From positions 81,740-145,739 of the forward strand of contig CBDBMT010000002.1 in assembly GCA_965207585.1 (NCBI GenBank): DNA of 64,000 nt, written 5' to 3'. The first letter of the stretch is position 1. Each line of letters starts with the position of its first letter. This document shows positions 1 through 64,000 of this stretch, in pieces. The notes beneath the pieces are model-generated. The model saw only the letters and a list, made by a program, of their open reading frames with translations. It did not search any database and was not told the DNA's origin. Made by a program: the position numbers and the translations under genes. Origin of the DNA: Dehalococcoidia bacterium (GTDB lineage Bacteria > Chloroflexota > Dehalococcoidia > Lucifugimonadales > UBA3495).

Positions 1-97
1 GACTCGTGGGGAAGCATAGTGGCATCCATTGGTCGCGGCTATTGAGGTCGGCTAACCCGCGTCAGTGGCACGAAGCGCCGTCATGTCATAGCCTCGG

Positions 98-1024
98 CTA
101 CCACGGGAAGAAACCATCGAAGGGCAGCGCCACCGCGAGGATCGTGAAGGCCAGCAGTTGAGTGGAAATGTATTTGTTGAACGCAAACGCCTTGCCCACC
201 ATGGCCGGCTGGCCGGACTTCACCAGGTTGTTTTCGTACACCAGCAGTATCACGGCCACCGCCCAACCGATGAAATAGAACACGTTCAGCTGCATCCAGA
301 CGCCCAGGACCAGCAGTGCGGCAGCCGCCAGGGTATGCAATACCCGCGTGGTGCGGATGGCGTTGCGAACCCCGAACCGCGAAGCGATGGAGTTAATCCG
401 GTTGGCGCGGTCAAAGTCAAAGTCCATGCTGCCGTAGATGGTTTCGAAGCCTCCGGCCCACATCATCACCGCGAAGGTGAGCAGCACCGGTTGCCACGTA
501 AGTTCGCCGGTAACACCGATCCACGCGCCGGACGGGGCGATGGAAAGAGCCAATCCCAGCATCAGGCTGCACAGCCACGTGAAGTACTTGGCGAAGGAAT
601 AGAGCACCACGTATGCGGCGGCCACCGGGGAAAGCATCAACGCCAGGGGATTCAGCTGCCAGGCGGCCACGAAAAAGACGGCAGCGCCGGCCCCGGCCAT
701 GGCTCCAATTTCCAGAGGCTTCAGGATACCAGCAGGGATGTGCCGGCCCGCCGTGCGTGGGTTGCGGGCATCCTCACGGGCGTTGATTATGCGGTTGGCG
801 GACATGCCCAGGGTCCGCACTCCCAGGAACGCCAGGGTGATCCAGATGAAAGCGTGCCAGCCCGGCCATCCGCTCCCGCCCGAAACGTGCGACGCCAGCA
901 CCATGCCGATGTAACCAAACGGCATGGCGAACAGCGACTCCGAGATGTTGATCGCGTTCAGGTAGTGTGGAACCTTGCCCACCACCACGCGGAAAGGGCC
1001 GGGGTGTGCCGGTGCGTTGTGCAT
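98..1024 (-). CDS. ubiA: UbiA-family aromatic prenyltransferase (4-hydroxybenzoate polyprenyltransferase-like), polytopic membrane protein
   Basis: ORF 98..1243 trimmed to the ATG at 1022-1024 (MHNAPAH...). Many hydrophobic helices. Prenyl-diphosphate motif ANRIINAREDARNPRTAGRHIPAG is typical of UbiA-type enzymes. A UbiD-family gene lies nearby. Confidence 0.8.
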   Translation of the reverse strand: MHNAPAHPGPFRVVVGKVPHYLNAINISESLFAMPFGYIGMVLASHVSGGSGWPGWHAFIWITLAFLGVRTLGMSANRIINAREDARNPRTAGRHIPAGILKPLEIGAMAGAGAAVFFVAAWQLNPLALMLSPVAAAYVVLYSFAKYFTWLCSLMLGLALSIAPSGAWIGVTGELTWQPVLLTFAVMMWAGGFETIYGSMDFDFDRANRINSIASRFGVRNAIRTTRVLHTLAAAALLVLGVWMQLNVFYFIGWAVAVILLVYENNLVKSGQPAMVGKAFAFNKYISTQLLAFTILAVALPFDGFFPW

Positions 1025-1069
1025 AACGTCATCATGGTAACATAGCCCCCTGATTATCAGAGATTGACG

Positions 1070-1270
1070 ATGCCCAAAGTGAGAGAAGCCATACGGATCG
1101 TCGAGCGAGACGGCTGGTGGCTTGACCGGATGAACGGCAGCCACCGCGTCTTCAAGCACCCTGTAAAACCCGGAACGGTGACTATTCCAGGCCACCCGAG
1201 TGACGATTTGAAGATAAAAACTTGGCGAAGCATCTTGCGGCAAGCTGGTCTTCAGGGGAGGAGACGATGA
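1070..1270 (+). CDS. hicA: HicA-family toxin (mRNA interferase, type II TA)
   Basis: MPKVREAIRIVERDGWWLDRMNGSHRVFKHP...TIPGHPSDDLKIKTWRSILRQAGL fits the HicA/YcfA pattern. Its stop overlaps the next ATG (ATGA at 1267-1270). Confidence 0.8.
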   Translation: MPKVREAIRIVERDGWWLDRMNGSHRVFKHPVKPGTVTIPGHPSDDLKIKTWRSILRQAGLQGRRR

Positions 1271-1614
1271 AATTGACCTACGCAGTGGTCTTTGAGCAAA
1301 CGCCTAACAACTACTGCGCTTACGTGCCAGACCTGCCCGGCTGTATCTCCACGCACAAAACTTGGGATGGCATCCAGGCAATGATCAAAGAGGCCATGGC
1401 CCTCCACATTGAGGTTTCGCACGAGTACGGCGACCCCATTCCGCCGCCGCAAATGTCCGTGGAACAGGCCCTTGAATACCACCGTTCACAGCCCAACGAC
1501 TACGGCGGGTACTTTCCTGCCCCCGAACCGGACGAAGACGACGAACCCGCCGCCGTTCTCGAGGTTGAGGTCGAGGTCAACCTGGAGACTGCGCCGACAG
1601 CAACCGCGGATTGA
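1267..1614 (+). CDS. hicB: HicB-family antitoxin
   Basis: MKLTYAVVFEQTPNNYCAYVPDLPGCISTHKTWDGIQAMIKEAMALHIE is the HicB/UPF0150 N-domain pattern. Acidic C-tail. Translationally coupled to hicA. Confidence 0.75.
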   Translation: MKLTYAVVFEQTPNNYCAYVPDLPGCISTHKTWDGIQAMIKEAMALHIEVSHEYGDPIPPPQMSVEQALEYHRSQPNDYGGYFPAPEPDEDDEPAAVLEVEVEVNLETAPTATAD

Positions 1615-1632
1615 TGCGCCCTTCTCGGAGCT

Positions 1633-3105
1633 TCAGTAACCGGGCGTCGGAATGATGTCGTCAAGCCCCAGATCGCTCCACCGCGCCGAGACCCGCTCAC
1701 GGATCTCCCGGCTCATTTCGATGTCCGGCGGCCACTCGCGATGGTAGCCTTCCTGCGGCCCCTTCCGGGTGGCGTCGATGCCGACCTTGCTGCCGAAACG
1801 CGGCGTCGGCGACGCTACGTCCAAGTCGTCGATGGGGCCATCGACCAGGACGAGATCGGTGGCAGGGTTGATGTTGTTGGCCACCCGCCATGCCACCTCC
1901 GAAGGGTTCTGCACGTCCACGAAGTCGTCCACGACCACGATCACCTTGGTCAGGCTGAGCAGTCCCAAACCCCACAGGCCGTACATCACCTTGCGAGCGT
2001 GTCCCGGGTACTCCTTCTTCATCGACACCAGCACCAGGTTATGGAAAATGCCTTCCGCGGGCATGTTGATATCGACGACTTCCGGCAGGATGAGACGAAT
2101 CAGCGGCAGGAACACGCGCTCGGTAACCTTGCCCATCCAGTAGTCCTCGGTGGGCGGGCGTCCCACGAAGGTGGTGGGGTAGATGGGATTGTGGCGGCGG
2201 GTGATGGTGGTCACGTGGAACACCGGGTAGGGCTCGGCCAGGGAGTAGTAGCCGGTGTGATCACCAAATGGTCCCTCGGTTCTCTCCTCGCCGGGAGTGA
2301 CGTACCCTTCCAGGACAATCTCGGCATGAGCCGGAACCCTCAGGTCCACTGACACCGCCTGGGCCAACTCGACCCCTTCATCGCGGATGAAGCCGACCAG
2401 CACCATCTCGTCGATGTCCGGCGGAAGAGGAGCTGACCCCGTCCAAATAGACGCCGGATCGCCGCCCAGCGCAACCGCCACCTCGAGTTTCTCCGCGCTG
2501 GCCCGGTAATGCCGTGCTCCCACCTTGTGGGTCTGCCAGTGCATGCCGGTGGTGTTCCGGTCGAACACCTGCATTCGATAGATGCCGTAGTTCTGCGTGC
2601 CGGTCCCGGGATCCTTGGTGATCACCAGCGGCAGGGTGATATACGGGCCGGCGTCCATCGGCCAGCACTTGATGATCGGCAGACTGTACAGGTCGACGTC
2701 CTCGCCGGAAAGCACGACCTGCTGGCAGGGCGGATTGCTGATGGTCTTGGGCTGGTAAGCCCCGACATGAACCAAACGTCCCAGGGTGCGCAGCTTGTTC
2801 AGCACTCCCTGGGGAGGGCCGCCCTGCACCATCTCGATCATGGCTTCAAGGCGGCCGGCGAGGCTGTCCGCGTTTTCGACCTCCAGCGCCCAGTTCATGC
2901 GCCGCTCGGAGCAGAACAGGTTGATGGCCACGGGCATGTCGTGGCCAACCACGTTCTCGAACAGTAGTGCAGGCCCGTCGGCTCGCAGAGAGCGATGGGC
3001 TATTTCAGTCATCTCGAGCTCCGTGCTTACCGGAGCGGAGATGCGCCGCAGGTCGCCTTTGCTTTCGAGAAAGGCGATAAACTCGCGAAGGTCCCGGTAT
3101 GGCAT
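1633..3105 (-). CDS. ubiD: UbiD-family (prenylated-FMN dependent) decarboxylase
   Basis: 490 aa. N-terminus MPYRDLREFIAFLESKGDLRRI and ...PLVITKDPGTGTQNYGIYRMQV...WQTHKVGARHY are hallmark UbiD-family stretches. Confidence 0.9.
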   Translation of the reverse strand: MPYRDLREFIAFLESKGDLRRISAPVSTELEMTEIAHRSLRADGPALLFENVVGHDMPVAINLFCSERRMNWALEVENADSLAGRLEAMIEMVQGGPPQGVLNKLRTLGRLVHVGAYQPKTISNPPCQQVVLSGEDVDLYSLPIIKCWPMDAGPYITLPLVITKDPGTGTQNYGIYRMQVFDRNTTGMHWQTHKVGARHYRASAEKLEVAVALGGDPASIWTGSAPLPPDIDEMVLVGFIRDEGVELAQAVSVDLRVPAHAEIVLEGYVTPGEERTEGPFGDHTGYYSLAEPYPVFHVTTITRRHNPIYPTTFVGRPPTEDYWMGKVTERVFLPLIRLILPEVVDINMPAEGIFHNLVLVSMKKEYPGHARKVMYGLWGLGLLSLTKVIVVVDDFVDVQNPSEVAWRVANNINPATDLVLVDGPIDDLDVASPTPRFGSKVGIDATRKGPQEGYHREWPPDIEMSREIRERVSARWSDLGLDDIIPTPGY

Positions 3106-3158
3106 GGCGGTCGCGTTGGCCTCAAGTCGGCAACGACACTGAGGCCAGGACGCCGGCC

Positions 3159-3476
3159 TCAGGAATTTCGCATTTGGCTAAAGCAATCGCTGCAATATAC
3201 CGGTCGGTCGCCGCGGGGGCGGAAGGGCACGGTTGCGTCGACGCCGCAGTTGCTGCAAACGATGGGGAAGCTTTCGCGCTGGCCTCCACCGAACCCGCCG
3301 CCGCCACCGCCGCCGAAGTTGTCACGGGGCTGGCCTCGCCGAGCGTTCCGGCACGAAACGCACCGTTTCGGATAGTTGGTGAAGCCGCGCGAGGCATAGA
3401 ATTCCTGCTCGCCTACGGTGAAGAGAAACTCGGCTCCGCAGTCGCTGCATTCAAGGGTCATGTCGGAAAGGGCCAC
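3159..3476 (-). CDS. Small zinc-ribbon protein (two CxxC...CxxC units joined by a poly-Gly linker; zf-trcl-like)
   Basis: GTG start at 3476 preceded by GGAGG. CSDCGAEFLFTVGEQEFYASRGFTNYPKRCVSCR, then GGGGGGGFGGG, then CSNCG...CSDCF. Confidence 0.6.
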   Translation of the reverse strand: MALSDMTLECSDCGAEFLFTVGEQEFYASRGFTNYPKRCVSCRNARRGQPRDNFGGGGGGGFGGGQRESFPIVCSNCGVDATVPFRPRGDRPVYCSDCFSQMRNS

Positions 3477-3701
3477 GGTTCATCCTCCGGCCTGGTTGGT
3501 AATCACGGTGCACACGCAAGGTCTGTTTCGTCGGGCACGGCGATTACAATACCCAAGGAAGGAGGACCGGCGCAATTTTGCTGCCATTACTATACTGGCA
3601 TCAACGGCGGCAAACAACGATTTTCACCGCCTGAATCGGAAAATCGCTGGTTTCGGCGCCGATGCCGAGCCCATTTTGGGAGCGCATCACCCAGTTCCAG
3701 T

Positions 3702-4136
3702 TTACGCGGGTTCTGCCACGAAAACGGGTATCGTCCTGGAAGTGCGCCCCTGGTATTCCTCGTAAGGAGGGAATGCCTCTACGGAAGCTGCCCACAGCCG
3801 GGCCCGTTCGTCCGGGTCGGTGACCTCGCGGACACGCATGGAATACACGTCCGTCTCGTCCTGGATTTCAACATCGGCGTCGGCGCGCAGGTTGTACACC
3901 CAAACGGGATTGCGCGGCGCGCCGCCCTGCGACCCCACCAGCACGTAAGCGTCGCCGACCTTCACGCGCATCAGCGGGGTTTTGCGGACCGCCCCGGTCT
4001 TGTTGCCGCGGTTGGTAACAATGATCACGGGCAAGCCCGTCTCACGCAGGGTGGTCCCCTCGGTGCCGCCGCTGCTTTCGTACAACTCCACCTGCTCTCG
4101 CACCCAATCCCGGGTCGACGGAATGTATTCGGCCAT
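3702..4136 (-). CDS. Deazaflavin (F420H2)-dependent nitroreductase/quinone reductase family protein (DDN-like, PF04075-type)
   Basis: 144 aa. ...VIIVTNRGNKTGAVRKTPLMRV...VLVGSQGGAPRNPVWVYNLRADADVEIQ...RTIPVFV matches the DDN split-barrel family pattern. Confidence 0.8.
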   Translation of the reverse strand: MAEYIPSTRDWVREQVELYESSGGTEGTTLRETGLPVIIVTNRGNKTGAVRKTPLMRVKVGDAYVLVGSQGGAPRNPVWVYNLRADADVEIQDETDVYSMRVREVTDPDERARLWAASVEAFPPYEEYQGRTSRTIPVFVAEPA

Positions 4137-4181
4137 AGTTCACTCGCTCCTTTCGGTCGATAGCGGACACCTTATCACACC

Positions 4182-4613
4182 TTACGTAAGCGTATTCCGC
4201 CAGAGCAGTCCCGGAAACCGCTGGTAATCCCTGCCATTGTTGGTATGTACCTCGGCGTCGATTTCTATGGCCAGGGCCGCGATGGTCGCGTCGGTGACCA
4301 GTCGCGTAGTGGCTCTCGTCGTGGCAAGGATTTGTTCAAGGATTTCCAGGTAACGCGGCCCAGGGTCGAGCGCCACGATGGAGCCACTGCTGAACCATTC
4401 CACCACCACTCCGGTTGCCCGGGCCGGAGTCCAGGGTCGCTCAACCACTCGGGGGTTTGCCATCTGCCTGACAAACCCGTTGGATACTTGCCACGGCATC
4501 CCGCCAATTTCCGTACCGTTGACCAGTTCTTCCCACCACGCTGCCGCTTCCCGATGCAATTCGCTCCCGTCGTTGTAGGCGAATATCAGAAGGTCAAGGT
4601 CCGGCACGATCAT
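4182..4613 (-). CDS. vapC: PIN-domain toxin (VapC-like)
   Basis: N-terminal acidic MIVPDLDLLIFAY and C-terminal TDATIAALAIEIDAEVHTNNGRDYQRF are PIN patterns. The ATG overlaps the stop of the upstream antitoxin (ATGA at 4610-4613). Confidence 0.75.
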   Translation of the reverse strand: MIVPDLDLLIFAYNDGSELHREAAAWWEELVNGTEIGGMPWQVSNGFVRQMANPRVVERPWTPARATGVVVEWFSSGSIVALDPGPRYLEILEQILATTRATTRLVTDATIAALAIEIDAEVHTNNGRDYQRFPGLLWRNTLT

Positions 4614-4879
4614 GGGGCAAGCTTCTCCAGAAATTCCTCGTCTTCCAGATCGCGGATAATGTCCTTGAGGTTGCCGGCGTCAACGCCCGGGGCAAGCCCG
4701 CTGTGATTGGGTACAACCCTGAACTTGGTTTTGCGTGCGGCCTGATCTGGCGAGTCCCGGCCGGGGGCATCGACCGTCTGGATAGTTAGCTTCATCAGGA
4801 TGCCTTCGGGAAGGTCCAGAGGCTCCAGCGGCGTAAGCACCCCATTGGTGAATCTGGCATTTACGGTCTTGCTCGCCAT
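4610..4879 (-). CDS. AF2212/DUF104-like antitoxin partner of VapC
   Basis: Trimmed to the ATG at 4879. MASKTVNARFTNGVLTPLEPLDLPEGILMKLTI is the DUF104-type antitoxin signature. Coupled to the PIN gene. Confidence 0.65.
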   Translation of the reverse strand: MASKTVNARFTNGVLTPLEPLDLPEGILMKLTIQTVDAPGRDSPDQAARKTKFRVVPNHSGLAPGVDAGNLKDIIRDLEDEEFLEKLAP

Positions 4880-5098
4880 CGTCGTCGCTCCTGATCCTGA
4901 GCATACCTCAACTGCCATTCTGCCACGGCCCCGCCCGCCGCTCAGCGTCGCCTCTGTTGCAATAGAGTTTCGCGATAAGTTTGGTGATGTTTACGGGGTT
5001 CCTCCGCCGTGGTACGGTCAACTCACATCGCAATGAGACCTCGTGGCATTTTCAAAATACTCTCCAACTAATACCAACGACTAGTCACGGAGGCAGCG

Positions 5099-6451
5099 AT
5101 GAAGGAAAAGGTGGGGGCCTTCTTGCTTATTGCGGTGATACTCGTCGTGGGGGGAGGGCTGGCGCGCGCCCTCGACGGCGATGATGATACTTTCCCAGAC
5201 CCTTTGCAGCCTGTGTGGGATGCAGCGGGCGAGGCTTGGGGTGCAATGGCCAGAGCTCGGCGGGGAAGGGAAATCGCCAACCGTCAGGAACAGTGCCGGG
5301 AACGCGAAGCTGAGGACTTGGGGCGAGACTGGGCTACTCTGAATGGTATCTACCACGCCATGGGCGGGCCGGAATGGACCTCAGCAGAAAATTGGTTGAG
5401 TGAAGCGCCTTCGTCCGCTTGGCATGGCGTCAAAGTGGGTGGTTGTGCAGGGCATTTGCCCGTCGGCGGAGTCGTTTCCCTCAACCTGGCGGAGAACAAC
5501 TTGACGGGAGAACTGCCGGCGGAGCTGGGAAACCTCATCCACCTTGTAGAGCTGAATCTCTCCCACAATAACCTGACCGGAGAAATACCTCCGGAACTGG
5601 CGAACCTTCAGGAATTCCTGGAAGAGCTAAATCTCTCCCACAATGACATGACCGGAGAAATACCCCCGGAACTCAGCGACCTCGACAACCTGCTGAGGGT
5701 GGACCTGTCCCACAATCGTTTGAGCGGGCGAATTCCTTCCGGGCTTACCCTCAGGTACAGCGGTGGCACCCTAGAGAGGAAGCACATCTTCCTCAACGAT
5801 AACCAATTGACCGGACCGCTACCGGCCAGCTTTGGACAGATAGATAACCTGGACTCTATACGCCTGGGCGGGACCAACCGGCTTTCCGGCTGTCTTCCCG
5901 ACACCTACTTGAGGCTCGGTTCGGGCTACGGGCTGCCCGACAACGATCTGGACGACCTGCGCCTGCCCCGCTGCCAGGTTGTCGAAGAGGCCGCTCTGAC
6001 TGCTCTCTACAATGCCACCGACGGCCCCAATTGGACCGACGATAGTAACTGGCTGGAAAAAGACCCATTTGGCCGCGGCAGGGATCATGATGACCCGTTC
6101 TCCTGGTGGCACGGAGTCACCACCGACCACAACACCGGTGTGGTGACTGGACTGTGGTTGCCGGATAACGGTCTGAAGGGACGACTGCCGCCTGAGCTGG
6201 GAGACTTGGTCTTCTTGGAGAGACTACGGCTCTCCGGGAACCAGTTGACCGGTGAAATTCCGCCGGAACTGGGCAACCTCACCAACCTGGAAACGTTGAA
6301 CCTTTCCAGCAACAATTTCACCGGGGAGATTCCGCCCGAACTGGGCAACCTGCCTGAGTCAACATCACTGTTCCTTAGTGAAAACCCCCAACTGACCGGG
6401 TGCATTCCCGAAGGGGTAGACGCTTACGTGGAGCACCTTGAACCTTGCTGA
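5099..6451 (+). CDS. Secreted or membrane-anchored leucine-rich repeat protein with plant-type 24-residue LRRs
   Basis: N-terminal hydrophobic helix. Repeated LxxLxLSxNxLTGEIPPELGNL units in two blocks, each preceded by a cap-like ...LYxAxxGPxWTxxxNWLxxxPxxxWHGV. Confidence 0.85.
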   Translation: MKEKVGAFLLIAVILVVGGGLARALDGDDDTFPDPLQPVWDAAGEAWGAMARARRGREIANRQEQCREREAEDLGRDWATLNGIYHAMGGPEWTSAENWLSEAPSSAWHGVKVGGCAGHLPVGGVVSLNLAENNLTGELPAELGNLIHLVELNLSHNNLTGEIPPELANLQEFLEELNLSHNDMTGEIPPELSDLDNLLRVDLSHNRLSGRIPSGLTLRYSGGTLERKHIFLNDNQLTGPLPASFGQIDNLDSIRLGGTNRLSGCLPDTYLRLGSGYGLPDNDLDDLRLPRCQVVEEAALTALYNATDGPNWTDDSNWLEKDPFGRGRDHDDPFSWWHGVTTDHNTGVVTGLWLPDNGLKGRLPPELGDLVFLERLRLSGNQLTGEIPPELGNLTNLETLNLSSNNFTGEIPPELGNLPESTSLFLSENPQLTGCIPEGVDAYVEHLEPC

Positions 6452-6974
6452 TGGAGGCGTGCTCAAGCAGCCTGCGGGACTGGCGTATGCTGGCGAGATT
6501 CGCGCCGTCGTGGCTCGTAGTCGGCGTGGGGGAAGGCTTTCGGAGCTTGTGATCTCTTCCAGGGCCTGCAAGGCCGTGACGACAGCGTTCGTCATCCCCC
6601 GCCACGCCAACTGCTTTGGCTACCAAGATACGGAAAAATCCGAAATCCCTTACACCCACCCGTTGACCCACTCCAAACGCCTGTTCTATCATGGTATCGT
6701 GCACATCAAAACCTAACCTTCACCGCCTGCCACGAGGTCAAATCACTACGGTCGTCAACGGCCACCAACCAGTCAGCAAATCCAAATTCGCAAGACCACG
6801 CCTGGACCGACCGGGCAACCTATGCGCGCTACCCACTGCGACGTGTACGGCTAACTACATGACCTGTGCGAACTCAACGGTGGCTGATCGTTCCTTGCGT
6901 AACAACCCCCGGCCGTGGGGCTGGCAACGACCAAAGTGAATTCCGGAAACCGACCTCAGGCAGGCTACCAACCA

Positions 6975-7160
6975 ACACCAACCAAAAGGAGGCCAACGCA
7001 AAATCCTGAATATCCTGTCCATCGATGTAATAGCTAAACCCCGCTCAACCAACTCTCCGACTCCCGCTCATCCTGAGCCTGTCGAAGGAAGGAGGCCAAC
7101 CACCACGAACACCCCAATCCTGACAATCCCATAATCCGGTAAATCCTGATTCTGACCAGA
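6975..7160. repeat. Cluster of short intergenic repeat motifs (aggaggccaac twice; aatcctga/atcctg runs; the FDRLRMSG-type element ctcatcctgagcctgtcgaagg)
   Basis: Seen directly. The 35-nt stretch 7000-7034 recurs at 43975-44010 with about 85 percent identity by eye. Confidence 0.55.
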
Positions 7161-7165
7161 CCCGT

Positions 7166-7171
7166 TATAAT
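7166..7171 (+). promoter_or_regulatory. Candidate -10 box (TATAAT) for the TPP-enzyme gene
   Basis: Perfect TATAAT 33 nt upstream of the ATG at 7204. GGAGG at 7188-7192. No convincing -35. Confidence 0.3.
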
Positions 7172-7203
7172 GCCTCTGCACTTTTCTGGAGGCTCAATCC
7201 AAC

Positions 7204-8847
7204 ATGGACGGCAAGACCGCATTCGCCAACATCCTGGCCCGTGAGGGCGTGGACGTCGTTTTCTGCTTTCCCAACAACATCCTGATCGACGCCTGCGCGG
7301 CGGCCGGCATACGGCCGATCATCTCCCGCATGGAGCGGACGGCGGTCAACATGGCCGACGCTTACAGCCGGGTCAACAACGGCAACAAGAACGGCGTGGT
7401 CCTCGTTCAGGGCGGTCCCGGTATTGAAAACGCCTTCTCCGGGGTCGCGCAGGCGTACGCCGACTCCTCGCCGCTGCTGATGGTGCCCAACCACCCGGGG
7501 ACGCGACGGCACGGAATGTCCTCCGACTTTGACGCCGCCCGGAACTACGAGGGCGTCACCAAGTGGGCCGGCTCGGCAAACCACACCGAACGCATACCGG
7601 AGTTGATGCGTCGCGCGTACACGCAGCTCCGCACCGGCCGGCCCAATCCGGTGCTGGTCGAAATGCCCAACGACGTCCTGGCCGGGGAGATCTCGGAGGA
7701 GCAGTTCCACTATCTGCCGCAGCAAAAACGACGATCGGCTGGCGACCCGCGCGATATTTCCCGGGTCGCCGAGTTGCTGGTGAACGCCCGCCGGCCCGTC
7801 ATCTACGCGGGTCAGGGTGTGCTCTACGCCGAGGCCACCTCGGAACTGGTGGAACTGGCCGAACTGCTGAACGCCCCCACCATGACCACCACGCTGGGCA
7901 AAAGCGGCTTCCCGGAAAACCACCCTCTCGCATTGGGCGCCGGCGGCAACACGGGCACCCGTATGGTCGGCGAGTTCCTGGCGAAGAGCGACGTGGTTTT
8001 CGGCATCGGGACCAGCTTCCAGAAAACCCTGGCGTCGGCGCCGGTTCCCTCCGGCAAGACCGTCATCCAGTCCACCGTCGACGAAAAGGACCTCAACGGC
8101 GAGTATCCGCTGGACGAGATCATCGTCGGCGACGCGAAGCTGGTTCTCGGCCAGCTGATCGAGGAAGTCAAGGATCGGCTGGGCGAAAACGGCCGGCGTG
8201 GCGACGAATCGGTAGTGGCCGAAATCCGGCAGGTGCGCCAGGAATGGCTGGCCGAGTGGATGCCCCGGCTCTCCAGCAACGACGTTCCCATCAGCCCGTA
8301 CCGCGTGGTTTACGAGCTGAACGCGCGGCTGGACAAGGCCAACAGCATCGTCACCCACGACTCCGGGAACCCACGGGACCAGATCGTGCCCTTCTACGCG
8401 GCCACCACTCCACGCGGGTACATCGGCTGGGGCAACTCCACCCAACTGGGCAGCGGTCTTGGATACGCCATGGGCGCAAAGGTGGCCTTCCCGGAGAAGA
8501 CCTGCGTCAACCTGATGGGCGACGTTGCGGTTGGCATGGCCGGCACGGACTTCGAGACGGCGGCGCGGGAAAAGCTGGGCATCATCACCGTCATCGTGAA
8601 CAACGGCGCCATGGGCGGGTACGAAAAGAACATTCCGGTCGCGACGGAGCGGTACGGCACCAAGTACGTCACCGGGGAATACGCCCGCATGGCTGAAGCC
8701 TTGGGCGCGTATGCCGAGCATGTGGTTGACCCCGACGAAGTCGGCCCTGCCATCGAAAGGGCGAAGGAAATCTCGTCGACCGGCCAGCCCTGCGTGCTGG
8801 AAATCATCACCCGCGAAGAGCCGGTGTTCTCGCAGTACTACCGCTGA
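7204..8847 (+). CDS. Thiamine-diphosphate-dependent enzyme (acetolactate synthase large-subunit / sulfoacetaldehyde acetyltransferase-like family)
   Basis: 547 aa. N-terminal TPP-pyrimidine domain ...MERTAVNMADAYSRV...GVVLVQGGPGIENAFSGVAQAY. C-terminal ...GDVAVGMAGTDFETAAREKLGIITVIVNNGAMGGY (GDG-x-NN-type PP-binding motif). Confidence 0.85.
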   Translation: MDGKTAFANILAREGVDVVFCFPNNILIDACAAAGIRPIISRMERTAVNMADAYSRVNNGNKNGVVLVQGGPGIENAFSGVAQAYADSSPLLMVPNHPGTRRHGMSSDFDAARNYEGVTKWAGSANHTERIPELMRRAYTQLRTGRPNPVLVEMPNDVLAGEISEEQFHYLPQQKRRSAGDPRDISRVAELLVNARRPVIYAGQGVLYAEATSELVELAELLNAPTMTTTLGKSGFPENHPLALGAGGNTGTRMVGEFLAKSDVVFGIGTSFQKTLASAPVPSGKTVIQSTVDEKDLNGEYPLDEIIVGDAKLVLGQLIEEVKDRLGENGRRGDESVVAEIRQVRQEWLAEWMPRLSSNDVPISPYRVVYELNARLDKANSIVTHDSGNPRDQIVPFYAATTPRGYIGWGNSTQLGSGLGYAMGAKVAFPEKTCVNLMGDVAVGMAGTDFETAAREKLGIITVIVNNGAMGGYEKNIPVATERYGTKYVTGEYARMAEALGAYAEHVVDPDEVGPAIERAKEISSTGQPCVLEIITREEPVFSQYYR

Positions 8848-8930
8848 ACGCCCGATTTGGATACGCGTCAGCCGGCTGGTTGCCGCTGCCTGCTCATCGA
8901 CAGCCCGTCCCGCCGACCTACCAGTCACCT

Positions 8931-10511
8931 ATGCGCGATTCGCCCATCGTTGTCATCGGAGGCGGCCCGGCCGGCTCGTGCGTCAGCACCCTGCTGGCGC
9001 GTCGCGGATATCCCGTCACGTTGCTGGAGCGAGACCGCTTTCCGCGGGACCACGTGGGCGAGTCGCTACTCCCTGCCAGCATCCCGATTCTGCAGGATCT
9101 CGGCGTGCTGGATCGCGTCCGGCAAGCCGGGTTTGTGCTGAAGCGCGGCGCCACGATGATCTGGGGGGTGGACCGGGAGCCGTGGAGTTGGTACTTCAGC
9201 GAGACCAATGCCTCCAACCCGCATTCGTACCAGGTGTGGCGGCCCGAGTTTGACGCCATCCTGCTGGACAACGCGCGGGGCTCAGGCGTAGAAGTGCGGG
9301 AAGGGTGCCCCGCTACGGCCATCGAATTCGACGACGCGGAGACGGCGATAGCGGTACGGTGCGGCGAAGAAACTCTGCCGGCGAGGTACGTCGTCGACGC
9401 CAGTGGGCAGGGCGGCTTGTTGTCGCGGCAGTTGGGCCTGCGGCAGTGGGACGACTTTTTCCGCAACCTGGCGGTGTACGCTTACTACCAGGGCGGGGAC
9501 AGGCTCGAACCGCCGGACGCAGGCAACATCCTGATCGAGTCTCAACCCAACGGCTGGCTGTGGAACATCCCGCTGCGCGACGGGTGGTCCAGCGTCGGCG
9601 CGGTGGTGGACTCCGAAATCGGTCAGGAAGGCATCCGGCGACTGGGCGCGCTGGGGTTCCTGGAGGCGCAGATCGCGGCGGCCCCGCAAACCGCGAAAAT
9701 GTTGGAAAAAGCCCGCCTCGTCTCAGGACCGGAAATCGTCCGGGACTGGTCGTACCGTTGCCGGCAACTTTACGGCCCGGGGTACATCCTGGTGGGAGAC
9801 GCCGGCTGCTTTATAGATCCGCTGTTTTCGTCCGGCGTGCACTTGGCTTTGACTTCAGCCACCCTGGCCGCCGCCGCGGTCGCTTCGGCGCTGTCCGATG
9901 CCGACATGGACGGGCCGGTGGGACAAGTGTACCAGCAGTTGTACTATAAAGAGTACGGCCATTTTCGAGAGCTGGCTCGACTGTTCTATTCCAGCAACCG
10001 CACCGCGGATTCATACTTCTGGGAGGCGCGCCGTCTGCTCGACGACGACCCGTCTCTGACGCCCCGCCAGTCCTTCATCCAAGCCGTGGCCGGTCAGCCG
10101 CCCCGTGGTTACGAGCGGGCAGTGTTGTCCCATGGCCTGGCGCCGGCGGCTTTCAGTCGGAGCGTGACCGGCGTAGAGGCAGAACGTCAGCGGAGGCGAG
10201 AACACCCACTGCATCCAGGCGCACGACCACGATTGGCGGCCGGCGTCGTCCTGCAGCGGCAACCGGTGCTGGCGGACGGCGATTTCGTCTGGGGCTACGG
10301 GTTGGTCACCGACGGCCACCCGGAGGGTCTCCCGTGCAGCGGCCTGGTGGCGCGCCTGCTGCACGGGCTGGATGGCAACGTCACCACCGCGGAAGCGATC
10401 GCGAACCTGTGCCAGGGACTGGAACCCGCCGCTACGCAGCAGGTCGAACAGGTGGCCCTGGAAGCCCTGCAAATCCTGTACGTCGACGGCGCGATCAGCG
10501 TAACGCCCTGA
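8931..10511 (+). CDS. FAD-dependent oxidoreductase of the flavin-dependent halogenase type (PltA/CmlS-like)
   Basis: Trimmed to the ATG at 8931. VVIGGGPAGS (GxGxxG), HVGESLLP, GFVLKRGATMIWG, NGWLWNIP (WxWxIP), GDAGCFIDPLFSSGVHLA (FxxPxxSxG). Confidence 0.7.
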   Translation: MRDSPIVVIGGGPAGSCVSTLLARRGYPVTLLERDRFPRDHVGESLLPASIPILQDLGVLDRVRQAGFVLKRGATMIWGVDREPWSWYFSETNASNPHSYQVWRPEFDAILLDNARGSGVEVREGCPATAIEFDDAETAIAVRCGEETLPARYVVDASGQGGLLSRQLGLRQWDDFFRNLAVYAYYQGGDRLEPPDAGNILIESQPNGWLWNIPLRDGWSSVGAVVDSEIGQEGIRRLGALGFLEAQIAAAPQTAKMLEKARLVSGPEIVRDWSYRCRQLYGPGYILVGDAGCFIDPLFSSGVHLALTSATLAAAAVASALSDADMDGPVGQVYQQLYYKEYGHFRELARLFYSSNRTADSYFWEARRLLDDDPSLTPRQSFIQAVAGQPPRGYERAVLSHGLAPAAFSRSVTGVEAERQRRREHPLHPGARPRLAAGVVLQRQPVLADGDFVWGYGLVTDGHPEGLPCSGLVARLLHGLDGNVTTAEAIANLCQGLEPAATQQVEQVALEALQILYVDGAISVTP

Positions 10512-10526
10512 CCCCGGAGCAACACA

Positions 10527-11108
10527 TCACGGCTTTACCCAGGTCTCCGACCAGGCGCAACACGCGGTGCTGCTCTGGGCCGAACCCCGCGCTTCCAGCG
10601 TCACCACTCCGCTCAGGGCCCGGTCGCCCACGGTGATTTGGGCCTGGCGAGCCGGGAAGAAGCAGCTGTACACGCCGTGCGTGCGGCCCGACACCTCGCC
10701 GGCCGGGTTGTTGAGCATATAGGGCGTCAGGAAATCGTGCCAGCTCAAAACCACCGTTTCCGTGGATGCCGCCACTATCTCGTTGTAGGCGCTGGCGATG
10801 CTGCCGGACCTGCTGAACTCTGCGGGAATGACCGGCCGGTTAGTGTCGCCAAACTCCGGGAACAGCATGGACTCGATTTCTTCCTGTACATACCGAGTCA
10901 TGGCGATGTTGTCGGAGTACACGCGCACCTGGTCGCCGTCGAGGTCTGCGCTCTTTAGAAACAGGACGTGTCCAGCGCCGGCCGGCGTCCACAGCACGCG
11001 CCAGTGGCTGGTGCGCGTGGTCTGTTCGCCGCCCGGTTCCGGCGACAGGCGAATGAAGGAGTTCTCGCCGGTGAGGCGAATTGCTGCTGGGTCAATGGGA
11101 CTGGTCAT
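10527..11108 (-). CDS. Hypothetical protein
   Basis: 193-aa ORF with coding-like composition, convergent with the halogenase-like gene. No recognisable motif. Confidence 0.45.
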   Translation of the reverse strand: MTSPIDPAAIRLTGENSFIRLSPEPGGEQTTRTSHWRVLWTPAGAGHVLFLKSADLDGDQVRVYSDNIAMTRYVQEEIESMLFPEFGDTNRPVIPAEFSRSGSIASAYNEIVAASTETVVLSWHDFLTPYMLNNPAGEVSGRTHGVYSCFFPARQAQITVGDRALSGVVTLEARGSAQSSTACCAWSETWVKP

Positions 11109-11151
11109 GTTCGTCTCCTTACTGTCTTGGAGTGGGCAAGCGTCTGGGTGG

Positions 11152-11928
11152 TTACAGGCCGTCTGCCGCGGCCCGCATGGTGTTCAGGTACTCGTTGCTC
11201 GCGCCCTGGATCAGCCGGCCGACGGTATTGTGGAAGTACCGCACGCCCAGTTCGAGGTAGTGCGGAACCAGTGCGTCGGGGCAACTGCACCCTGCGGTGA
11301 TGCCGGACGCCGCGATTTGCTGCACGCCCTTCTCGACCAGAGCTTGGACTTCCGGGTGGGTCTGCTGGCCCGGGTAGCCCATGCTTTGGGACAGGTCGCC
11401 GGCTCCGATGAAATACACGTCTACCCCCGGCACTTCCACAAGCTCCGGGATGTTCTCGATGGCCTCCACCTCTTCCAGCATGAGGCAAACCAGGGTGTTG
11501 CGGTTGGCGTCGGCCACGTAATCGGGAGTAGCGCCGCTGAAACCATACTCAGCGGGTCGTCCCCCGCTGAACAGGCCACGATCGCCTTCCGGATAGTACT
11601 TGACGGCGGCGACGGCGGCTCGCGCCTCTTCAGCGGTGTTCACGTGAGGAACCTGCACGCCCCAGGCGCCGCGGTCCAGGAAAGGCGAGATGATTTCCGG
11701 CCGGTTACCGACAGGTCTGACTATCGGAGCCGTACCGGAGTATTCGGCGGCACGGATCATGTCCTCGGCCAGGTCAACGGTGATGCTGCCGTGTTCGTTG
11801 TCGATGAGCACCCAGTCGTAGCCGAGGTATCCGAGCATCTCGACCACCACCGGAGAGGGAAAGGTGATCATCGAGCCGAACACCGGCCGGCCGGCTTGCA
11901 GCTTCGTCTTCATGGTGTTTTCGCGCAT
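11152..11928 (-). CDS. HpcH/HpaI-family aldolase (2,4-dihydroxyhept-2-enedioate aldolase-like)
   Basis: ...GYDWVLIDNEHGSI...IVRPVGNRPEIISPFLDRGAWGVQVPHVNTAEEA...YYPEGDRG are typical HpcH/HpaI TIM-barrel aldolase stretches. Confidence 0.85.
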   Translation of the reverse strand: MRENTMKTKLQAGRPVFGSMITFPSPVVVEMLGYLGYDWVLIDNEHGSITVDLAEDMIRAAEYSGTAPIVRPVGNRPEIISPFLDRGAWGVQVPHVNTAEEARAAVAAVKYYPEGDRGLFSGGRPAEYGFSGATPDYVADANRNTLVCLMLEEVEAIENIPELVEVPGVDVYFIGAGDLSQSMGYPGQQTHPEVQALVEKGVQQIAASGITAGCSCPDALVPHYLELGVRYFHNTVGRLIQGASNEYLNTMRAAADGL

Positions 11929-12069
11929 GCTGGTCTACTCCTGGTTGGGGGCGGTCAGGCCGCCATCGGTAGCCGAATGCTATGCGCGGAGAATACCCAT
12001 CGTCAACCGGGAGGTCACCGGCGCGGGAGCGGTTGGAAAGGGGTTTGGTTCAGGGTACAATTAATCGCA

Positions 12070-12146
12070 CGCCGATGTAGCTCAGCCGGAAGAGCAGCGG
12101 TTTCGTAAACCGCAGGTCAAGGGTTCGAGTCCCTTCATCGGCTCCA
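12070..12146 (+). tRNA. tRNA-Thr (anticodon CGU), CCA encoded
   Basis: Hand-folded cloverleaf. Acceptor gccgatg/catcggc, D-arm gctc..gagc, anticodon stem gcggt/accgc with loop ttCGTaa (12103-12105), T-arm agggg-ttcgagt-ccctt, then discriminator t and cca. Confidence 0.9.
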
Positions 12147-12304
12147 CTTATTGCCGGGACCAACCTGCGCGCGATGCTGCCCCGGTTGATAGTCCGGGCG
12201 TCCTCTGGCACAATGGGTTGCCGGTGTATGTGTTTTGATCCATGCCGACGGTTGGGTTGCAAACCGGCGCACGGGTATATCAGGAACCACGGAGGTAACA
12301 TCCG

Positions 12305-13594
12305 GTGGCGTTTGTCAAAGGATTAAAGTGCCGGGAATGCGGCCGGGAATACCCGGGCGAACCCCTCAACGTTTGCGATTTCTGCTTCGGCCCGCTGGAG
12401 GTCATCTATGACTACGTGACCATCTCCGAGGTGGTCACGCACCAGCGCATCGCCGACGGGCCGCTGAGCATCTGGCGCTACCAGGATCTGCTCCCAGCGG
12501 AAGCGGACGACCCTGTGGACATCATGGCGGGTTACACCCCGTTGCTGAAGGCCCGGAACCTCGGCAAGAAGTTGGGGCTCAACAATCTGTACATCAAGAA
12601 CGACAGCGTGAACCCGTCATTCTCGTTCAAGGACCGGGTAGTTTCGGTTGCCGCTACCAAGGCAGTCGAATTCGGTTACGAGACGCTGGCGTGCGCCAGC
12701 ACCGGCAACCTGGCCTGCAGCGTGGCCGCCCATGCCGCGCGGGCCGGGATCGACGCGGTGGTCTTCATACCCGCTGACCTGGAGCGCGGGAAGGTCATCG
12801 GCGCCGCGGTCTACAACCCCACGCTGGTAGCCGTCGAAGGCACCTACGACGAAGTGAACCGCCTGTGCAGCGAGGTAAGCGATAACTACCCCTGGGCCTT
12901 CGTCAACATCAACATGCGGCCGTACTACGCCGAAGGCAGCAAGACCCTCGGTTACGAGGTCGCCGAGCAGTTGGGCTGGCGGATACCGGACCACGTGGTG
13001 GTGCCGTCGGCCTCCGGCGCGATGTTCACCAAGATCTGGAAGGGATTCAACGAGTTGGCGTGCCTGGGTCTGCTGGACGGCGTGGACCCGCAACCCTTTG
13101 GGGCCGATCAGAACACCGTGCATCATCCCGCAATCACCACGCGGATGCACATGGCACAGGCCGCCGGTTGCTGCCCCATCGTTACCGCTTGGGAAAACCA
13201 GCAGAACCAGATCCGTCCCGTGCGGCCCGACAGCATCGCCAAGTCGCTGGCCATCGGCAATCCGGCAGACGGGATCTACAGCCTCCGCGTCATCCGGGAG
13301 TCGGGCGGAAGCGGCTACGCCGTGCCGGAATCCCAGGTCGTGGAGGGCATCAAGCTGCTGGCGGAAACCGAGGGGATTTTCACCGAAACCGCCGGTGGAG
13401 TAACCGTTTCCACCCTGAAGTACCTGGCGGACACCGGCGCTATCGGAGCCGACGAACTCACGGTGGCCTACATCACGGGCAACGGCCTGAAGACCCAGGA
13501 AGCCGTGGAAGAAGTGGTCAATCCTCTCCAGGTCAAGCCGATGATGGGCTCCTTTGAGGAGGCCCTGGAACATCGGCTGGCGGCTCGGGTGTAG
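12305..13594 (+). CDS. Threonine-synthase-like PLP enzyme with an N-terminal CxxC...CxxC zinc ribbon (candidate sulfur-carrier-dependent homocysteine/cysteine synthase)
   Basis: GTG start 9 nt after GGAGG. KCRECG...VCDFCFG ribbon. PLP-lysine motif NPSFSFKDR. ...ACASTGNLA... fold-type II pattern. Confidence 0.85.
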   Translation: MAFVKGLKCRECGREYPGEPLNVCDFCFGPLEVIYDYVTISEVVTHQRIADGPLSIWRYQDLLPAEADDPVDIMAGYTPLLKARNLGKKLGLNNLYIKNDSVNPSFSFKDRVVSVAATKAVEFGYETLACASTGNLACSVAAHAARAGIDAVVFIPADLERGKVIGAAVYNPTLVAVEGTYDEVNRLCSEVSDNYPWAFVNINMRPYYAEGSKTLGYEVAEQLGWRIPDHVVVPSASGAMFTKIWKGFNELACLGLLDGVDPQPFGADQNTVHHPAITTRMHMAQAAGCCPIVTAWENQQNQIRPVRPDSIAKSLAIGNPADGIYSLRVIRESGGSGYAVPESQVVEGIKLLAETEGIFTETAGGVTVSTLKYLADTGAIGADELTVAYITGNGLKTQEAVEEVVNPLQVKPMMGSFEEALEHRLAARV

Positions 13595-13600
13595 TTGCTC

Positions 13601-13843
13601 ATGGCCAAACAGCGCGTGCGGTTCACGTTCTCGGCCGAGATGGTGCGGGAGCCGATTATTTACCGGCTGGGGCACGATTTCGACGTCGTTACCAACATCA
13701 GGCGCGCCGACGTTCGTTCGGACGTCGGCTGGGTTATCCTGGAGCTGGAAGGCTCCGATGAGGAAATCCAACGGGGCCTCGACTGGGTTGGCAACACCGG
13801 CGTGCGGGTTGACCCCATAGCGGGAGACGTTATCGAAGGCTGA
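13601..13843 (+). CDS. Stand-alone NIL-domain protein
   Basis: VRFTFSAEMVREPIIYRLGHDFDVVTNIRRADVRSDVGWVILELEGSDEEIQRGLDWVGNTGVRVDPI fits the NIL (MetN C-terminal) domain pattern. Starts 7 nt after the ThrC-like stop. Confidence 0.65.
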   Translation: MAKQRVRFTFSAEMVREPIIYRLGHDFDVVTNIRRADVRSDVGWVILELEGSDEEIQRGLDWVGNTGVRVDPIAGDVIEG

Positions 13844-13938
13844 CGCCAGTCCTTGGCAGACCAATCCGGTGTACCAACCAACATGCCGCAGCGGCGGACG
13901 CAAAACGGCATCCCAAAATTGCAGGAGGAACAATTCCG

Positions 13939-14220
13939 ATGGGCGTAACGGTACGCATTCCCACCCCGCTGCGACGCATGACCGGCGGCGCGGACAAGGT
14001 CGAACTGGACGTGGCCGACCTTTCGCAGATGATCGATCGATTGGAGAGCGACTACCCCGGCTTCAAGGAGCGGTTGCTGGACGAAGAGGGCGAATTGCGC
14101 TACTTCGTGAACATTTATGTAAATGGTGAGGACATCCGGTTCGACCAGGGGCTGCGGACGTCTATCAAGTCCGGAGACGAAATCAGCATTGTCCCTGCGG
14201 TCGCCGGCGGACTGACCTGA
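13939..14220 (+). CDS. MoaD/ThiS-family sulfur-carrier protein, CysO-like; C-terminus ...AVAGG-LT
   Basis: AGGAGG RBS. VTVRIPTPLRRMTGG...LESDYPGFKERLLDE...RYFVNIYVNGEDIRFDQGL...GDEISIVPAVAGG closely follows the mycobacterial CysO pattern as I recall it. Confidence 0.85.
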   Translation: MGVTVRIPTPLRRMTGGADKVELDVADLSQMIDRLESDYPGFKERLLDEEGELRYFVNIYVNGEDIRFDQGLRTSIKSGDEISIVPAVAGGLT

Positions 14221-14251
14221 ATGACCAGGGTGGCACTGCCTCCTCGGCCCT

Positions 14252-14285
14252 GACACTCCCGCCGGCGCGGGAGTGTCGTCTTTTT
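14252..14285 (+). terminator. Rho-independent terminator
   Basis: 11-bp perfect stem gacactcccgc/gcgggagtgtc (14252-14262 / 14267-14277), loop cggc, followed by gtcttttt. Confidence 0.65.
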
Positions 14286-14383
14286 GCACGCGCCGGGTCT
14301 CACCTGAATCACCTTGACAGTTCCCGTCATTGAGGGCTCGCGCAGCCCGGTTGCCGTGTGAAACGTGGCCCGGATCGCCTCGC

Positions 14384-14412
14384 TTGACATGATAATCGGC
14401 GTTCGTTACATT
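14384..14412 (+). promoter_or_regulatory. Candidate sigma70-type promoter of the hopanoid cluster
   Basis: TTGACA (14384-14389), 17-nt spacer, TACATT (14407-14412). Lies upstream of the polyprenyl synthase gene. Confidence 0.35.
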
Positions 14413-14591
14413 TTGTCATCGTTGGAACGAACGGGCCCTACCCGGAAACCGCGCGCCGCGCCTACCTCGTCATCCTCACCGCACGGCAGGCTTCGTCAAT
14501 GGGTACAACACCAACAGCCTCCACGGAGGCCAGCCGGCTGGGCCGGCAGGGCAACGACAGGGCGCCAAGAGAAGCGCCAGGTTTGCCCGCC

Positions 14592-15608
14592 ATGTTTGAC
14601 CGTTACCGAGAACACCTGGAAAACGCGCTGGCAGTCGCAGTGCCGCCTCTGGAAGATCACGCGGTCAACGCGCTGCTGCGGTACCATTTGGGATGGTCGG
14701 ACCGGGCGGGCGCCCCGGCAGCCACTCCTGCGTCCCAGGGCAAAGCGCTCAGGCCCACGCTCTGCATGTTCGCGTGCGACGCTCTCCAGGGAGATCCAGG
14801 CCATGCTGCCCCGGCAGCAGCCGCGCTGGAGCTCATCCACAATTTTTCGCTGGTTCACGACGACATTCAAGACCAGGGAATGGAACGGCGGCACCAACCC
14901 ACGGTATGGGCGATCTGGGGTACGGGGCAGGCGCTGGTTGCCGGCGATGCAATGCAGTCGCTGGGCGACCTGAGCACCCTGGGCATCGACGGAAACGTAC
15001 CGCCCGCCACCACTATTCGCGTGTCCCAGTTGCTGACGCAAAGCTATCTCGAAATGATCGAAGGCCAGTGCCGAGACCTGGAGTTCGAGCGGCGCGAAGT
15101 CATCGCATCGGACGAATACCTGGAGATGATAGCCTTGAAAACGGGCGCTCTGATCCGCAGCAGCATGGTGATCGGAGCCACCATCGCCACCCACGATACT
15201 GAAACCCTGGAGGGCGTGGCCCGGTTCGGCCGGGCCATCGGGCGATTATTCCAGATCAGGGACGACTACCTGGGGATTTGGGGCGACGAAGCCATTACCG
15301 GAAAGTCCACGGACAGCGACATCGTCCAGCGCAAAAAGAGCTACCCCATCGTGTACGCCTTCCAGCACGCCGAAGGGGTTAACCGTGACGAGTTGTTGCG
15401 CCTGTACTCTCAGGAGGAACTCGATGAGGAAGACGTGAATCGCGTCCTCGACATCCTGGATGACTTGGGCGCCGACCGCCAAACCGACGAACTCACCGAC
15501 GCTACTGCTGAGGAAGGCCGAATCGCTTTGGCCATGCTGGAGCTGCCGCCCTGGGCCACAGAGGACGCAAAAGACCTGATTGACTTCATGGCTTACCGCC
15601 TGTTTTGA
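14592..15608 (+). CDS. Polyprenyl diphosphate synthase (FPP/GGPP synthase family)
   Basis: First DDxxD in LVHDDIQD and second in IRDDYLG. Start is uncertain: the ORF opens at 14499, but the first 31 residues look low-complexity. Confidence 0.85.
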   Translation: MFDRYREHLENALAVAVPPLEDHAVNALLRYHLGWSDRAGAPAATPASQGKALRPTLCMFACDALQGDPGHAAPAAAALELIHNFSLVHDDIQDQGMERRHQPTVWAIWGTGQALVAGDAMQSLGDLSTLGIDGNVPPATTIRVSQLLTQSYLEMIEGQCRDLEFERREVIASDEYLEMIALKTGALIRSSMVIGATIATHDTETLEGVARFGRAIGRLFQIRDDYLGIWGDEAITGKSTDSDIVQRKKSYPIVYAFQHAEGVNRDELLRLYSQEELDEEDVNRVLDILDDLGADRQTDELTDATAEEGRIALAMLELPPWATEDAKDLIDFMAYRLF

Positions 15609-15634
15609 CCACCCTGAGAATAAGATACGGGGAT

Positions 15635-16717
15635 ATGAGCATGGTACAGACAAATAAAGATCCAGGCGCCGTTATCAAACCGGCCAAGCGCCCGATGGAA
15701 CTGGGCGTTCGCATGGGCTGGTACATCCTCAAGAACCGGCTGCGCGGCCGGAAGCGATTCCCGCTGGTCACCATGCTGGAGCCGCTCGAAATGTGCAACC
15801 TGGCGTGTATCGGGTGCGGCCGCATCCGCGAATACCGCGGCGTGCTGGACCAGATGATGCCCGTGGAAGAAGCTTTGGACGCGGTTCACGCGTCGGGAGC
15901 GCCCATCGTGTCCATTGCCGGCGGCGAGCCGACGATCCATCCCAAAATCGACGAGATCATCAACACTCTGGTTGATGAGAAATACTTCGTCTACTGCTGC
16001 ACCAACGCGCTGCTGCTGCCGCGCATGCTGGACAAGATTCCGCCGTCCAAGTACTTCTGCTGGGTCATCCACATGGACGGCATGGAGGAAAAGCACGACG
16101 AGTCGGTGGCGCGGGCCGGCGTGTTCAAGCGGGCGGTGGAAGGCATCGAAATGGCAGTGAAGCGAGGCTATCGCGTGTGCACGAACACGACGGTGTTCCG
16201 CAGCAGCGACGTCGAGGATTTGCGGGAGATGTTCCGCTACGTCGGCAACCTGGGTGTCGAAGGATCAATGATATCGCCCGGTTACGACTTTGAAGACGCA
16301 CCCGACCAGGATCTGTTCCTCACGCGGCAGGAATCCAGGAACGTGTTCCGTGACCTGTTGGACCCGACCAGGATGGAAGGAATGCGGTTCTACAACAACC
16401 CGCTCTACCTGAACTTCCTCCGGGGAGAGCGAGAATACCAGTGCACGGCCTGGTCCAATCCCACCTACACGGTGATGGGCTGGCGCAAACCCTGTTATCC
16501 GCTGGCCGACGAACACGCCACTGACATTGACGAACTCTACGAACCCCACTTGTGGGAAGAAAAATACGGTGTGGGGAGGGATCCTCGCTGCAACAACTGC
16601 ATGATGCACTGCGGTTTCGAATCGGCAACGATATTCAACGCGATTGGCAAACCTCGGGAATGGGTGACGTTCATCAAATCCGGCGCGGCCCACAAAGGAG
16701 GGATCAGCGTCGGCTAG
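15635..16717 (+). CDS. hpnH: Adenosyl-hopene transferase, radical SAM
   Basis: FPLVTMLEPLEMCNLACIGCGRI (CxxxCxxC), SIAGGEPTIHP, ...ISPGYDFEDAPDQDLFL..., CTAWSNPTYTVMGWRKPCY, CNNCMMHCGFE. Collinear with HpnH as I recall it. Confidence 0.88.
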   Translation: MSMVQTNKDPGAVIKPAKRPMELGVRMGWYILKNRLRGRKRFPLVTMLEPLEMCNLACIGCGRIREYRGVLDQMMPVEEALDAVHASGAPIVSIAGGEPTIHPKIDEIINTLVDEKYFVYCCTNALLLPRMLDKIPPSKYFCWVIHMDGMEEKHDESVARAGVFKRAVEGIEMAVKRGYRVCTNTTVFRSSDVEDLREMFRYVGNLGVEGSMISPGYDFEDAPDQDLFLTRQESRNVFRDLLDPTRMEGMRFYNNPLYLNFLRGEREYQCTAWSNPTYTVMGWRKPCYPLADEHATDIDELYEPHLWEEKYGVGRDPRCNNCMMHCGFESATIFNAIGKPREWVTFIKSGAAHKGGISVG

Positions 16718-16822
16718 CCAATCCCCGGCACTGTGTCCGCTCGACCGATTGGGTAGCAAACGACCGGGACGATAAAGAGAACGCTGACCGACCGGTTGAG
16801 GTTGGTCGCTGTCGGTACGTCT

Positions 16823-17527
16823 ATGCTTGCCATAGTTGCACCCTTGGCCACGGAAATCGCCGGCGTGCGCCGGGCAATTGGCGGCTCGCACGGAAACGCT
16901 GTAACGTCGTGCGTCACCGGGGTAGGCCGGCAGCGCACTGAGGACGGCGTCGCCGCCGTGGCGGAGTTGTCGCCGGCCGCGATTGTCATGATCGGTTTCT
17001 CCGGCGGGGTGGACCCAAACCTGCTTACCGGCGACCTGCACGTCAGTGAGGTGTTTCACTCCTTCGAAGCGATGGAACCCATCATAGCCGCGCCTGAACT
17101 GACCAACAGCGTTAGAGCCTGGGCCTGCGGGAAACAGACCCGCTTAGTGTACGGCCCCTCCGTGACGGTCAACGCCATCGCCAACTCGAAATCAAAATCT
17201 GCCCTGCACGCGGCAACCGGAGCAATGTCGGTCAACATGGAAGATTATTGGGCCGCGAGTACCGCATCCGCGTATGGGATCCCCTTCGCCTCGGTGCGAG
17301 CGGTGCTGGATACCGCACAAGATGATCTGCCGGAATATCTCATCAACGCTGGCGATGGAACTTTCGGCGTACTGCGTGGATTGGTGACGCACCCTGGCAG
17401 CGTACCGGATCTGATCCGGCTGGCCTGGAAGGCACGGGTCGCCCGGGCCAACCTGACCGACTGTATATCCGGGTGGTTGGACAGCCTCCCCTTTCCATCC
17501 CCGGGTGTGGCTCGGTTGGCGCCATGA
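16823..17527 (+). CDS. hpnG: Hopanoid-associated phosphorylase/nucleosidase (PNP/MTAN fold)
   Basis: MLAIVAPLATEIAGV..., ...GAMSVNMEDYWAA... Position between hpnH and hpnA. Stop overlaps the hpnA ATG (ATGA at 17524-17527). A TTG start at 16796 is possible. Confidence 0.75.
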   Translation: MLAIVAPLATEIAGVRRAIGGSHGNAVTSCVTGVGRQRTEDGVAAVAELSPAAIVMIGFSGGVDPNLLTGDLHVSEVFHSFEAMEPIIAAPELTNSVRAWACGKQTRLVYGPSVTVNAIANSKSKSALHAATGAMSVNMEDYWAASTASAYGIPFASVRAVLDTAQDDLPEYLINAGDGTFGVLRGLVTHPGSVPDLIRLAWKARVARANLTDCISGWLDSLPFPSPGVARLAP

Positions 17528-18525
17528 CCACGTTGGTAACGGGCGCCACCGGCTTTATCGGCGGGAACCTGGCGCGCGCGCTATGGGCCCGCGGCGAGGA
17601 TGTTCGCGCTCTAGTGAGGCCATCCGCCAACGACCTGGCCATTCGAGAAACGGGGGTGGCTCAGGTAACCGGCGACCTGCTGGACAGCGAATCGGTGCAG
17701 CGGGCCGTCGCCGGCTGCGAGACCGTTTATCACTGCGCGGCAACTTACGCCTTCTGGTCGCCGCACCCGTGCGAAGTTTACCGCTCCAACGTGACCGGAA
17801 CGGAAAACCTCCTTGACGCCGCCCGGCGGGCCGGAGTGCGGAGGGTGGTTTTCACCAGCTCGGTGTCCACCATCGGCATCCCTGACCAAGGCTCCGACGA
17901 CCCGGAGAGCCTGGGTACTGAAGAGATGCCGCCCCGACCGGCTTTGCTTATCGGCTACTATAAGCAGTCCAAGTATGCCAGCGAGCAGATTGCTCTGGCG
18001 GCCAATGACGGCGAGATGGAGGTGGTGGTAGTCAACCCCTGCGCTCCGGTAGGCGAATGGGACGTGAAACCAACACCGACCGGGCAAATTCCCCTGTCCT
18101 TCGCCCGCGGCAAAGCTCCCGGCTACATCGCAACGGGCATGAACCTGGTCGACGTGGCGGACGTCGCCGAAGGACACATACTGGCGATGGAACGCGGCGT
18201 CCCTGGAGAGCGGTACATACTCGGGTACCGCAATCTCACGCTGAAGGAGATTTTCGACATCCTGTCCAAAATCACCGGGCGGCGCGCGCCCAACATTCGC
18301 ATCCCGCATTGGGCCATCTTAGGGATCGCTTACCTCGACGAATTCATCGAAGGCACCCTTCTGCGACGCCTGCCGGCGGTTCCGGTAGAGGCCATCAAAG
18401 TTGCCCGGCACCCGATGTACGTGAGCAGCGGCAAAGCGGTGTCGGAGCTCGGTTTGCCCCAGAGCCCGGTTGAAGTGGCGCTGGAAAAAGCGATCCGCTG
18501 GTTCAGGGATCACGGCTACATTTAG
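17524..18525 (+). CDS. hpnA: Hopanoid-associated NAD-dependent sugar epimerase/reductase
   Basis: MTTLVTGATGFIGGNLARALWARGEDVRALVRP Rossmann motif, YKQSK catalytic motif, cluster context. Confidence 0.85.
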   Translation: MTTLVTGATGFIGGNLARALWARGEDVRALVRPSANDLAIRETGVAQVTGDLLDSESVQRAVAGCETVYHCAATYAFWSPHPCEVYRSNVTGTENLLDAARRAGVRRVVFTSSVSTIGIPDQGSDDPESLGTEEMPPRPALLIGYYKQSKYASEQIALAANDGEMEVVVVNPCAPVGEWDVKPTPTGQIPLSFARGKAPGYIATGMNLVDVADVAEGHILAMERGVPGERYILGYRNLTLKEIFDILSKITGRRAPNIRIPHWAILGIAYLDEFIEGTLLRRLPAVPVEAIKVARHPMYVSSGKAVSELGLPQSPVEVALEKAIRWFRDHGYI

Positions 18526-18552
18526 CGCTTCAAGATTTACAGGGTAAGCATC

Positions 18553-20655
18553 ATGGTTATCCAGGAAATCGCTCGCAACGAATCCCGCGCTCGCGTTGAC
18601 GCGCCATCGCCTGAAGCCCTGGACCTGTCGATCGCACGACTTCAGGGCTACTTCCGACGGATCCAATACCCGGACGGATACTGGTGGGGTGAGCTGGAAT
18701 CGAACAACACCATGGAGGCGGAGTACGTGATGCTGTCCCGGTTCCTGGGCCATCACCAACCGGGACGGGACCGGCACATCGTCAATTATCTCCGCAGCAA
18801 GCAGCTGGACGACGGATCGTGGCCGATCTACTACGGCGCTCCCGGAGACCTCTCCGCCACCGTGGAATGCTACTTCGCGCTGAAGCTGTGCGGCGAAGAC
18901 CCGCAGTCGGACCACATGAGCCGGGCCCGTGAGTTCGTGCTGCGGCGGGGGGGAGTCCCGCGCACCCGGATGTTCACCCGGATCTGGCTGGCGTTGTTCG
19001 AACAATGGGAATGGCACGGCACGCCCAATCTTCCCCCGGAGCTGATGCTGATTCCCAACTGGGCGCCCCTGAACATCTACCGCTTCGCCTGTTGGGCGCG
19101 CGGGTGCATCGTACCCTTGTCCATCGTGCTGTCACGCCGCCAGGCTAGACCGGCAGCGCCGGAGCACGCCATCGACGAGCTGTTTCCCGATGGTCGCTCC
19201 GAGACCGATTACTCCATACCTACGCCGCCCGGATTGAATTTGCCCCGGCTGGTGCATCTGGCCGAGCGGTTGCTGGCGAAGACTTACAATCGTCTTCCCT
19301 GGAACCCACTGCGCAAGTTCGCGGAACGCAAGGCCATCCGTTGGATCCTCGACCGCCAGGAAGACGACGGAAGTTGGGGCGGGATTCAACCTCCCTGGGT
19401 GTACAGCCTGATCGCCCTCAGCCTTTGCGGGTTCGACAACGAGCATCCCGTCATGTCCCGCGGCTTCTCCGGGCTGGACGGCTTCTCCATCCAAAAGGGC
19501 GACCGCTGGACCATCCAGGGCTGCATTTCACCGGTTTGGGACACCTGCCTGATCGTTCAAGGGTTGGCCGAAAGCGGCTTGCCTCCCGAGGATCCCATGC
19601 TGGAGTCGGCCACTCGATGGCTGGTGGACCAGCAGATACTGGTCGGCGGCGACTGGCAGGTGCGGGCGCCGCAGCTGCAGCCGGGCGGATGGGCCTTTGA
19701 ATTCCACAACAACTGCTACCCGGACATCGACGACACCGCCGAGGTGGTACTGGCCTTGCGCCTGGGCAAATTGCCGGGCTCTGAAGACCGCTTGCGTCAG
19801 GAGGCGATTTCGCGCGCCGCGGAATGGGTTCAAGGGATGCAGAACAAGGACGGCGGCTGGGCCTCTTTCGACAAGGACAACAATCACGGCTACGTCACGG
19901 CCCTGACCTTCAGCGATTTCGGCGAAGTCCTGGACCCGTCCAGTGCGGACGTAACCGCCCACGTCCTGGAAATGTACGCCAAGCTCGGATACCAGACCGA
20001 CCAGAGATTCCTGCAACAGGCGTATCACTATTTGCGCCAGGAGCAGGAAGATGATGGTAGTTGGTTCGGGCGCTGGGGAGTAAACTATGTCTACGGCCTG
20101 GGGGCTGTCCTGCCGGCGCTGGAGGCCGCCGGCGAAGACATGCGTCAGCCCTACGTCCGCCGAGCGGTGCAGTGGCTGATTGACCATCAGAATCCAGACG
20201 GAGGCTGGGGCGAATCGTGCGCGTCGTACATCGATTCGACGCAACGGGGAGTTGGGCCAAGTACCGCTTCCCAGACCGCCTGGGCTATCATTGCGCTGGT
20301 AGCCGCCGGATACGACGACCACCGGGCCACGCACCGCGGCGTTTCATACTTGCTGGAAACACAACTTGCGGAGGGCAACTGGGACGAGCCGTATTTCACC
20401 GGCACCGGGTTTCCCGGATACCTGAAAGGCGAACGAGTAGACAAGATCCCACAGGCTGGCGAACGTGGATTCCAGGGCGCTGAGCTCTCGGCGGGATTCA
20501 TGATCAACTACCACCTTTACCGAAACACGTGGCCGCTGATAGCCTTGTCCCGCTACCGGGCACGCCAGAACCAGCCAAATTCGCAAGTCTATTCCCAGAG
20601 CAACGGCCAACAGCTAATCGACCTCGAAGCCGGCCGGTCTGCGCTTACCGCATAA
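18553..20655 (+). CDS. shc: Squalene-hopene cyclase
   Basis: 700 aa. Catalytic DxDDTA motif (YPDIDDTAEVVLAL). Multiple QW repeats (e.g. QxxDGSWxG, QNPDGGWGE). Confidence 0.95.
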   Translation: MVIQEIARNESRARVDAPSPEALDLSIARLQGYFRRIQYPDGYWWGELESNNTMEAEYVMLSRFLGHHQPGRDRHIVNYLRSKQLDDGSWPIYYGAPGDLSATVECYFALKLCGEDPQSDHMSRAREFVLRRGGVPRTRMFTRIWLALFEQWEWHGTPNLPPELMLIPNWAPLNIYRFACWARGCIVPLSIVLSRRQARPAAPEHAIDELFPDGRSETDYSIPTPPGLNLPRLVHLAERLLAKTYNRLPWNPLRKFAERKAIRWILDRQEDDGSWGGIQPPWVYSLIALSLCGFDNEHPVMSRGFSGLDGFSIQKGDRWTIQGCISPVWDTCLIVQGLAESGLPPEDPMLESATRWLVDQQILVGGDWQVRAPQLQPGGWAFEFHNNCYPDIDDTAEVVLALRLGKLPGSEDRLRQEAISRAAEWVQGMQNKDGGWASFDKDNNHGYVTALTFSDFGEVLDPSSADVTAHVLEMYAKLGYQTDQRFLQQAYHYLRQEQEDDGSWFGRWGVNYVYGLGAVLPALEAAGEDMRQPYVRRAVQWLIDHQNPDGGWGESCASYIDSTQRGVGPSTASQTAWAIIALVAAGYDDHRATHRGVSYLLETQLAEGNWDEPYFTGTGFPGYLKGERVDKIPQAGERGFQGAELSAGFMINYHLYRNTWPLIALSRYRARQNQPNSQVYSQSNGQQLIDLEAGRSALTA

Positions 20656-20693
20656 GTGTTCCGTTCATCACACTCCCCTACAGAGTGCAGCCC

Positions 20694-21137
20694 ATGAAAA
20701 CCGAACATTTTTCCCTGAAAGTCGACACCACCGGCGCACCCGAATTCATCGATATCACTGACTGGGTGAAGGGTTGCGTTGGAAAGTCTTGCGTCAGCAA
20801 CGGGTTCGTTGTGGTGTACTCTCGTCACACCACTGCTGCCGTGATCATCAACGAGAACGAACCGTTGCTGATTGAAGACATGACGCGGTTCCTGGAGAAG
20901 ATGTGCCCCCGTTTCGGGGAATACCGGCACAACGATTTCTCGGTACGCACGGTCAACATGACCGAGGAAGAATCTCCCAATGGTCACGCGCACCTGCAAC
21001 ATTTGATGCTGGGGTCGAGTGAAACCATTCCGCTCATCGATGGGAAGATGCCGTTCGGTCAGTGGCAGAGCATTTTCTTCATTGAGCTCGACCACCCGCG
21101 ACCGCGCGAGGTAATGGTCCAGATCGTGGGTGAGTAA
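20694..21137 (+). CDS. yjbQ: YjbQ/UPF0047 family protein (annotated elsewhere as secondary thiamine-phosphate synthase)
   Basis: Trimmed to the ATG at 20694. ...FVVVYSRHTTAAVIINENEPLLIEDM...GHAHLQHLMLGSSETIPL...LGQWQSIFFIELD is the YjbQ pattern. Confidence 0.8.
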   Translation: MKTEHFSLKVDTTGAPEFIDITDWVKGCVGKSCVSNGFVVVYSRHTTAAVIINENEPLLIEDMTRFLEKMCPRFGEYRHNDFSVRTVNMTEEESPNGHAHLQHLMLGSSETIPLIDGKMPFGQWQSIFFIELDHPRPREVMVQIVGE

Positions 21138-21148
21138 GCGCACTCTGG

Positions 21149-22159
21149 ATGTCGGGCACCATGTCAGCCGCAGTTGAAGAGCGAAATCTCTCCAATGAGG
21201 ATGCCGGCGTTATCGCATCGGCGGCGCCGGTAACGCTGGCCGAGGCGTACCGGTACTGCGAAACGCTGGCGCGCAGCCACTACGAGAATTTCAACGTCGG
21301 CGGTTGGATCACGCCCAGGCAAAAACTGCCGCACGTCTATGCGATGTACGCCTGGTGCCGGATGGTGGACGATTTGGGCGACGAATCTTTGCCGGCAGAA
21401 CCGGTGGCAACCGCAGTTGCTGACGGCAAACTCGACGACACGATCGCCGCCCATCGCCGCGGCCGACTAGCGTGGTGGGAAAGCGAGCTGGACGCGATCT
21501 ATTCAGGGCAACCCGCGCACCCCATATCAATCGCGGTACAGCACACGGTCAACTCGTTCGATATCCCGAGGGAACCGTTCCATCTCCTGATACGCGCCAA
21601 TCTGATGGATCAGGGATCCGGGCGTTTCGAGACACTCGACGAAGTAGTGGAATACTGTCGCCACTCCGCAAACCCGGTCGGACACCTGTACCTGTACTTG
21701 TTTGGGTACGCCGACCGTCGGCGGCAACTCCTCGCGGATCATACCTGCACCGCCCTGCAACTCACGAATTTCTGGCAAGACGTCAGCCGCGACTATCGGG
21801 ACCGCGGCCGGATCTACCTCCCTCAAACCGACATGAAGCGGTTCGGTGTCACCGAGAGCGACATCGCGAGCGGATCAGCGACCGCGGCGTTCCGCTCGTT
21901 GTTGCGATACGAATGCGACATTGCGATGCGAATGTTCCAACAGGGCGCGCCGTTGGTTGGGTCGCTCGACCGTCGCGCCCAACTGCCAGTGGCCCTCTTC
22001 ACACGGGGCGGCGTAGCCGTTCTCCACGCCATACGCCGGCAGGGCTACGACGTCCTGAGCCGCCGGCCCGCATTGTCGAAACGGCAGAAAGCGTGGTTGT
22101 TGGCGTCTGCCTGGTTGGGCAACAAGTTGGGCGCCGGGTACGGATTGCCCAATCCTTGA
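21149..22159 (+). CDS. hpnC: Hydroxysqualene synthase (squalene synthase HpnC)
   Basis: CETLARSHYENFNVGGWITPRQKLPHVYAMYAWCRMVDDLGDE. Second Asp-rich region ...NFWQDVSRDY. Trans-IPPS head-to-head family. Confidence 0.85.
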   Translation: MSGTMSAAVEERNLSNEDAGVIASAAPVTLAEAYRYCETLARSHYENFNVGGWITPRQKLPHVYAMYAWCRMVDDLGDESLPAEPVATAVADGKLDDTIAAHRRGRLAWWESELDAIYSGQPAHPISIAVQHTVNSFDIPREPFHLLIRANLMDQGSGRFETLDEVVEYCRHSANPVGHLYLYLFGYADRRRQLLADHTCTALQLTNFWQDVSRDYRDRGRIYLPQTDMKRFGVTESDIASGSATAAFRSLLRYECDIAMRMFQQGAPLVGSLDRRAQLPVALFTRGGVAVLHAIRRQGYDVLSRRPALSKRQKAWLLASAWLGNKLGAGYGLPNP

Positions 22160-22169
22160 GGCAAACCCC

Positions 22170-23066
22170 ATGACGACCCCGCTATCGACAGCACCCTCAC
22201 CGTCGCCCGAGGCGCTGGCCGCTGCGTATGAGGAATGCCGCCGGGTAACCAGGCGCGAAGCCCGCAACTTCTATTTCGCCTTCCTGACGCTGCCGGCCCG
22301 TCAGCGGCGGGCCATTTACGTTGCTTACACGTTCTGCCGATATTGCGACGACTCCGTGGACGCCGAAGGAACCCACGCAGAGAAGTTGCAGCGCATCGAT
22401 CATCTGCGCCGCAAATTGTCTCAGTCCTACGCTGGGAAAGCCGACCAACCGCTGTTCATCGGGTTATCCGATGTGGCGGCGACCTATAGCATCCCCGAGC
22501 AATACTTTCAGGAGGTCCTCAACGGCGTGGAATCCGACCTGGTAAAGACCAGATACGCCAATTTCGAGGAATTGCGCGCCTACTGTTACCGGGTGGCCTC
22601 GGTGGTCGGGCTGATTTGCATCCACATTTTCGGGTATCGCGGCCGTGAAGAAGCGCGCCAGGGCGCAATCGACCTGGGGCTGGCCATGCAGCTGACGAAC
22701 ATCTGCCGGGACGTGCGCGAGGACTGGGAGTTCGGCCGGGTCTATTTGCCCGAGGACGAGCTGGACCGGTTCGGAGTAACCGAGGCGGACCTGGAAAATC
22801 ACGCGGTGACGGACGGTTTCGCCAACCTGATGCAGTTCCAGATCGACCGAGCCCGGGAGTACTTCGCCAGCGGCCGGCGGTTGCTGCCGTACCTCTCACC
22901 AAGATCCCGCGCCTGTCCGGCTGCTCTGGGTCTCATCTATGGCGGAGTGCTCAACAAGATCGAAGCCGCCGGATACGACGTGTTTCGGGAACGTATCAGC
23001 TTGAGCAAAGGCGCCAAGCTGGGGTTGATGGCCAGGGCATGGCTCACGGGTCCTTTGATGAAGTGA
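22170..23066 (+). CDS. hpnD: Presqualene diphosphate synthase
   Basis: ARNFYFAFLTLPARQRRAIYVAYTFCRYCDDSVD and QLTNICRDVREDW. Phytoene/squalene synthase fold. Confidence 0.85.
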   Translation: MTTPLSTAPSPSPEALAAAYEECRRVTRREARNFYFAFLTLPARQRRAIYVAYTFCRYCDDSVDAEGTHAEKLQRIDHLRRKLSQSYAGKADQPLFIGLSDVAATYSIPEQYFQEVLNGVESDLVKTRYANFEELRAYCYRVASVVGLICIHIFGYRGREEARQGAIDLGLAMQLTNICRDVREDWEFGRVYLPEDELDRFGVTEADLENHAVTDGFANLMQFQIDRAREYFASGRRLLPYLSPRSRACPAALGLIYGGVLNKIEAAGYDVFRERISLSKGAKLGLMARAWLTGPLMK

Positions 23067-24478
23067 CCGGTAGACGCAGTGATGCCGAACCATCGGCGCT
23101 GGTAATTGGCGGCGGACTGGCTGGCATCGCCGCGGCTGCCAGGCTCGCAGAGTCCGGCTGGCGGGTTACGCTGCTCGAAGCGCGCAGCTCCCTGGGAGGT
23201 CGAGCCTTTTCGTTTGTCGACCGGGAGAGCGGGCGCGAATTGGATAACGGCCAGCACGTATTTGTGGGCGCGTGTCGCAACCTCACCGAGTTCTTCGAGC
23301 GCATCGAGGTCGGCGACCTGTGGCGCTTGCAGCCCAGGTTGAACGTCGATGTTTATGACCGCGCCGGGCGCCGGGGGAAGCTCTACGGACTCGGCGGTCC
23401 CGCGCCTGTCCACCTGCTGGCGGCTTTCGTCACCTATCGCCACCTGAGCCTGGGCGACAAGCTACGCGCGGTCCGCGGGGTAATCGCCGCGATGCTGGCC
23501 GACCGGACCGCCGCGGAGATGGAAACCACTTCGTTTTACGACTGGCTGAGAGCCCACGGCCAGTCGGAACGGTGCATCGACAACCTTTGGAACGTGATCA
23601 TCGAAGGAACTCTCAACGACAACATCCGAGATGTCAGCGCGGCGATGGGATTGATGATCGCCCAGGACGGATTGTTGAAGGGGAGGCGCGAGATCAACAT
23701 CGGGTATCCCAAGGCTCCCCTGGCACAGGCCGTAGGCGCGCCGAGCAAAACCTACCTGCACAAGCTGGGCGTGCGGACTCTGCTCGGCTGCCCGGTCCAT
23801 GCCATCAAGGCCGATGAAGACGCCTCAGTGCTGGGCGTCGAGGCTGGGGCCGGCCGGATTTTCCGCGCCGACGCCTACGTGAGCGCGGCGCCGTTCTGGA
23901 TCCTGCCCAGCCTGATCCCGGACCATCTGGCGGGAATGGCGCCGTTCAATTCGCTCGCCGGCTTGCAAGCCTCGCCCATCGTCAATGTTCATCTTCAATA
24001 CGACCGCCCGGTGATGGAGGGGGAGTTCTGCTACTTTCTCGACAACCCCCTGCAATGGGTGTTCAACGATTCGCTGATCCGAGGCGGTGACCGCTCGCGC
24101 GGCGGCCAGTCGTTGACGGTGTCCATCAGCGCGGCGTGGGAGCACATTGACCTGCCTCGCACGGAACTCGCGAGCCGCATTGCCGATGAGATGCAGGCGG
24201 CGTTCCCCAGGGCGCGCCAGGCGCAGCTGGTGAATTCAACCGCGGTGAAACAGCGCAACGCCACTTTCCGGTGCACTCCCGGGGCACAGCGGTTTCGACC
24301 CGGACCGGTCACCGCGTCGCCCAATCTCTTTTTGGCAGGGGAATGGACTGACACCGGATGGCCCTCGACTATGGAGGGGGCCATCATCAGCGGATATAAT
24401 GCCGCTGCGGCGGTTATGTCGAGCCTCGGCGCCGCCACCAGCAACCGGGAGGCCGAGAGTGTACGACCAATGGTCTGA
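23039..24478 (+). CDS. hpnE: Hydroxysqualene dehydroxylase (FAD-dependent amine-oxidase fold)
   Basis: ALVIGGGLAGIAAAARLAESGWRVTLLEARSSLGGRA dinucleotide motif and cluster position. An alternative GTG start at 23063 would give a GTGA overlap with the hpnD stop. Confidence 0.85.
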   Translation: MAHGSFDEVTGRRSDAEPSALVIGGGLAGIAAAARLAESGWRVTLLEARSSLGGRAFSFVDRESGRELDNGQHVFVGACRNLTEFFERIEVGDLWRLQPRLNVDVYDRAGRRGKLYGLGGPAPVHLLAAFVTYRHLSLGDKLRAVRGVIAAMLADRTAAEMETTSFYDWLRAHGQSERCIDNLWNVIIEGTLNDNIRDVSAAMGLMIAQDGLLKGRREINIGYPKAPLAQAVGAPSKTYLHKLGVRTLLGCPVHAIKADEDASVLGVEAGAGRIFRADAYVSAAPFWILPSLIPDHLAGMAPFNSLAGLQASPIVNVHLQYDRPVMEGEFCYFLDNPLQWVFNDSLIRGGDRSRGGQSLTVSISAAWEHIDLPRTELASRIADEMQAAFPRARQAQLVNSTAVKQRNATFRCTPGAQRFRPGPVTASPNLFLAGEWTDTGWPSTMEGAIISGYNAAAAVMSSLGAATSNREAESVRPMV

Positions 24479-25121
24479 ACAGCGCACTAACCTCACCGAG
24501 GCTACTCGTGAAATGTACCGGCGCGGTCTGGTGGGCGCGTACTCCGGGAACACCAGCCTGCGTTTGACCGACGCCGGAGACGACAGCCTGCTGCTGGTGA
24601 CCCCGACGCATCATCCCTACTACCGGCTGAAACCGGATGAGCTGGTAGTGGTGAACCTGGAGGGTGAACCGGTGCTTCCCGCTCCGATGCGGCCCTCGTC
24701 GGAAACCCGCCTGCACCTCGAGATCTATCGCCAGAGGCCGGACGTGCAAGCGGTAGCGCATACCCACTCCATATACGCGTCGGTGGCGGCAGTCATCGGC
24801 CGGGACATTCCGCCGCTGATCGACGAGATGCTGATGACCATCGGCGGGCCAATCAAGGTCAGCAGGTACGCCTTCCCGGGAACGCAGGAACTGGCCGAGC
24901 AAGCCTACGCCGCGCTGGGCGACCGGAACGCCGCCCTCCTGCGCAACCACGGCGCCGTGGGCGTGGGGCCGGACATCTGGGAGGCATTGGAAGTCTGCGA
25001 CCTGGTGGAACGGCTGGCACAGATTTTTGTGCATGCCCGCAACTTCGGCCCACGTGCCGCTGCCCCACTACCCGACGACGCCATAGCGACCGAGATGCAG
25101 ATGTTTCAGGACCACCGTTGA
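24459..25121 (+). CDS. Class II aldolase/adducin-domain protein (FucA/AraD/MtnB-like)
   Basis: GTG start after GGGAGG. GNTSLRL..., ...PSSETRLHLEIYRQRPDVQAVAHTHS..., LLRNHGAVGVG. Confidence 0.8.
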   Translation: MYDQWSEQRTNLTEATREMYRRGLVGAYSGNTSLRLTDAGDDSLLLVTPTHHPYYRLKPDELVVVNLEGEPVLPAPMRPSSETRLHLEIYRQRPDVQAVAHTHSIYASVAAVIGRDIPPLIDEMLMTIGGPIKVSRYAFPGTQELAEQAYAALGDRNAALLRNHGAVGVGPDIWEALEVCDLVERLAQIFVHARNFGPRAAAPLPDDAIATEMQMFQDHR

Positions 25122-25176
25122 CCGCAATCCGGACCTGGTCACAGCCACCCAACCGCAGATCAAGTTGCACCAAGGC

Positions 25177-26214
25177 ATGAGCACCCAACCTGGAGCGTCA
25201 CGCGAGTTTGAGCACACCATTGGCGTGGTCGGAGCAGCATCCGGCTTCGGGGCGCAGATGTTGTTGTACCTGGAGCGGGAACGCCCCGACTGTTGGCTAG
25301 TAGCGATTGCGGAACGCCCGTTGCGCTGGCCCGTGGAACGCATCTCCACCTACCGTCTGGCCCAAAATCGCGTGGGCGGCATCCTCACCATGTCCGACAT
25401 TCCAGACTTCATGCAGCAGAAGGCTTGGGATATGTTCCTGGAGGGGCACGAGCTTACGGTCGCCGACATCCCGGACGTGTTGCAGCTGGAGGGAGTCGAT
25501 TCGCTGATCCACGTGGGGAGCTATTACGATGGGCCAAACCCGGAACAGTTCTGCGCCGACGCGCAGCTTTGGCTCCGGGCGGCCCGCATCGCGGGAGTGC
25601 GCCAGTTCATCTACCTGTCAGACATTCGCGTCTACGGCGCAAATGCCGACAACCCCATCCCCATCACGGAGCGAACCTCCACCAATCCCAGCCGCCAACA
25701 CCGCTACCTCGCCGATGCCGAGCCCGCCTTGTCCGCTACGTCAGACGACGAATCCTCGGCGGCCAACGCCGATGCCGACGAAGAAATGAAGGTCGCCGTG
25801 CTGCGCACCGCGATGTCCATCAGCGCCAATCACGCGAGCCCTGCGGCCGATGAGCTGTTCCTACCGGCCGTTACCGCCAACCGAAAGCGCAGCTTTCCGC
25901 TCCAGTTCCTGCATCAACATGACCTCGCGCGAGCGATAGAACGAGTGATAACCCAGCGATTGGACGGAGTGTTCAACGTGGCCGGTGACGGGGTGGTAGA
26001 TTCGTTGGACATTCTGGAATGGTGCCGGGTCCCAGGCTTGCCCAGACACGCCGGATCCAGCCGTTCGTTCAACTCGATGGGAAGGCACCTGTCGAAACAC
26101 CCGCTGATAGTAAGCTCTGCCAAATTCAAACAATCCGCCGGTTTCCGGTTCAAGTACTCGTCCGCGCGCGCCATACGCGCGTATTGCCACTCGGTCCTCC
26201 TCGAACCGGCCTGA
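25177..26214 (+). CDS. Atypical NAD(P)-dependent epimerase/dehydratase-like (extended SDR) protein
   Basis: IGVVGAASGFGAQMLLYL Rossmann-like N-terminus. ...FIYLSDIRVYG... and ...VFNVAGDGVV... Weak family-level call. Confidence 0.5.
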   Translation: MSTQPGASREFEHTIGVVGAASGFGAQMLLYLERERPDCWLVAIAERPLRWPVERISTYRLAQNRVGGILTMSDIPDFMQQKAWDMFLEGHELTVADIPDVLQLEGVDSLIHVGSYYDGPNPEQFCADAQLWLRAARIAGVRQFIYLSDIRVYGANADNPIPITERTSTNPSRQHRYLADAEPALSATSDDESSAANADADEEMKVAVLRTAMSISANHASPAADELFLPAVTANRKRSFPLQFLHQHDLARAIERVITQRLDGVFNVAGDGVVDSLDILEWCRVPGLPRHAGSSRSFNSMGRHLSKHPLIVSSAKFKQSAGFRFKYSSARAIRAYCHSVLLEPA

Positions 26215-26218
26215 CGTC

Positions 26219-27163
26219 ATGCCGTCACCGCATCCCCCAGTTCCGGACCCGGTGGTGATCGACACCGACCCCGGCGTCGACGATGCCATCGCGCTGCTGA
26301 TGGCGCTGTCGTGCCCGCAGCTGGACGTAGTGGGCCTGACCACAACGGCGGGCAATGTTCCGATAGGTCCGGCAACTCGGAACGCGCTGGCTATCTTGGA
26401 AAGCGTGGGGCGCGCCGATGTTCCGGTCGCCAGGGGAGCAACTCGGCCGATACGGGGTCGGTACGCCTACGCTCGCCACGTTCACTCGGCGGAGGGTCTT
26501 ACCCACCCGCTGCCCGCTCCGAAGATGGGCATAGCAAACACCGGCGCCGTGCAGTTCCTGTCCGAAACTCTTCGAGCGAATCCGGGCGCCGTCACCGTCA
26601 TTGCCCTCGGCCCGCTGACCAACCTCGCCCGGTTGCATCGGGATCAACCGTCAGTTTTGCCGCTGGCGAAGCGCCTGCTCGTGATGGGCGGCGCAGTGCA
26701 GACTCCCGGCAATGTCACGCCGCACGCGGAGTTCAACTTCTACAGCGATCCCACCGCTGCCCGAATGGTGATTGAATCAGGGGTCCCGATTACGCTCATC
26801 GACATGGCGCCGTGCCGGCAGGTCTTCCTGACACGGGAGGATGTCCTGGCAGCGCGCCCTTCCACTGATGTGGGCGTCCTGGCCGAACGGATAATGGCAG
26901 GATGGTTCGGTCAAGGCCCTACCCGTGAGCGGTTCAACATGTATGACCCGCTCACACTGGTCGCGGCAGTGGCCCCGCAAGCGATAGCGTTTCGCTCGGT
27001 GACGATGACGGTGGACGACTCGACGAGCACCGACGACAGCGACCTTTGGGGCCGCTGCCGGCTGCTGGACGAAACCGGCGGGCCCGTGAGCGTCGCTGAA
27101 CCCGGGGGCGTCGACGTTACGACATCGCTGCGACTGATCCGCGAATTGCTGGGGTGGTCCTAG
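26219..27163 (+). CDS. Inosine/uridine-preferring nucleoside hydrolase family protein
   Basis: VVIDTDPGVDDAIALLMAL (DxDxxxDD fingerprint), ...EFNFYSDPTAA... Confidence 0.85.
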   Translation: MPSPHPPVPDPVVIDTDPGVDDAIALLMALSCPQLDVVGLTTTAGNVPIGPATRNALAILESVGRADVPVARGATRPIRGRYAYARHVHSAEGLTHPLPAPKMGIANTGAVQFLSETLRANPGAVTVIALGPLTNLARLHRDQPSVLPLAKRLLVMGGAVQTPGNVTPHAEFNFYSDPTAARMVIESGVPITLIDMAPCRQVFLTREDVLAARPSTDVGVLAERIMAGWFGQGPTRERFNMYDPLTLVAAVAPQAIAFRSVTMTVDDSTSTDDSDLWGRCRLLDETGGPVSVAEPGGVDVTTSLRLIRELLGWS

Positions 27164-27197
27164 ACGGCGGCGAACTGAGTACGGGAGGACAAGAACG

Positions 27198-28640
27198 ATG
27201 GCAGTCCAAGTCCAGCGCAGAGTATTGATCGTAGTGTTCGACGGCCTTCAGCCGGCGCAGATTACGCCGGAGCTGATGCCCAGCCTGTCGGCCTTTGCCC
27301 AAAATGGCATCACCTTCGCGAACCATCATCCGGTGTTTCCCACTGTGACGCGTGTCAATGCGTCGAGCCTGGTCACTGGATGCACGCCCGGCAGGCACGG
27401 CCTGGCCGGCAACACCTTCCTGTGCCGGGATTTCGACCCGCACCGCGTCATCCCCGCGCTGGAACCCACGCTGCAAGAGATCGCCGACTCCACCGGGCGC
27501 GCGCTGTTGCTGCCCACGCTGGCCGACGTGTTGGGTCAACACGGCATGGAGTACTTCGCCATCGGCACCGGCACCAGCGGCAACGCTTACGTGCACAACC
27601 CCAATGCGGACACGGCCGGCGGAGCGACGATTCATCCCGATTTTGCGCTGCCGCGTCCGCTGCACGCCGAACTGGCCCAACGCTTCGGCGAATGGCCGGC
27701 GCAGGACCTGCCCAACACGGCTCGCCTGACCCACGCGAGACGCATCCTCACCGAATTCGTGCTGCCCGAGCGCGACCCGGCGGTGGCCCTGCTGTGGTCA
27801 TCCGAACCGGACAAGACGCAGCACGAAGACGGTGTCGGTCTGGGCCGGGCTCCGCAGGCCCTCGCCGAAGCGGACGCCGAGTTCGGCGAGCTGATGGACT
27901 GGCTGCGGGCAACCGGGCGCGCCGAAAAAACGGACGTATTCGTGACATCAGACCACGGATATTCCACCATCAGCGAGGTTGTTCGCGTTGAGCAGTTGCT
28001 GCGTGAGGCAGAATTCCCGACTATTGACCGGCCCGGGGGTGTCGCGGTGGCGGCCAACGGCGGCTCGGCGCTGCTGTACGTCAACGACTGCGATCCGAAA
28101 ACGGCCGAGGGGCTGACCGCGTGGCTGGTTGCGCAACCCTGGTGCGGGCCGCTGTTCGCCTCCGAACGTGTGGGGTGTCCGGCGGGCACGTTGCCGCTGG
28201 CGCTGCTGGGATGCGAAGGGCCGCGCTCGCCCGACCTGATCATGTCCTTCCCGTGGCAGAGCGTTGACAATCCGGCAGGTTACCCTGGGTTCGCTCCCGC
28301 CACAGGAGGCAGTGTCGGTCAGGGTCAGCATGGCAGCCTCAGCCGTCACGAACTGCGGAACACCGGGCTGGCCGGCGGGCCATCGTTCAAGCAGGAAACC
28401 ATCATCGAGACGCCGACGGGCAACATCGACCTGGCTCCCACCATTCTGCATCTGCTGGGATTGGACGCGAAAGCGTCAGCGATGGACGGCAGGGTGTTGG
28501 CGGAGGCTCTGGAGAGCGGTGCGCCGGAACCAACGCCGGACCGACAGATCCATAGGGCCGAGCGACCCGGGTTCGCTCAGGAACTGCAAATCAGCGCGGT
28601 GGGGAAGACACAGTACGTCGACTGGGGAAACCGGATGTAA
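27198..28640 (+). CDS. Alkaline-phosphatase superfamily protein, nucleotide pyrophosphatase/phosphodiesterase (NPP) type
   Basis: VLIVVFDGLQP...FPTVTRVNASSLVTGCTPGRHGLAGN (nucleophile Thr region), ...FVTSDHGY... Confidence 0.8.
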   Translation: MAVQVQRRVLIVVFDGLQPAQITPELMPSLSAFAQNGITFANHHPVFPTVTRVNASSLVTGCTPGRHGLAGNTFLCRDFDPHRVIPALEPTLQEIADSTGRALLLPTLADVLGQHGMEYFAIGTGTSGNAYVHNPNADTAGGATIHPDFALPRPLHAELAQRFGEWPAQDLPNTARLTHARRILTEFVLPERDPAVALLWSSEPDKTQHEDGVGLGRAPQALAEADAEFGELMDWLRATGRAEKTDVFVTSDHGYSTISEVVRVEQLLREAEFPTIDRPGGVAVAANGGSALLYVNDCDPKTAEGLTAWLVAQPWCGPLFASERVGCPAGTLPLALLGCEGPRSPDLIMSFPWQSVDNPAGYPGFAPATGGSVGQGQHGSLSRHELRNTGLAGGPSFKQETIIETPTGNIDLAPTILHLLGLDAKASAMDGRVLAEALESGAPEPTPDRQIHRAERPGFAQELQISAVGKTQYVDWGNRM

Positions 28641-28661
28641 CTGCCGGCATATCCCCAGTGG

Positions 28662-29165
28662 TCAGTTCCCGTCGGGGTTGAAAGGCAAACCGTCCACCAG
28701 GACACTCTTGATGACTGCTTGACCTCGGTCGTCCAGAGAGACCACGACCTTCACGTCTTCCGCGTCCTCCACGATGCGGCCAGTGCCCTCGGGTACAAAG
28801 AAGGTGCCGATCCCGAAGTCCAGCCGTCCAGCCGCGTTGATCACCCCGCGGATGTACACCTCCGCCGATTCCGGCTGCGAGCGGGTGTATGCGCGTGCGC
28901 ACCACACCTCGCCGCATTCCGCCAGGGTCACATACACCTGAGCGCCCGTAGATTGGCCCGCCAGGTGCGGGGGGATTTCCGCAATCTCGTAATCCAGGAT
29001 GGCGTAGTCTCCCTGGAACAGCGAACGCGGGTCGACCGGCGCGGTTTGCAGGGTGATCTCGCGCCCCTCGGTCAGGGCCGTCTGGCGCACGCCGGCGAAG
29101 GCGACCAGACCAACCACCTGCGCAGCCACCACAGCGAAAAACAGGATGCTCGCCAGCCGGGTCAC
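28662..29165 (-). CDS. GDYXXLXY-domain protein (membrane-anchored)
   Basis: N-terminal TM helix. Literal motif QGDYAILDYEI. Its start overlaps the stop of the upstream large membrane gene (4-nt overlap at 29162-29165). Confidence 0.8.
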   Translation of the reverse strand: MTRLASILFFAVVAAQVVGLVAFAGVRQTALTEGREITLQTAPVDPRSLFQGDYAILDYEIAEIPPHLAGQSTGAQVYVTLAECGEVWCARAYTRSQPESAEVYIRGVINAAGRLDFGIGTFFVPEGTGRIVEDAEDVKVVVSLDDRGQAVIKSVLVDGLPFNPDGN

Positions 29166-31600
29166 GCCGGCTCCTCAACCACGCGCATACCGCGCAGCAT
29201 TCTTCGCCGGAGAAACTCCAGGCCAAAGCCCATGCCCAGCATGATCGCCCCGGCGACGATGAATGCCAGGGATTGACCCAGCAGCCCGAAGCCGAACTCG
29301 AAATAGCGGGTGAACAGCGTGATTGCGAAGGCGACCACCGCCAGGTTGATCAGGTCGCCGCGGTTCCAGCGGTATCCCGCCGCGACCAACGCCAGCACCG
29401 TGCCCAGCAGGGCGGCGTTGAGCGGGAGCCAGGTCCACTCCCAACCAAGCAGCAACCCCAACCACGCAAAGACGCAAACTGCGCTCATTGCGGCGGCGGC
29501 CGACGTCTCCCAATGCAGTTGCCCCGGCGACGCTCTCACCGGAGAGAACTGTCTTCGATCCACCACCCAAATCAGGATTCCTGCAACAATCGCGGCGCCC
29601 CACACTGTGCCGGCCAGGAACCAATACTCTCGCAGGAACGCGAGCGCAGAACCGGCCGCCACTCCACCCGCCGGGGTCCAGGGATCGCTGTAGCTCATGG
29701 CATAGGCGCTGGCGATGGCTGCGGAGAGCCCGGCCAGATCCCAAACCCGCGAGTTGGTGCGGAGTTCTGCCGTCGCGGTTCCCGCCCAACGAACCTGGAG
29801 CCGCCCGGTGAGGAACACCAGCGCCGCAATCCCCAGGCCCACCGGCCCCAGCCACAATAGCAGGCCGTCCTTTGCCAAGATGTCTATCGCCGCGAAACAT
29901 CGAATGGCCACGGAAAAAGCGAAGACCAGGCACGCGAAGTACGCCACGGATCGTTGCCAGCGCAGGTAGGCGTACCAGATCAACGCCGCGACGCCGGCCA
30001 GCAGCGCGAGGTTGAAAACCGCCCACGCCGCCGAAACCTGATATCCCAATCCCAGCCACATGGCCAGGCCAAGAACCGCCATGGCCACGACGGCGCCGAC
30101 TCGCCAGCCCGCATCTGCGTTGCCCGAACTTTCACGCTTCCACAGGGCAAATGAAGTCGCCAGCGCCACCAGGAGCCACGCAATGACCACCACGATCCAG
30201 TACTCGGCTGGCATCCAGGACCAGACTGGCGGTGTCTCCCAGCGCCAAAAGGTTCCGTAGCCCAGGACGTGGAGGGCGGAGGCAGCCAACGCCAGCCCAA
30301 CCGCAGCCACGATCCGGACGTGCGACGCAACCAGGGACACGCTGCTAATCGCCAGGCTCCCGGCGAACAGACAAGCTCCAACCGTCAGCCCAGCTGCGGA
30401 CAATAGGATGGGCGCGGCCACACTGTCCAAATCCACCAGGCTCACGAACCGCATTGCCACCAGCACCAGGAACGATGCGCTAGCGCCGGCCAACAGCAGG
30501 GGAGAACGAGCGGCGAAAGCCACTGACACAACGCCGCCGAAGGCGACGAGGTTGAACAGCCACCACAGCCCAGGCTCAGGCCAGGCGAACCAGAGCCAGA
30601 TGCAAGCCGCTGCAATCGACATCGTGGCCACAACGGCCGTGGGCGCAATGGGGCCTTCGTCCCGCCGGTCGCGGGAGTTCCACCAGAGAACGCCGGTCGC
30701 AGCCGCAGTCGTGGCGAAGCCCACGCCGGCCGTGATCCAATACTCGGCGGACAGCGCCGCCCAGGTGAGTTGCCCCACATCGACCCAAATGCTGGCAATC
30801 GTCATCGCATAAAAAGCTGCGAGACCAATCGCGAAACCCGGATAGCAGCAATACACCGCCAGGGGCCGCGTCCAGGCGAACCGCAACTGGAGCAAACCCA
30901 GGGCGACCACCGCAGCCGAAAGCGCCAGGGTCAACGGCGCCAGGAGCAAGAACGTTTCTGCGCCGTAGTATTCCAGCCACCACTGCGTCCGGAACCCCAT
31001 GCTCAAAACGAGGAGGACCAAAGATACGCTCACCAACAGGCGGGATCGCACGACATAGCCCATCGGCAGCACGCCCAGGAACCACGCGGTGGTCAAATTG
31101 GGATGATTTACGGGAACGTGGTAAATCTGCGCGATCAAGTGGATCGAGGCCCCGTAGGCCAGCGCTCCGACCACAAGCATGGCCACGCCAATGCGCGGAT
31201 AGTCCAACCGGGCCAGGAGGAACCAGCCTGCGGTGTTGATCGCGGCCGTCAACGCCACCAGCATCGTGACGCGAGCCCAAACGGGGATAACATCCCAGTT
31301 CGCCGCGACGTAGATGATGATGCCCAGCCCGACGAGCAGGGCGCCCATCACGCCGATTATGGACACGGCCCGGCTGACGAGAGTGGTGCGCTCCGCCAGG
31401 CCGGCGCTTGGCGCGGCGCGGCTATCGGGCATGGGGTCCGCGCCGGCGAGCGCTCCGTCAGCAGGAGCCTCGTAACGGCCTAGGATTGCCTCGGCCTGTT
31501 CTGCCGAGATTATTCCGTCAAGTGCCCAAGCGTTGACCTCAGTTGCCAAGCGGCCGTGGAATTCAGCATCGCCGTCCCCAGTGACTGGGCCGAATGCCAT
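29162..31600 (-). CDS. Large polytopic membrane protein, DUF2157 N-terminus plus DUF4401-like multi-TM body
   Basis: 812 aa. N-terminal ...GIISAEQAEAILGRY..., then more than 20 hydrophobic segments rich in W/A/L. Classic partner of GDYXXLXY genes. Confidence 0.7.
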   Translation of the reverse strand: MAFGPVTGDGDAEFHGRLATEVNAWALDGIISAEQAEAILGRYEAPADGALAGADPMPDSRAAPSAGLAERTTLVSRAVSIIGVMGALLVGLGIIIYVAANWDVIPVWARVTMLVALTAAINTAGWFLLARLDYPRIGVAMLVVGALAYGASIHLIAQIYHVPVNHPNLTTAWFLGVLPMGYVVRSRLLVSVSLVLLVLSMGFRTQWWLEYYGAETFLLLAPLTLALSAAVVALGLLQLRFAWTRPLAVYCCYPGFAIGLAAFYAMTIASIWVDVGQLTWAALSAEYWITAGVGFATTAAATGVLWWNSRDRRDEGPIAPTAVVATMSIAAACIWLWFAWPEPGLWWLFNLVAFGGVVSVAFAARSPLLLAGASASFLVLVAMRFVSLVDLDSVAAPILLSAAGLTVGACLFAGSLAISSVSLVASHVRIVAAVGLALAASALHVLGYGTFWRWETPPVWSWMPAEYWIVVVIAWLLVALATSFALWKRESSGNADAGWRVGAVVAMAVLGLAMWLGLGYQVSAAWAVFNLALLAGVAALIWYAYLRWQRSVAYFACLVFAFSVAIRCFAAIDILAKDGLLLWLGPVGLGIAALVFLTGRLQVRWAGTATAELRTNSRVWDLAGLSAAIASAYAMSYSDPWTPAGGVAAGSALAFLREYWFLAGTVWGAAIVAGILIWVVDRRQFSPVRASPGQLHWETSAAAAMSAVCVFAWLGLLLGWEWTWLPLNAALLGTVLALVAAGYRWNRGDLINLAVVAFAITLFTRYFEFGFGLLGQSLAFIVAGAIMLGMGFGLEFLRRRMLRGMRVVEEPA

Positions 31601-31690
31601 CAGGCTCCTTTCACACGAGGTCTGGCGCGAGATCTGTCAAACGGCGACGCGCTTGTCAGCGTCCCAAAAGGGCCGCAACGCAGATGCGCC

Positions 31691-32581
31691 TCAATCAGCC
31701 GCCACTGCGCCATCGGCCACGGCATACCCAGCGTCCCGCTCCAGCATCTGGGACAAGCCCATGAGCTCAAAGGCATCGGTGAGTGGCGTCATTTCCCCGA
31801 CCAGGTGCTCGGTGGTGCCGGTGGCCTTGAGTTCGGCCATGACCCGAGCCACGGTGTGCGCCACGGACATGAAGGCGCTGCCGGGGAAGATAACCATCTT
31901 GAATCCTAATTTTTCCAGTTCGGCCACGTTGAGCAACGGGGACTTGCCGGTCTCCACGAAGTTGTACAACAGCGGAACCGAGGTGCGGGCAACCACCTCG
32001 GCCGCTTCTTCGGCGGAACGGATGGCCTCGACGAACAGCGCGTCCGCCCCGGCCTCCGTGAAGGCGGCGCAGCGGCGCATGGTGTCGTCCCAGCCAGTCA
32101 CCGCCAGCGCGTCGGTGCGCACGATGATGGTGAAATCGTCATCGGTGCGCGCGTCCACGGCGGCATGGATTTTCTGCACCATCTCGTCGATGGTCACCAC
32201 CCGCTTGTCTTCCAGGTGGCCGCAGCGCTTGGGGAACTGCTGGTCCTCGATGTGGACCGCCGCGACGCCGGTGCGTTCGTACTCGCGAATGGTGCGGCGC
32301 ACGTTCATGGTGCCGCCGTAGCCGGTGTCGGCGTCGGCGATAACCGGCACGTCAACGGTGGAGGCGATGGATGCTGCGTTGGCCAGCATCTCAGTGGCCG
32401 TGGCCAGCGCCAGGTCAGGGTAGCCGATGCGGGCCACCGAGGTTCCGGCTCCGGTCATGTACACGGCCGGAAAACCGGTCCGTTCGATGATGGCGGCGGT
32501 GAGGCAGTCATAAGCGCCAGGGGCAGTGATGATCCCAGGCTCGGCAAGTAATTGTCGGAAGCGGGTGGTGGCCTTCATCAC
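31691..32581 (-). CDS. Isocitrate lyase/PEP mutase superfamily enzyme (2-methylisocitrate lyase / carboxyvinyl-carboxyphosphonate phosphorylmutase-like)
   Basis: ...APGAYDCLTAAIIERTGFPAVYMTGAG..., ...VIADADTGYGG..., ...AAVHIEDQQFPKRCGHLEDK... Confidence 0.85.
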   Translation of the reverse strand: MMKATTRFRQLLAEPGIITAPGAYDCLTAAIIERTGFPAVYMTGAGTSVARIGYPDLALATATEMLANAASIASTVDVPVIADADTGYGGTMNVRRTIREYERTGVAAVHIEDQQFPKRCGHLEDKRVVTIDEMVQKIHAAVDARTDDDFTIIVRTDALAVTGWDDTMRRCAAFTEAGADALFVEAIRSAEEAAEVVARTSVPLLYNFVETGKSPLLNVAELEKLGFKMVIFPGSAFMSVAHTVARVMAELKATGTTEHLVGEMTPLTDAFELMGLSQMLERDAGYAVADGAVAAD

Positions 32582-32607
32582 AGAGTCCTCCGTTCCATTT
32601 GGCGGGT

Positions 32608-33372
32608 TTATGCGGTCAACCCTCCGTCGATGGTCAGCGTCTGACCATTGACGTAGCCGGCCCCCGGGCTCACCAGGTAAAGAACGGCCGAGGCTACATC
32701 CTCGGCGGCCCCGAAACGGCCGGCCGGGATGCGCGAGAGCACTTGGCTGCGCTGGTCGTCGGTCATGCCGGCAGTCATCCCGCCGTCATCGCCGACCTCG
32801 ATGAAACCCGGGGCGACCGCGTTCACCGTGATGCTGCGGCTGGCCACTTCCCGCGCCATGGCTTTCGTGAATCCGATTTGCCCGGCCTTGGACGCGGCGT
32901 AGTTGGCCTGCCCCGGGTTGCCGGTGAGCCCCACCACCGAGGAGATGTTGACGACGCGCCCGTACCGTTGGCGAAGCATCAACGGGATGGCAAAACGGGT
33001 GGCCAGGAACGTGCCGCGCAGGTTCACCGTGAGCACGTCATCCCAATCCGCGGCGGTCATGCGCAGCATGAGCCGGTCGCGATTGACGCCGGCGTTGTTG
33101 ACCAGGATGTCCAACCGACCCAACCGGTCGGCGGTGGTTTTCACCACGGCCTCCGCGGTGTTTTCGTCGGAAACATCACCGGGCACGCGCAAGGCCTCTC
33201 CGCCGGCGGCGCGGATCTGGTCAATAACAGCATCCGCCGCGTCGGCATTAGTGCGGTAGTTGATGCCGACGGACGCACCGGCGGCGGCAAGTCGGGCCGC
33301 GATCACGGCGCCGATGCCCCGGGACGAACCGGTAATGAGGGCGACTTGACCGCTCAAATCAATCGTGTACAT
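32608..33372 (-). CDS. fabG: 3-oxoacyl-ACP reductase (classical SDR)
   Basis: ALITGSSRGIGAVIA, NNAG, YAASKAG catalytic motif. Immediately downstream of plsX. Confidence 0.8.
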   Translation of the reverse strand: MYTIDLSGQVALITGSSRGIGAVIAARLAAAGASVGINYRTNADAADAVIDQIRAAGGEALRVPGDVSDENTAEAVVKTTADRLGRLDILVNNAGVNRDRLMLRMTAADWDDVLTVNLRGTFLATRFAIPLMLRQRYGRVVNISSVVGLTGNPGQANYAASKAGQIGFTKAMAREVASRSITVNAVAPGFIEVGDDGGMTAGMTDDQRSQVLSRIPAGRFGAAEDVASAVLYLVSPGAGYVNGQTLTIDGGLTA

Positions 33373-33390
33373 AGTTGAACACCCAATCCT

Positions 33391-34422
33391 TCACGTCTTG
33401 CGCGCGACGGCACGATGCAATTCAGCCAACTCCTGCCGGAACCCTTCCACCAACTCCAGCCGATGGCACAGCAAGCCGGTATTGATCGCGCCGGCGACGC
33501 CGGTGGCGGTGGACGAGCCGTGACCGATCATGACCAGGCCGTCAACGCCAAAGAGCGGTCCGCCCATGGTGCGCGGCAGGTTCATGGTGGTCCACAACGC
33601 TTCACCGATTTGCTGGACCTGCTCATTCGGCAGGACGGCCGACAGGCGCTGATGGAGATACGGGACCAGCGCGGAACCCAGACCTTCCGCGAACTTGATC
33701 AGGATGTTGCCGATGAACCCGTCGCACACGATGACATCCGCCTTGCCGGTGAAAAAGTCCATCCCTTCCACGTTGCCCACGAAGTTCAGATGGCTCTCTC
33801 GAAAAAGGGCGTGGCTCTCCTGCACCTGGCGATTGCCTTTTGACGACTCTTCACCCACGCTGAGCAGGGCGACGCGAGGGTTCTCGATGCCCAGGCGACG
33901 GCGGGAAAAGGCAACCCCCAGCGCGGCAAAGCTCAGCAGCAGCGACGGGCGGCAATCCACGTTGCTGCCCAGATCGACCACGGTGGTGTTTGGCGCGACG
34001 CCAAGGAAGTTGCCGCCGATGCAGGGCCGCTCCAATCCCTCCAGCAGACCCAACGCCATCACCGCCGTGGCCATGGTGGCTCCGGTCGAGCCCATGGACA
34101 CCACCATGTCGGCCGCGCCTTGCTGAACCAGGCCCATGGAAACGGCGATTGAGGATTTCGGTTTACGTCGCAGGGCAGCTACGGGATGCTCATCGTCCTC
34201 AACCTTCCCCTCCGAGGAGACTACCGAAACGGCTCGGCCGGTAAGGTCGTGACCGGACAACTCGGCCTGCACGGCATCGTGATCACCCACCAAGATGACG
34301 GTCAATTCGGGATGGGCATCCAGGGCCGCCAGGACACCGGGAACCGTCTCCGGCGGACCAAAGTCCCCACCCATCGCATCCACCGCGACGCGTACCCGTG
34401 GCATGTCTCCGTTCGTGCTCAT
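33391..34422 (-). CDS. plsX: Phosphate acyltransferase PlsX
   Basis: RVAVDAMGGDFGPPETVPG..., ...VCDGFIGNILIKFAEG..., ...GLVMIGHGSS... Confidence 0.9.
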   Translation of the reverse strand: MSTNGDMPRVRVAVDAMGGDFGPPETVPGVLAALDAHPELTVILVGDHDAVQAELSGHDLTGRAVSVVSSEGKVEDDEHPVAALRRKPKSSIAVSMGLVQQGAADMVVSMGSTGATMATAVMALGLLEGLERPCIGGNFLGVAPNTTVVDLGSNVDCRPSLLLSFAALGVAFSRRRLGIENPRVALLSVGEESSKGNRQVQESHALFRESHLNFVGNVEGMDFFTGKADVIVCDGFIGNILIKFAEGLGSALVPYLHQRLSAVLPNEQVQQIGEALWTTMNLPRTMGGPLFGVDGLVMIGHGSSTATGVAGAINTGLLCHRLELVEGFRQELAELHRAVARKT

Positions 34423-34883
34423 TGCGCATTTTCCCTCGTATCCGCCGAGCCTACCACGACGGTCGCCGATCCGGTGATGATCCTGTTTCCATTATCAACG
34501 TTCAGGAGCTCTACATTGCAAGTCAAGCGGCTGCCATCGGCGACCGATTCGCTCCTAGTCACCGAGCCGACGGCTTCCAAAAGGTCTCCGGGATATGCCG
34601 CGCCACGGAACCGGACGCGCAGGCTGCCTGACCGCAGCCAGCAGGAACCGTACTCGCCCGCCATCATCTCGGAGATCATAGCCAAAGTCAGCATGCCGTG
34701 GGCGATCACGCCCTCGAAACGAGTGGACGCCGCGAACGCATCGTCATGGTGGATCCGGTTGTGGTCTCCGGAAGCCGATCGGTAGGCATCGATGTTCTCT
34801 CGATTGACGGCACGTCGCACCGGAGTGATCGCGTAGCCCACGCCGAATTGCGATGGCGCGTGTGTTGAAGCGTCAGCAGGCAT
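34419..34883 (-). CDS. MaoC-like (R)-specific hydratase/dehydratase, hotdog fold, catalytic subunit
   Basis: Hydratase-2 motif YRSASGDHNRIHHDDAFAAS. 4-nt overlap with the plsX start. Confidence 0.8.
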   Translation of the reverse strand: MPADASTHAPSQFGVGYAITPVRRAVNRENIDAYRSASGDHNRIHHDDAFAASTRFEGVIAHGMLTLAMISEMMAGEYGSCWLRSGSLRVRFRGAAYPGDLLEAVGSVTRSESVADGSRLTCNVELLNVDNGNRIITGSATVVVGSADTRENAQ

Positions 34884-34894
34884 ATCTGCTCTGT

Positions 34895-35284
34895 CTATGC
34901 GTCGCTCTCATTCGCGGGAAGCAGCACCGTGGTGCGACCGTTCATTAAATCCGATCCGGTGGGTTCGTCAGAGACCGTGTAGTTGACAGTGAGAAATCGC
35001 ATTCCGCCGCGCTCGCGAACCGGTTCAACACGGGCCACCGCAGAAACTGTGGAACCAACGCGCAGCGCGTCCACGGTCTCCAGGTCCTGCAGGCTATGGA
35101 TCGCGCCGTCAGGCAGCGACAAGCGTTCCAACAACAAGGCGACAACCCGGGCAGCAAGCATGATTGGAGGAGCGCATTGCGAGTCCATGTACAGCGGTAA
35201 ATTATCGCTGACGGCTGAAAGGTATTCGCGGACCGCTTCGGAGGTAATATCCCAGGAGCCCAGTCTGATCGCGTTATCTTGCAA
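34895..35284 (-). CDS. MaoC N-terminal-like hotdog-fold protein without hydratase motif (HadA-like partner)
   Basis: The ORF opens at 35422, but a plausible TTG start at 35284 follows AGGGGA. ...LRVGSTVSAVARVEPVRERGGMRFLTVNYTVSD... is a hotdog beta-sheet pattern. Start is uncertain. Confidence 0.5.
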   Translation of the reverse strand: MQDNAIRLGSWDITSEAVREYLSAVSDNLPLYMDSQCAPPIMLAARVVALLLERLSLPDGAIHSLQDLETVDALRVGSTVSAVARVEPVRERGGMRFLTVNYTVSDEPTGSDLMNGRTTVLLPANESDA

Positions 35285-35545
35285 TGCTCTTCCCCTGACC
35301 GACCATGCGGCTGGGTCCGCCCCACGATGCAAACAATATACACGGGCCGGCCGAGACCGACAACGCGCTAACCGACCGTTGTCGTAGCATCGAAGTCCAT
35401 GAGCCAACGCGCGCGCTTTCAAATGATTGGGCCCTGATCTTTTGGTGTAATATGATCGCCAAGTTCCAGCATTTTGACATGGATAGTTTCCCAGCGCCGA
35501 TTGGCTCCCCGTTGACGTGCCAGGCGCAAAGCAAAGGATTTCGCA

Positions 35546-36958
35546 GTGGCTGACCAGATTCTATCAACCTTGCTCTCCATTCCGGGCTGCGATCCGAAGC
35601 AGGCTTCGCGAGTTTCGTTTACTGGAGGGGTCGACCCGATCCTGCCCACTCCTTTCCGTATCGGGGAAGCTGCCGCCGCGAGCCTGGCTGCGGTCGGACT
35701 GGCCGTCTCCGATCTGTGGGAGACGCGGACGGGACGACGCCAGGATATCGCGGTGGACTCCAGGCAGGCTACGGCATCGTTGCGCAGCAGCCGGTACATG
35801 ACCCTCAATGGAGCGCCGGCCGCTGGAGAGCGGCCATCAGTAATGGGCGTGTACCCTGCCAAAAATGGCAGGTGGAGCTACTTGCACTGCAACTTTCCGA
35901 ATCACCGGGAAGCGGCGTTGAGCGTATTGGGCGTGCCGGAAGACCGGGAAGCCGTGCGACAAGCGGTGGCAAACTGGGACGCCCTGGAACTGGAGGAGGC
36001 GATCATCGCCGCCCGAGGAGCCGGCGGCATGGTGCGGTCCATGGACGAGTGGGCGCAGCATCCGCAGTCGGCCGCCGTGGCGTCTTTGCCCCTGCTCGAA
36101 ATCGACAAGATCGCCGACGGCCCGCCGGAACCGTTGCCCGAAGGTTCCCGCCCACTTTCGGGGATACGCGTTCTGGATCTAACCCGCGTTCTGGCCGGAC
36201 CAACTTGCGCCCGCACGTTGGCAGAGCACGGCGCGGACGTTATGAAAGTGACGGCCGAGCACCTGCCCAGCAGCGAAGCCCAGGAATTCGACACCGGACA
36301 CGGCAAGTTGTCCACGCGCCTGGATCTCAGGGACGAGCAAGACCTCGAGACGATGCGTCATCTAGTCAGCCAGGCCGATGTGTTCTCCCAAGGCTACCGT
36401 CCCGGGACCCTGGCGCAACGCGGCCTCGCACCGGAAGACCTGGCGAAGCTCCGGCCAGGCATCGTCTGCGTCTCTTTGTCAGCTTTCGGGCGCATCGGAC
36501 CGTGGGCTGACCGCCGCGGCTTCGATACGGTAGTCCAGACCGTCAGCGGCATCACTGACCGGCAGGGACAGTTGTTCCCAGGGGCCGAACCGGGACCGCA
36601 GTTCTATCCGGTGTCCGCAATCGATTACCTGACCGGATATCTGATGGCCTACGGCGCGCTGACCGCCCTGGCGCGCCGCGCCCGGGAAGGCGGAAGCTGG
36701 CTCGTCAGGATTTCCCTGGCGCAAACCGGCAAATGGCTTGTCGACCGGGGACAAGTGCCAGAGGCCGAGCTAATTGATGTAGCGCCGGATTTCAAAGCCG
36801 ACGAGATCAGTCGGTGGTGTACCACCAGCCAGGTGCCGGCGGGACAACTGACGCATCTGGCGCCGACGTTGCAGCTTTCCGAAACGCAACCGTACTGGGC
36901 AAGGCCCACGGTGCCGCTGGGGTATCATGACCCGGTGTGGCCGGAGCGGGTGGCATGA
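35546..36958 (+). CDS. Family III CoA-transferase (CaiB/BaiF-like), unusual domain order
   Basis: GIRVLDLTRVLAGPTCARTLAEHGADVMKV lies at about residue 215 instead of the N-terminus. ...RGFDTVVQTVSG... (catalytic Asp region). Confidence 0.8.
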   Translation: MADQILSTLLSIPGCDPKQASRVSFTGGVDPILPTPFRIGEAAAASLAAVGLAVSDLWETRTGRRQDIAVDSRQATASLRSSRYMTLNGAPAAGERPSVMGVYPAKNGRWSYLHCNFPNHREAALSVLGVPEDREAVRQAVANWDALELEEAIIAARGAGGMVRSMDEWAQHPQSAAVASLPLLEIDKIADGPPEPLPEGSRPLSGIRVLDLTRVLAGPTCARTLAEHGADVMKVTAEHLPSSEAQEFDTGHGKLSTRLDLRDEQDLETMRHLVSQADVFSQGYRPGTLAQRGLAPEDLAKLRPGIVCVSLSAFGRIGPWADRRGFDTVVQTVSGITDRQGQLFPGAEPGPQFYPVSAIDYLTGYLMAYGALTALARRAREGGSWLVRISLAQTGKWLVDRGQVPEAELIDVAPDFKADEISRWCTTSQVPAGQLTHLAPTLQLSETQPYWARPTVPLGYHDPVWPERVA

Positions 36959-37062
36959 TCCTTCAGCGACCCTAATCCTTGACGGTCGTGACGCAGCGCG
37001 GCGGAGGATGTGTTCTCACATGTCTGTTGGGAGCGTCGCCAGTTTACCGAAGTACAGGCGTC

Positions 37063-37509
37063 TTACATCACTGAGATCGCGTCCGCGTATTCGCTGCTAA
37101 GGGTAACGCGGCGGTCCTTGGTGGTAAGCAGGGTAGCGTTGGCCGTCGCCGCATTGCGCCTGAGGGCAGCAGAGATGGAACGCCGCGCGCCGATCAGGCC
37201 GTAGCGGTCCAGATCGAGCTGGCTGTAAATTTCGTCGATGTGCATCTGATGGTCTGGGGCGCGTATCAGCGCGTCCAACAAGCGCTGCGCGTCCGCGGAT
37301 ACGTTGTTGCGTGTGTCCCGCGCAGTGGCGGCCGACCAGGTGTGTGCGTGCGGCGCGGCGGTGACAGTATCCATGGTCGCGCCGTTGGCAACCTCCGGCG
37401 TTTCCAATGCGACTGGTGCTTGGCCTACTTCCTGTTGCTTTGCCAGGGAACGGATAACCGAGATCACCTCCTGACTGTCGCCGGAGATGTTGAGCGTGAC
37501 GGTAGCCAT
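37063..37509 (-). CDS. Hypothetical protein
   Basis: Trimmed to the ATG at 37509, preceded by GAGGA. No recognised motif. Confidence 0.45.
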   Translation of the reverse strand: MATVTLNISGDSQEVISVIRSLAKQQEVGQAPVALETPEVANGATMDTVTAAPHAHTWSAATARDTRNNVSADAQRLLDALIRAPDHQMHIDEIYSQLDLDRYGLIGARRSISAALRRNAATANATLLTTKDRRVTLSSEYADAISVM

Positions 37510-37759
37510 TGCTGTCCATCCTCTGAATGAGTGCTGGGAGTAAAATCTGCGAAAATCTTCATGCGCGATCAACCCTGATCGCGATAGAGTCGGCACAACG
37601 CCGCAAGGGAACTGGATGCACGTTCGGCTGCGCATTATAATCAGATATTGCGCGAGTTGCCCAATATCGTTGCGAAACCGGAAAATGCGCTGAACGGAAT
37701 TCACTCAAAAAGCAGGGGCGGCTGTATAGCCGCCCCTGCACAATTTGCAGGTGTGCCGG

Positions 37760-38680
37760 CTAATCCTTGCGGGTGTACTTCACCACCGTGCGACCGGTGC
37801 TTCCCTCATAGGGCTCAACCACGTAAAGATCTTTCTGGCTGTCGACCCAAACGCCGTGGCAGCTGCGGTGCGTCAGGTCGCCCCACTGGGCCAGCCGCCC
37901 TCCATTCGCATCGAGGATACTGAGCATGCCGCCGTTGTGCTCCGCCACGTAAGCCACGTCATCGTCATCAATGCAGATGACGGCAGGACCGATGAGTTTG
38001 CTGGGCCAGTCGGTCACGTGCGTGCCGTCCTGATTGAAGACTTGGACACGGTCGTTTTCGCGGTCAGCGATCAAAAGATTGCCCTGGCGGTTGATCCAGG
38101 CGCCATGGGGCAGGTTGAATTGGCCAGGACCCGCGCCCGGCTCGCCCCACGAGAAGATGTGCTCGCCGGTGGGCGTGAACTTGTGCACCCGGGCGTTGGC
38201 GTAACCGTCGGCGATGTAGATCTCGCCGGCGTCGTTGAGGGCGATGCCGGCCGGCATGTTGAACGGATCGGCGCCGCGCACCACCTGGTGCCACGAGTTG
38301 GAATCGAAAGCGGTGTTGTCCGCTCCGGTGTCGGAGCGGAAGCCGTACTCGCCGATGGTCATGACCAGCTCACCGTCCTTGGTGAGCTTGAAAATCTGGC
38401 CCATGTTGCGGTCCACGAGCCACACGTAACCCCACTGGTCGATGATGATGGCATGGGGGAACTCGAACATCCCGGCGCCCCAGGACTTGATGAACTTGCC
38501 CTCCCGGTCGAAAATCATGATCGGGTGCTCGGGATTGCGGTTGAAGCAATAGACGCGGTCCTCGTCGTCGCCGAAAACTGCCGCCGCCGGCATTGGAATG
38601 CCATCGGGCGCCTGCGCCCAGTTGCGATCAAATTCGTAAGTGTGCGCGCCGTTGCCGACGACATTGGTGGCAGTGGTCAT
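37760..38680 (-). CDS. NHL-repeat six-bladed beta-propeller protein (peptidyl-alpha-hydroxyglycine amidating lyase-like)
   Basis: Repeated ...FxxPHGxxxDxxGxxxVxDRxNxRIQxF... units (e.g. FNLPHGAWINRQGNLLIADRENDRVQVF). Confidence 0.75.
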   Translation of the reverse strand: MTTATNVVGNGAHTYEFDRNWAQAPDGIPMPAAAVFGDDEDRVYCFNRNPEHPIMIFDREGKFIKSWGAGMFEFPHAIIIDQWGYVWLVDRNMGQIFKLTKDGELVMTIGEYGFRSDTGADNTAFDSNSWHQVVRGADPFNMPAGIALNDAGEIYIADGYANARVHKFTPTGEHIFSWGEPGAGPGQFNLPHGAWINRQGNLLIADRENDRVQVFNQDGTHVTDWPSKLIGPAVICIDDDDVAYVAEHNGGMLSILDANGGRLAQWGDLTHRSCHGVWVDSQKDLYVVEPYEGSTGRTVVKYTRKD

Positions 38681-38753
38681 TTGAGCCTCCTCATTGTCAT
38701 TGCGTGTGGCGATACCTTGGGTTCAGCCTTGTTTTACCACAATTTGATGCAGG

Positions 38754-39656
38754 TCAGAATGCGCCGATGCCAGGAGTTTGCACACGGATGCTGTATAGCG
38801 ACTGACCCGAGGTCAGGAAGAGAGTCCGCATGTCGTCACCGCCGAAGCAGATGTTCCGCGTGACTTCCGGGGTTTCCAGCACTCCCAAGCGCTCTCCCGC
38901 CGGCGAAACGACCCAAACCCCGCCGGACCCGGTGCACCAGACCCGGCCCTCGATATCGACTTTCATGCCATCGGGTACGCCCGGAGCGTCAGATCCCATT
39001 TCGATGAGGATGCGATTGCCGCTCAGGGTCCCATCCGCCGCGACGTCGAAGGCTCGGATACGTCGATTAGGGCAGAATTCACCCCGTTCCTCGCGGTCGA
39101 AGTCCTCCGGCTCCGCACGGCTGATGGCGACGTACAGGACCGATTCGTCAGGGGACAGGGCGAGACCGTTTGAGTACTCGCACTCGTCAGTTGCGAGGTG
39201 CACGTTTCCGGCCGGATCGATGCGATAGACGCCCGCGAATGGGATCTCGCGCAATTCCTCTGGAAAACGCAGGTGCGGGTCGGTGAAATAGATCGTCCCA
39301 TCGGTCCGGCAGATGACGTCGTTGGGTTTGTTAAAGCGTTTGCCGTCCCAGCGGTCGGCGATGGAGGTCACGTTGCCGTCGGCGTCCATGCGCGTGACGC
39401 ATCGGTGATCGGCGCCCTCGCACATCAAGAGGTTCCCCTGTCGGTCCAGGGTGCAGCCGTTGCCCTCGCCGGTGTCCTCACGGACGATTGTCGTTGCACG
39501 CGTTTGAGGGTCCCATTTGAGCAACTGTTCTCGTTGCAGATCCACAAAGGTAAGGTAGCCTCCCGGGTGCCACAGTGGGCCCTCGGTGCGCACCTGATTC
39601 CCGTCGAGGAGCGTAAGATCGTTTTCGGCAAGCAGCCCGGACAAATCATCAGCCAT
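38754..39656 (-). CDS. SMP-30/gluconolactonase/LRE-family beta-propeller hydrolase
   Basis: ...TEGPLWHPGG..., ...FNKPNDVICRTDGTIYFTDP..., ...SNGLALSPDESVLYV..., ...PDGMKVDIEGRVW... Confidence 0.85.
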   Translation of the reverse strand: MADDLSGLLAENDLTLLDGNQVRTEGPLWHPGGYLTFVDLQREQLLKWDPQTRATTIVREDTGEGNGCTLDRQGNLLMCEGADHRCVTRMDADGNVTSIADRWDGKRFNKPNDVICRTDGTIYFTDPHLRFPEELREIPFAGVYRIDPAGNVHLATDECEYSNGLALSPDESVLYVAISRAEPEDFDREERGEFCPNRRIRAFDVAADGTLSGNRILIEMGSDAPGVPDGMKVDIEGRVWCTGSGGVWVVSPAGERLGVLETPEVTRNICFGGDDMRTLFLTSGQSLYSIRVQTPGIGAF

Positions 39657-39880
39657 CGTTAGCCTCCAGTCACACGGGTAAGTTGCGGCCGATTATAGCA
39701 ATCGGAGATGCGCACCGTATCTGCGGCTGGCCGCTGCCGCCGAATAGCCGTCAGATCGCCTGTCCGCGTTGCCCTCAGCTGAAGCGGGCGGTAAACTGGC
39801 CCGCGTTGTATGCGCACCCGGCCAGGCTCCTTGTCAAGGGCTTGACCGGGTGAATTTGCTGCAAGGCGACGGTCGAGCAA

Positions 39881-41215
39881 GTGGCCAGGACAGAGGAACG
39901 TATCGGATCGGCGCCGCCCGCCGGCGCATCTCCCGGCGGGCGCATCTACTACGGCTGGTGGATGGTCGTCGTGACCTCGGTGATGAGCTTCTTCGCCAGC
40001 GGGATTTTCTTTCGCGGATTTGGCGTGCTGGTACTCCCGATTCGCGAGCAGTTGGGAATTACCCAAGCGCAGACGAACCTGGTTTTTTCCATAGCGCGCG
40101 CCGAAGGCGGGCTGGAGGGGCCGCTGGCGGGATGGCTGATCGACAAGTTCGGCAACCGAAAGGTGCTGGTGCCGTCGCTGATCATCACCGTCGTGGGTTA
40201 CCTGATCATGGCCTTCTGGCTGCCGGGATTCTGGGGGTTCGCCCTCATCTACCTGGGCCTGGTATCGCTGGGCAACAGCATGGGGTTTCAACACGCCTGC
40301 TTCGCCGGCTTGAACCAATGGTTCCACCGACGGCGGGCGCTGGCGATATCCATCCTGGCCGCGGTGGCGTCCCTGGGCGGCCTGGCGCTGATTCCCACGA
40401 TGAACCTCCTGATCGACAAGGCCGGCCTGCGCTGGGGCCTCATCGCTTCCGGCGGGTTTTACGCGGTCATCCTGCTGCCGCTGTGCTATTGGTTCCGGAA
40501 CCGCCCGGAAGACATGGGACTGATGCCCGACGGAGCGACGCGGCCGCCCCCCGTCCGGGCCGGCTCGGCTGCGGCGCGGCGCGAAACGCGGGACTACACG
40601 GTGCGTGAGGCGCTGCGAACCCAGGCTTACTGGCTCTTGCTGGTGGGCGCCGGTCTGCGACAGATGGCGACGCTGGGCATCCTGATCAGCCTTTTCCCGA
40701 TTATGGTTGACGACAAGGGCATGAGCACGCAGATGGCGGCGAACCTGATCGGAGCGATGTCGGCCATCAACTTCGTGTCCAGGCTGGTGATGGGGTACAT
40801 GGGGGACCGAGTATCCAAGAAAACCATCATGTTCCTGAGCCTGACGGTGGAAGGGATCGGATACCTGTGCCTGTGGCTTGGCGACTGGCAGACGGCGGTC
40901 GGCATCACGTTGATTGTGGCGTTCATCGTGTGCGAGGGCATGATGGACGGAGCCGGCGTGATCGTGTGGGCCGCGTTGGGCGAGTACTATGGCCGCACCA
41001 GGTTTGCCACCTTGCGGGGATATATCACCTTCGCCTACGCCTGGGCGTTGGTGGCGTCTCCGGTGTACGCGGGTTGGGTGGCAGACCGTTTTGGGCACTA
41101 CGACTACGCGATAATCCCGGGGGCGATATGCGCCTTTCTGGCGGGCGCGTGCTTCCTGTTCATCAAGCGGCCTCCGGAGTTGACAGCCGGGGATACGCCG
41201 GCTGAGACCCGATAA
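39881..41215 (+). CDS. MFS transporter
   Basis: About 12 predicted TM segments. ...GWLIDKFGNRKV... loop 2-3 motif. Start is uncertain (GTG at 39881). Confidence 0.75.
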   Translation: MARTEERIGSAPPAGASPGGRIYYGWWMVVVTSVMSFFASGIFFRGFGVLVLPIREQLGITQAQTNLVFSIARAEGGLEGPLAGWLIDKFGNRKVLVPSLIITVVGYLIMAFWLPGFWGFALIYLGLVSLGNSMGFQHACFAGLNQWFHRRRALAISILAAVASLGGLALIPTMNLLIDKAGLRWGLIASGGFYAVILLPLCYWFRNRPEDMGLMPDGATRPPPVRAGSAAARRETRDYTVREALRTQAYWLLLVGAGLRQMATLGILISLFPIMVDDKGMSTQMAANLIGAMSAINFVSRLVMGYMGDRVSKKTIMFLSLTVEGIGYLCLWLGDWQTAVGITLIVAFIVCEGMMDGAGVIVWAALGEYYGRTRFATLRGYITFAYAWALVASPVYAGWVADRFGHYDYAIIPGAICAFLAGACFLFIKRPPELTAGDTPAETR

Positions 41216-41383
41216 CTGTGTGAACCACCTACCCGGTGCTACAATGAACCCGGACTCGAATGGCGGCGGCCGACCGCCCTCGCAGGGTCCCGGCTCGAGG
41301 CACAAACCAAGTCTGACGGGTCACGCAGTCCCCGCGTTCGACCGGCTGCGTTAGTTAATTGAATCACGAACGGGAGTCCCACA

Positions 41384-42718
41384 ATGCCCACCATCTTGGA
41401 ACAGTACATCGCCAATCACGCCGGATCCGCGGAACGCTATCGTGACGCCGTGGGCATTTTCCCCGGAGGAGTCACCCACGACAACCGCTACGCCGAACCC
41501 TTCCCCCTGTACATCACCCACGGGCAGGGGCCCCGAAAGTGGGACGTGGACGGCAACGAGTACATCGACTACGTATCGGGTCACGGCGCGCTGCTGTTGG
41601 GCCACTCTCACCCTGCCATTGCCGACGCCGTCGCCGAACAGATCCGGCGGGGCACGCACCTGGGCGCGTGCACCGATGAGGAACTGCGGTGGGCGCGGGC
41701 TATCATGAACCTGATGCCGGCGGTGGAGCGCGTGCGTTTCCACAGCAGCGGCACGGAAGCCACGCTCATGGCGATGCGGCTGGCGCGCGCCTACACCGGG
41801 CGCAACAAGGTCATCAAGCTGCAGGACCATTTTCACGGGTGGCACGACTACGCCATGGCCGGTTCGGACCGCCCTGCGCCCGGCATCCCCGCAGAGTCCT
41901 GGGGCAGCATGATCATCGTGCCGGCGGGCAACCTGGACGTGGTGCAGCAGGCCATGGAGCGCGACGCTGACATCGCCGCGATCATCCTGGAACCCACGGG
42001 CGCTCACTACGGGCAGTTGCCGTTCAACGTGCCCCAATACCTGGCGGGATTGCGCCAGCTGTGCGACCAGCACGGCGTGGTGTTGATTTTCGACGAGGTG
42101 GTCACCGGATTCCGTGCGTCACCCGGCGGCGCGCAGGTCCGCTACGGGATCACGCCCGATCTGACTACGATGGCCAAGATCGTGGCCGGCGCCCTGCCCG
42201 GCGGCGCCGTGGGCGGCAAGGCCGACATCGTGGACATGATCGCCCAACGCGGCGACCCGGAATGGGACAACACCGAGCGCGTTTACCATCCGGGGACGTT
42301 CAACGGCAATCCGCTGTCGGCGGTGGCTGGAGCGACCTGCCTGGAACTGATCGCCTCCGAGCCCCTGAACGAGCACGCCGACGCCATGGCAGCGCGGCTC
42401 AAGGCAGGGCTGAACGAGGTGTTCGGCCGCATGGAGGTTGGCGGGCATGCCTACGGCATCGCGTCGATGATCCACTTCACCTTGGCCGAGGGCGACTTCG
42501 ACAACGAGTTCGGGCCGGAGGTCGACCGACAGATCAAGCGCGCCGCGGCCACGCCGGCGGTCACCGGCATCAAGCGCGGGTTGCAGAACCACGGCATCGA
42601 CATCATGGGCCGGGACGCGTTCCTGGTGTCCGCAACGCACTCTGAGGCAGACGTCGACGCCACCCTGGCGGCTTTTGAGGCGACGCTGGCGGAGGTTCGG
42701 GCAGAGGGGCTTGCATAA
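41384..42718 (+). CDS. Class III aminotransferase (glutamate-1-semialdehyde aminomutase-like)
   Basis: ...DVDGNEYIDYVSGHGALLLGH..., ...FHSSGTEATLMAMRLARAYTG..., ...LIFDEVVTGFR..., ...MAKIVAGALPGGA... (PLP-Lys region). Confidence 0.85.
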   Translation: MPTILEQYIANHAGSAERYRDAVGIFPGGVTHDNRYAEPFPLYITHGQGPRKWDVDGNEYIDYVSGHGALLLGHSHPAIADAVAEQIRRGTHLGACTDEELRWARAIMNLMPAVERVRFHSSGTEATLMAMRLARAYTGRNKVIKLQDHFHGWHDYAMAGSDRPAPGIPAESWGSMIIVPAGNLDVVQQAMERDADIAAIILEPTGAHYGQLPFNVPQYLAGLRQLCDQHGVVLIFDEVVTGFRASPGGAQVRYGITPDLTTMAKIVAGALPGGAVGGKADIVDMIAQRGDPEWDNTERVYHPGTFNGNPLSAVAGATCLELIASEPLNEHADAMAARLKAGLNEVFGRMEVGGHAYGIASMIHFTLAEGDFDNEFGPEVDRQIKRAAATPAVTGIKRGLQNHGIDIMGRDAFLVSATHSEADVDATLAAFEATLAEVRAEGLA

Positions 42719-42758
42719 ACAACGTAGACCAACCTGAGACATCATTCGAGATTTCGCC

Positions 42759-42944
42759 ATGCTCACCAAGATACTCACGCTGGCCGGCGGTAGCCTGGTC
42801 GCTTTCATATTGTTCGGGTTGACCTACTCGGCAACTGTGGAAGAGGGAGTCCTGCGGGCAACTTCCGTGGGATTGCTGGCCGGCCTGCTTGGTTTTGCGA
42901 TGAGCGTTTTCGCAGTCTGGCTATTCCTGGATCTTGGGAAATGA
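42759..42944 (+). CDS. Small two-TM membrane protein (hypothetical)
   Basis: 61 aa with two hydrophobic helices. Stop overlaps the next ATG (ATGA at 42941-42944). No SD seen. Confidence 0.35.
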   Translation: MLTKILTLAGGSLVAFILFGLTYSATVEEGVLRATSVGLLAGLLGFAMSVFAVWLFLDLGK

Positions 42945-43162
42945 GGCGACTCCAGGCGGCTTGGTTGGGACTTCTCATCTCCGGTGCAGTCCTGATTCTC
43001 ATGGATTTGCTCTCGCAAGTCTTGATCCGAATAAATGGCGTTCCAGCGGTTGGCGTACTGGGCGGAGCCTTGATACTACTGGCCTTGACCTCAATGATGA
43101 ATTGGCTCTCTAAGGAAGCATGGGAACAGCGCAATAGACCGAGTGGCGAGCAAGAGGTGTGA
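42941..43162 (+). CDS. Small two-TM membrane protein (hypothetical)
   Basis: 73 aa with two hydrophobic helices. Coupled to the preceding small ORF. Ends 1 nt before the DLH gene start. Confidence 0.35.
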   Translation: MRRLQAAWLGLLISGAVLILMDLLSQVLIRINGVPAVGVLGGALILLALTSMMNWLSKEAWEQRNRPSGEQEV

Positions 43163-43163
43163 C

Positions 43164-43904
43164 ATGGCAAGTTTTTGGGAAAAGATCAACGTAGGTGGGC
43201 ACGAAATGGACATGTACGCCAGCGTGCCGTCCAGCAGCGCCGGCTTCTCCGCTCCGTTTCCTGCGGTCGTGGTCGCGCAACACGCTACCGGCGTTGACGC
43301 ATTCATTCAGGATATCTGCGACCGACTGGCGGCGGACGGATACGCGGCAGTTGCGCCCAACCTCTACCACCGGCACAGTAAAGAAGCGATCGCCGCCTCT
43401 GCCGCCGGCGGGCCGCGGCCTAGTCCGGCGACGCTCCTCAGCGACCCCGACATCGTCGCCGACGTGAACGCCACCGTCGACTGGCTGCTCGGCCACGACG
43501 CGGTGCAGAGCGATCGGATCGGCGTCACGGGATTCTGCATGGGCGGGCGCGTGGCATGGCTGGCAGCCGCGTCCAATCCGAACTTCAAGGCCGTGGTCCC
43601 GTACTACGGCGGCAACCTGATGACCACCTGGGGCACCGGCGAAACGCCTCCCTTTGATTTGGCGAACAACATCCACTGCCCCATGCTGTTTCACTTCGGT
43701 GAAATCGACGCCAACCCGTCGCAGGACGACATGCGCAAACTCGACGCCGAACTGGACCGGCTGGGGAAGTTCCACCAGTTCTACACGTATGCTGGGGCTG
43801 ACCACGCCTTCATGAACCCGTCCGGCGGCCGGTACCACGAAGGCGCGGCGGTAGAGTCGTGGCCGCGCACGCTGGAGTTTTTCGCGCAGCATCTCAAGGC
43901 GTAG
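43164..43904 (+). CDS. Dienelactone hydrolase family protein (copy 1)
   Basis: Trimmed to the ATG at 43164 after AGAGG. ...PAVVVAQHATGVD..., nucleophile elbow GVTGFCMGG, ...GADHAFMN... Confidence 0.85.
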   Translation: MASFWEKINVGGHEMDMYASVPSSSAGFSAPFPAVVVAQHATGVDAFIQDICDRLAADGYAAVAPNLYHRHSKEAIAASAAGGPRPSPATLLSDPDIVADVNATVDWLLGHDAVQSDRIGVTGFCMGGRVAWLAAASNPNFKAVVPYYGGNLMTTWGTGETPPFDLANNIHCPMLFHFGEIDANPSQDDMRKLDAELDRLGKFHQFYTYAGADHAFMNPSGGRYHEGAAVESWPRTLEFFAQHLKA

Positions 43905-43920
43905 AGTTCCACACACTTTC

Positions 43921-44030
43921 ACTATTTTTGACATCGATGAACAGGATAGACAAGATACTATCTGATTATCTGTCAAAATCCTGTTTATCCTGCCTATCGA
44001 TGTAAATAGCCCAACAACGATCAGGAGGTA
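43921..44030. repeat. Imperfect inverted-repeat element; its right arm (43975-44010) is a copy of 7000-7034
   Basis: Left arm acatcgatgaacaggatagacaagat versus the reverse complement of the right arm acatcgataggcaggataaacaggatt. AT-rich relative to the flanks. Confidence 0.55.
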
Positions 44031-44035
44031 TCGCA

Positions 44036-44761
44036 ATGGCCAGTTTCTGGGAAAAACTCACCGTTGACGGCAGCGAGATGGACATGTACGCCAGCGTGCC
44101 CAGCAGCAGCGCCGGCTTCACCGCCCCATACCCCGCGGTGGTGGTGGCGCAGCACGGCGGCGGCGTTGACGAGTTCATCCGGACCATCTGCGATCGGCTG
44201 GCCGCCGAAGGCTACGCTGCGGTGGCTCCGAACCTGTACCACCGCAACTCGGACGAGGTGATGAACGCTGATCCACGGCCCCGTCCCTGGGACGTGCTGA
44301 GCGATCCTGACATCGTCGCGGACATCAATGCCACCGTGGACTGGCTCCGTAACCACGATGCTGTCACCGACCGGATCGGCGTGACCGGCTTCTGCATGGG
44401 AGGGCGGGTCGCCTGGCTGGCCGCCGCGAGCAATCCGCACTTCAGCGCCGTTGCGCCGTACTACGGCGGGAACCTGCTGGTAACCTGGGGTGCCGGTGAA
44501 ACCCCGCCCTTCGAACTGGCTTCCAACATCAACTGCCCAATGCTCTTTCACTTCGGAGAGGTTGACGAAAATCCCTCCCAGGATGACATGCGCAGGTTCG
44601 ATGAGGAGTTGAACCGTTTGGGCAAGGATCACCAGTTCTACGTGTACCGGGACGCCGATCACGCCTTCATGGACTTCACCGGCCCGCGCTATCAGAAGGA
44701 AGCCGCTGACCGGTCGTGGCCGCGGACGCTGGAGTTCTTCGGACAGCATTTGAAGGCATAG
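44036..44761 (+). CDS. Dienelactone hydrolase family protein (copy 2, tandem paralogue)
   Basis: AGGAGG RBS. Collinear with copy 1, with roughly three quarters of residues identical by eye, including GVTGFCMGG. Confidence 0.85.
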   Translation: MASFWEKLTVDGSEMDMYASVPSSSAGFTAPYPAVVVAQHGGGVDEFIRTICDRLAAEGYAAVAPNLYHRNSDEVMNADPRPRPWDVLSDPDIVADINATVDWLRNHDAVTDRIGVTGFCMGGRVAWLAAASNPHFSAVAPYYGGNLLVTWGAGETPPFELASNINCPMLFHFGEVDENPSQDDMRRFDEELNRLGKDHQFYVYRDADHAFMDFTGPRYQKEAADRSWPRTLEFFGQHLKA

Positions 44762-44773
44762 CCGTTTCCCAAT

Positions 44774-44801
44774 GTAGGGGCGAATGATTATTCGCCCCTA
44801 C
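44774..44801. repeat. REP-like perfect hairpin (possible terminator/mRNA stabiliser)
   Basis: gtaggggcgaat-gatt-attcgcccctac, a 12-bp perfect stem starting 13 nt after the DLH-2 stop. No U-tract. Confidence 0.55.
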
Positions 44802-44902
44802 GCTCGACTGTCAGCCTGCGAACGGTTTTCACCATGTCGTACAATCAGGTGGAAGAAAACCACCGACTGCGCCAAGCCTATGAAAATTCGCCTTAAACGG
44901 AA

Positions 44903-45151
44903 ATGCACGGAGTTTCCGCCGCGGCAAGACATCCGGATATTCGTCCCGAGTGGGTTATGCAAATCATCGCCGAACCTTATGAACGGTTCGAGGAATATCG
45001 GGCCGGAAGCCGGATGACGATTCTGGTGGGTCGCGTTCCGCCAGCCTCTCAGTGGATAAGGTTGGTGTTTGTGGGTGATCCAGAATCAGGCCTGTTTCAC
45101 ACCGCTTATATGGACCGCAGGCTGGCGGAAAGGTACGGAGGCAGACCATAG
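44903..45151 (+). CDS. Small DUF4258-like protein (putative toxin)
   Basis: 82 aa. ...AARHPDIRPEWVMQIIAEPYE...ILVGRV...IRLVF...LFHTAYMD resembles the DUF4258 layout. Directly followed by a DUF2283 gene. Confidence 0.4.
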   Translation: MHGVSAAARHPDIRPEWVMQIIAEPYERFEEYRAGSRMTILVGRVPPASQWIRLVFVGDPESGLFHTAYMDRRLAERYGGRP

Positions 45152-45162
45152 CAGGACGAGTA

Positions 45163-45426
45163 ATGAATCCTCAGAAGATTTCTGAGCCAGACCCGGTCGT
45201 AAGGTATTTTCCCGAAACGCAATCACTCTGGATTGACAGTGGAAAGCAGCTCGGAGAAGGCGAGACAATCGCAAGTGGCGTGGTCGTCTTTTACGACAAA
45301 GAAGACGATACGCTGGCTGAAGGCGTGCGTATCGAATTTGCCGAACATGTGCTCAAACCATTCGTGGACGCCATCATAGCGAAGTATGGCGCAAAGCCGG
45401 AACCAGTGACTAAAACCGCTGACTGA
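45163..45426 (+). CDS. DUF2283-domain protein (putative antitoxin)
   Basis: ...RYFPETQSLWIDSG...GVVVFYDKEDDTLAEGVRIEFAEH fits the DUF2283 pattern (YDxExDxLxI ... G.vvdyDkdg.ivGiei). Confidence 0.6.
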   Translation: MNPQKISEPDPVVRYFPETQSLWIDSGKQLGEGETIASGVVVFYDKEDDTLAEGVRIEFAEHVLKPFVDAIIAKYGAKPEPVTKTAD

Positions 45427-45483
45427 TAAGTCACTCCGCTAAGACTCTATCCCGAATCCATGCCGTCACAAAGGAGATTACCC

Positions 45484-46008
45484 ATGCCCCGAGTAGCTCT
45501 TGATTTGGAACAGAAAGAGGATCTGGCCGTGCTCAAGTCCGACGGATGGCGGATTGCGCAAGGCCTGGAACCGGGTGAACCCAACCAGGGGCTCGTCGCG
45601 GAGATGCTGGGCAGCAACGCCCGCCTGCCCGACTACGACGACTCCGGATGGGAGAGCGGCGCGGATTTCCAGAAGCGCTACTCGGTTGGGTTCACTTTCG
45701 CCTGGTACCGCCTGCGGTTCACCATGCCGGAGACGGTCAAGGGCCAGGATGTATCCACCTGCCGGGTCTGGTTCGAGACCAACGTGGACAACTACGGCGA
45801 GGTGTACATCGACGGTAAGATCGACCGCAACATCGGCGCGGTGACGGGCAACAACACGCCCAAGCGCGTGCTGCTGGAAGAGCCGGGCGAGCCGGGCAAC
45901 GAACACGTCATCGCGGTGCTGGTTGCCAACGCGCCTCTGGGCGAGCCGGTAGGCGCCATCTTCATGCGCTACGCCACTCTGGCCTTCGAGTCGCAACCCC
46001 CGCGATAG
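45484..46008 (+). CDS. Stand-alone galactose-binding-domain-like (GH2 N-terminal jelly-roll-like) protein
   Basis: AAGGAG RBS 7 nt before the ATG at 45484. DDSGWESG...FAWYRLRFTMPE...RVWFETNVDNYGEVYIDGK resembles the sugar-binding jelly roll of GH2 enzymes. Confidence 0.45.
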   Translation: MPRVALDLEQKEDLAVLKSDGWRIAQGLEPGEPNQGLVAEMLGSNARLPDYDDSGWESGADFQKRYSVGFTFAWYRLRFTMPETVKGQDVSTCRVWFETNVDNYGEVYIDGKIDRNIGAVTGNNTPKRVLLEEPGEPGNEHVIAVLVANAPLGEPVGAIFMRYATLAFESQPPR

Positions 46009-46015
46009 CAGTGCA

Positions 46016-46387
46016 ATGAAAAGCGCTCTCGGACCGTCACGGAGTCCCGATCAGGTCTGCACGGATGTCGCCGTTGGCCTCTTGGGGTTGGTGGGTGTTG
46101 GCGCAACCCTGGTCAGCGTTGGCGCCATTACTGCTGCGACGTACCTGGCGATTGTGATGTACGACCCGTCCCTGGGAGGGAGGGATTTTGCTGACTTTGG
46201 CATCGCCGGCCTGGTTGGACTTGTAACCGGCGCTGGCATTACGGTTACGGTGCTTGCCACCGTTTTGCACCATAATCGTAACCTGGGCGATTACAAGAAG
46301 ATTATCGGCACGTCGGCAGTGATGATTGGGTTGGCAACTGTCGCCACACCGGTATTTGTTGCTATCTTGAAAATCTCAGGATCTTGA
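46016..46387 (+). CDS. Small multi-TM membrane protein (hypothetical)
   Basis: 123 aa with 3-4 Gly/Ala/Val-rich hydrophobic segments. No SD. Confidence 0.35.
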   Translation: MKSALGPSRSPDQVCTDVAVGLLGLVGVGATLVSVGAITAATYLAIVMYDPSLGGRDFADFGIAGLVGLVTGAGITVTVLATVLHHNRNLGDYKKIIGTSAVMIGLATVATPVFVAILKISGS

Positions 46388-46461
46388 TTGCCGGACTGTT
46401 CTGTCATGGCGAAGGCTTTGCAGCATTGCAATTCGTCCGGAGTGTGGAGTGTGGTGAAGTC

Positions 46462-47259
46462 ATGACCGCAGCCACCTGCGACCCACGCGCGCTGAGCGTA
46501 GCGCAAGCCGTGCACGAGCGGGAGCAGCCGCTGGCTACCATCCTGTTCGGCTCCCGGGCCCGGGGCGACTACGAAGAACGTCGCTCCGATATTGACATCA
46601 TGTTGGTGCAGGCCGAAGAGCCTGAAGGAGAGTACAAAGGCTCGGTTGAGGAGTGGGCCCAAGGCGTCGTACAGGCCGCCTACGGGCGTCGGGTGCCAGT
46701 TCAATTGGTCTGGTTATCGCAGCAGAGATTCAGCGAGGGCAAGCGGTACATCAACCACATCGCTGCCCAGGCTCTGCTCGACGGTGTAATCATGACGCAA
46801 AATCCGGAGGACTACCACAATCGCAATGCGGACGATGAGGAAGCGGAGTACGAGTACGACTGGACACCCTACGATGAACGGATGCGCCACGCCGAAGCGC
46901 ACCTGGAAGCATTTGTCTTGTGCGTGGAAAATGGGATGAACGATTTAATAATCGGCCAACAGGCGCAGAACACGCTGGGACACGGAATGAAAGCCCTGCT
47001 GGAAGCTCACCGCGTCAGATACCAGCGCACCCACAACATAGGCAACTTGCTGGGCCATGTCAGGCATATTGACCCTGAACTCCGCGAATTCGCTATCAGT
47101 ATAGCCCCGGACGTCTATACCAAGTACGCCGGCGAGCAGGCGTATGAATTGTCCGAGCCTTTCCTCACTGACCAGCCCGACTATCGGGAGCGAACCGTTG
47201 CCGACGCTCAGCGCATCATCCACCGTGCCCGGGAAGTGCGGCAAAGCCGTACTGATTAG
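46462..47259 (+). CDS. Fused nucleotidyltransferase (MNT-like) + HEPN-domain protein
   Basis: Trimmed to the ATG at 46462. N-terminal ILFGSRARGDYEERRSDIDIMLV (GSxxRG...DxD). C-terminal ...LEAHRVRYQRTHNIGNLLGHV (Rx4H / THxL HEPN motif). Confidence 0.7.
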   Translation: MTAATCDPRALSVAQAVHEREQPLATILFGSRARGDYEERRSDIDIMLVQAEEPEGEYKGSVEEWAQGVVQAAYGRRVPVQLVWLSQQRFSEGKRYINHIAAQALLDGVIMTQNPEDYHNRNADDEEAEYEYDWTPYDERMRHAEAHLEAFVLCVENGMNDLIIGQQAQNTLGHGMKALLEAHRVRYQRTHNIGNLLGHVRHIDPELREFAISIAPDVYTKYAGEQAYELSEPFLTDQPDYRERTVADAQRIIHRAREVRQSRTD

Positions 47260-47295
47260 CCCGGTAGTGTACGCTGGCACGCACCCCACCGCGTT

Positions 47296-47325
47296 CTGGA
47301 TTCCGGCTTTCGCCGGAATGACGGG
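47296..47325. repeat. REP-like hairpin of the IPAFAGMT type
   Basis: attccggc-tttc-gccggaat (47300-47319), between the NTase-HEPN stop and the RBS of the next gene. Confidence 0.5.
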
Positions 47326-47352
47326 ACTAATTTGAAAATGGAGGCTCAACCC

Positions 47353-48873
47353 ATGGCCACCCGTTCCTTTGCCGGCACCGTCAACGCGCCGGACTTCCCT
47401 ACCAACGTTGAGTGGATCAACACCGACCGGCCGCTGAGCATGGCGGACCTGCGGGGCAAGCTCGTCGTGCTGGATTTCTGGACCTACTGTTGAGTAAACT
47501 GCATGCACGTGTTTCCGCAGTTGCGGAAAATGGAAGAGAAGTACGCCGACGAGCTGGTGGTCATCGGGGTCCACTCCGCCAAGTTCCCCAATGAAAAGTA
47601 CGCCGACAACGTGCTGCTGGCGGCCCAGCGATACGAGCTGAAGCACCCCATCGTCAACGACGCCGAGTTCGAGGTCTGGCGGCAGTACGCCTGCCGCGCC
47701 TGGCCGACGCTGATGTTCGTCGACCCCGAGGGCAAGGTCATCGGCAAGCATGAGGGCGAACTGCCCCTTGAGGCTTTCGACGACTTGCTGGGCCGCATGA
47801 TCGCCGAGTTCGACGAGAAGGGCATGATCGACCGCCGTGACCTGGGCCTCGTACCCGAGGCTGTTGAAGAGTCAGCGTTAGCGTTCCCCGGCAAGGTGCT
47901 GGCCGACGCACCCGGCAATAGACTCTTCATCGCCGACACCAACCACAACCGTATCGTCATTACCGATCTGGACGGGCAAGTACTGGCGGTTATCGGTTCA
48001 GGCGCCGAGGATTTTGCCGACGGCAACTACGCCGCCGCGGCGTTCAACCATCCCCAGGGCATGGAACTCCTGGGCGATATTCTGTACGTCGCAGATACAG
48101 AGAACCACGCCATTCGACGGGTCGATCTGGCCAACGGCACGGTGGACACCATCGCCGGCACGGGGGAGCAAGGACACGACCGGCGCGCCCAGGGTACCGG
48201 ACGCCAGGTTGCCCTCAGCAGCCCGTGGGATCTGGCGCATCACGACGGCACGCTGTACATCGCCATGGCCGGAATCCATCAGCTGTGGCGCATGTCCCTG
48301 GCTGACGGGATGGTGTGTCCCCACGCCGGCACGGGCGGAGAGAATATCGACAACGGCCCGTTGGCTCAGGCGACGCTGGCCCAGCCCAGCGGTATCGTCG
48401 TGGGCAAAGACCGGGGCGACAACCCGATCCTGTATTTCGCAGACTCGGAAACCAGCAGCGTGCGGAGCGCCGGCATCGATCCGGTGACCGGTCGCGTAGC
48501 GACGCTGGTAGGCATCGACCTGTTCGCTTTTGGCGACCGGGATGGCGTGGAGCATCATGTCCGGCTCCAGCACCCCATCGGCATCGAATGGCATAAGGGT
48601 GAGCTGTTCATCGCCGACACCTACAATCACAAGATCAAGAAGGTCCTGCCGCTGACCCGCTCCGTGCAGACGGTTCTGGGTTCGGGAGCGATGGGTCTGC
48701 ACGACGGCGCCAGCAGGTTGGCCACCTTCAGCGAGCCCAGCGGACTGAGTTTCGCCAGGTTCGACGACGGCCGGGAACCGCTGCTGTTCATTGCCGACAC
48801 CAACAACCACGCTATCCGTGTAGCAGACCTGCAGGCTGATGAGGTCAGAACTCTCGAAATTCGCGGGTTGTAA
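47353..48873 (+). CDS. Thioredoxin-fold (redoxin) + NHL-repeat protein with an in-frame TGA at 47491-47493 read as selenocysteine (U-V-N-C redox motif); 506 aa
   Basis: GGAGG at 47340-47344 and ATG at 47353. Translation ...[12 protein letters not shown][TGA][12 protein letters not shown]... is continuous and in frame with track ORF 47503..48873. The downstream NHL repeats read [25 protein letters not shown] and NNHAIRVAD. Confidence 0.7.
47512..47529 (+). promoter_or_regulatory. Candidate bacterial SECIS hairpin
   Basis: tttccgc-agtt-gcggaaa, a 7-bp perfect stem. 18-nt spacer after the TGA. Apical loop AGUU has G at its second position. Confidence 0.5.
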
Positions 48874-49007
48874 TACCAACCCTGCTCTCGGCAGGAGCCT
48901 GAACCGGACGATATCGAAGCGCTGCTCATTCAGTCCATTAGCGGTCGCTGGCTCGGCCAGCCGGGGGTACTTTGAAACCCTCAGCACGCATCGGGTCCGG
49001 GGCGCCT

Positions 49008-49016
49008 TGCTATAAT
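49008..49016 (+). promoter_or_regulatory. Candidate extended -10 promoter (TGcTATAAT)
   Basis: tgctataat lies 74 nt upstream of the ATG at 49090. A 9-bp hairpin cagcgaccc-agc-gggtcgctg (49044-49064) lies between it and the RBS GGAGA. Confidence 0.35.
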
Positions 49017-49089
49017 TGACGTCCAAATTCGTTATGTCCGGCCCAGCGACCCAGCGGGTCGCTGCCGCCCAATCCATCCAGGAGAACCC

Positions 49090-49551
49090 ATGACCACACC
49101 CACGAGTTCGGCTTCTGCCGGCAGCGTCGCAAATCCCGACTACGCAGTCCAAACCGACGACAACATCACGTTGTTGGCCAGCAAGATAATCCGCGACGTG
49201 CTGGTAACCCGGGGAGAGCCAATTCGTCGAGCCCAGCTGTGGCAGGCCGTGGAACTGGCCATGGGGGAACGCTCCCCGGACGTCGACGGAGTGTTGAAGC
49301 GGGACTGGTTCACCAACCAGGACACCGGACCGGGCCGATGGAAGCTGACCGACGCCGCGAATGCGGCCGACTCTCCCTTCATGGACGCTTCGGGAGCGGT
49401 GAATCTCGTTGCGGTTGTCGAATATATGCGCGTATGCCGACAGGGTGAGGCGCCCTACATCGGCGACCTGGGCGACTTCATCAAGATCTGTAAGCCCAAC
49501 GCGGAACTGGACGCCGGGTGGCTGGTTGGTGACAATCAGGCGCGAGGGTAG
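49090..49551 (+). CDS. Hypothetical protein (first gene of a three-gene unit with two PaREP1-like genes)
   Basis: 153 aa with a GGAGA RBS. No recognised motif. Confidence 0.5.
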   Translation: MTTPTSSASAGSVANPDYAVQTDDNITLLASKIIRDVLVTRGEPIRRAQLWQAVELAMGERSPDVDGVLKRDWFTNQDTGPGRWKLTDAANAADSPFMDASGAVNLVAVVEYMRVCRQGEAPYIGDLGDFIKICKPNAELDAGWLVGDNQARG

Positions 49552-49555
49552 GCGC

Positions 49556-49942
49556 ATGACCACTAGCGCGGACACCATCGCTTATCACCGGGAGCGAAGC
49601 CGGCACTTCCTGGCCCTGGTTGACGACGAGCTGGCCCGGGGCGAATTGGAGGAGGCCAGCAACAAGGTCTGGGGCGCTGCCGCCCACGCCATCAAGGCCG
49701 TCGCCGAACGCCGCGGCTGGGAGCACCATGCCCATTCGCTGCTACAGGAAGCCATACAGCGTTTAATCCGTGACGAGGGCGCACCGTCGCATTTATGGGG
49801 CCAATACATGATGGCGTCGGCCTATCACCAGGGATTTTATGCGTGGCCTCCACCGGCCGATGGCATCCGCTACGGGAAACAAATAATCAGCGAGTTCGTC
49901 GCGACGCTGGAAAGCCTGGCTGAGCAAGAGGGTGGACCATGA
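49556..49942 (+). CDS. PaREP1-like (HEPN-superfamily-like) helical protein, copy 1
   Basis: Trimmed to the ATG at 49556. ...EEASNKVWGAAAHAIKAVAERRGWEHHAHSLL... is the PaREP1 signature (W-G-A-A..A.KA.A). Contains RRGWEH (Rx4H). Confidence 0.65.
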   Translation: MTTSADTIAYHRERSRHFLALVDDELARGELEEASNKVWGAAAHAIKAVAERRGWEHHAHSLLQEAIQRLIRDEGAPSHLWGQYMMASAYHQGFYAWPPPADGIRYGKQIISEFVATLESLAEQEGGP

Positions 49943-50307
49943 CCACCAGCGTGGACACCATCGCCTACCACCGGGAGCGAAGCCGGCACTTCCTGGCCCT
50001 GGTTGACGACGAGCTGGTCCGGGGCGAATTAGAGGAGGCCAGCAACAAGGTCTGGGGCGCTGCCGCCCATGCCATCAAGGCGGTAGCGGAACGTCGTGGC
50101 TGGCAGCACCATGCGCATTCTCTGCTGGAAGAGGCAGTATACCGGTTGGTTCACGAGGAAAATGCCCCCGGTGACTTGCTGATCCAGTATATGACTGCCT
50201 CGGCGTATCACCAACGATTCTACGGTAGCCCGCCTCAAGAGCCGTATATCCGCGCCGGCAAAGAACTCATCGCCCAATTCATCGACACGCTGGAAAGCCT
50301 GGACTGA
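49939..50307 (+). CDS. PaREP1-like helical protein, copy 2 (tandem paralogue)
   Basis: ATGA overlap with copy 1. The first 63 or so residues are almost identical to copy 1 (DNA about 90 percent by eye), and the C-terminal half diverges. Confidence 0.65.
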   Translation: MTTSVDTIAYHRERSRHFLALVDDELVRGELEEASNKVWGAAAHAIKAVAERRGWQHHAHSLLEEAVYRLVHEENAPGDLLIQYMTASAYHQRFYGSPPQEPYIRAGKELIAQFIDTLESLD

Positions 50308-50514
50308 TTGGCGAGATCTATCGCCCGCCGGACCGCGCCGTTCGCCTGCGTCACCGCCGGTGTTTCCGGGGGCTGAACCCGTCTTTAACGCCCACGCCGC
50401 GCTCCGGCGGTCTGTTATACTGCCCGTCGCCGTGTTTGGGCCAGGTGCACTCTTAACGCATCGTCGGTCCCATTTGCGCGTCCACAGATCACTGGAAGGG
50501 AGACCGATCTCAAA

Positions 50515-52374
50515 ATGGCTGAACCAACCACCCGCATCGTTGAAAGCGACGTCCTGATCATCGGCGGCGGCATGTCCGGCTGCGGAGCGGCAATCGAGGC
50601 CCGCTACTGGGGCGGCGACGACCTGCGCATCGTGATGGTGGACAAGGCCGCCACCGACCGCAGCGGCGCGGTGGGAGAGGGGCTATCCGCCATCAACATG
50701 TACATGGGCATGCGGCACGGTTGGAACCAGCCGGAAGATTACGTGGAGTATGTCCGCAACGACATGATGGGCATCTCCCGCGAGGACCTCGTGTACGACG
50801 TGGCGCGCCACGTGGACAGCAGCGTCCACATGTTCGAGGAGTGGGGCCTCCCCTTCTGGTACGACGACGAAGGGCTGTACGTCCGTGAGGGTCGCTGGCA
50901 GGTGATGATCCACGGCGAGGCGTACAAGCCCATCGTGTCGGAGGCGACCAAGAAAGCCATTGGACCGGATAACCATTATGAGCGGGTGTTCATCTCCCAC
51001 CTGTTCACCGATGCTGAGGACTCGAACCGGATCGCCGGAGCCGTGGGCTTCGGGGTCCGCGAGGATGTGATCTATATCTTCAAAGCCCGGTCGGTGATCA
51101 GCGCGGCGGGAGGGGCCACCGCGTTGTTCCGTCCCCGCAGCGTTGGCGAGGGAATGGGCCGCACGTGGTATTCCATCTTCGACACGGGATCGGTGTACGG
51201 ATTGGTGATCCCGGTGGGCGCGGAAATGACCCAGATGGAGCACCGCTTCGTCCCCAGCCGCTTCAAGGACTCCTACGGTCCGGTGGGCGCGTGGTCGCAG
51301 CTGTTCCGGGCCGACCTGACCAACGCGGCCGGGGAGAATTATTTCATCAACCGGCTGCCTGAGCTCACGAAGTACGACCCCTACGGCTCCGCATTCCCCA
51401 CGCCAACGCCGCTGCGGAACCACCTGCTCTGGACGGAGATCCAGGCGGGCAACGGTCCAATCCAACTCAAAACCCCCGAGGCCATCGACGCGCTGGCTGC
51501 CGGTGACGAGGAACGCAAGCGGGAAATCATCGCGGAAGCGTGGGAAGATTTCCTGGACATGACCATCTCCCAGGCCATCCTCTGGGCGGCGCACAATATC
51601 GCTCCCGAGGAACGTCCGTCCGAGGTCGTGCTGGCCGAGCCCTATATCATGGGCAGCCACAGCGGCGAATCGGGCGCGTGGGTGAGCGGGCCGGAGGATG
51701 TGGCGCCTGATGGCTACCACTGGGGATACAGCAAGATGACCACCGTGCAGGGCCTGTTCGCCGCCGGCGACGGCGTCGGCGCGTGTCCGCACAAGTTCTC
51801 ATCCGGTTCGTTCACCGAGGGACGGCTGGCAGGCAAGTCAGCCGTTATCTATGCCCTGGACAACCCGACCCAGCCCAAGACCGACGACCGCAAGATCGAG
51901 GAGCTCAAGCGGCAGGTCTGGGCTCCCCTGGTCACCTTCGAGGAGAACCAATACGCATCTTCAAATCCTGAAGTGAACCCCAACTATCTGCTGCCGCGCC
52001 AGGGCCTGTTCCGCCTCCAAAAGCTGATGGACGAGTACGTGGCCGGCGTTTCGGCCGGCTTCACCACCAACGAGGCCACTATGCTGCGCGGCTTGGAACT
52101 CCTGGGCATGTTCCGGGAAGACCTGGAGAAACTGGGAGCTCGCAACCGCCACGAGTTGCTGCGCTGCCACGAGCTCATTCATCGCGCCTGGGTCGGCGAG
52201 GCCCACCTGCGCCACATGCTGCACCGCAAGGAAACCCGATGGCCTGGCTTCTACTACCGCAGCGACTACCCCGAAATGGACGAGAGCAACTGGAAGGTGT
52301 TCGTCAACTCGCGCTACGACGCCGAAAAGGGCGAGTGGAGCGTATTTACTCGCGACTGCCCGCAGGTGTTTTAG
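50515..52374 (+). CDS. aprA: Adenylylsulfate (APS) reductase alpha-subunit-like FAD flavoprotein
   Basis: 619 aa. DVLIIGGGMSGCGAA, DRSGAVGEGLSAINMY, EDYVEYVRNDMMGISREDLV, RWQVMIHGEAYKPIV, EPYIMGSHSGESGAWV, PHKFSSGSFTEGR, KETRWPGFYYRSDYPE. Collinear along the full length with AprA as I remember it. Confidence 0.75.
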   Translation: MAEPTTRIVESDVLIIGGGMSGCGAAIEARYWGGDDLRIVMVDKAATDRSGAVGEGLSAINMYMGMRHGWNQPEDYVEYVRNDMMGISREDLVYDVARHVDSSVHMFEEWGLPFWYDDEGLYVREGRWQVMIHGEAYKPIVSEATKKAIGPDNHYERVFISHLFTDAEDSNRIAGAVGFGVREDVIYIFKARSVISAAGGATALFRPRSVGEGMGRTWYSIFDTGSVYGLVIPVGAEMTQMEHRFVPSRFKDSYGPVGAWSQLFRADLTNAAGENYFINRLPELTKYDPYGSAFPTPTPLRNHLLWTEIQAGNGPIQLKTPEAIDALAAGDEERKREIIAEAWEDFLDMTISQAILWAAHNIAPEERPSEVVLAEPYIMGSHSGESGAWVSGPEDVAPDGYHWGYSKMTTVQGLFAAGDGVGACPHKFSSGSFTEGRLAGKSAVIYALDNPTQPKTDDRKIEELKRQVWAPLVTFEENQYASSNPEVNPNYLLPRQGLFRLQKLMDEYVAGVSAGFTTNEATMLRGLELLGMFREDLEKLGARNRHELLRCHELIHRAWVGEAHLRHMLHRKETRWPGFYYRSDYPEMDESNWKVFVNSRYDAEKGEWSVFTRDCPQVF

Positions 52375-52376
52375 GT

Positions 52377-52979
52377 ATGACTGCTGAAGCGCCAATGCCC
52401 GACCCGGTAGATCAGCTGGAACAGGTCACCCGTCGCACGAAAGAAGTAGCCAGTGGTGTAACCCAGGCTCAGGCCACTGGCGCGACGCCATGCTCCGAGT
52501 GGAGCGTGCTGGATTTGTTCAACCACCTTATCGGCGGGCTGGAGTTCACGGCCGGCTGCATCACCGGCAACGTGCCCGACATTCGCCCCAACGAGGCCGA
52601 GAGCAGTTATCAGGGCGAAACGGACGTTGCCGTTCTGATCCGGGCCTACCACGCCGCGGTTGATCGCGCGCTGGAACTTGCGGGCAACCCCGGCGCCTTG
52701 GAGCGGACGGCAATGACTCCCTTTGGCGAGATGGCGGTGGCGCGCATTATGATGGGCACGGTGCTGGATCAACTCGTTCACTGTTGGGATCTGGCCCAGG
52801 CGACCGGGCAGGACACCAGTTTGGACAGCGGTATGGTGGAGTTCGCCTACGGGATGCTGGTGTCCGGCGGCTTTGCCGATATGGGACGGCAGGCCGGCTT
52901 CGTTGGCCCGGAGATCAGCGTGCCCGATGACTCCAGCCTGCAAGATAAGATGATTGGCTACATGGGTCGGCAACCCTAG
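52377..52979 (+). CDS. DinB-fold / TIGR03086-type (mycothiol maleylpyruvate isomerase N-terminal domain-like) protein
   Basis: Trimmed to the ATG at 52377. ...PCSEWSVLDLFNHLIGGLEF..., ...DQLVHCWDLAQATG... Confidence 0.7.
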   Translation: MTAEAPMPDPVDQLEQVTRRTKEVASGVTQAQATGATPCSEWSVLDLFNHLIGGLEFTAGCITGNVPDIRPNEAESSYQGETDVAVLIRAYHAAVDRALELAGNPGALERTAMTPFGEMAVARIMMGTVLDQLVHCWDLAQATGQDTSLDSGMVEFAYGMLVSGGFADMGRQAGFVGPEISVPDDSSLQDKMIGYMGRQP

Positions 52980-52991
52980 CCGGACACCGCC

Positions 52992-53321
52992 ATGGCCTAC
53001 GACGAAACGCTGGCCGCCCGGGTCAAGGAAGTCCTTTCGGAACATTCCGACATCGCAGAGCGCAAGATGTTCGGAGGCTTGGCGTTCATGCTGGCCGGGA
53101 ACATGTGCTGCTGCGTGACCGACAAGGGTTTGATGGTACGAGTGGGGCCAGAGGGTTACGAGGAAGCGTTGACCCTGCCCCACGCCGGCGTCATGGACAT
53201 CACGGGCCGGCCGATGCGCGGCTGGGTGCTGGTGCAGCCGGCAGGGCTGGAGTCAGCTGCCGGCTTGAACCGGTGGGTGGGACGGGGCGCAGATTTCGCC
53301 GCCACGCTGCCGGCAAAGTGA
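52992..53321 (+). CDS. TfoX N-terminal-domain protein
   Basis: ...ERKMFGGLAFMLAGNMCCCV...LMVRV...MRGWVLV... is the TfoX_N pattern. Confidence 0.75.
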   Translation: MAYDETLAARVKEVLSEHSDIAERKMFGGLAFMLAGNMCCCVTDKGLMVRVGPEGYEEALTLPHAGVMDITGRPMRGWVLVQPAGLESAAGLNRWVGRGADFAATLPAK

Positions 53322-53361
53322 CCACGACTAATCTGGATCCTGAGGGGACGGGAGCGTAAAC

Positions 53362-54206
53362 ATGCAAGCCATCGACATGCACATCCACGTACCCCGCGAA
53401 CCGGGGCTGCCCGAGATCGAGATTGAGGCGGAACTGCTGCGCTACTTCCGCGCGCCGCCACCGCCAAAGGATCCGGCGGAAATGGCCGACAAGTTCCGCG
53501 AGCTTGACCTGTTCGGCGTCATCTTTTCGGTGGACACCACTACCAACACCGGCGAAAAGCCGGACAGCAACGACTGGGTGGCCAGCATCGTCAACTCCCA
53601 TCCTGAGCAGTTCATGGGGTTCGCCTCGGTGGACCCGTGGTTGGGCAAGGCCGCGTGCTACGAGCTGGAGCGGTCGGTGAAGGAGCTCGGTCTGAAGGGA
53701 CTCAAGCTGCACCCGATACACCAAGCCTTCTTTCCCAATGACACCAAGTTCTATCCGCTCTACGAGTCGCCGACGGTCTGGGCATCCCGGTGCTGTTCCA
53801 TTCCGGGTTCGCCGGAGCCGGCTCGGGGACCCCGGGCGGCAGCGGCCTCAAGCTGAAGTACAGTCAACCCATACCGTGCTTTGACGACGTGGCCGCCGAC
53901 TTTCCGAATTTGACCATCATCATGGCGCACCCCGCCTGGCCGTGGATCGACGAGCAAATCGCCGTAGCTTTGCACAAATCCAACGTTTTCCTGGACCTGT
54001 CGGGCTGGATGCCCCGGTTCATACCCGAGACGCTCATACGTGAAACCAACACCCGCCTGCAGGACAAGGTGATGTTCGGTTCCGACTACCCGTTCATCCA
54101 GCCGGACAACTGGTTGGCGGACTTCCAAAACCTGCAGATGCGGGACCACGTGATCCCCAAGGTGCTGCTGGAAAACGCCCAGCGGGCGCTGAACATCGCT
54201 GCATGA
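53362..54206 (+). pseudogene. Amidohydrolase-2 (ACMSD-like metal-dependent hydrolase), interrupted by one frameshift near 53762-53770
   Basis: Part 1 (53362..) reads MQAIDMHIHVP...KLHPIHQAFFPNDTKFYPLYE. Continuing in the frame displaced by one base gives ..VADGLGIPVLFHSGF...IIMAHPAWPW...MFGSDYPF. Together they form one collinear Amidohydro_2 protein. Confidence 0.7.
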
Positions 54207-54347
54207 TCGCGTTGTTGCGAGGCTCGGGTACGTGGCGGAGCGGACTAGATCGGAGCGAGGGATGTCGGGCTGGGCGAACGAGGAAGGCAATCCCAGCGGC
54301 GACGCTGTACGTATGCGGTATGGAAGATTAAGCCCGGAGGTGCCACT

Positions 54348-55817
54348 ATGACTAAGTGGGTCGCCGCCATCGCCATTCTGCTTATCGTCGTCGCTCCATC
54401 GGTTCTGGTTACGCGAGGGGTCGGCGCTCAGGGAACCATCACGGTTATTGAGCAGGGTGTTGAAAACCAGTTTCCCGACGGATTGCGCTTTCACTTGGAA
54501 GCGCAGAGCCCCAGTCCCATCGAGGAGATCCGGGTTTACGTGCGCAAGCTGGGGCAGTCCAGCCGCAGCGTGTATCGCAGCGTGGAGTTCGAGCCGGGCG
54601 AGCGTATCTCTGGCGAAGCGCTGTTCCAGAGCAAGACGGCCAACGAATTCATCCCCACCGGGACACGACTGTCGTACTACTTTGACATCCGCACCGCCGA
54701 CGGGCAAAGGCTGGAAACCGAACCGCAGGTCCTGGTGTACCTGAACCGCGGGCTTGATTGGGATTCGGTCTCCGATGGGCTGATCAACGTCTATTACTAC
54801 CATCACACCAGCGAATCGGAAAATCGGGCGAACCAGGTGCTGGAGGTCGCAACCGACACCTATGCCCACATGGGCCCGATCCTGGGCGTGGAATTGACCC
54901 AACCCATGAACCTGGTGGTTTATTCGGACTACGCGGACATGCGCGTGGCGCTGCCGCCCAAGTCTCGTGTGGCCGCGCAACAACTGCGCACTCTGGGACA
55001 GGCATTCACCACTGAACGCACATTGTTGGTAGACGGTTCAAGCGACGTTTTTGTAGGCGATAATATACTGAGCACCACCGCGCATGAATTCACGCATCTG
55101 CTGGTGGCCGACGCCGCGGGAACCGCCTACGGCCAGGTGCACACCTGGCTGAACGAGGGCCTGGCCGTATATTCGGAAGGCGGCAACACAGAGTTCGGCT
55201 TCTACGTGAACACCGCCGTACGCAACGACGCCGTGCCGCCGCTTGCCAGCCTGCGCACCTACGCCGGCACACCTGAGGAAACGCTGCGCAACTACGGCTT
55301 GGGTCACTCCGTGGTGACATACTTGCTCGACACTTACGGCAAGGAGAAAATGACCCGGCTGTTTGCCGCCATCCGCACCATGCACAACTTCGAAAAGTCG
55401 TTGGAAGAAGCCTACGGGTTCACCATCGTGGAATTGGATAACGAATGGCGCGAATCGCTGGGCCTATCCCCGCGCGAATTGTCCACACCGGTGTTGCCGG
55501 CTTTCCAGGCAATACCGACCCGACGCCCGACGCCAACGCCCGCGGCGTTAGCCCAGCAGGTTCCAGCTCCCCAGGCCACTGCTCCGGCGACTGCGCCGCC
55601 GACGCCGACCTCCGAGCCGGCTCCCACCTACACGCCAATGCCAGCCCCTGCCACAGCCGTGCAATCCCAGCCGGCTGCGTCATCAGGCGGGGGTTGCGGC
55701 GCCCCGCCTCCTGATACTGCGGGGCGGAGCCTGCCCACAGAGTTAGCATCCGCCGCGCTGCTCGCAGGGCCGCTGGGGTTGCTGGCTTTGGGTGCAACAC
55801 GGCGGCGACGGCGGTGA
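54348..55817 (+). CDS. Secreted peptidase-MA (gluzincin, Peptidase_MA_2-like) protein with a Pro/Thr/Ala-rich stalk and C-terminal TM + poly-Arg tail
   Basis: GGAGG RBS and a signal-like N-terminus. TAHEFTHLLV (HExxH) and WLNEGLAVYSE. The C-terminus reads ...SSGGGCGAPPPDTAGRSLPTELASAALLAGPLGLLALGATRRRRR. Confidence 0.8.
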   Translation: MTKWVAAIAILLIVVAPSVLVTRGVGAQGTITVIEQGVENQFPDGLRFHLEAQSPSPIEEIRVYVRKLGQSSRSVYRSVEFEPGERISGEALFQSKTANEFIPTGTRLSYYFDIRTADGQRLETEPQVLVYLNRGLDWDSVSDGLINVYYYHHTSESENRANQVLEVATDTYAHMGPILGVELTQPMNLVVYSDYADMRVALPPKSRVAAQQLRTLGQAFTTERTLLVDGSSDVFVGDNILSTTAHEFTHLLVADAAGTAYGQVHTWLNEGLAVYSEGGNTEFGFYVNTAVRNDAVPPLASLRTYAGTPEETLRNYGLGHSVVTYLLDTYGKEKMTRLFAAIRTMHNFEKSLEEAYGFTIVELDNEWRESLGLSPRELSTPVLPAFQAIPTRRPTPTPAALAQQVPAPQATAPATAPPTPTSEPAPTYTPMPAPATAVQSQPAASSGGGCGAPPPDTAGRSLPTELASAALLAGPLGLLALGATRRRRR

Positions 55818-55893
55818 GCGGAAACAACTGACCGACTGAACCGAGACCCGGTCGGGCCGTAGAATCTCCCAAACCTGTCCAGGAGGTATTGAA

Positions 55894-56874
55894 ATGCGCG
55901 CAGTTTGGTATGAGGAGAACGGAGACGCTTCGGTACTGCAAGTAGGCGAGATGCCCGACCCGGAGCCGGGGCCCGGCGAGGTGCGAGTTCGGGTGGTCAC
56001 GTCCGGGGTGAACCCGTCGGATTGGAAACGGCGGCAGGGCACGACCGCTCGGATCAGCCACCCGCGCATCATTCCTAACCAAGACGGCGGCGGCATCATC
56101 GACATGGTCGGCGACGGAGTGCCCGAAAGTCGGATCGGCGAGCGGGTATGGCTCTACCAGTCGCAGTTCGGGAGAGCGTTTGGCACCGCGGCAGAGTACA
56201 CCGTGCAACCGTCGAACCGGGCTATTCGGTTACCCGACAACGTCGACTTCGCTCTCGCGTCGGGCTTGGGCGTTCCGGCCCTCACCGCCCACCGCTGCGT
56301 ATTCGCCGACGGGTCGTTGTCCGGCAAGACCGTCCTGGTGCCCGGCGGCGCCGGAGCCGTGGGCAACATGGCGTTGCAGATGGCCCGGCTGGGCGGTGCC
56401 GAGCGCATCATCAGCACGGTGAGTGGCGACGCCAAGGCAGAGATTGCGCGGCAGGCCGGAGCGCAGCACACCGTCAACTATCGAACCGAGGATACCGCTG
56501 CCCGTATCCTGGAGATCACGGACGGCGAAGGCGTCGACCTGATCGTTGAAGTGGACTATTCGGGCAACTTCGCCGTAAGCCAGCGGATCATCAAGCGTGG
56601 CGGCAGCATCGCCATCTACGCCGCCGGCGACGGACCGGCTCCTCCCTTCGAGTTCCCGGTCAGCAACGTCAACGTGCGACACGTGCTGGTGTACGACATG
56701 GCCGAAGATGCCAAGAGCGCGGGCGTGGAGGACACCAACCGCTGGCTGGCCTCTGGAGAACTGGTCGGAATGGACGGGCCGCACTTCCCGCTGGAAGACA
56801 CCGCCGGCGCCCACGAGGCCGTGCGGGCAGCCACCGTGGGCAAGGTTGTCATCGACGTCAGCGAGGGCAGCTGA
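55894..56874 (+). CDS. NADPH:quinone oxidoreductase / zinc-independent MDR-family dehydrogenase
   Basis: AGGAGG RBS. MRAVWYEENGDASVLQVGEMPDPEPGPGEVRVRVVTSGVNPSD..., LVPGGAGAVG cofactor motif. Confidence 0.8.
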   Translation: MRAVWYEENGDASVLQVGEMPDPEPGPGEVRVRVVTSGVNPSDWKRRQGTTARISHPRIIPNQDGGGIIDMVGDGVPESRIGERVWLYQSQFGRAFGTAAEYTVQPSNRAIRLPDNVDFALASGLGVPALTAHRCVFADGSLSGKTVLVPGGAGAVGNMALQMARLGGAERIISTVSGDAKAEIARQAGAQHTVNYRTEDTAARILEITDGEGVDLIVEVDYSGNFAVSQRIIKRGGSIAIYAAGDGPAPPFEFPVSNVNVRHVLVYDMAEDAKSAGVEDTNRWLASGELVGMDGPHFPLEDTAGAHEAVRAATVGKVVIDVSEGS

Positions 56875-56919
56875 CCATCAGCTCCTCCCCGCCTCGCGAC
56901 CGAACACCCGCACTGTCGC

Positions 56920-57387
56920 CTAGCGGTTTTCGAACCGGGCGGGACGCTCCACCATGGCGCGCTCCAGCGCGACCTTGAGCCGCTCGCTGAAAAAGCGGCT
57001 GGTGGATGAGATGATGCGGTGCTCCTGGCGGTCCTCCCGCGGGGTGGGCAGCGTCACGATGACGTGATAAACCTTGAACTTGTTGGAGCGGATGCGGTTG
57101 CTCCACCAGGTGACCGCCACCGCCACCAGCACCACGAAGATCCCCATGGTCAGCCAGGCGCCGGCGAAGCCGCCTACCGCCGCAACGGCAAACCCGATGA
57201 TTCCGCCACCGCCCACGGTGCGCCACCATCGGATCGGCGGCCGGTCCGATTCCTCCTCAACGATCTCCATGTCCACGGCGAGGATGTCCTCGATGCGGTA
57301 TTCTTTGCCTTCGGGTTCGATAAACCGCTCGTAGGTCACGAGCACCCCGTGCTCTTTGAACAAGACCCGGTCTTTGGATACCGCCAT
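56920..57387 (-). CDS. Hypothetical membrane protein (two central TM helices)
   Basis: 155-aa ORF with ...GGGGIIGFAVAAVGGFAGAWLTMGIFVVLVAVAVTWW... No confident family call. Confidence 0.45.
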   Translation of the reverse strand: MAVSKDRVLFKEHGVLVTYERFIEPEGKEYRIEDILAVDMEIVEEESDRPPIRWWRTVGGGGIIGFAVAAVGGFAGAWLTMGIFVVLVAVAVTWWSNRIRSNKFKVYHVIVTLPTPREDRQEHRIISSTSRFFSERLKVALERAMVERPARFENR

Positions 57388-57417
57388 GGGTCGGGCTCCT
57401 TCGACACGCCGGCACGG

Positions 57418-58188
57418 CTACTGCGCCGTGGTGCCGCCGTCGATCACCAGCTCGGAACCGGTCATGAACGACGATTCGTCCGATGCCAGGAAGACTATGC
57501 CGTACGCGATGTCGTCGGCGTTGCCGACCCGTCCCATGGGAATCTGCTCGTTGATCCAGGTGAAGTGCCGCTCGTTCTCGTAGCTGCGAGCCGTTAACGG
57601 AGTGCGGCAGTAGCCGGGGTGAATAGAGTTGGCTCGGATATTGTCACCGGCGTACTGGATGGCAGTGGACTTGGTCAACAGACGAATCGCCCCCTTGCCG
57701 GCATGGTAAGCGGTGGATGTCGGGCTCCCCACCAGGCCGTAGATTGAGGAGATGTTGACGATGGAACCACCGCCGGCCTTGAGCATCTCAGGGATGGCGT
57801 GCTTGGTTCCAAGGAAGGTTCCCTTGCCATGCACGTCTATCTGGCCGTCCCATGCCTCCTCGGTGGTCTCCTCAACCGTATAGCGGGCGCCGGATCCGGC
57901 ATTGTTCACCAGGACGTTCAGGGTCCCGTACGCGGACACGGTGGCGGCAACGGCGTCGATCCAGTCCTGCTCCTGGGTCACGTCGAGCTTGACGAAAATA
58001 GCGTCACCGCCGCCGGCGCGGATCTGCTCGGCGGTGCGTTCGCCGCCCTCGGTATTGATGTCTCCCAATACGACTTTGGCTCCCTCGCGACAGAACATCC
58101 GGGCGGCCGCTCCGCCGAAGCCCATGAGCTCGCCTTCGACACCGCTGGCGGCTCCACTGATGAGCGCAACCTTGCCTTCCAATCGCAT
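57418..58188 (-). CDS. SDR-family oxidoreductase with an insertion in the glycine-rich motif
   Basis: KVALISGAASGVEGELMGFGGAAARMF, NNAG, YHAGKGA catalytic motif. Confidence 0.8.
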   Translation of the reverse strand: MRLEGKVALISGAASGVEGELMGFGGAAARMFCREGAKVVLGDINTEGGERTAEQIRAGGGDAIFVKLDVTQEQDWIDAVAATVSAYGTLNVLVNNAGSGARYTVEETTEEAWDGQIDVHGKGTFLGTKHAIPEMLKAGGGSIVNISSIYGLVGSPTSTAYHAGKGAIRLLTKSTAIQYAGDNIRANSIHPGYCRTPLTARSYENERHFTWINEQIPMGRVGNADDIAYGIVFLASDESSFMTGSELVIDGGTTAQ

Positions 58189-58330
58189 CGCGCAACCTCC
58201 TGCCTTCCGCTCCTTGACTGTACAACGCCGGCATTATAGCAGGGGCGACTGCGGTTTCTGACGATGCAAGACAGCTACGCAGGAAACGCTGACAGGTATC
58301 GGTACGCTCCATTTGGGCCTTCCGAGCGGT

Positions 58331-58362
58331 TATAATGCGCGCCGTATAGTATCGAATACTAT
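58331..58362 (+). promoter_or_regulatory. Candidate -10 (TATAAT 58331-58336) followed by a 17-bp perfect palindrome ATAGTATcgaATACTAT (58346-58362), a possible operator
   Basis: Seen directly, in the divergent intergenic region between the SDR (minus strand) and MBL (plus strand) genes. Confidence 0.3.
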
Positions 58363-58392
58363 TGCCATGCCCGCGCCAGGAGGAACTCCCCA

Positions 58393-59526
58393 ATGCCCGA
58401 CTACTTCAATGAGATCGATGTCCTCCGTAACGGCGACTCGGCCGGCAACGGCATGACCCTACGGCTGACTGATGGCTACGGGCGAACCATCCACACCGTC
58501 GCCGTCCCGCAGGAGGGACACTCCCATACCGGTCCTACGTGGTCGTACATCTTCGAAAACGAAGGGCTGACGCTCATCGACCCCGGCGCCGAGGCATCGT
58601 TCGACCTGTTGCGGACGGGGATGGCGTTAGGCGGTCTCGAAGTCCGGGACATTGACCGAGTAATCATCACTCACGGGCACGCCGACCACGACGGCGGTGT
58701 GGCGCGGGTGATCGAGCAGTCGGGAGCGGAGCTGTGGGCGCACGACATCTACCAGCCGCTGCTGCCCTTCGATCCCCGGGACCTGCAAATGGCGACCAAT
58801 TCGCCAATCAAAGAGGCGATGTGGTCCACCGCGCGAGCCAACGGATTCACGCACTCGGATTCCGAAGAGCGGCAACGGTACATGGCTTCCCGTCGCACGC
58901 ACCACGTGGGTCACCCCATTGTTCACGGCGAACAACAGGGCATGCTGACCTACATGCACGCGCCGGGACACTCGCCGGACGAGATCTGCGCGGTCATCGG
59001 CAACGGGACGGGCAGCGACATCGTTTTCACCGGGGACCACGTGCTGCCTGAAATCAGCCCGCATCCCACGATGAAGACCGATTACAGCGGCGAGGTGCGC
59101 CGCAACCTGCCCGTTCACTACCAGGATCCCGACGATTCCTACGGACTGCTGACCTATCTGCGCTCGCTCCAGCGGGTGGCCGACCTGGGAACTGAGGTGG
59201 CCATCCTGCCGGCGCACCGGCTGTACAACAACCACAAGTTCAACTTCCAGACGGCGCAGCGGGCGGCGGATCTGATCCGGTTCCACGCCAGGCGACTGGG
59301 CCGCATACTCGTCACGGCCGGGCCGGAACCACAGCCTTTGGAGGACGTGACGCGCCTTACCTTTGAGCGACGCAAGCTGGAAGGCGGAAATTTCTTCGCG
59401 GCGTTGACCGAAGTGGTCGCCCACGTAGAGCTCCTGGAAGACTCTGGCGATTTGGAGATTACCGACGAGCTGCGGCTGCGGCGAACCGGGCGAGAGAACT
59501 ACCAGGAGCTGCTGCGGGCGTTGTGA
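58393..59526 (+). CDS. MBL-fold metallo-hydrolase
   Basis: AGGAGG RBS. ...LTLIDPG..., ITHGHADHDGG (HxHxDH), ...HAPGHSPDE... Confidence 0.85.
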   Translation: MPDYFNEIDVLRNGDSAGNGMTLRLTDGYGRTIHTVAVPQEGHSHTGPTWSYIFENEGLTLIDPGAEASFDLLRTGMALGGLEVRDIDRVIITHGHADHDGGVARVIEQSGAELWAHDIYQPLLPFDPRDLQMATNSPIKEAMWSTARANGFTHSDSEERQRYMASRRTHHVGHPIVHGEQQGMLTYMHAPGHSPDEICAVIGNGTGSDIVFTGDHVLPEISPHPTMKTDYSGEVRRNLPVHYQDPDDSYGLLTYLRSLQRVADLGTEVAILPAHRLYNNHKFNFQTAQRAADLIRFHARRLGRILVTAGPEPQPLEDVTRLTFERRKLEGGNFFAALTEVVAHVELLEDSGDLEITDELRLRRTGRENYQELLRAL

Positions 59527-59534
59527 CCGGAGAG

Positions 59535-59945
59535 ATGAACATGCCCCAAATGAGCCCGATGCAACCATACGATGAGCTCATTGAGACCATCGCAGACTAT
59601 CGGCTTCAATCCCGGGAATTCCTGGCGAAGAGTCGCACCTATCTGGCCGACGACGATCTGCACCACGCTTCCGAAAAAGGCTGGGGCGCCGCGGCTTGGA
59701 TGGCCAAAGCCGTTGCCACCGCGCAAGAGTGGCAGTATGACAAGCACGAGCATTTCGGCGAGGTGCTCTATCAGGCGGGTAAGCTGACCGGAGACGACCG
59801 GATACGGGTACTCCGGGAGATTGCCAACGGCCTGCACGGCAACTTCTACCAGCGCAAGCGATTCCTGCACGCTGACAACATCGCCAGTAGCCTGGACGAG
59901 GTTGCAACGCTCCTGGATTTGCTGGAGCCGCTGACCGAACGCTAA
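59535..59945 (+). CDS. PaREP1-like helical protein, copy 3
   Basis: ATG at 59535 after GGAGAG (a GTG at 59523 would overlap the MBL stop). ...HHASEKGWGAAAWMAKAVATAQEWQYDKHEHF... Confidence 0.6.
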   Translation: MNMPQMSPMQPYDELIETIADYRLQSREFLAKSRTYLADDDLHHASEKGWGAAAWMAKAVATAQEWQYDKHEHFGEVLYQAGKLTGDDRIRVLREIANGLHGNFYQRKRFLHADNIASSLDEVATLLDLLEPLTER

Positions 59946-59970
59946 ATCGCCCGACACGGAGGGGATCATC

Positions 59971-60753
59971 ATGTCTTTGGAAGGAAAGGTTGCGCTGGTG
60001 ACCGGCGCCGGTCGCGGCATGGGTCGGGCCACGGCGCTGGCATTGGCCAATGATGGGGCAGACGTCGCCGTCACCGACATCCTGGCCGACGCAGTGGAGG
60101 AAACCTCGACCGACGTAAGGGCCACCGGCCGCAACAGCGTTGCCATCGCCGCGGACATCGGCGACGGCGGCGACATCGACCGGGTCATCGCGGACGCCGT
60201 GAGCGCGCTGGGCAGGGTGGACATCCTGGTGAACAACGCCGGCGTGACCCGGTATCTGGACATCATGGACATCACCGAGGATGACTGGGACCGCATCCAC
60301 CGGGTGAACGCCCGGGGAGCATTCTTCGTCATGCAGCGCACCGCCCGGCAGATGATCGACCAGGGCGACGGCGGGCGCATCGTCAACATCGCGTCCATCG
60401 CCGGCAAGGGATATCGCGGCACCTCCAACGCGGCCTACGCCGCCAGCAAGGGCGCCGTCATCTCCATGACTTTGATCGCGGCGCACCAGTTGGCCCGCTA
60501 CGACATCAACGTCAACGCCATCTGCCCCGGTTCCACGATCACGGCGATGTCAACCAGCACGATGGAGCAGCGAGCGGCGGAGATGGGGATATCTGTGGAT
60601 GAGTTGCAGTCCCAGCGGGCCTCGAACATCCCCATCGGGCGCGCCAACGAACCGGAAGACATCGCGGCCATGGCCGCGTTTCTGGCGAGCCCGGGAGCGC
60701 GGAACATCACCGGTCAGACCATCAACGTGGACGGCGGGCTGGTGATGCACTAG
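59971..60753 (+). CDS. SDR-family oxidoreductase (FabG-like)
   Basis: KVALVTGAGRGMGRATA, NNAG, YAASKGA, PGSTIT. Confidence 0.85.
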   Translation: MSLEGKVALVTGAGRGMGRATALALANDGADVAVTDILADAVEETSTDVRATGRNSVAIAADIGDGGDIDRVIADAVSALGRVDILVNNAGVTRYLDIMDITEDDWDRIHRVNARGAFFVMQRTARQMIDQGDGGRIVNIASIAGKGYRGTSNAAYAASKGAVISMTLIAAHQLARYDINVNAICPGSTITAMSTSTMEQRAAEMGISVDELQSQRASNIPIGRANEPEDIAAMAAFLASPGARNITGQTINVDGGLVMH

Positions 60754-60778
60754 ATCCCTCCGCTCACCGTTTCGACGG

Positions 60779-61552
60779 TCAGGTTACCAGCACGGCCTGA
60801 CGGGTTTCGGCAGATAGCTGGGCTTCCAGTTCGGCGGTGCGACGAGTCATCGCCTCAAGATCGGCATTGAATTGGGACAGGGTTTCAGCGTGCTCCACGC
60901 GAGCTGCGCGAACCTTGCGCAATTCCCGGTAGACGGCCCAGGCGGTCAGGACCGGCCCGATCACCAGGCCCACTATCGAGATGGCGCCGAGGGCGAAGCG
61001 CACCCCCGTGGAGGCCGCGATAGACCCGGTAGCCCCGCCGCCCGCAGCAGCGAACCTGGGCGCAAACCCGGCAACGCGGGGCGCAAAAGCCAGAAAACGG
61101 CCGGTGACCGGACTCAACAGGCGCAGGATGTTGCCAGAGGACGTTTTCCAAACAGTTGAGGCTGCGAAACTGGCTCCGTAGCGGCCCACGATGAAGGCCG
61201 ATGACCCCTTGGGCGCCTGGTGCAACAGCGGTTGCTTATTCCCGAAAGGCAGCCGCACCGGTATGCGGAACCTTCGTTTCGCTGCGGCATCAGGTTCCGG
61301 TTGCGGCTGCAAAATTTCCGGCAACGGCGGCTCGGGCAAACCCAGATCGGCGCATAGCTGGCGCTGACGCTCGTGCTGGATTTGCATCGCTTCAATATGC
61401 CCCTGTCGGGCCATGTCCAACTCCCGATGCAATCGGGTCAGTTGGCGATGGGCGCGTACCTTGACCACGGCCTGGATAACGGCGCAAATGCCAGCCATAA
61501 CTATGGCCGCGATGATGGACGAAGTTAGAACCGTTACGATATTCGATCCCAT
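60779..61552 (-). CDS. Hypothetical membrane/coiled-coil protein
   Basis: Trimmed to the ATG at 61552. N-terminal TM, a coiled-coil-like Q/R/E-rich stretch, a Pro-rich linker, a second TM and a C-terminal coiled coil. Confidence 0.45.
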   Translation of the reverse strand: MGSNIVTVLTSSIIAAIVMAGICAVIQAVVKVRAHRQLTRLHRELDMARQGHIEAMQIQHERQRQLCADLGLPEPPLPEILQPQPEPDAAAKRRFRIPVRLPFGNKQPLLHQAPKGSSAFIVGRYGASFAASTVWKTSSGNILRLLSPVTGRFLAFAPRVAGFAPRFAAAGGGATGSIAASTGVRFALGAISIVGLVIGPVLTAWAVYRELRKVRAARVEHAETLSQFNADLEAMTRRTAELEAQLSAETRQAVLVT

Positions 61553-61623
61553 AATCGTGTAGGTTTTTGGACCTTGGGAATGGAGCGCAGGTTGCCGCGG
61601 GTGACAGCCAGGGACGCCGGGCG

Positions 61624-62271
61624 TCACAGACTGTAACTGCCGATGACGCGCCACTGGAGGTCGGTCGCCCACCGCCCTCCCGACCAGTCATCACCGGCGG
61701 CGTTCGACTCGAAACGGGTCAGTGTCAATCGCCATGCGCGGGTGATCTGAGAGACCTTGAGGTCATCGGTCACGGAGCGGGCGAACTCGACGGCGCTGTC
61801 AAAGACCGAGTCGGGCAGGTTCGCGTGGGAGAGCAACGGCATCTGGGGCGGAAAGTCGGGGCCGAACACGCGCCGGGGGCTCCTCACGCCAGGATTGCGC
61901 TCCAACAGATCCGCGACCATAGCCTGCAACCGGTACAGCGATTCGTTGACCACCTCCGGAGAGAAGTCGAGCCAGATGTTGCCATCGTTGTCAATGTCCC
62001 GCGTGGTGGTGATGCCCCGGTTGAAGAGAGGGAAACGGGGAGAAACACGACGGTACCGTTCGGCGAGTTGCTCAAGTTCTCTGGCCAGTTGGTTTTCGGC
62101 GCTTTGGTCATCGACCCCGTCGAAGGGGAAATAGTCGGACATCAACATGTGCAGCATGTGCATCTCGGCGGCCCAGCAAGCGAACTGGCCGCAGATCAGC
62201 TGCCGGGCGCGATACGCGCGGGCGGTGAACTCAGGGTCGGTGAGGAGGCTCACGCCGTAGCGGACTGACAT
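61624..62271 (-). CDS. Hypothetical protein
   Basis: 215-aa ORF with coding-like composition. No motif I can defend. Confidence 0.45.
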   Translation of the reverse strand: MSVRYGVSLLTDPEFTARAYRARQLICGQFACWAAEMHMLHMLMSDYFPFDGVDDQSAENQLARELEQLAERYRRVSPRFPLFNRGITTTRDIDNDGNIWLDFSPEVVNESLYRLQAMVADLLERNPGVRSPRRVFGPDFPPQMPLLSHANLPDSVFDSAVEFARSVTDDLKVSQITRAWRLTLTRFESNAAGDDWSGGRWATDLQWRVIGSYSL

Positions 62272-62305
62272 GACGGTGCCGGATCGTGCTGACGCTGGCG
62301 GGCGC

Positions 62306-63253
62306 TTACTTCGTTGCGCCCAGGGCTTTTTTGACGCCCCGGTACATCCTGCGGAACGGACGCCGCCGCTGATGCAGGTTGTGGGCGATCAGCGGAGCGA
62401 GGGTGGGATTAGCCGCCACCAGCGGCGCGACCCATTTGCGCAACTCCGCCATGGTGGGAGGTTGCTCGTCCCAGGTTGGCACCAGAGATTCCAGGGGATG
62501 CCATTGTTTGCGACCGGACAACCGGGTCATTACCGTGCCGCCGGCCTCCTGCACGGCCACGGCTCCGCCCAGCATGTCCCACATGCGTGGCGCGCCGATG
62601 ACGGCGAACTGCATCACTCCGAGGGCAGTCATCGCAAGCTCGTAGGCGATGCTCCCGGTAACACGCAGCTGTCCCAAAGGCTGACCCTTCAGACCCTTGC
62701 CAACCCGCGTGGAGGCGCCGAAAGAGCCTGGAAGACCGATGAGACGATCGCCCCGGGGTTTCTCCGCCTCGTATACGGAAATGGGCTCGCCGTCCGCGAA
62801 AGCCCCACCGCCAGCATGACAATGAACCACAACACCGGATGAGTTGGCAGACGGCCAGGGAATGTACACTGCCCCCGCCAGCGGGCGGCCCCGGTGCAGC
62901 ACGCCGATTGACGAAGCGTATACCGGCAAGCCGTTCATGAAGTTTGTCGTCCCGTCCAGCGGATCCAATACCCACAGGAAATCGGCGGCGAAACGCTCAC
63001 CGTCGGCGCTGGCATCGTCCTCCTCGCCCAGAATGCCGTGCTCCGGGAACCGTCGCGTGATCTGATCCACCAGGTAGGCCTGGGTCTCCTTGTCGGCGGC
63101 GGTAACCGGATCCTGTCGGGCTTTGTCCTTGTATTCGACATTGAGCGCACGCCCGAAGTGGCCAGCCAGCAGGTCGCCCGCCCCGCGGGCGAATTCCACC
63201 GCGGCGGATTCGATTTCTACGCCGGTCGATTCCCGAATCTGGTTCGCTGCCAT
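62306..63253 (-). CDS. Inositol monophosphatase family protein (SuhB/ImpA-like) with a basic C-terminal extension
   Basis: Trimmed to the ATG at 63253. ...GILGEEDD..., WVLDPLDGTTNF, ...WDMLGG... Confidence 0.85.
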   Translation of the reverse strand: MAANQIRESTGVEIESAAVEFARGAGDLLAGHFGRALNVEYKDKARQDPVTAADKETQAYLVDQITRRFPEHGILGEEDDASADGERFAADFLWVLDPLDGTTNFMNGLPVYASSIGVLHRGRPLAGAVYIPWPSANSSGVVVHCHAGGGAFADGEPISVYEAEKPRGDRLIGLPGSFGASTRVGKGLKGQPLGQLRVTGSIAYELAMTALGVMQFAVIGAPRMWDMLGGAVAVQEAGGTVMTRLSGRKQWHPLESLVPTWDEQPPTMAELRKWVAPLVAANPTLAPLIAHNLHQRRRPFRRMYRGVKKALGATK

Positions 63254-63385
63254 ATCGCTGGCGATTGTACACCATCTACGCACGGTGGCAGGCCAGTCGA
63301 ATACGGAGGTGATGGGTTCACATCGTCGCCGTTGGGAGTGGATTCGGCTGTTATAATCCCGTGCAGCATTCGAGGAGGCCGGGCA

Positions 63386-64000
63386 ATGGATCTGGAACTG
63401 AACGGCAAGGTGGCAATAGTGGGCGGCGCCAGTCGGGGGCTGGGCCGCGCGTGCTCGGAGGTATTGGCGGAGGAGGGAGCGCGGGTGGCGATGTGCGCGC
63501 GGACTCCATCAGTCCTGGAGCAGGCGGCCGATGAGATACGGGCCGCCACCGGGGCGGATATCTTCACCTACGCTGGCGACCTGGACAACGAGGAGACCAT
63601 CGCCGAACTGGTGGCGCAGACGGCCGCGCACTTCGGGCAGATTGACATCATGGTCAACAATTCGGGAGGGCCGCCGCAAGCCTACGCCAAGGATTCCACC
63701 GAGGAACTCTGGCAAGTCTCCGCCAACCGCTCGCTGTTCTTCTTCGCCCGCATGACCCGTGAGGCCCTGCCGCACCTGCGGGCCCAGGGCGGCGGAAGGA
63801 TCATCAACATCCTGGCCAGCACCGTCTACACTCCCATCCCCAACCTCGCCCTTTCCGCCGCGACGCGCATGGGCGTGATCGGGTTCATGAAGAACCTGGC
63901 CGACGACCTCGGGCACGAGAACATCCTGATCAACAACGTGTGCCCCGGCAGCATCATGTCAGAACGCATGATGGAAAACGTGGAGGACCGGGCTCGCACC
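63386..64000 (+). CDS. SDR-family oxidoreductase, 3' end beyond the window
   Basis: Not in the ORF track because there is no stop within the window. GAGGAGG RBS, then ATG at 63386. MDLELNGKVAIVGGASRGLGRA..., NNSGG, ...CPGSI... Confidence 0.8.
   Translation, partial: MDLELNGKVAIVGGASRGLGRACSEVLAEEGARVAMCARTPSVLEQAADEIRAATGADIFTYAGDLDNEETIAELVAQTAAHFGQIDIMVNNSGGPPQAYAKDSTEELWQVSANRSLFFFARMTREALPHLRAQGGGRIINILASTVYTPIPNLALSAATRMGVIGFMKNLADDLGHENILINNVCPGSIMSERMMENVEDRART

Follow-up and report, generated by a model that had tools for sequence, protein, structure and literature searches.

A probable selenocysteine-containing homologue of NHLRC2 and SOQ1, split at its UGA codon by gene annotation

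NHLRC2, the human FINCA-disease protein, and SOQ1, a plant protein of photoprotection, combine a thioredoxin-like (Trx) domain with an NHL beta-propeller. [quoted passage not shown] SOQ1 has been shown to carry out thiol-disulfide exchange and supports Msr activity, and neither it nor human NHLRC2 is active in the insulin-reduction assay. [quoted passage not shown] Trx plus propeller, without the C-terminal domain, is the usual architecture in bacteria, as noted by Biterova et al. (PMC6107167), so that the absence of this domain does not exclude a bacterial protein from the family, while it matters for function.

Thioredoxin-fold selenoproteins with a UxxC motif are a well-known class, and pairs of selenocysteine (Sec)- and Cys-containing homologues are recognised as pointing to redox cysteines with a catalytic role. 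Members catalogued in 2026 (PMC13188914, Table 1) include a peroxiredoxin (Prx)-like thiol:disulfide oxidoreductase (PF00578), Sec-thioredoxin, a thiol-disulfide isomerase-like protein, and a Redoxin family, each defined by its Trx-type domain alone. The bacterial SECIS (bSECIS) model from the same source (PMC13188914) specifies an apical loop of 3-9 nt, an upper stem of 4-16 bp, a UGA-to-loop distance of 16-37 nt, a G in the first two loop positions (usually then G/U), and a minimum free energy (MFE) of at most -7.5 kcal/mol.

We analysed a 64-kb stretch of DNA from a Dehalococcoidia bacterium (hereafter the window, numbered from its first letter), in which a sequence-only reading had proposed a selenoprotein gene missed by the open reading frame (ORF) track. 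The positions it had assigned to the start codon, the Shine-Dalgarno sequence, the TGA and a downstream hairpin are all confirmed on the sequence, and the features of the locus are as follows.

47340..47344, + strand: Shine-Dalgarno sequence GGAGG, 8 nt before ATG 47353, read from the letters of the sequence
47353..48873, + strand: predicted full-length selenoprotein gene, by translation 506 codons plus stop (ATG 47353 to TAA 48871-48873)
47353..47490, + strand: N-terminal 46 sense codons, covering beta1 and the motif's first Cys, skipped by the ORF track
47491..47493, + strand: predicted Sec codon UGA, residue 47, at the second position of CC(I/V)NC and aligned with Cys
47503..48873, + strand: truncated ORF of the track and of public pipelines, 456 aa from Met-51, without beta1 and without the active-site Sec
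47512..47529, + strand: predicted bacterial SECIS hairpin UUUCCGC/GCGGAAA with loop AGUU, from comparison and folding
47515-47526, + strand: invariant core of the SECIS, CCGCAGUUGCGG, from the alignment of TGA forms

Translation of 47353-48873 encounters a single in-frame TGA, and the frame is open through Met-47503 to the stop. Read-through yields the active-site motif C46-U47-V48-N49-C50, in which the UGA takes the place of the first Cys of the CxxC redox pair; the Trx-like domain occupies approximately residues 1-160 and the propeller approximately residues 175-506, with no C-terminal domain. UGA terminates 16 of the 29 long ORFs in the window, and is therefore not reassigned in the source genome. 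A scan of the 64 kb for TGA codons flanked by open frames and accompanied by both a redox motif and a hairpin of the bSECIS type left only this site as credible, and two scans of the window revealed no other selenoprotein genes. The neighbouring genes are unrelated (an NTase+HEPN protein, a hypothetical protein, PaREP1, and a FAD-binding protein), and no conserved operon partner was found among them.

The predicted protein is a two-domain bacterial NHLRC2/SOQ1 homologue, with a Thioredoxin_8-type Trx domain followed by an NHL propeller. The closest solved structures are those of the SOQ1 lumenal region (7DJJ; residues 11-505 aligned, E = 3e-129) and human NHLRC2 (6GC1; residues 10-502 aligned, E = 1e-113), and the shared architecture is collinear over residues 10-505. 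Residues 174-505 also align to the propeller-only structures 7DJM (E = 1e-80) and 6G7W (E = 1e-66), and by homology the propeller is predicted to be six-bladed. The Pfam NHL family is matched at E = 8.9e-19, and Thioredoxin_8 at residues 35-129 (E = 1e-14, 55 bits); the latter match spans the TGA, and a complete Trx domain therefore requires read-through of this codon. Like NHLRC2 and SOQ1, the protein carries the motif FWTYC-x-(I/V)NC where helix alpha1 starts, and it has their conserved WP(T) region with the cis-Pro (here W117-P118-T119, which is invariant and aligns with SOQ1); it differs from both in having a predicted Sec at the second motif position, where they have Cys. It ends at residue 506, at position 513 of the 667-residue 7DJJ chain, and thus has no counterpart of the SOQ1 C-terminal beta-stranded domain with its own Cys pair; unlike the NHLRC2/SOQ1 comparison set, it also has no HAD domain, transmembrane helix or signal peptide.

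For the comparison across relatives we used the best 80 related species-representative genomes, in an alignment of 83 sequences in all. Orthologues that combine the TGA with the conserved hairpin, for which the sequence-only reading had proposed a search, prove numerous: the codon is TGA at 54 of the 80 species-representative loci (and in one further locus, L001) and TGC or TGT at the other 26, corresponding to 56 and 27 of the 83 aligned sequences. Protein identity among the TGA-bearing species-representative orthologues spans 54-95%. The TGA form is widespread in the Dehalococcoidia/SAR202 genomes examined, is present in Ca. Fervidibacter sacchari as well, and is found in complete genomes (e.g. 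OZ220731.1, ERZ18545484 ptg000508c, and Ca. Fervidibacter sacchari PD1, NZ_CP130454.1). The structure-homologue alignment places the TGA column at the second Cys of the SOQ1 CCINC. The database homologue P0090, SOQ1 and NHLRC2 all read FWTYC-C-(I/V)NC, with Cys in this column, which agrees with the motif FWTYCCxNC that the sequence-only reading had given for Cys-containing homologues; by motif alignment and published numbering (CCINC = residues 89-93; PMC6107167), the human counterpart of residue 47 is Cys-90.

The hairpin of the window begins after an 18-nt spacer and passes every criterion of the bSECIS model, with a 7-bp stem, a 4-nt loop carrying G-U at positions 2-3 (G 47520, U 47521), a TGA-to-loop distance of 25 nt, and an MFE of -9.5 kcal/mol; the compatibility with SECIS rules proposed in the sequence-only reading is thereby upheld, and the lower stem covaries among orthologues. 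Taken alone, this hairpin is weak evidence and statistically not unusual: a 76-nt fold of the window sequence gives z = -0.61, and of the TGA triplets in the window, 8.5% are followed by a hairpin obeying loose bSECIS rules and 4.8% by one of at least 7 bp. Rfam families searched on 47440-47600 at permissive thresholds gave noise only, a negative result of little weight, as Rfam may hold no bacterial SECIS model of such type.

The comparative evidence for the TGA together with the hairpin lies far beyond chance. The 12-nt core CCGCAGUUGCGG is identical in 56 of 56 TGA forms, synonymous sites included, except for one base in L058, and the invariance of CCG CAG UUG CGG at the nucleotide level is restricted to these forms: third-position entropies are 0.00, 0.00, 0.00 and 0.13 bits in TGA forms, versus 0.9-1.7 bits in Cys forms. 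Within the helix, 98.8% of alignment cells are paired, and the nine compensatory cells are matched by none of 500 shuffles; RNAalifold recovers the same helix. The covariation consists of lower-stem variants (UUU/AAA, CUU/AAG, CUG/CAG, CUG/CGG) that come from a few non-Dehalococcoidia lineages, while the four G-C pairs never vary. Mean hairpin MFE is -9.8 kcal/mol in Sec forms versus -0.85 in Cys forms, which have no hairpin with the sole exception of L002, a Cys form that is nested in the Sec clade and retains a fossil hairpin; we read this locus as a recent Sec-to-Cys revertant. Because the RNA constraint of the SECIS core fixes Pro-Gln-Leu-Arg, the protein reads (F/L)PQLR at this position in Sec forms versus (I/L)P(D/N)LK in Cys forms. 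No further credible TGA-associated copies of the core occur in the window or in 1.56 Mb of loci; a core match at 63770-63781 on the minus strand was rejected, and inspection of the translation places it antisense within an apparent SDR-type gene.

With the E. coli fdhF-type and consensus bSECIS, the hairpin shares its nature as a coding-region stem-loop just 3' of a UGA with a small G-U apical loop, and its spacing lies inside the consensus range. It has no primary-sequence resemblance to the fdhF element, and its core is unusually invariant across phyla compared with fdhF-type and consensus elements. Relative to E. coli fdhF, the distance from UGA to loop is probably longer by approximately 7 nt, and a conserved bulged U is absent; a bulge exists only in some orthologues, such as L058.

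Gene callers everywhere yield the shortened product (438-461 aa), and ATG 47503 stands three codons past the TGA, as might fit a pseudogene or N-terminally truncated gene in which the TGA is disabling and any functional product starts at Met-47503. This explanation is extremely improbable, and is effectively refuted by the alignment, in which the same TGA is retained in 56 sequences down to 54% identity. The upstream 46 codons, whose decay in orthologues the sequence-only reading had named as the mark of a truncated pseudogene, are conserved rather than degraded: they are kept in 83 of 83 aligned sequences and, against the ten closest relatives, the upstream 40 codons show dN/dS of 0.05-0.13 at dS of 0.4-1.2 and the sequence downstream of the TGA 0.00-0.09, so that purifying selection acts on both sides of the codon. 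A product beginning at Met-51 would have neither beta1 nor any part of the Trx-fold active-site motif, no Shine-Dalgarno sequence precedes 47503 (a strong one precedes 47353), and residue 51 is Val, Ala, Leu, Ile or His in many orthologues, so that the internal start is not conserved. Since a single base divides TGA from TGC or TGT, an error of sequencing or assembly could in principle have produced the codon; the chance of this is virtually nil, and such an error is excluded because the TGA is common to 56 independent assemblies (55 besides this one), among them long-read complete chromosomes and an isolate genome (L054, NZ_CP130454.1). Moreover, a specific conserved hairpin accompanies the TGA and is missing from true Cys forms. 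The alignment thus indicates that the TGA is genuine and is maintained by selection as a sense codon.

Such a codon might also be recoded without Sec, by near-cognate Trp or Cys read-through, or the locus might produce 46-aa and 456-aa products by termination and reinitiation. Downstream structures in general can stimulate stop-codon read-through, ATG 47503 lies 9 nt past the stop at a spacing compatible with reinitiation, and the evidence for Sec machinery comes from relatives rather than from the window, where tblastn with E. coli SelA, SelB and SelD, ARAGORN and Rfam found no selA, selB, selD or tRNA-Sec (ARAGORN and Rfam returned tRNA-Thr only, plus an unsupported 'tRNA-Arg' inside the selenoprotein gene). 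We nevertheless regard these variants as very unlikely: the UGA falls precisely in the column of a redox Cys, the signature of a Sec/Cys pair; the hairpin fits the SelB-type bSECIS model, apical G-U and spacing included; and reinitiation would depend on the non-conserved internal Met and on an implausible split of the Trx fold. On contig L028, the TGA orthologue has a SelA gene 8 kb away (PF03841; 44% identity to the E. coli protein), and Dehalococcoidia bacterium UBA1141, which carries a TGA orthologue (L014), has a very large reported selenoproteome, with 49 selenoprotein genes listed in BSepDB (PMC13326102). Most sponge-symbiont bins have SelA and SelB together (PMC5649159). Apparent 'selB' matches in L005 and L075 were dismissed, the L005 ORF being LepA/EF4. 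The machinery seen in orthologue-bearing relatives, as SelA on L028 and the UBA1141 selenoproteome, suggests that the lineage decodes Sec.

Region 47353-48873 is thus very probably one gene, encoding a 506-residue selenoprotein homologous to NHLRC2 and SOQ1 in which Sec replaces the second Cys of CC(I/V)NC, giving C-U-V-N-C; the TGA/Cys pairs, the conserved hairpin and the purifying selection support the original interpretation as a missed selenoprotein with a Trx fold and NHL repeats. The sequence places the probable translation start at ATG 47353, behind the GGAGG Shine-Dalgarno. By the established bacterial mechanism, SelB-GTP with Sec-tRNA(Sec) would bind the hairpin at 47512-47529 when the ribosome reaches UGA 47491, and would deliver Sec in place of termination, a step for which the RNA element and its constraint are seen directly in the alignment. 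By homology to 6GC1 and 7DJJ, Sec47 would lie where helix alpha1 of the Trx fold starts, within the cleft that faces the propeller. There it may serve as the attacking nucleophile of a selenol/thiol oxidoreductase, forming a selenenylsulfide with a propeller-held substrate that Cys50 or the vicinal Cys46 would resolve. The precedent of SOQ1 suggests that a partner-protein disulfide or methionine sulfoxide could be reduced; this catalytic role is less sure because NHLRC2 and SOQ1 are inactive in the insulin-reduction assay and because the bacterial protein is without the C-terminal domain bearing the reported Msr activity of SOQ1.

A genuine selenoprotein might instead be a peroxidase, using C-U-x-x-C on hydroperoxides, or a binder of Hg, As or Cu, rather than a protein-disulfide or methionine sulfoxide reductase. 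Pfam AhpC-TSA and Redoxin exceed their cut-offs, T44-x-x-U47 resembles the TxxU motif of catalogued Sec-peroxiredoxins, and several recent vicinal-CU selenoprotein families have been linked to organometallic or metal chemistry. We consider these functions unlikely, while giving them appreciable weight. The best Trx-type match is Thioredoxin_8 (TlpA-ResA-like) rather than Prx, with AhpC-TSA reaching 44 bits versus 55; the best NCBIfam matches are of the ResA/StoA/TlpA type, all below their cut-offs, and no NCBIfam peroxiredoxin model appears at its cut-off. The protein departs from the Prx signature PxxxTxxC, in that the TxxU spacing is present (T44-Y45-C46-U47) but the required Pro at -7 is Leu, and the closest characterised homologue, SOQ1, performs thiol-disulfide exchange. 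For the reductase reading we tentatively propose a wider form: the second Cys of CC(I/V)NC (Cys-90 in NHLRC2) may be the catalytic redox nucleophile family-wide, and the bacterial form a self-sufficient selenol reductase acting on substrates in the propeller cleft, representing an uncatalogued selenoprotein family whose C-U-x-x-C triad is unusual.

The predicted protein has in common with catalogued UxxC selenoproteins the Trx fold, Sec in the first position of UxxC, Sec/Cys homologue pairs, an in-ORF bSECIS directly downstream, and matches to AhpC-TSA, Redoxin and Thioredoxin_8 domains. Unlike them, it adds a 330-residue NHL propeller and has a Cys immediately preceding the Sec (CUxxC); the 'thiol-disulfide isomerase-like' sequences from the Sargasso Sea have a different motif, DWuTWC. 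In mammalian thioredoxin reductase, the vicinal Cys-Sec dyad of the C-terminal Gly-Cys-Sec-Gly can form an eight-membered selenenylsulfide ring. The window protein would share such a dyad, but thioredoxin reductase has an unrelated fold and carries it C-terminally rather than in an active-site helix, whereas the window protein has a third Cys three residues downstream, a classical CxxC-type partner. No entry in the 2026 catalogue of 119 prokaryotic selenoprotein families, compared by entry description, names the Trx+NHL architecture (PMC13188914), 'NHL' is not mentioned in the selenoproteome reviews and catalogue papers searched, and the literature searched makes no mention of a Sec form of the NHLRC2/SOQ1 family. 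The motifs WTYCU, CUINC and CUVNC are absent from the Sargasso Sea and GOS supplementary sequences, of which the GOS set is incomplete. A Trx+NHL selenoprotein may possibly be lumped already under a generic catalogue entry or in BSepDB.

In public records, the N-terminal piece of the locus is a separate 46-aa hypothetical protein, and the C-terminal piece is named 'alkyl hydroperoxide reductase' by NCBI. More than 130 database clusters consist of fragments of 42-48 aa ending in FWTYC. Among the top 120 database homologues, lengths are 436-471 aa and query coverage is approximately 87-91%, with the single exception of P0066, a 344-aa fragment. Public annotation thus splits the gene at the predicted Sec codon in the many relatives examined, and both pieces appear as halves of one selenoprotein. 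This is a systematic mis-annotation, with no curated model to rescue the gene; NCBIfam has no model for the Trx+NHL architecture, and none of its models reached its cut-off.

The locus shows cleanly how an RNA element can mould the sequence of a protein, with Pro-Gln-Leu-Arg in Sec forms against Pro-Asp-Leu-Lys in Cys forms, and a fossil SECIS in the revertant. [quoted passage not shown] Direct biochemical verification should be feasible, because Ca. Fervidibacter sacchari PD1, which we take to be a cultivated strain and which has a complete genome, carries the Sec form. If the second Cys is indeed the nucleophile family-wide, the bacterial selenoenzyme would provide a tractable model for finding the substrate of the family.

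The frame at 47353-48873 is very probably a genuine selenoprotein gene that both the ORF track and public annotation have overlooked. The Shine-Dalgarno motif, start codon, TGA, open frame, hairpin and spacing described in the sequence-only reading were all found to be right when the sequence was re-read, and there is no Shine-Dalgarno motif upstream of Met-47503.

Features of the window, with strand in brackets
46384-47259 (+): nucleotidyltransferase (NTP_transf_2/Polbeta) and HEPN fusion, 291 aa; upstream neighbour
47340-47344 (+): Shine-Dalgarno GGAGG, 8 nt before ATG 47353
47353-48873 (+): Trx-NHL gene, read through; 46 sense codons, TGA 47491-47493, frame open via Met-47503, TAA 48871-48873
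47512-47529 (+): hairpin tttccgc-AGTT-gcggaaa; stem begins 18 nt, and loop 25 nt, past the TGA
48046-48126 (-): tRNA-Arg(gcg), 81 nt, called by ARAGORN; opposite strand inside the NHL-propeller coding region
12071-12146 (+): tRNA-Thr(cgt), the window's only RNA family at the Rfam gathering threshold

The Pfam domain Thioredoxin_8 (residues 35-129, E 1e-14) runs across the TGA, with NHL repeats C-terminal to it (E 8.9e-19). Reassignment of UGA in the source genome is ruled out, since the window uses UGA as a normal terminator more often than any other stop codon, at the end of 16 of 29 long ORFs. The read-through protein, used as a query, retrieves relatives in the thousands; of the best 120, all except one are 436-471 aa long and cover ∼87-91% of the query, one further match being a 344-aa fragment, and these short lengths imply that gene callers everywhere place the start just past the TGA codon. 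The single full-length match among the best 120, database protein P0090, reads FWTYC-C-INC.

Scanning a single genome for each GTDB species yielded 80 loci, in all of which the codon could be aligned. TGA occupies this position in 54, mostly from Dehalococcoidia/SAR202, with other carriers including Ca. Fervidibacter sacchari PD1 (complete genome NZ_CP130454.1), two Rokubacteria, a Gemmataceae bin and a Dormiibacterota bin; the remaining 26 (Blastocatellia and other Acidobacteriota, Latescibacterota, Armatimonadota, and others) have TGC or TGT. Addition of the window and the homologous loci L001 and L002 brings the totals to 56 Sec and 27 Cys forms. The expectation that the TGA column would hold Cys in Cys-type Trx-NHL homologues is borne out by these 27 forms, P0090 (from L002) among them, and by Arabidopsis SOQ1 and human NHLRC2. 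All aligned sequences share a collinear, conserved stretch of 40 N-terminal codons, and dN/dS before the TGA, relative to the ten closest relatives, is 0.05-0.13 (at dS 0.4-1.2), the same selection regime as in the 60 downstream codons; the upstream codons are kept, not degraded. Taken together, the homologue comparisons exclude a pseudogene as well as a sequencing error. This is a single gene whose in-frame UGA is under selection and falls where a redox Cys is expected.

The window's hairpin is by itself weak evidence, because folding of the local sequence gives an ordinary score (z = -0.61) and downstream hairpins accompany 8.5% of all window TGA triplets under loose bSECIS rules (4.8% with a stem of at least 7 bp). 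Two 64-kb scans requiring a TGA with a redox motif, an open frame on either side and a suitable hairpin left TGA 47491-47493 as the sole credible site. A copy of the SECIS core with one mismatch and an AGGU loop (CCGCAGGTGCGG; 63770-63781, minus strand) was judged a chance match; no in-frame TGA stands at a fitting distance from it, and it lies antisense within a plus-strand gene that we take, by eye from its translation, to be SDR-type.

The pattern across loci is far beyond chance: codons +8 to +11 read CCG CAG TTG CGG in the 56 TGA forms, with one exception (CGT in locus L058). Third-position entropies at these Pro, Gln, Leu and Arg codons are 0.00, 0.00, 0.00 and 0.13 bits in Sec forms and 0.9-1.7 bits in Cys forms; flanking codons show 0.5-2.0 bits. 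The 12-nt core folds as CCGC-AGUU-GCGG, usually with a UUU/AAA extension, and over the +18..+42 segment MFE averages -9.8 kcal/mol for Sec forms (-15.0 to -6.5) against -0.85 kcal/mol for Cys forms (-4.5 to 0). In the 56-sequence alignment 98.8% of cells are paired (32-72% in slid registers), outer pairs covary (U-A to C-G six times; U-A to G-C or C-G three times), 0/500 shuffles equalled the alignment in either compensatory cells or covariation score, and RNAalifold recovered the identical helix de novo. The proposed pairing of orthologous TGA codons with a conserved hairpin is found in the 56 Sec forms, and this conserved, covarying, correctly spaced hairpin is specific to UGA forms. Its suggested compatibility with the bacterial SECIS model holds in every particular: a loop of 3-9 nt, a stem of 4-16 bp, G at loop position 1 or 2 with G/U after it, spacing of 16-37 nt and MFE ≤ -7.5 kcal/mol (PMC13188914). 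The protein motif over the core is (F/L)-P-Q-L-R in Sec forms versus (I/L)-P-(D/N)-L-K in Cys forms; the protein bears the mark of the RNA constraint, an unusually clear example of a SECIS shaping a protein's sequence.

Locus L002, which encodes P0090, has TGC, yet its hairpin TTTCCGCAGTTGCGGAAA is complete, and a neighbour-joining tree places it within the Sec clade, the remaining Sec forms clustering together. This topology suggests that the Sec form arose once, long ago, and that L002 is a probable recent Sec-to-Cys reversion bearing a fossil SECIS. The L002 gene (383-1876) is directly followed by a 681-aa Thioredox_DsbH-family gene (1909-3954).

Genes surrounding the window's Trx-NHL gene are unrelated, in agreement with the published absence of operon context. 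Nucleotidyltransferase and HEPN domains, fused in the upstream neighbour, usually form a two-gene toxin-antitoxin-like module; the close relative L001 has a different gene at this position. The tRNA-Arg(gcg) at 48046-48126, over which the Rfam tRNA model gives no match at gathering threshold, is probably a false positive.

No tRNA-Sec, selA, selB or selD was found within the 64-kb window. In the Dehalococcoidia MAG locus L028, selA (814-2187, minus strand) lies ∼8 kb upstream of a TGA-form orthologue; its product is 44% identical to E. coli SelA, matches Pfam SelA, and has among its relatives many Dehalococcoidia proteins annotated as L-seryl-tRNA(Sec) selenium transferase, while neither selB nor tRNA-Sec was seen in this 15-kb locus. 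Dehalococcoidia bacterium UBA1141, whose contig L014 bears the TGA form, is listed, at 49 genes, as one of the ten bacteria richest in selenoproteins (BSepDB; PMC13326102), and most sponge-symbiont bins encode SelA and SelB together (PMC5649159); isolate names suggest that the L005, L006 and L037 MAGs may derive from a similar sponge study. Collectively, the relatives' SelA, UBA1141 and the sponge bins are a good, though indirect, sign of Sec decoding. Assemblies L085 (3,433,791 nt; SelA) and L086 (3,433,739 nt; TGA-form Trx-NHL) come from different ENA samples, differ by 52 nt, and may represent one population genome.

The closest solved structures are the SOQ1 lumenal Trx-like-NHL region (7DJJ, E 3e-129, residues 11-505) and NHLRC2 (6GC1, E 1e-113). 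Both read FWTYCCINC, in which Sec would replace the second Cys in the window protein. NHLRC2 carries CCINC as residues 89-93, where helix alpha1 begins, in a cleft facing the propeller (PMC6107167); Sec47 therefore corresponds to Cys-90 and Cys50 to Cys-93. An invariant W-P-T (residues 117-119) aligns with that of SOQ1 and contains the family's conserved cis-Pro (Pro-163 in NHLRC2; PMC6107167). Unlike SOQ1, the window protein lacks a C-terminal domain and ends with the propeller, the usual bacterial architecture (PMC6107167). The SOQ1 Trx-like domain is redox-active and hands electrons to the C-terminal domain, the lumenal region having methionine-sulfoxide-reductase activity (bioRxiv 10.1101/2024.11.01.621559); NHLRC2 was negative in insulin-reduction assays (PMC6107167; bioRxiv 10.1101/2024.11.01.621559).

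By analogy with the established bacterial pathway, SelB with Sec-tRNA(Sec) would bind the hairpin, and Sec would be inserted at residue 47. Homology suggests a selenol/thiol oxidoreductase in which Sec47 would make the nucleophilic attack on a substrate presented by the propeller cleft, and either Cys50 or its neighbour in the motif, the vicinal Cys46, would resolve the selenenylsulfide. Activity as a peroxidase or in metal binding is a less probable but serious alternative; for the former, the Prx signature is incomplete in the window protein and no curated Prx model matched.

UxxC thioredoxin-fold selenoproteins with an in-ORF SECIS are a well-known kind, and a further such family will not surprise the selenoprotein specialist. 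The sequence-only reading was aware of no characterised Sec form of the Trx-NHL fusion; likewise, this architecture is not named among the 119 families/subfamilies of the 2026 prokaryotic selenoprotein catalogue (PMC13188914), and 'NHL' is not mentioned in the selenoproteome papers searched. The Sargasso 'thiol-disulfide isomerase-like' family has the motif DWuTWC, unlike the WTYCU of Trx-NHL, and the Sargasso and GOS supplements contain no WTYCU sequences. The protein may already be filed, unnoticed, under a broad heading such as 'Prx-like' or 'Redoxin family'. No NCBIfam model reaches cut-off on it; at NCBI the C-terminal pieces go by the name 'alkyl hydroperoxide reductase' and the pieces of 46 aa by 'hypothetical protein', and 'hypothetical proteins' of 42-48 aa, in more than 130 clusters (including P0267-P0386), are the N-terminal fragment, ending ...DFWTYC. 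This split annotation is a systematic artefact across the Chloroflexota metagenome assemblies examined, and recognising the selenoprotein corrects a widespread error. One carrier, Ca. Fervidibacter sacchari PD1, which we take to be a cultivated strain, makes the Sec form accessible in a cultivable organism, and a natural Sec form bears on whether CCINC is catalytic in NHLRC2 and SOQ1, a matter of dispute.
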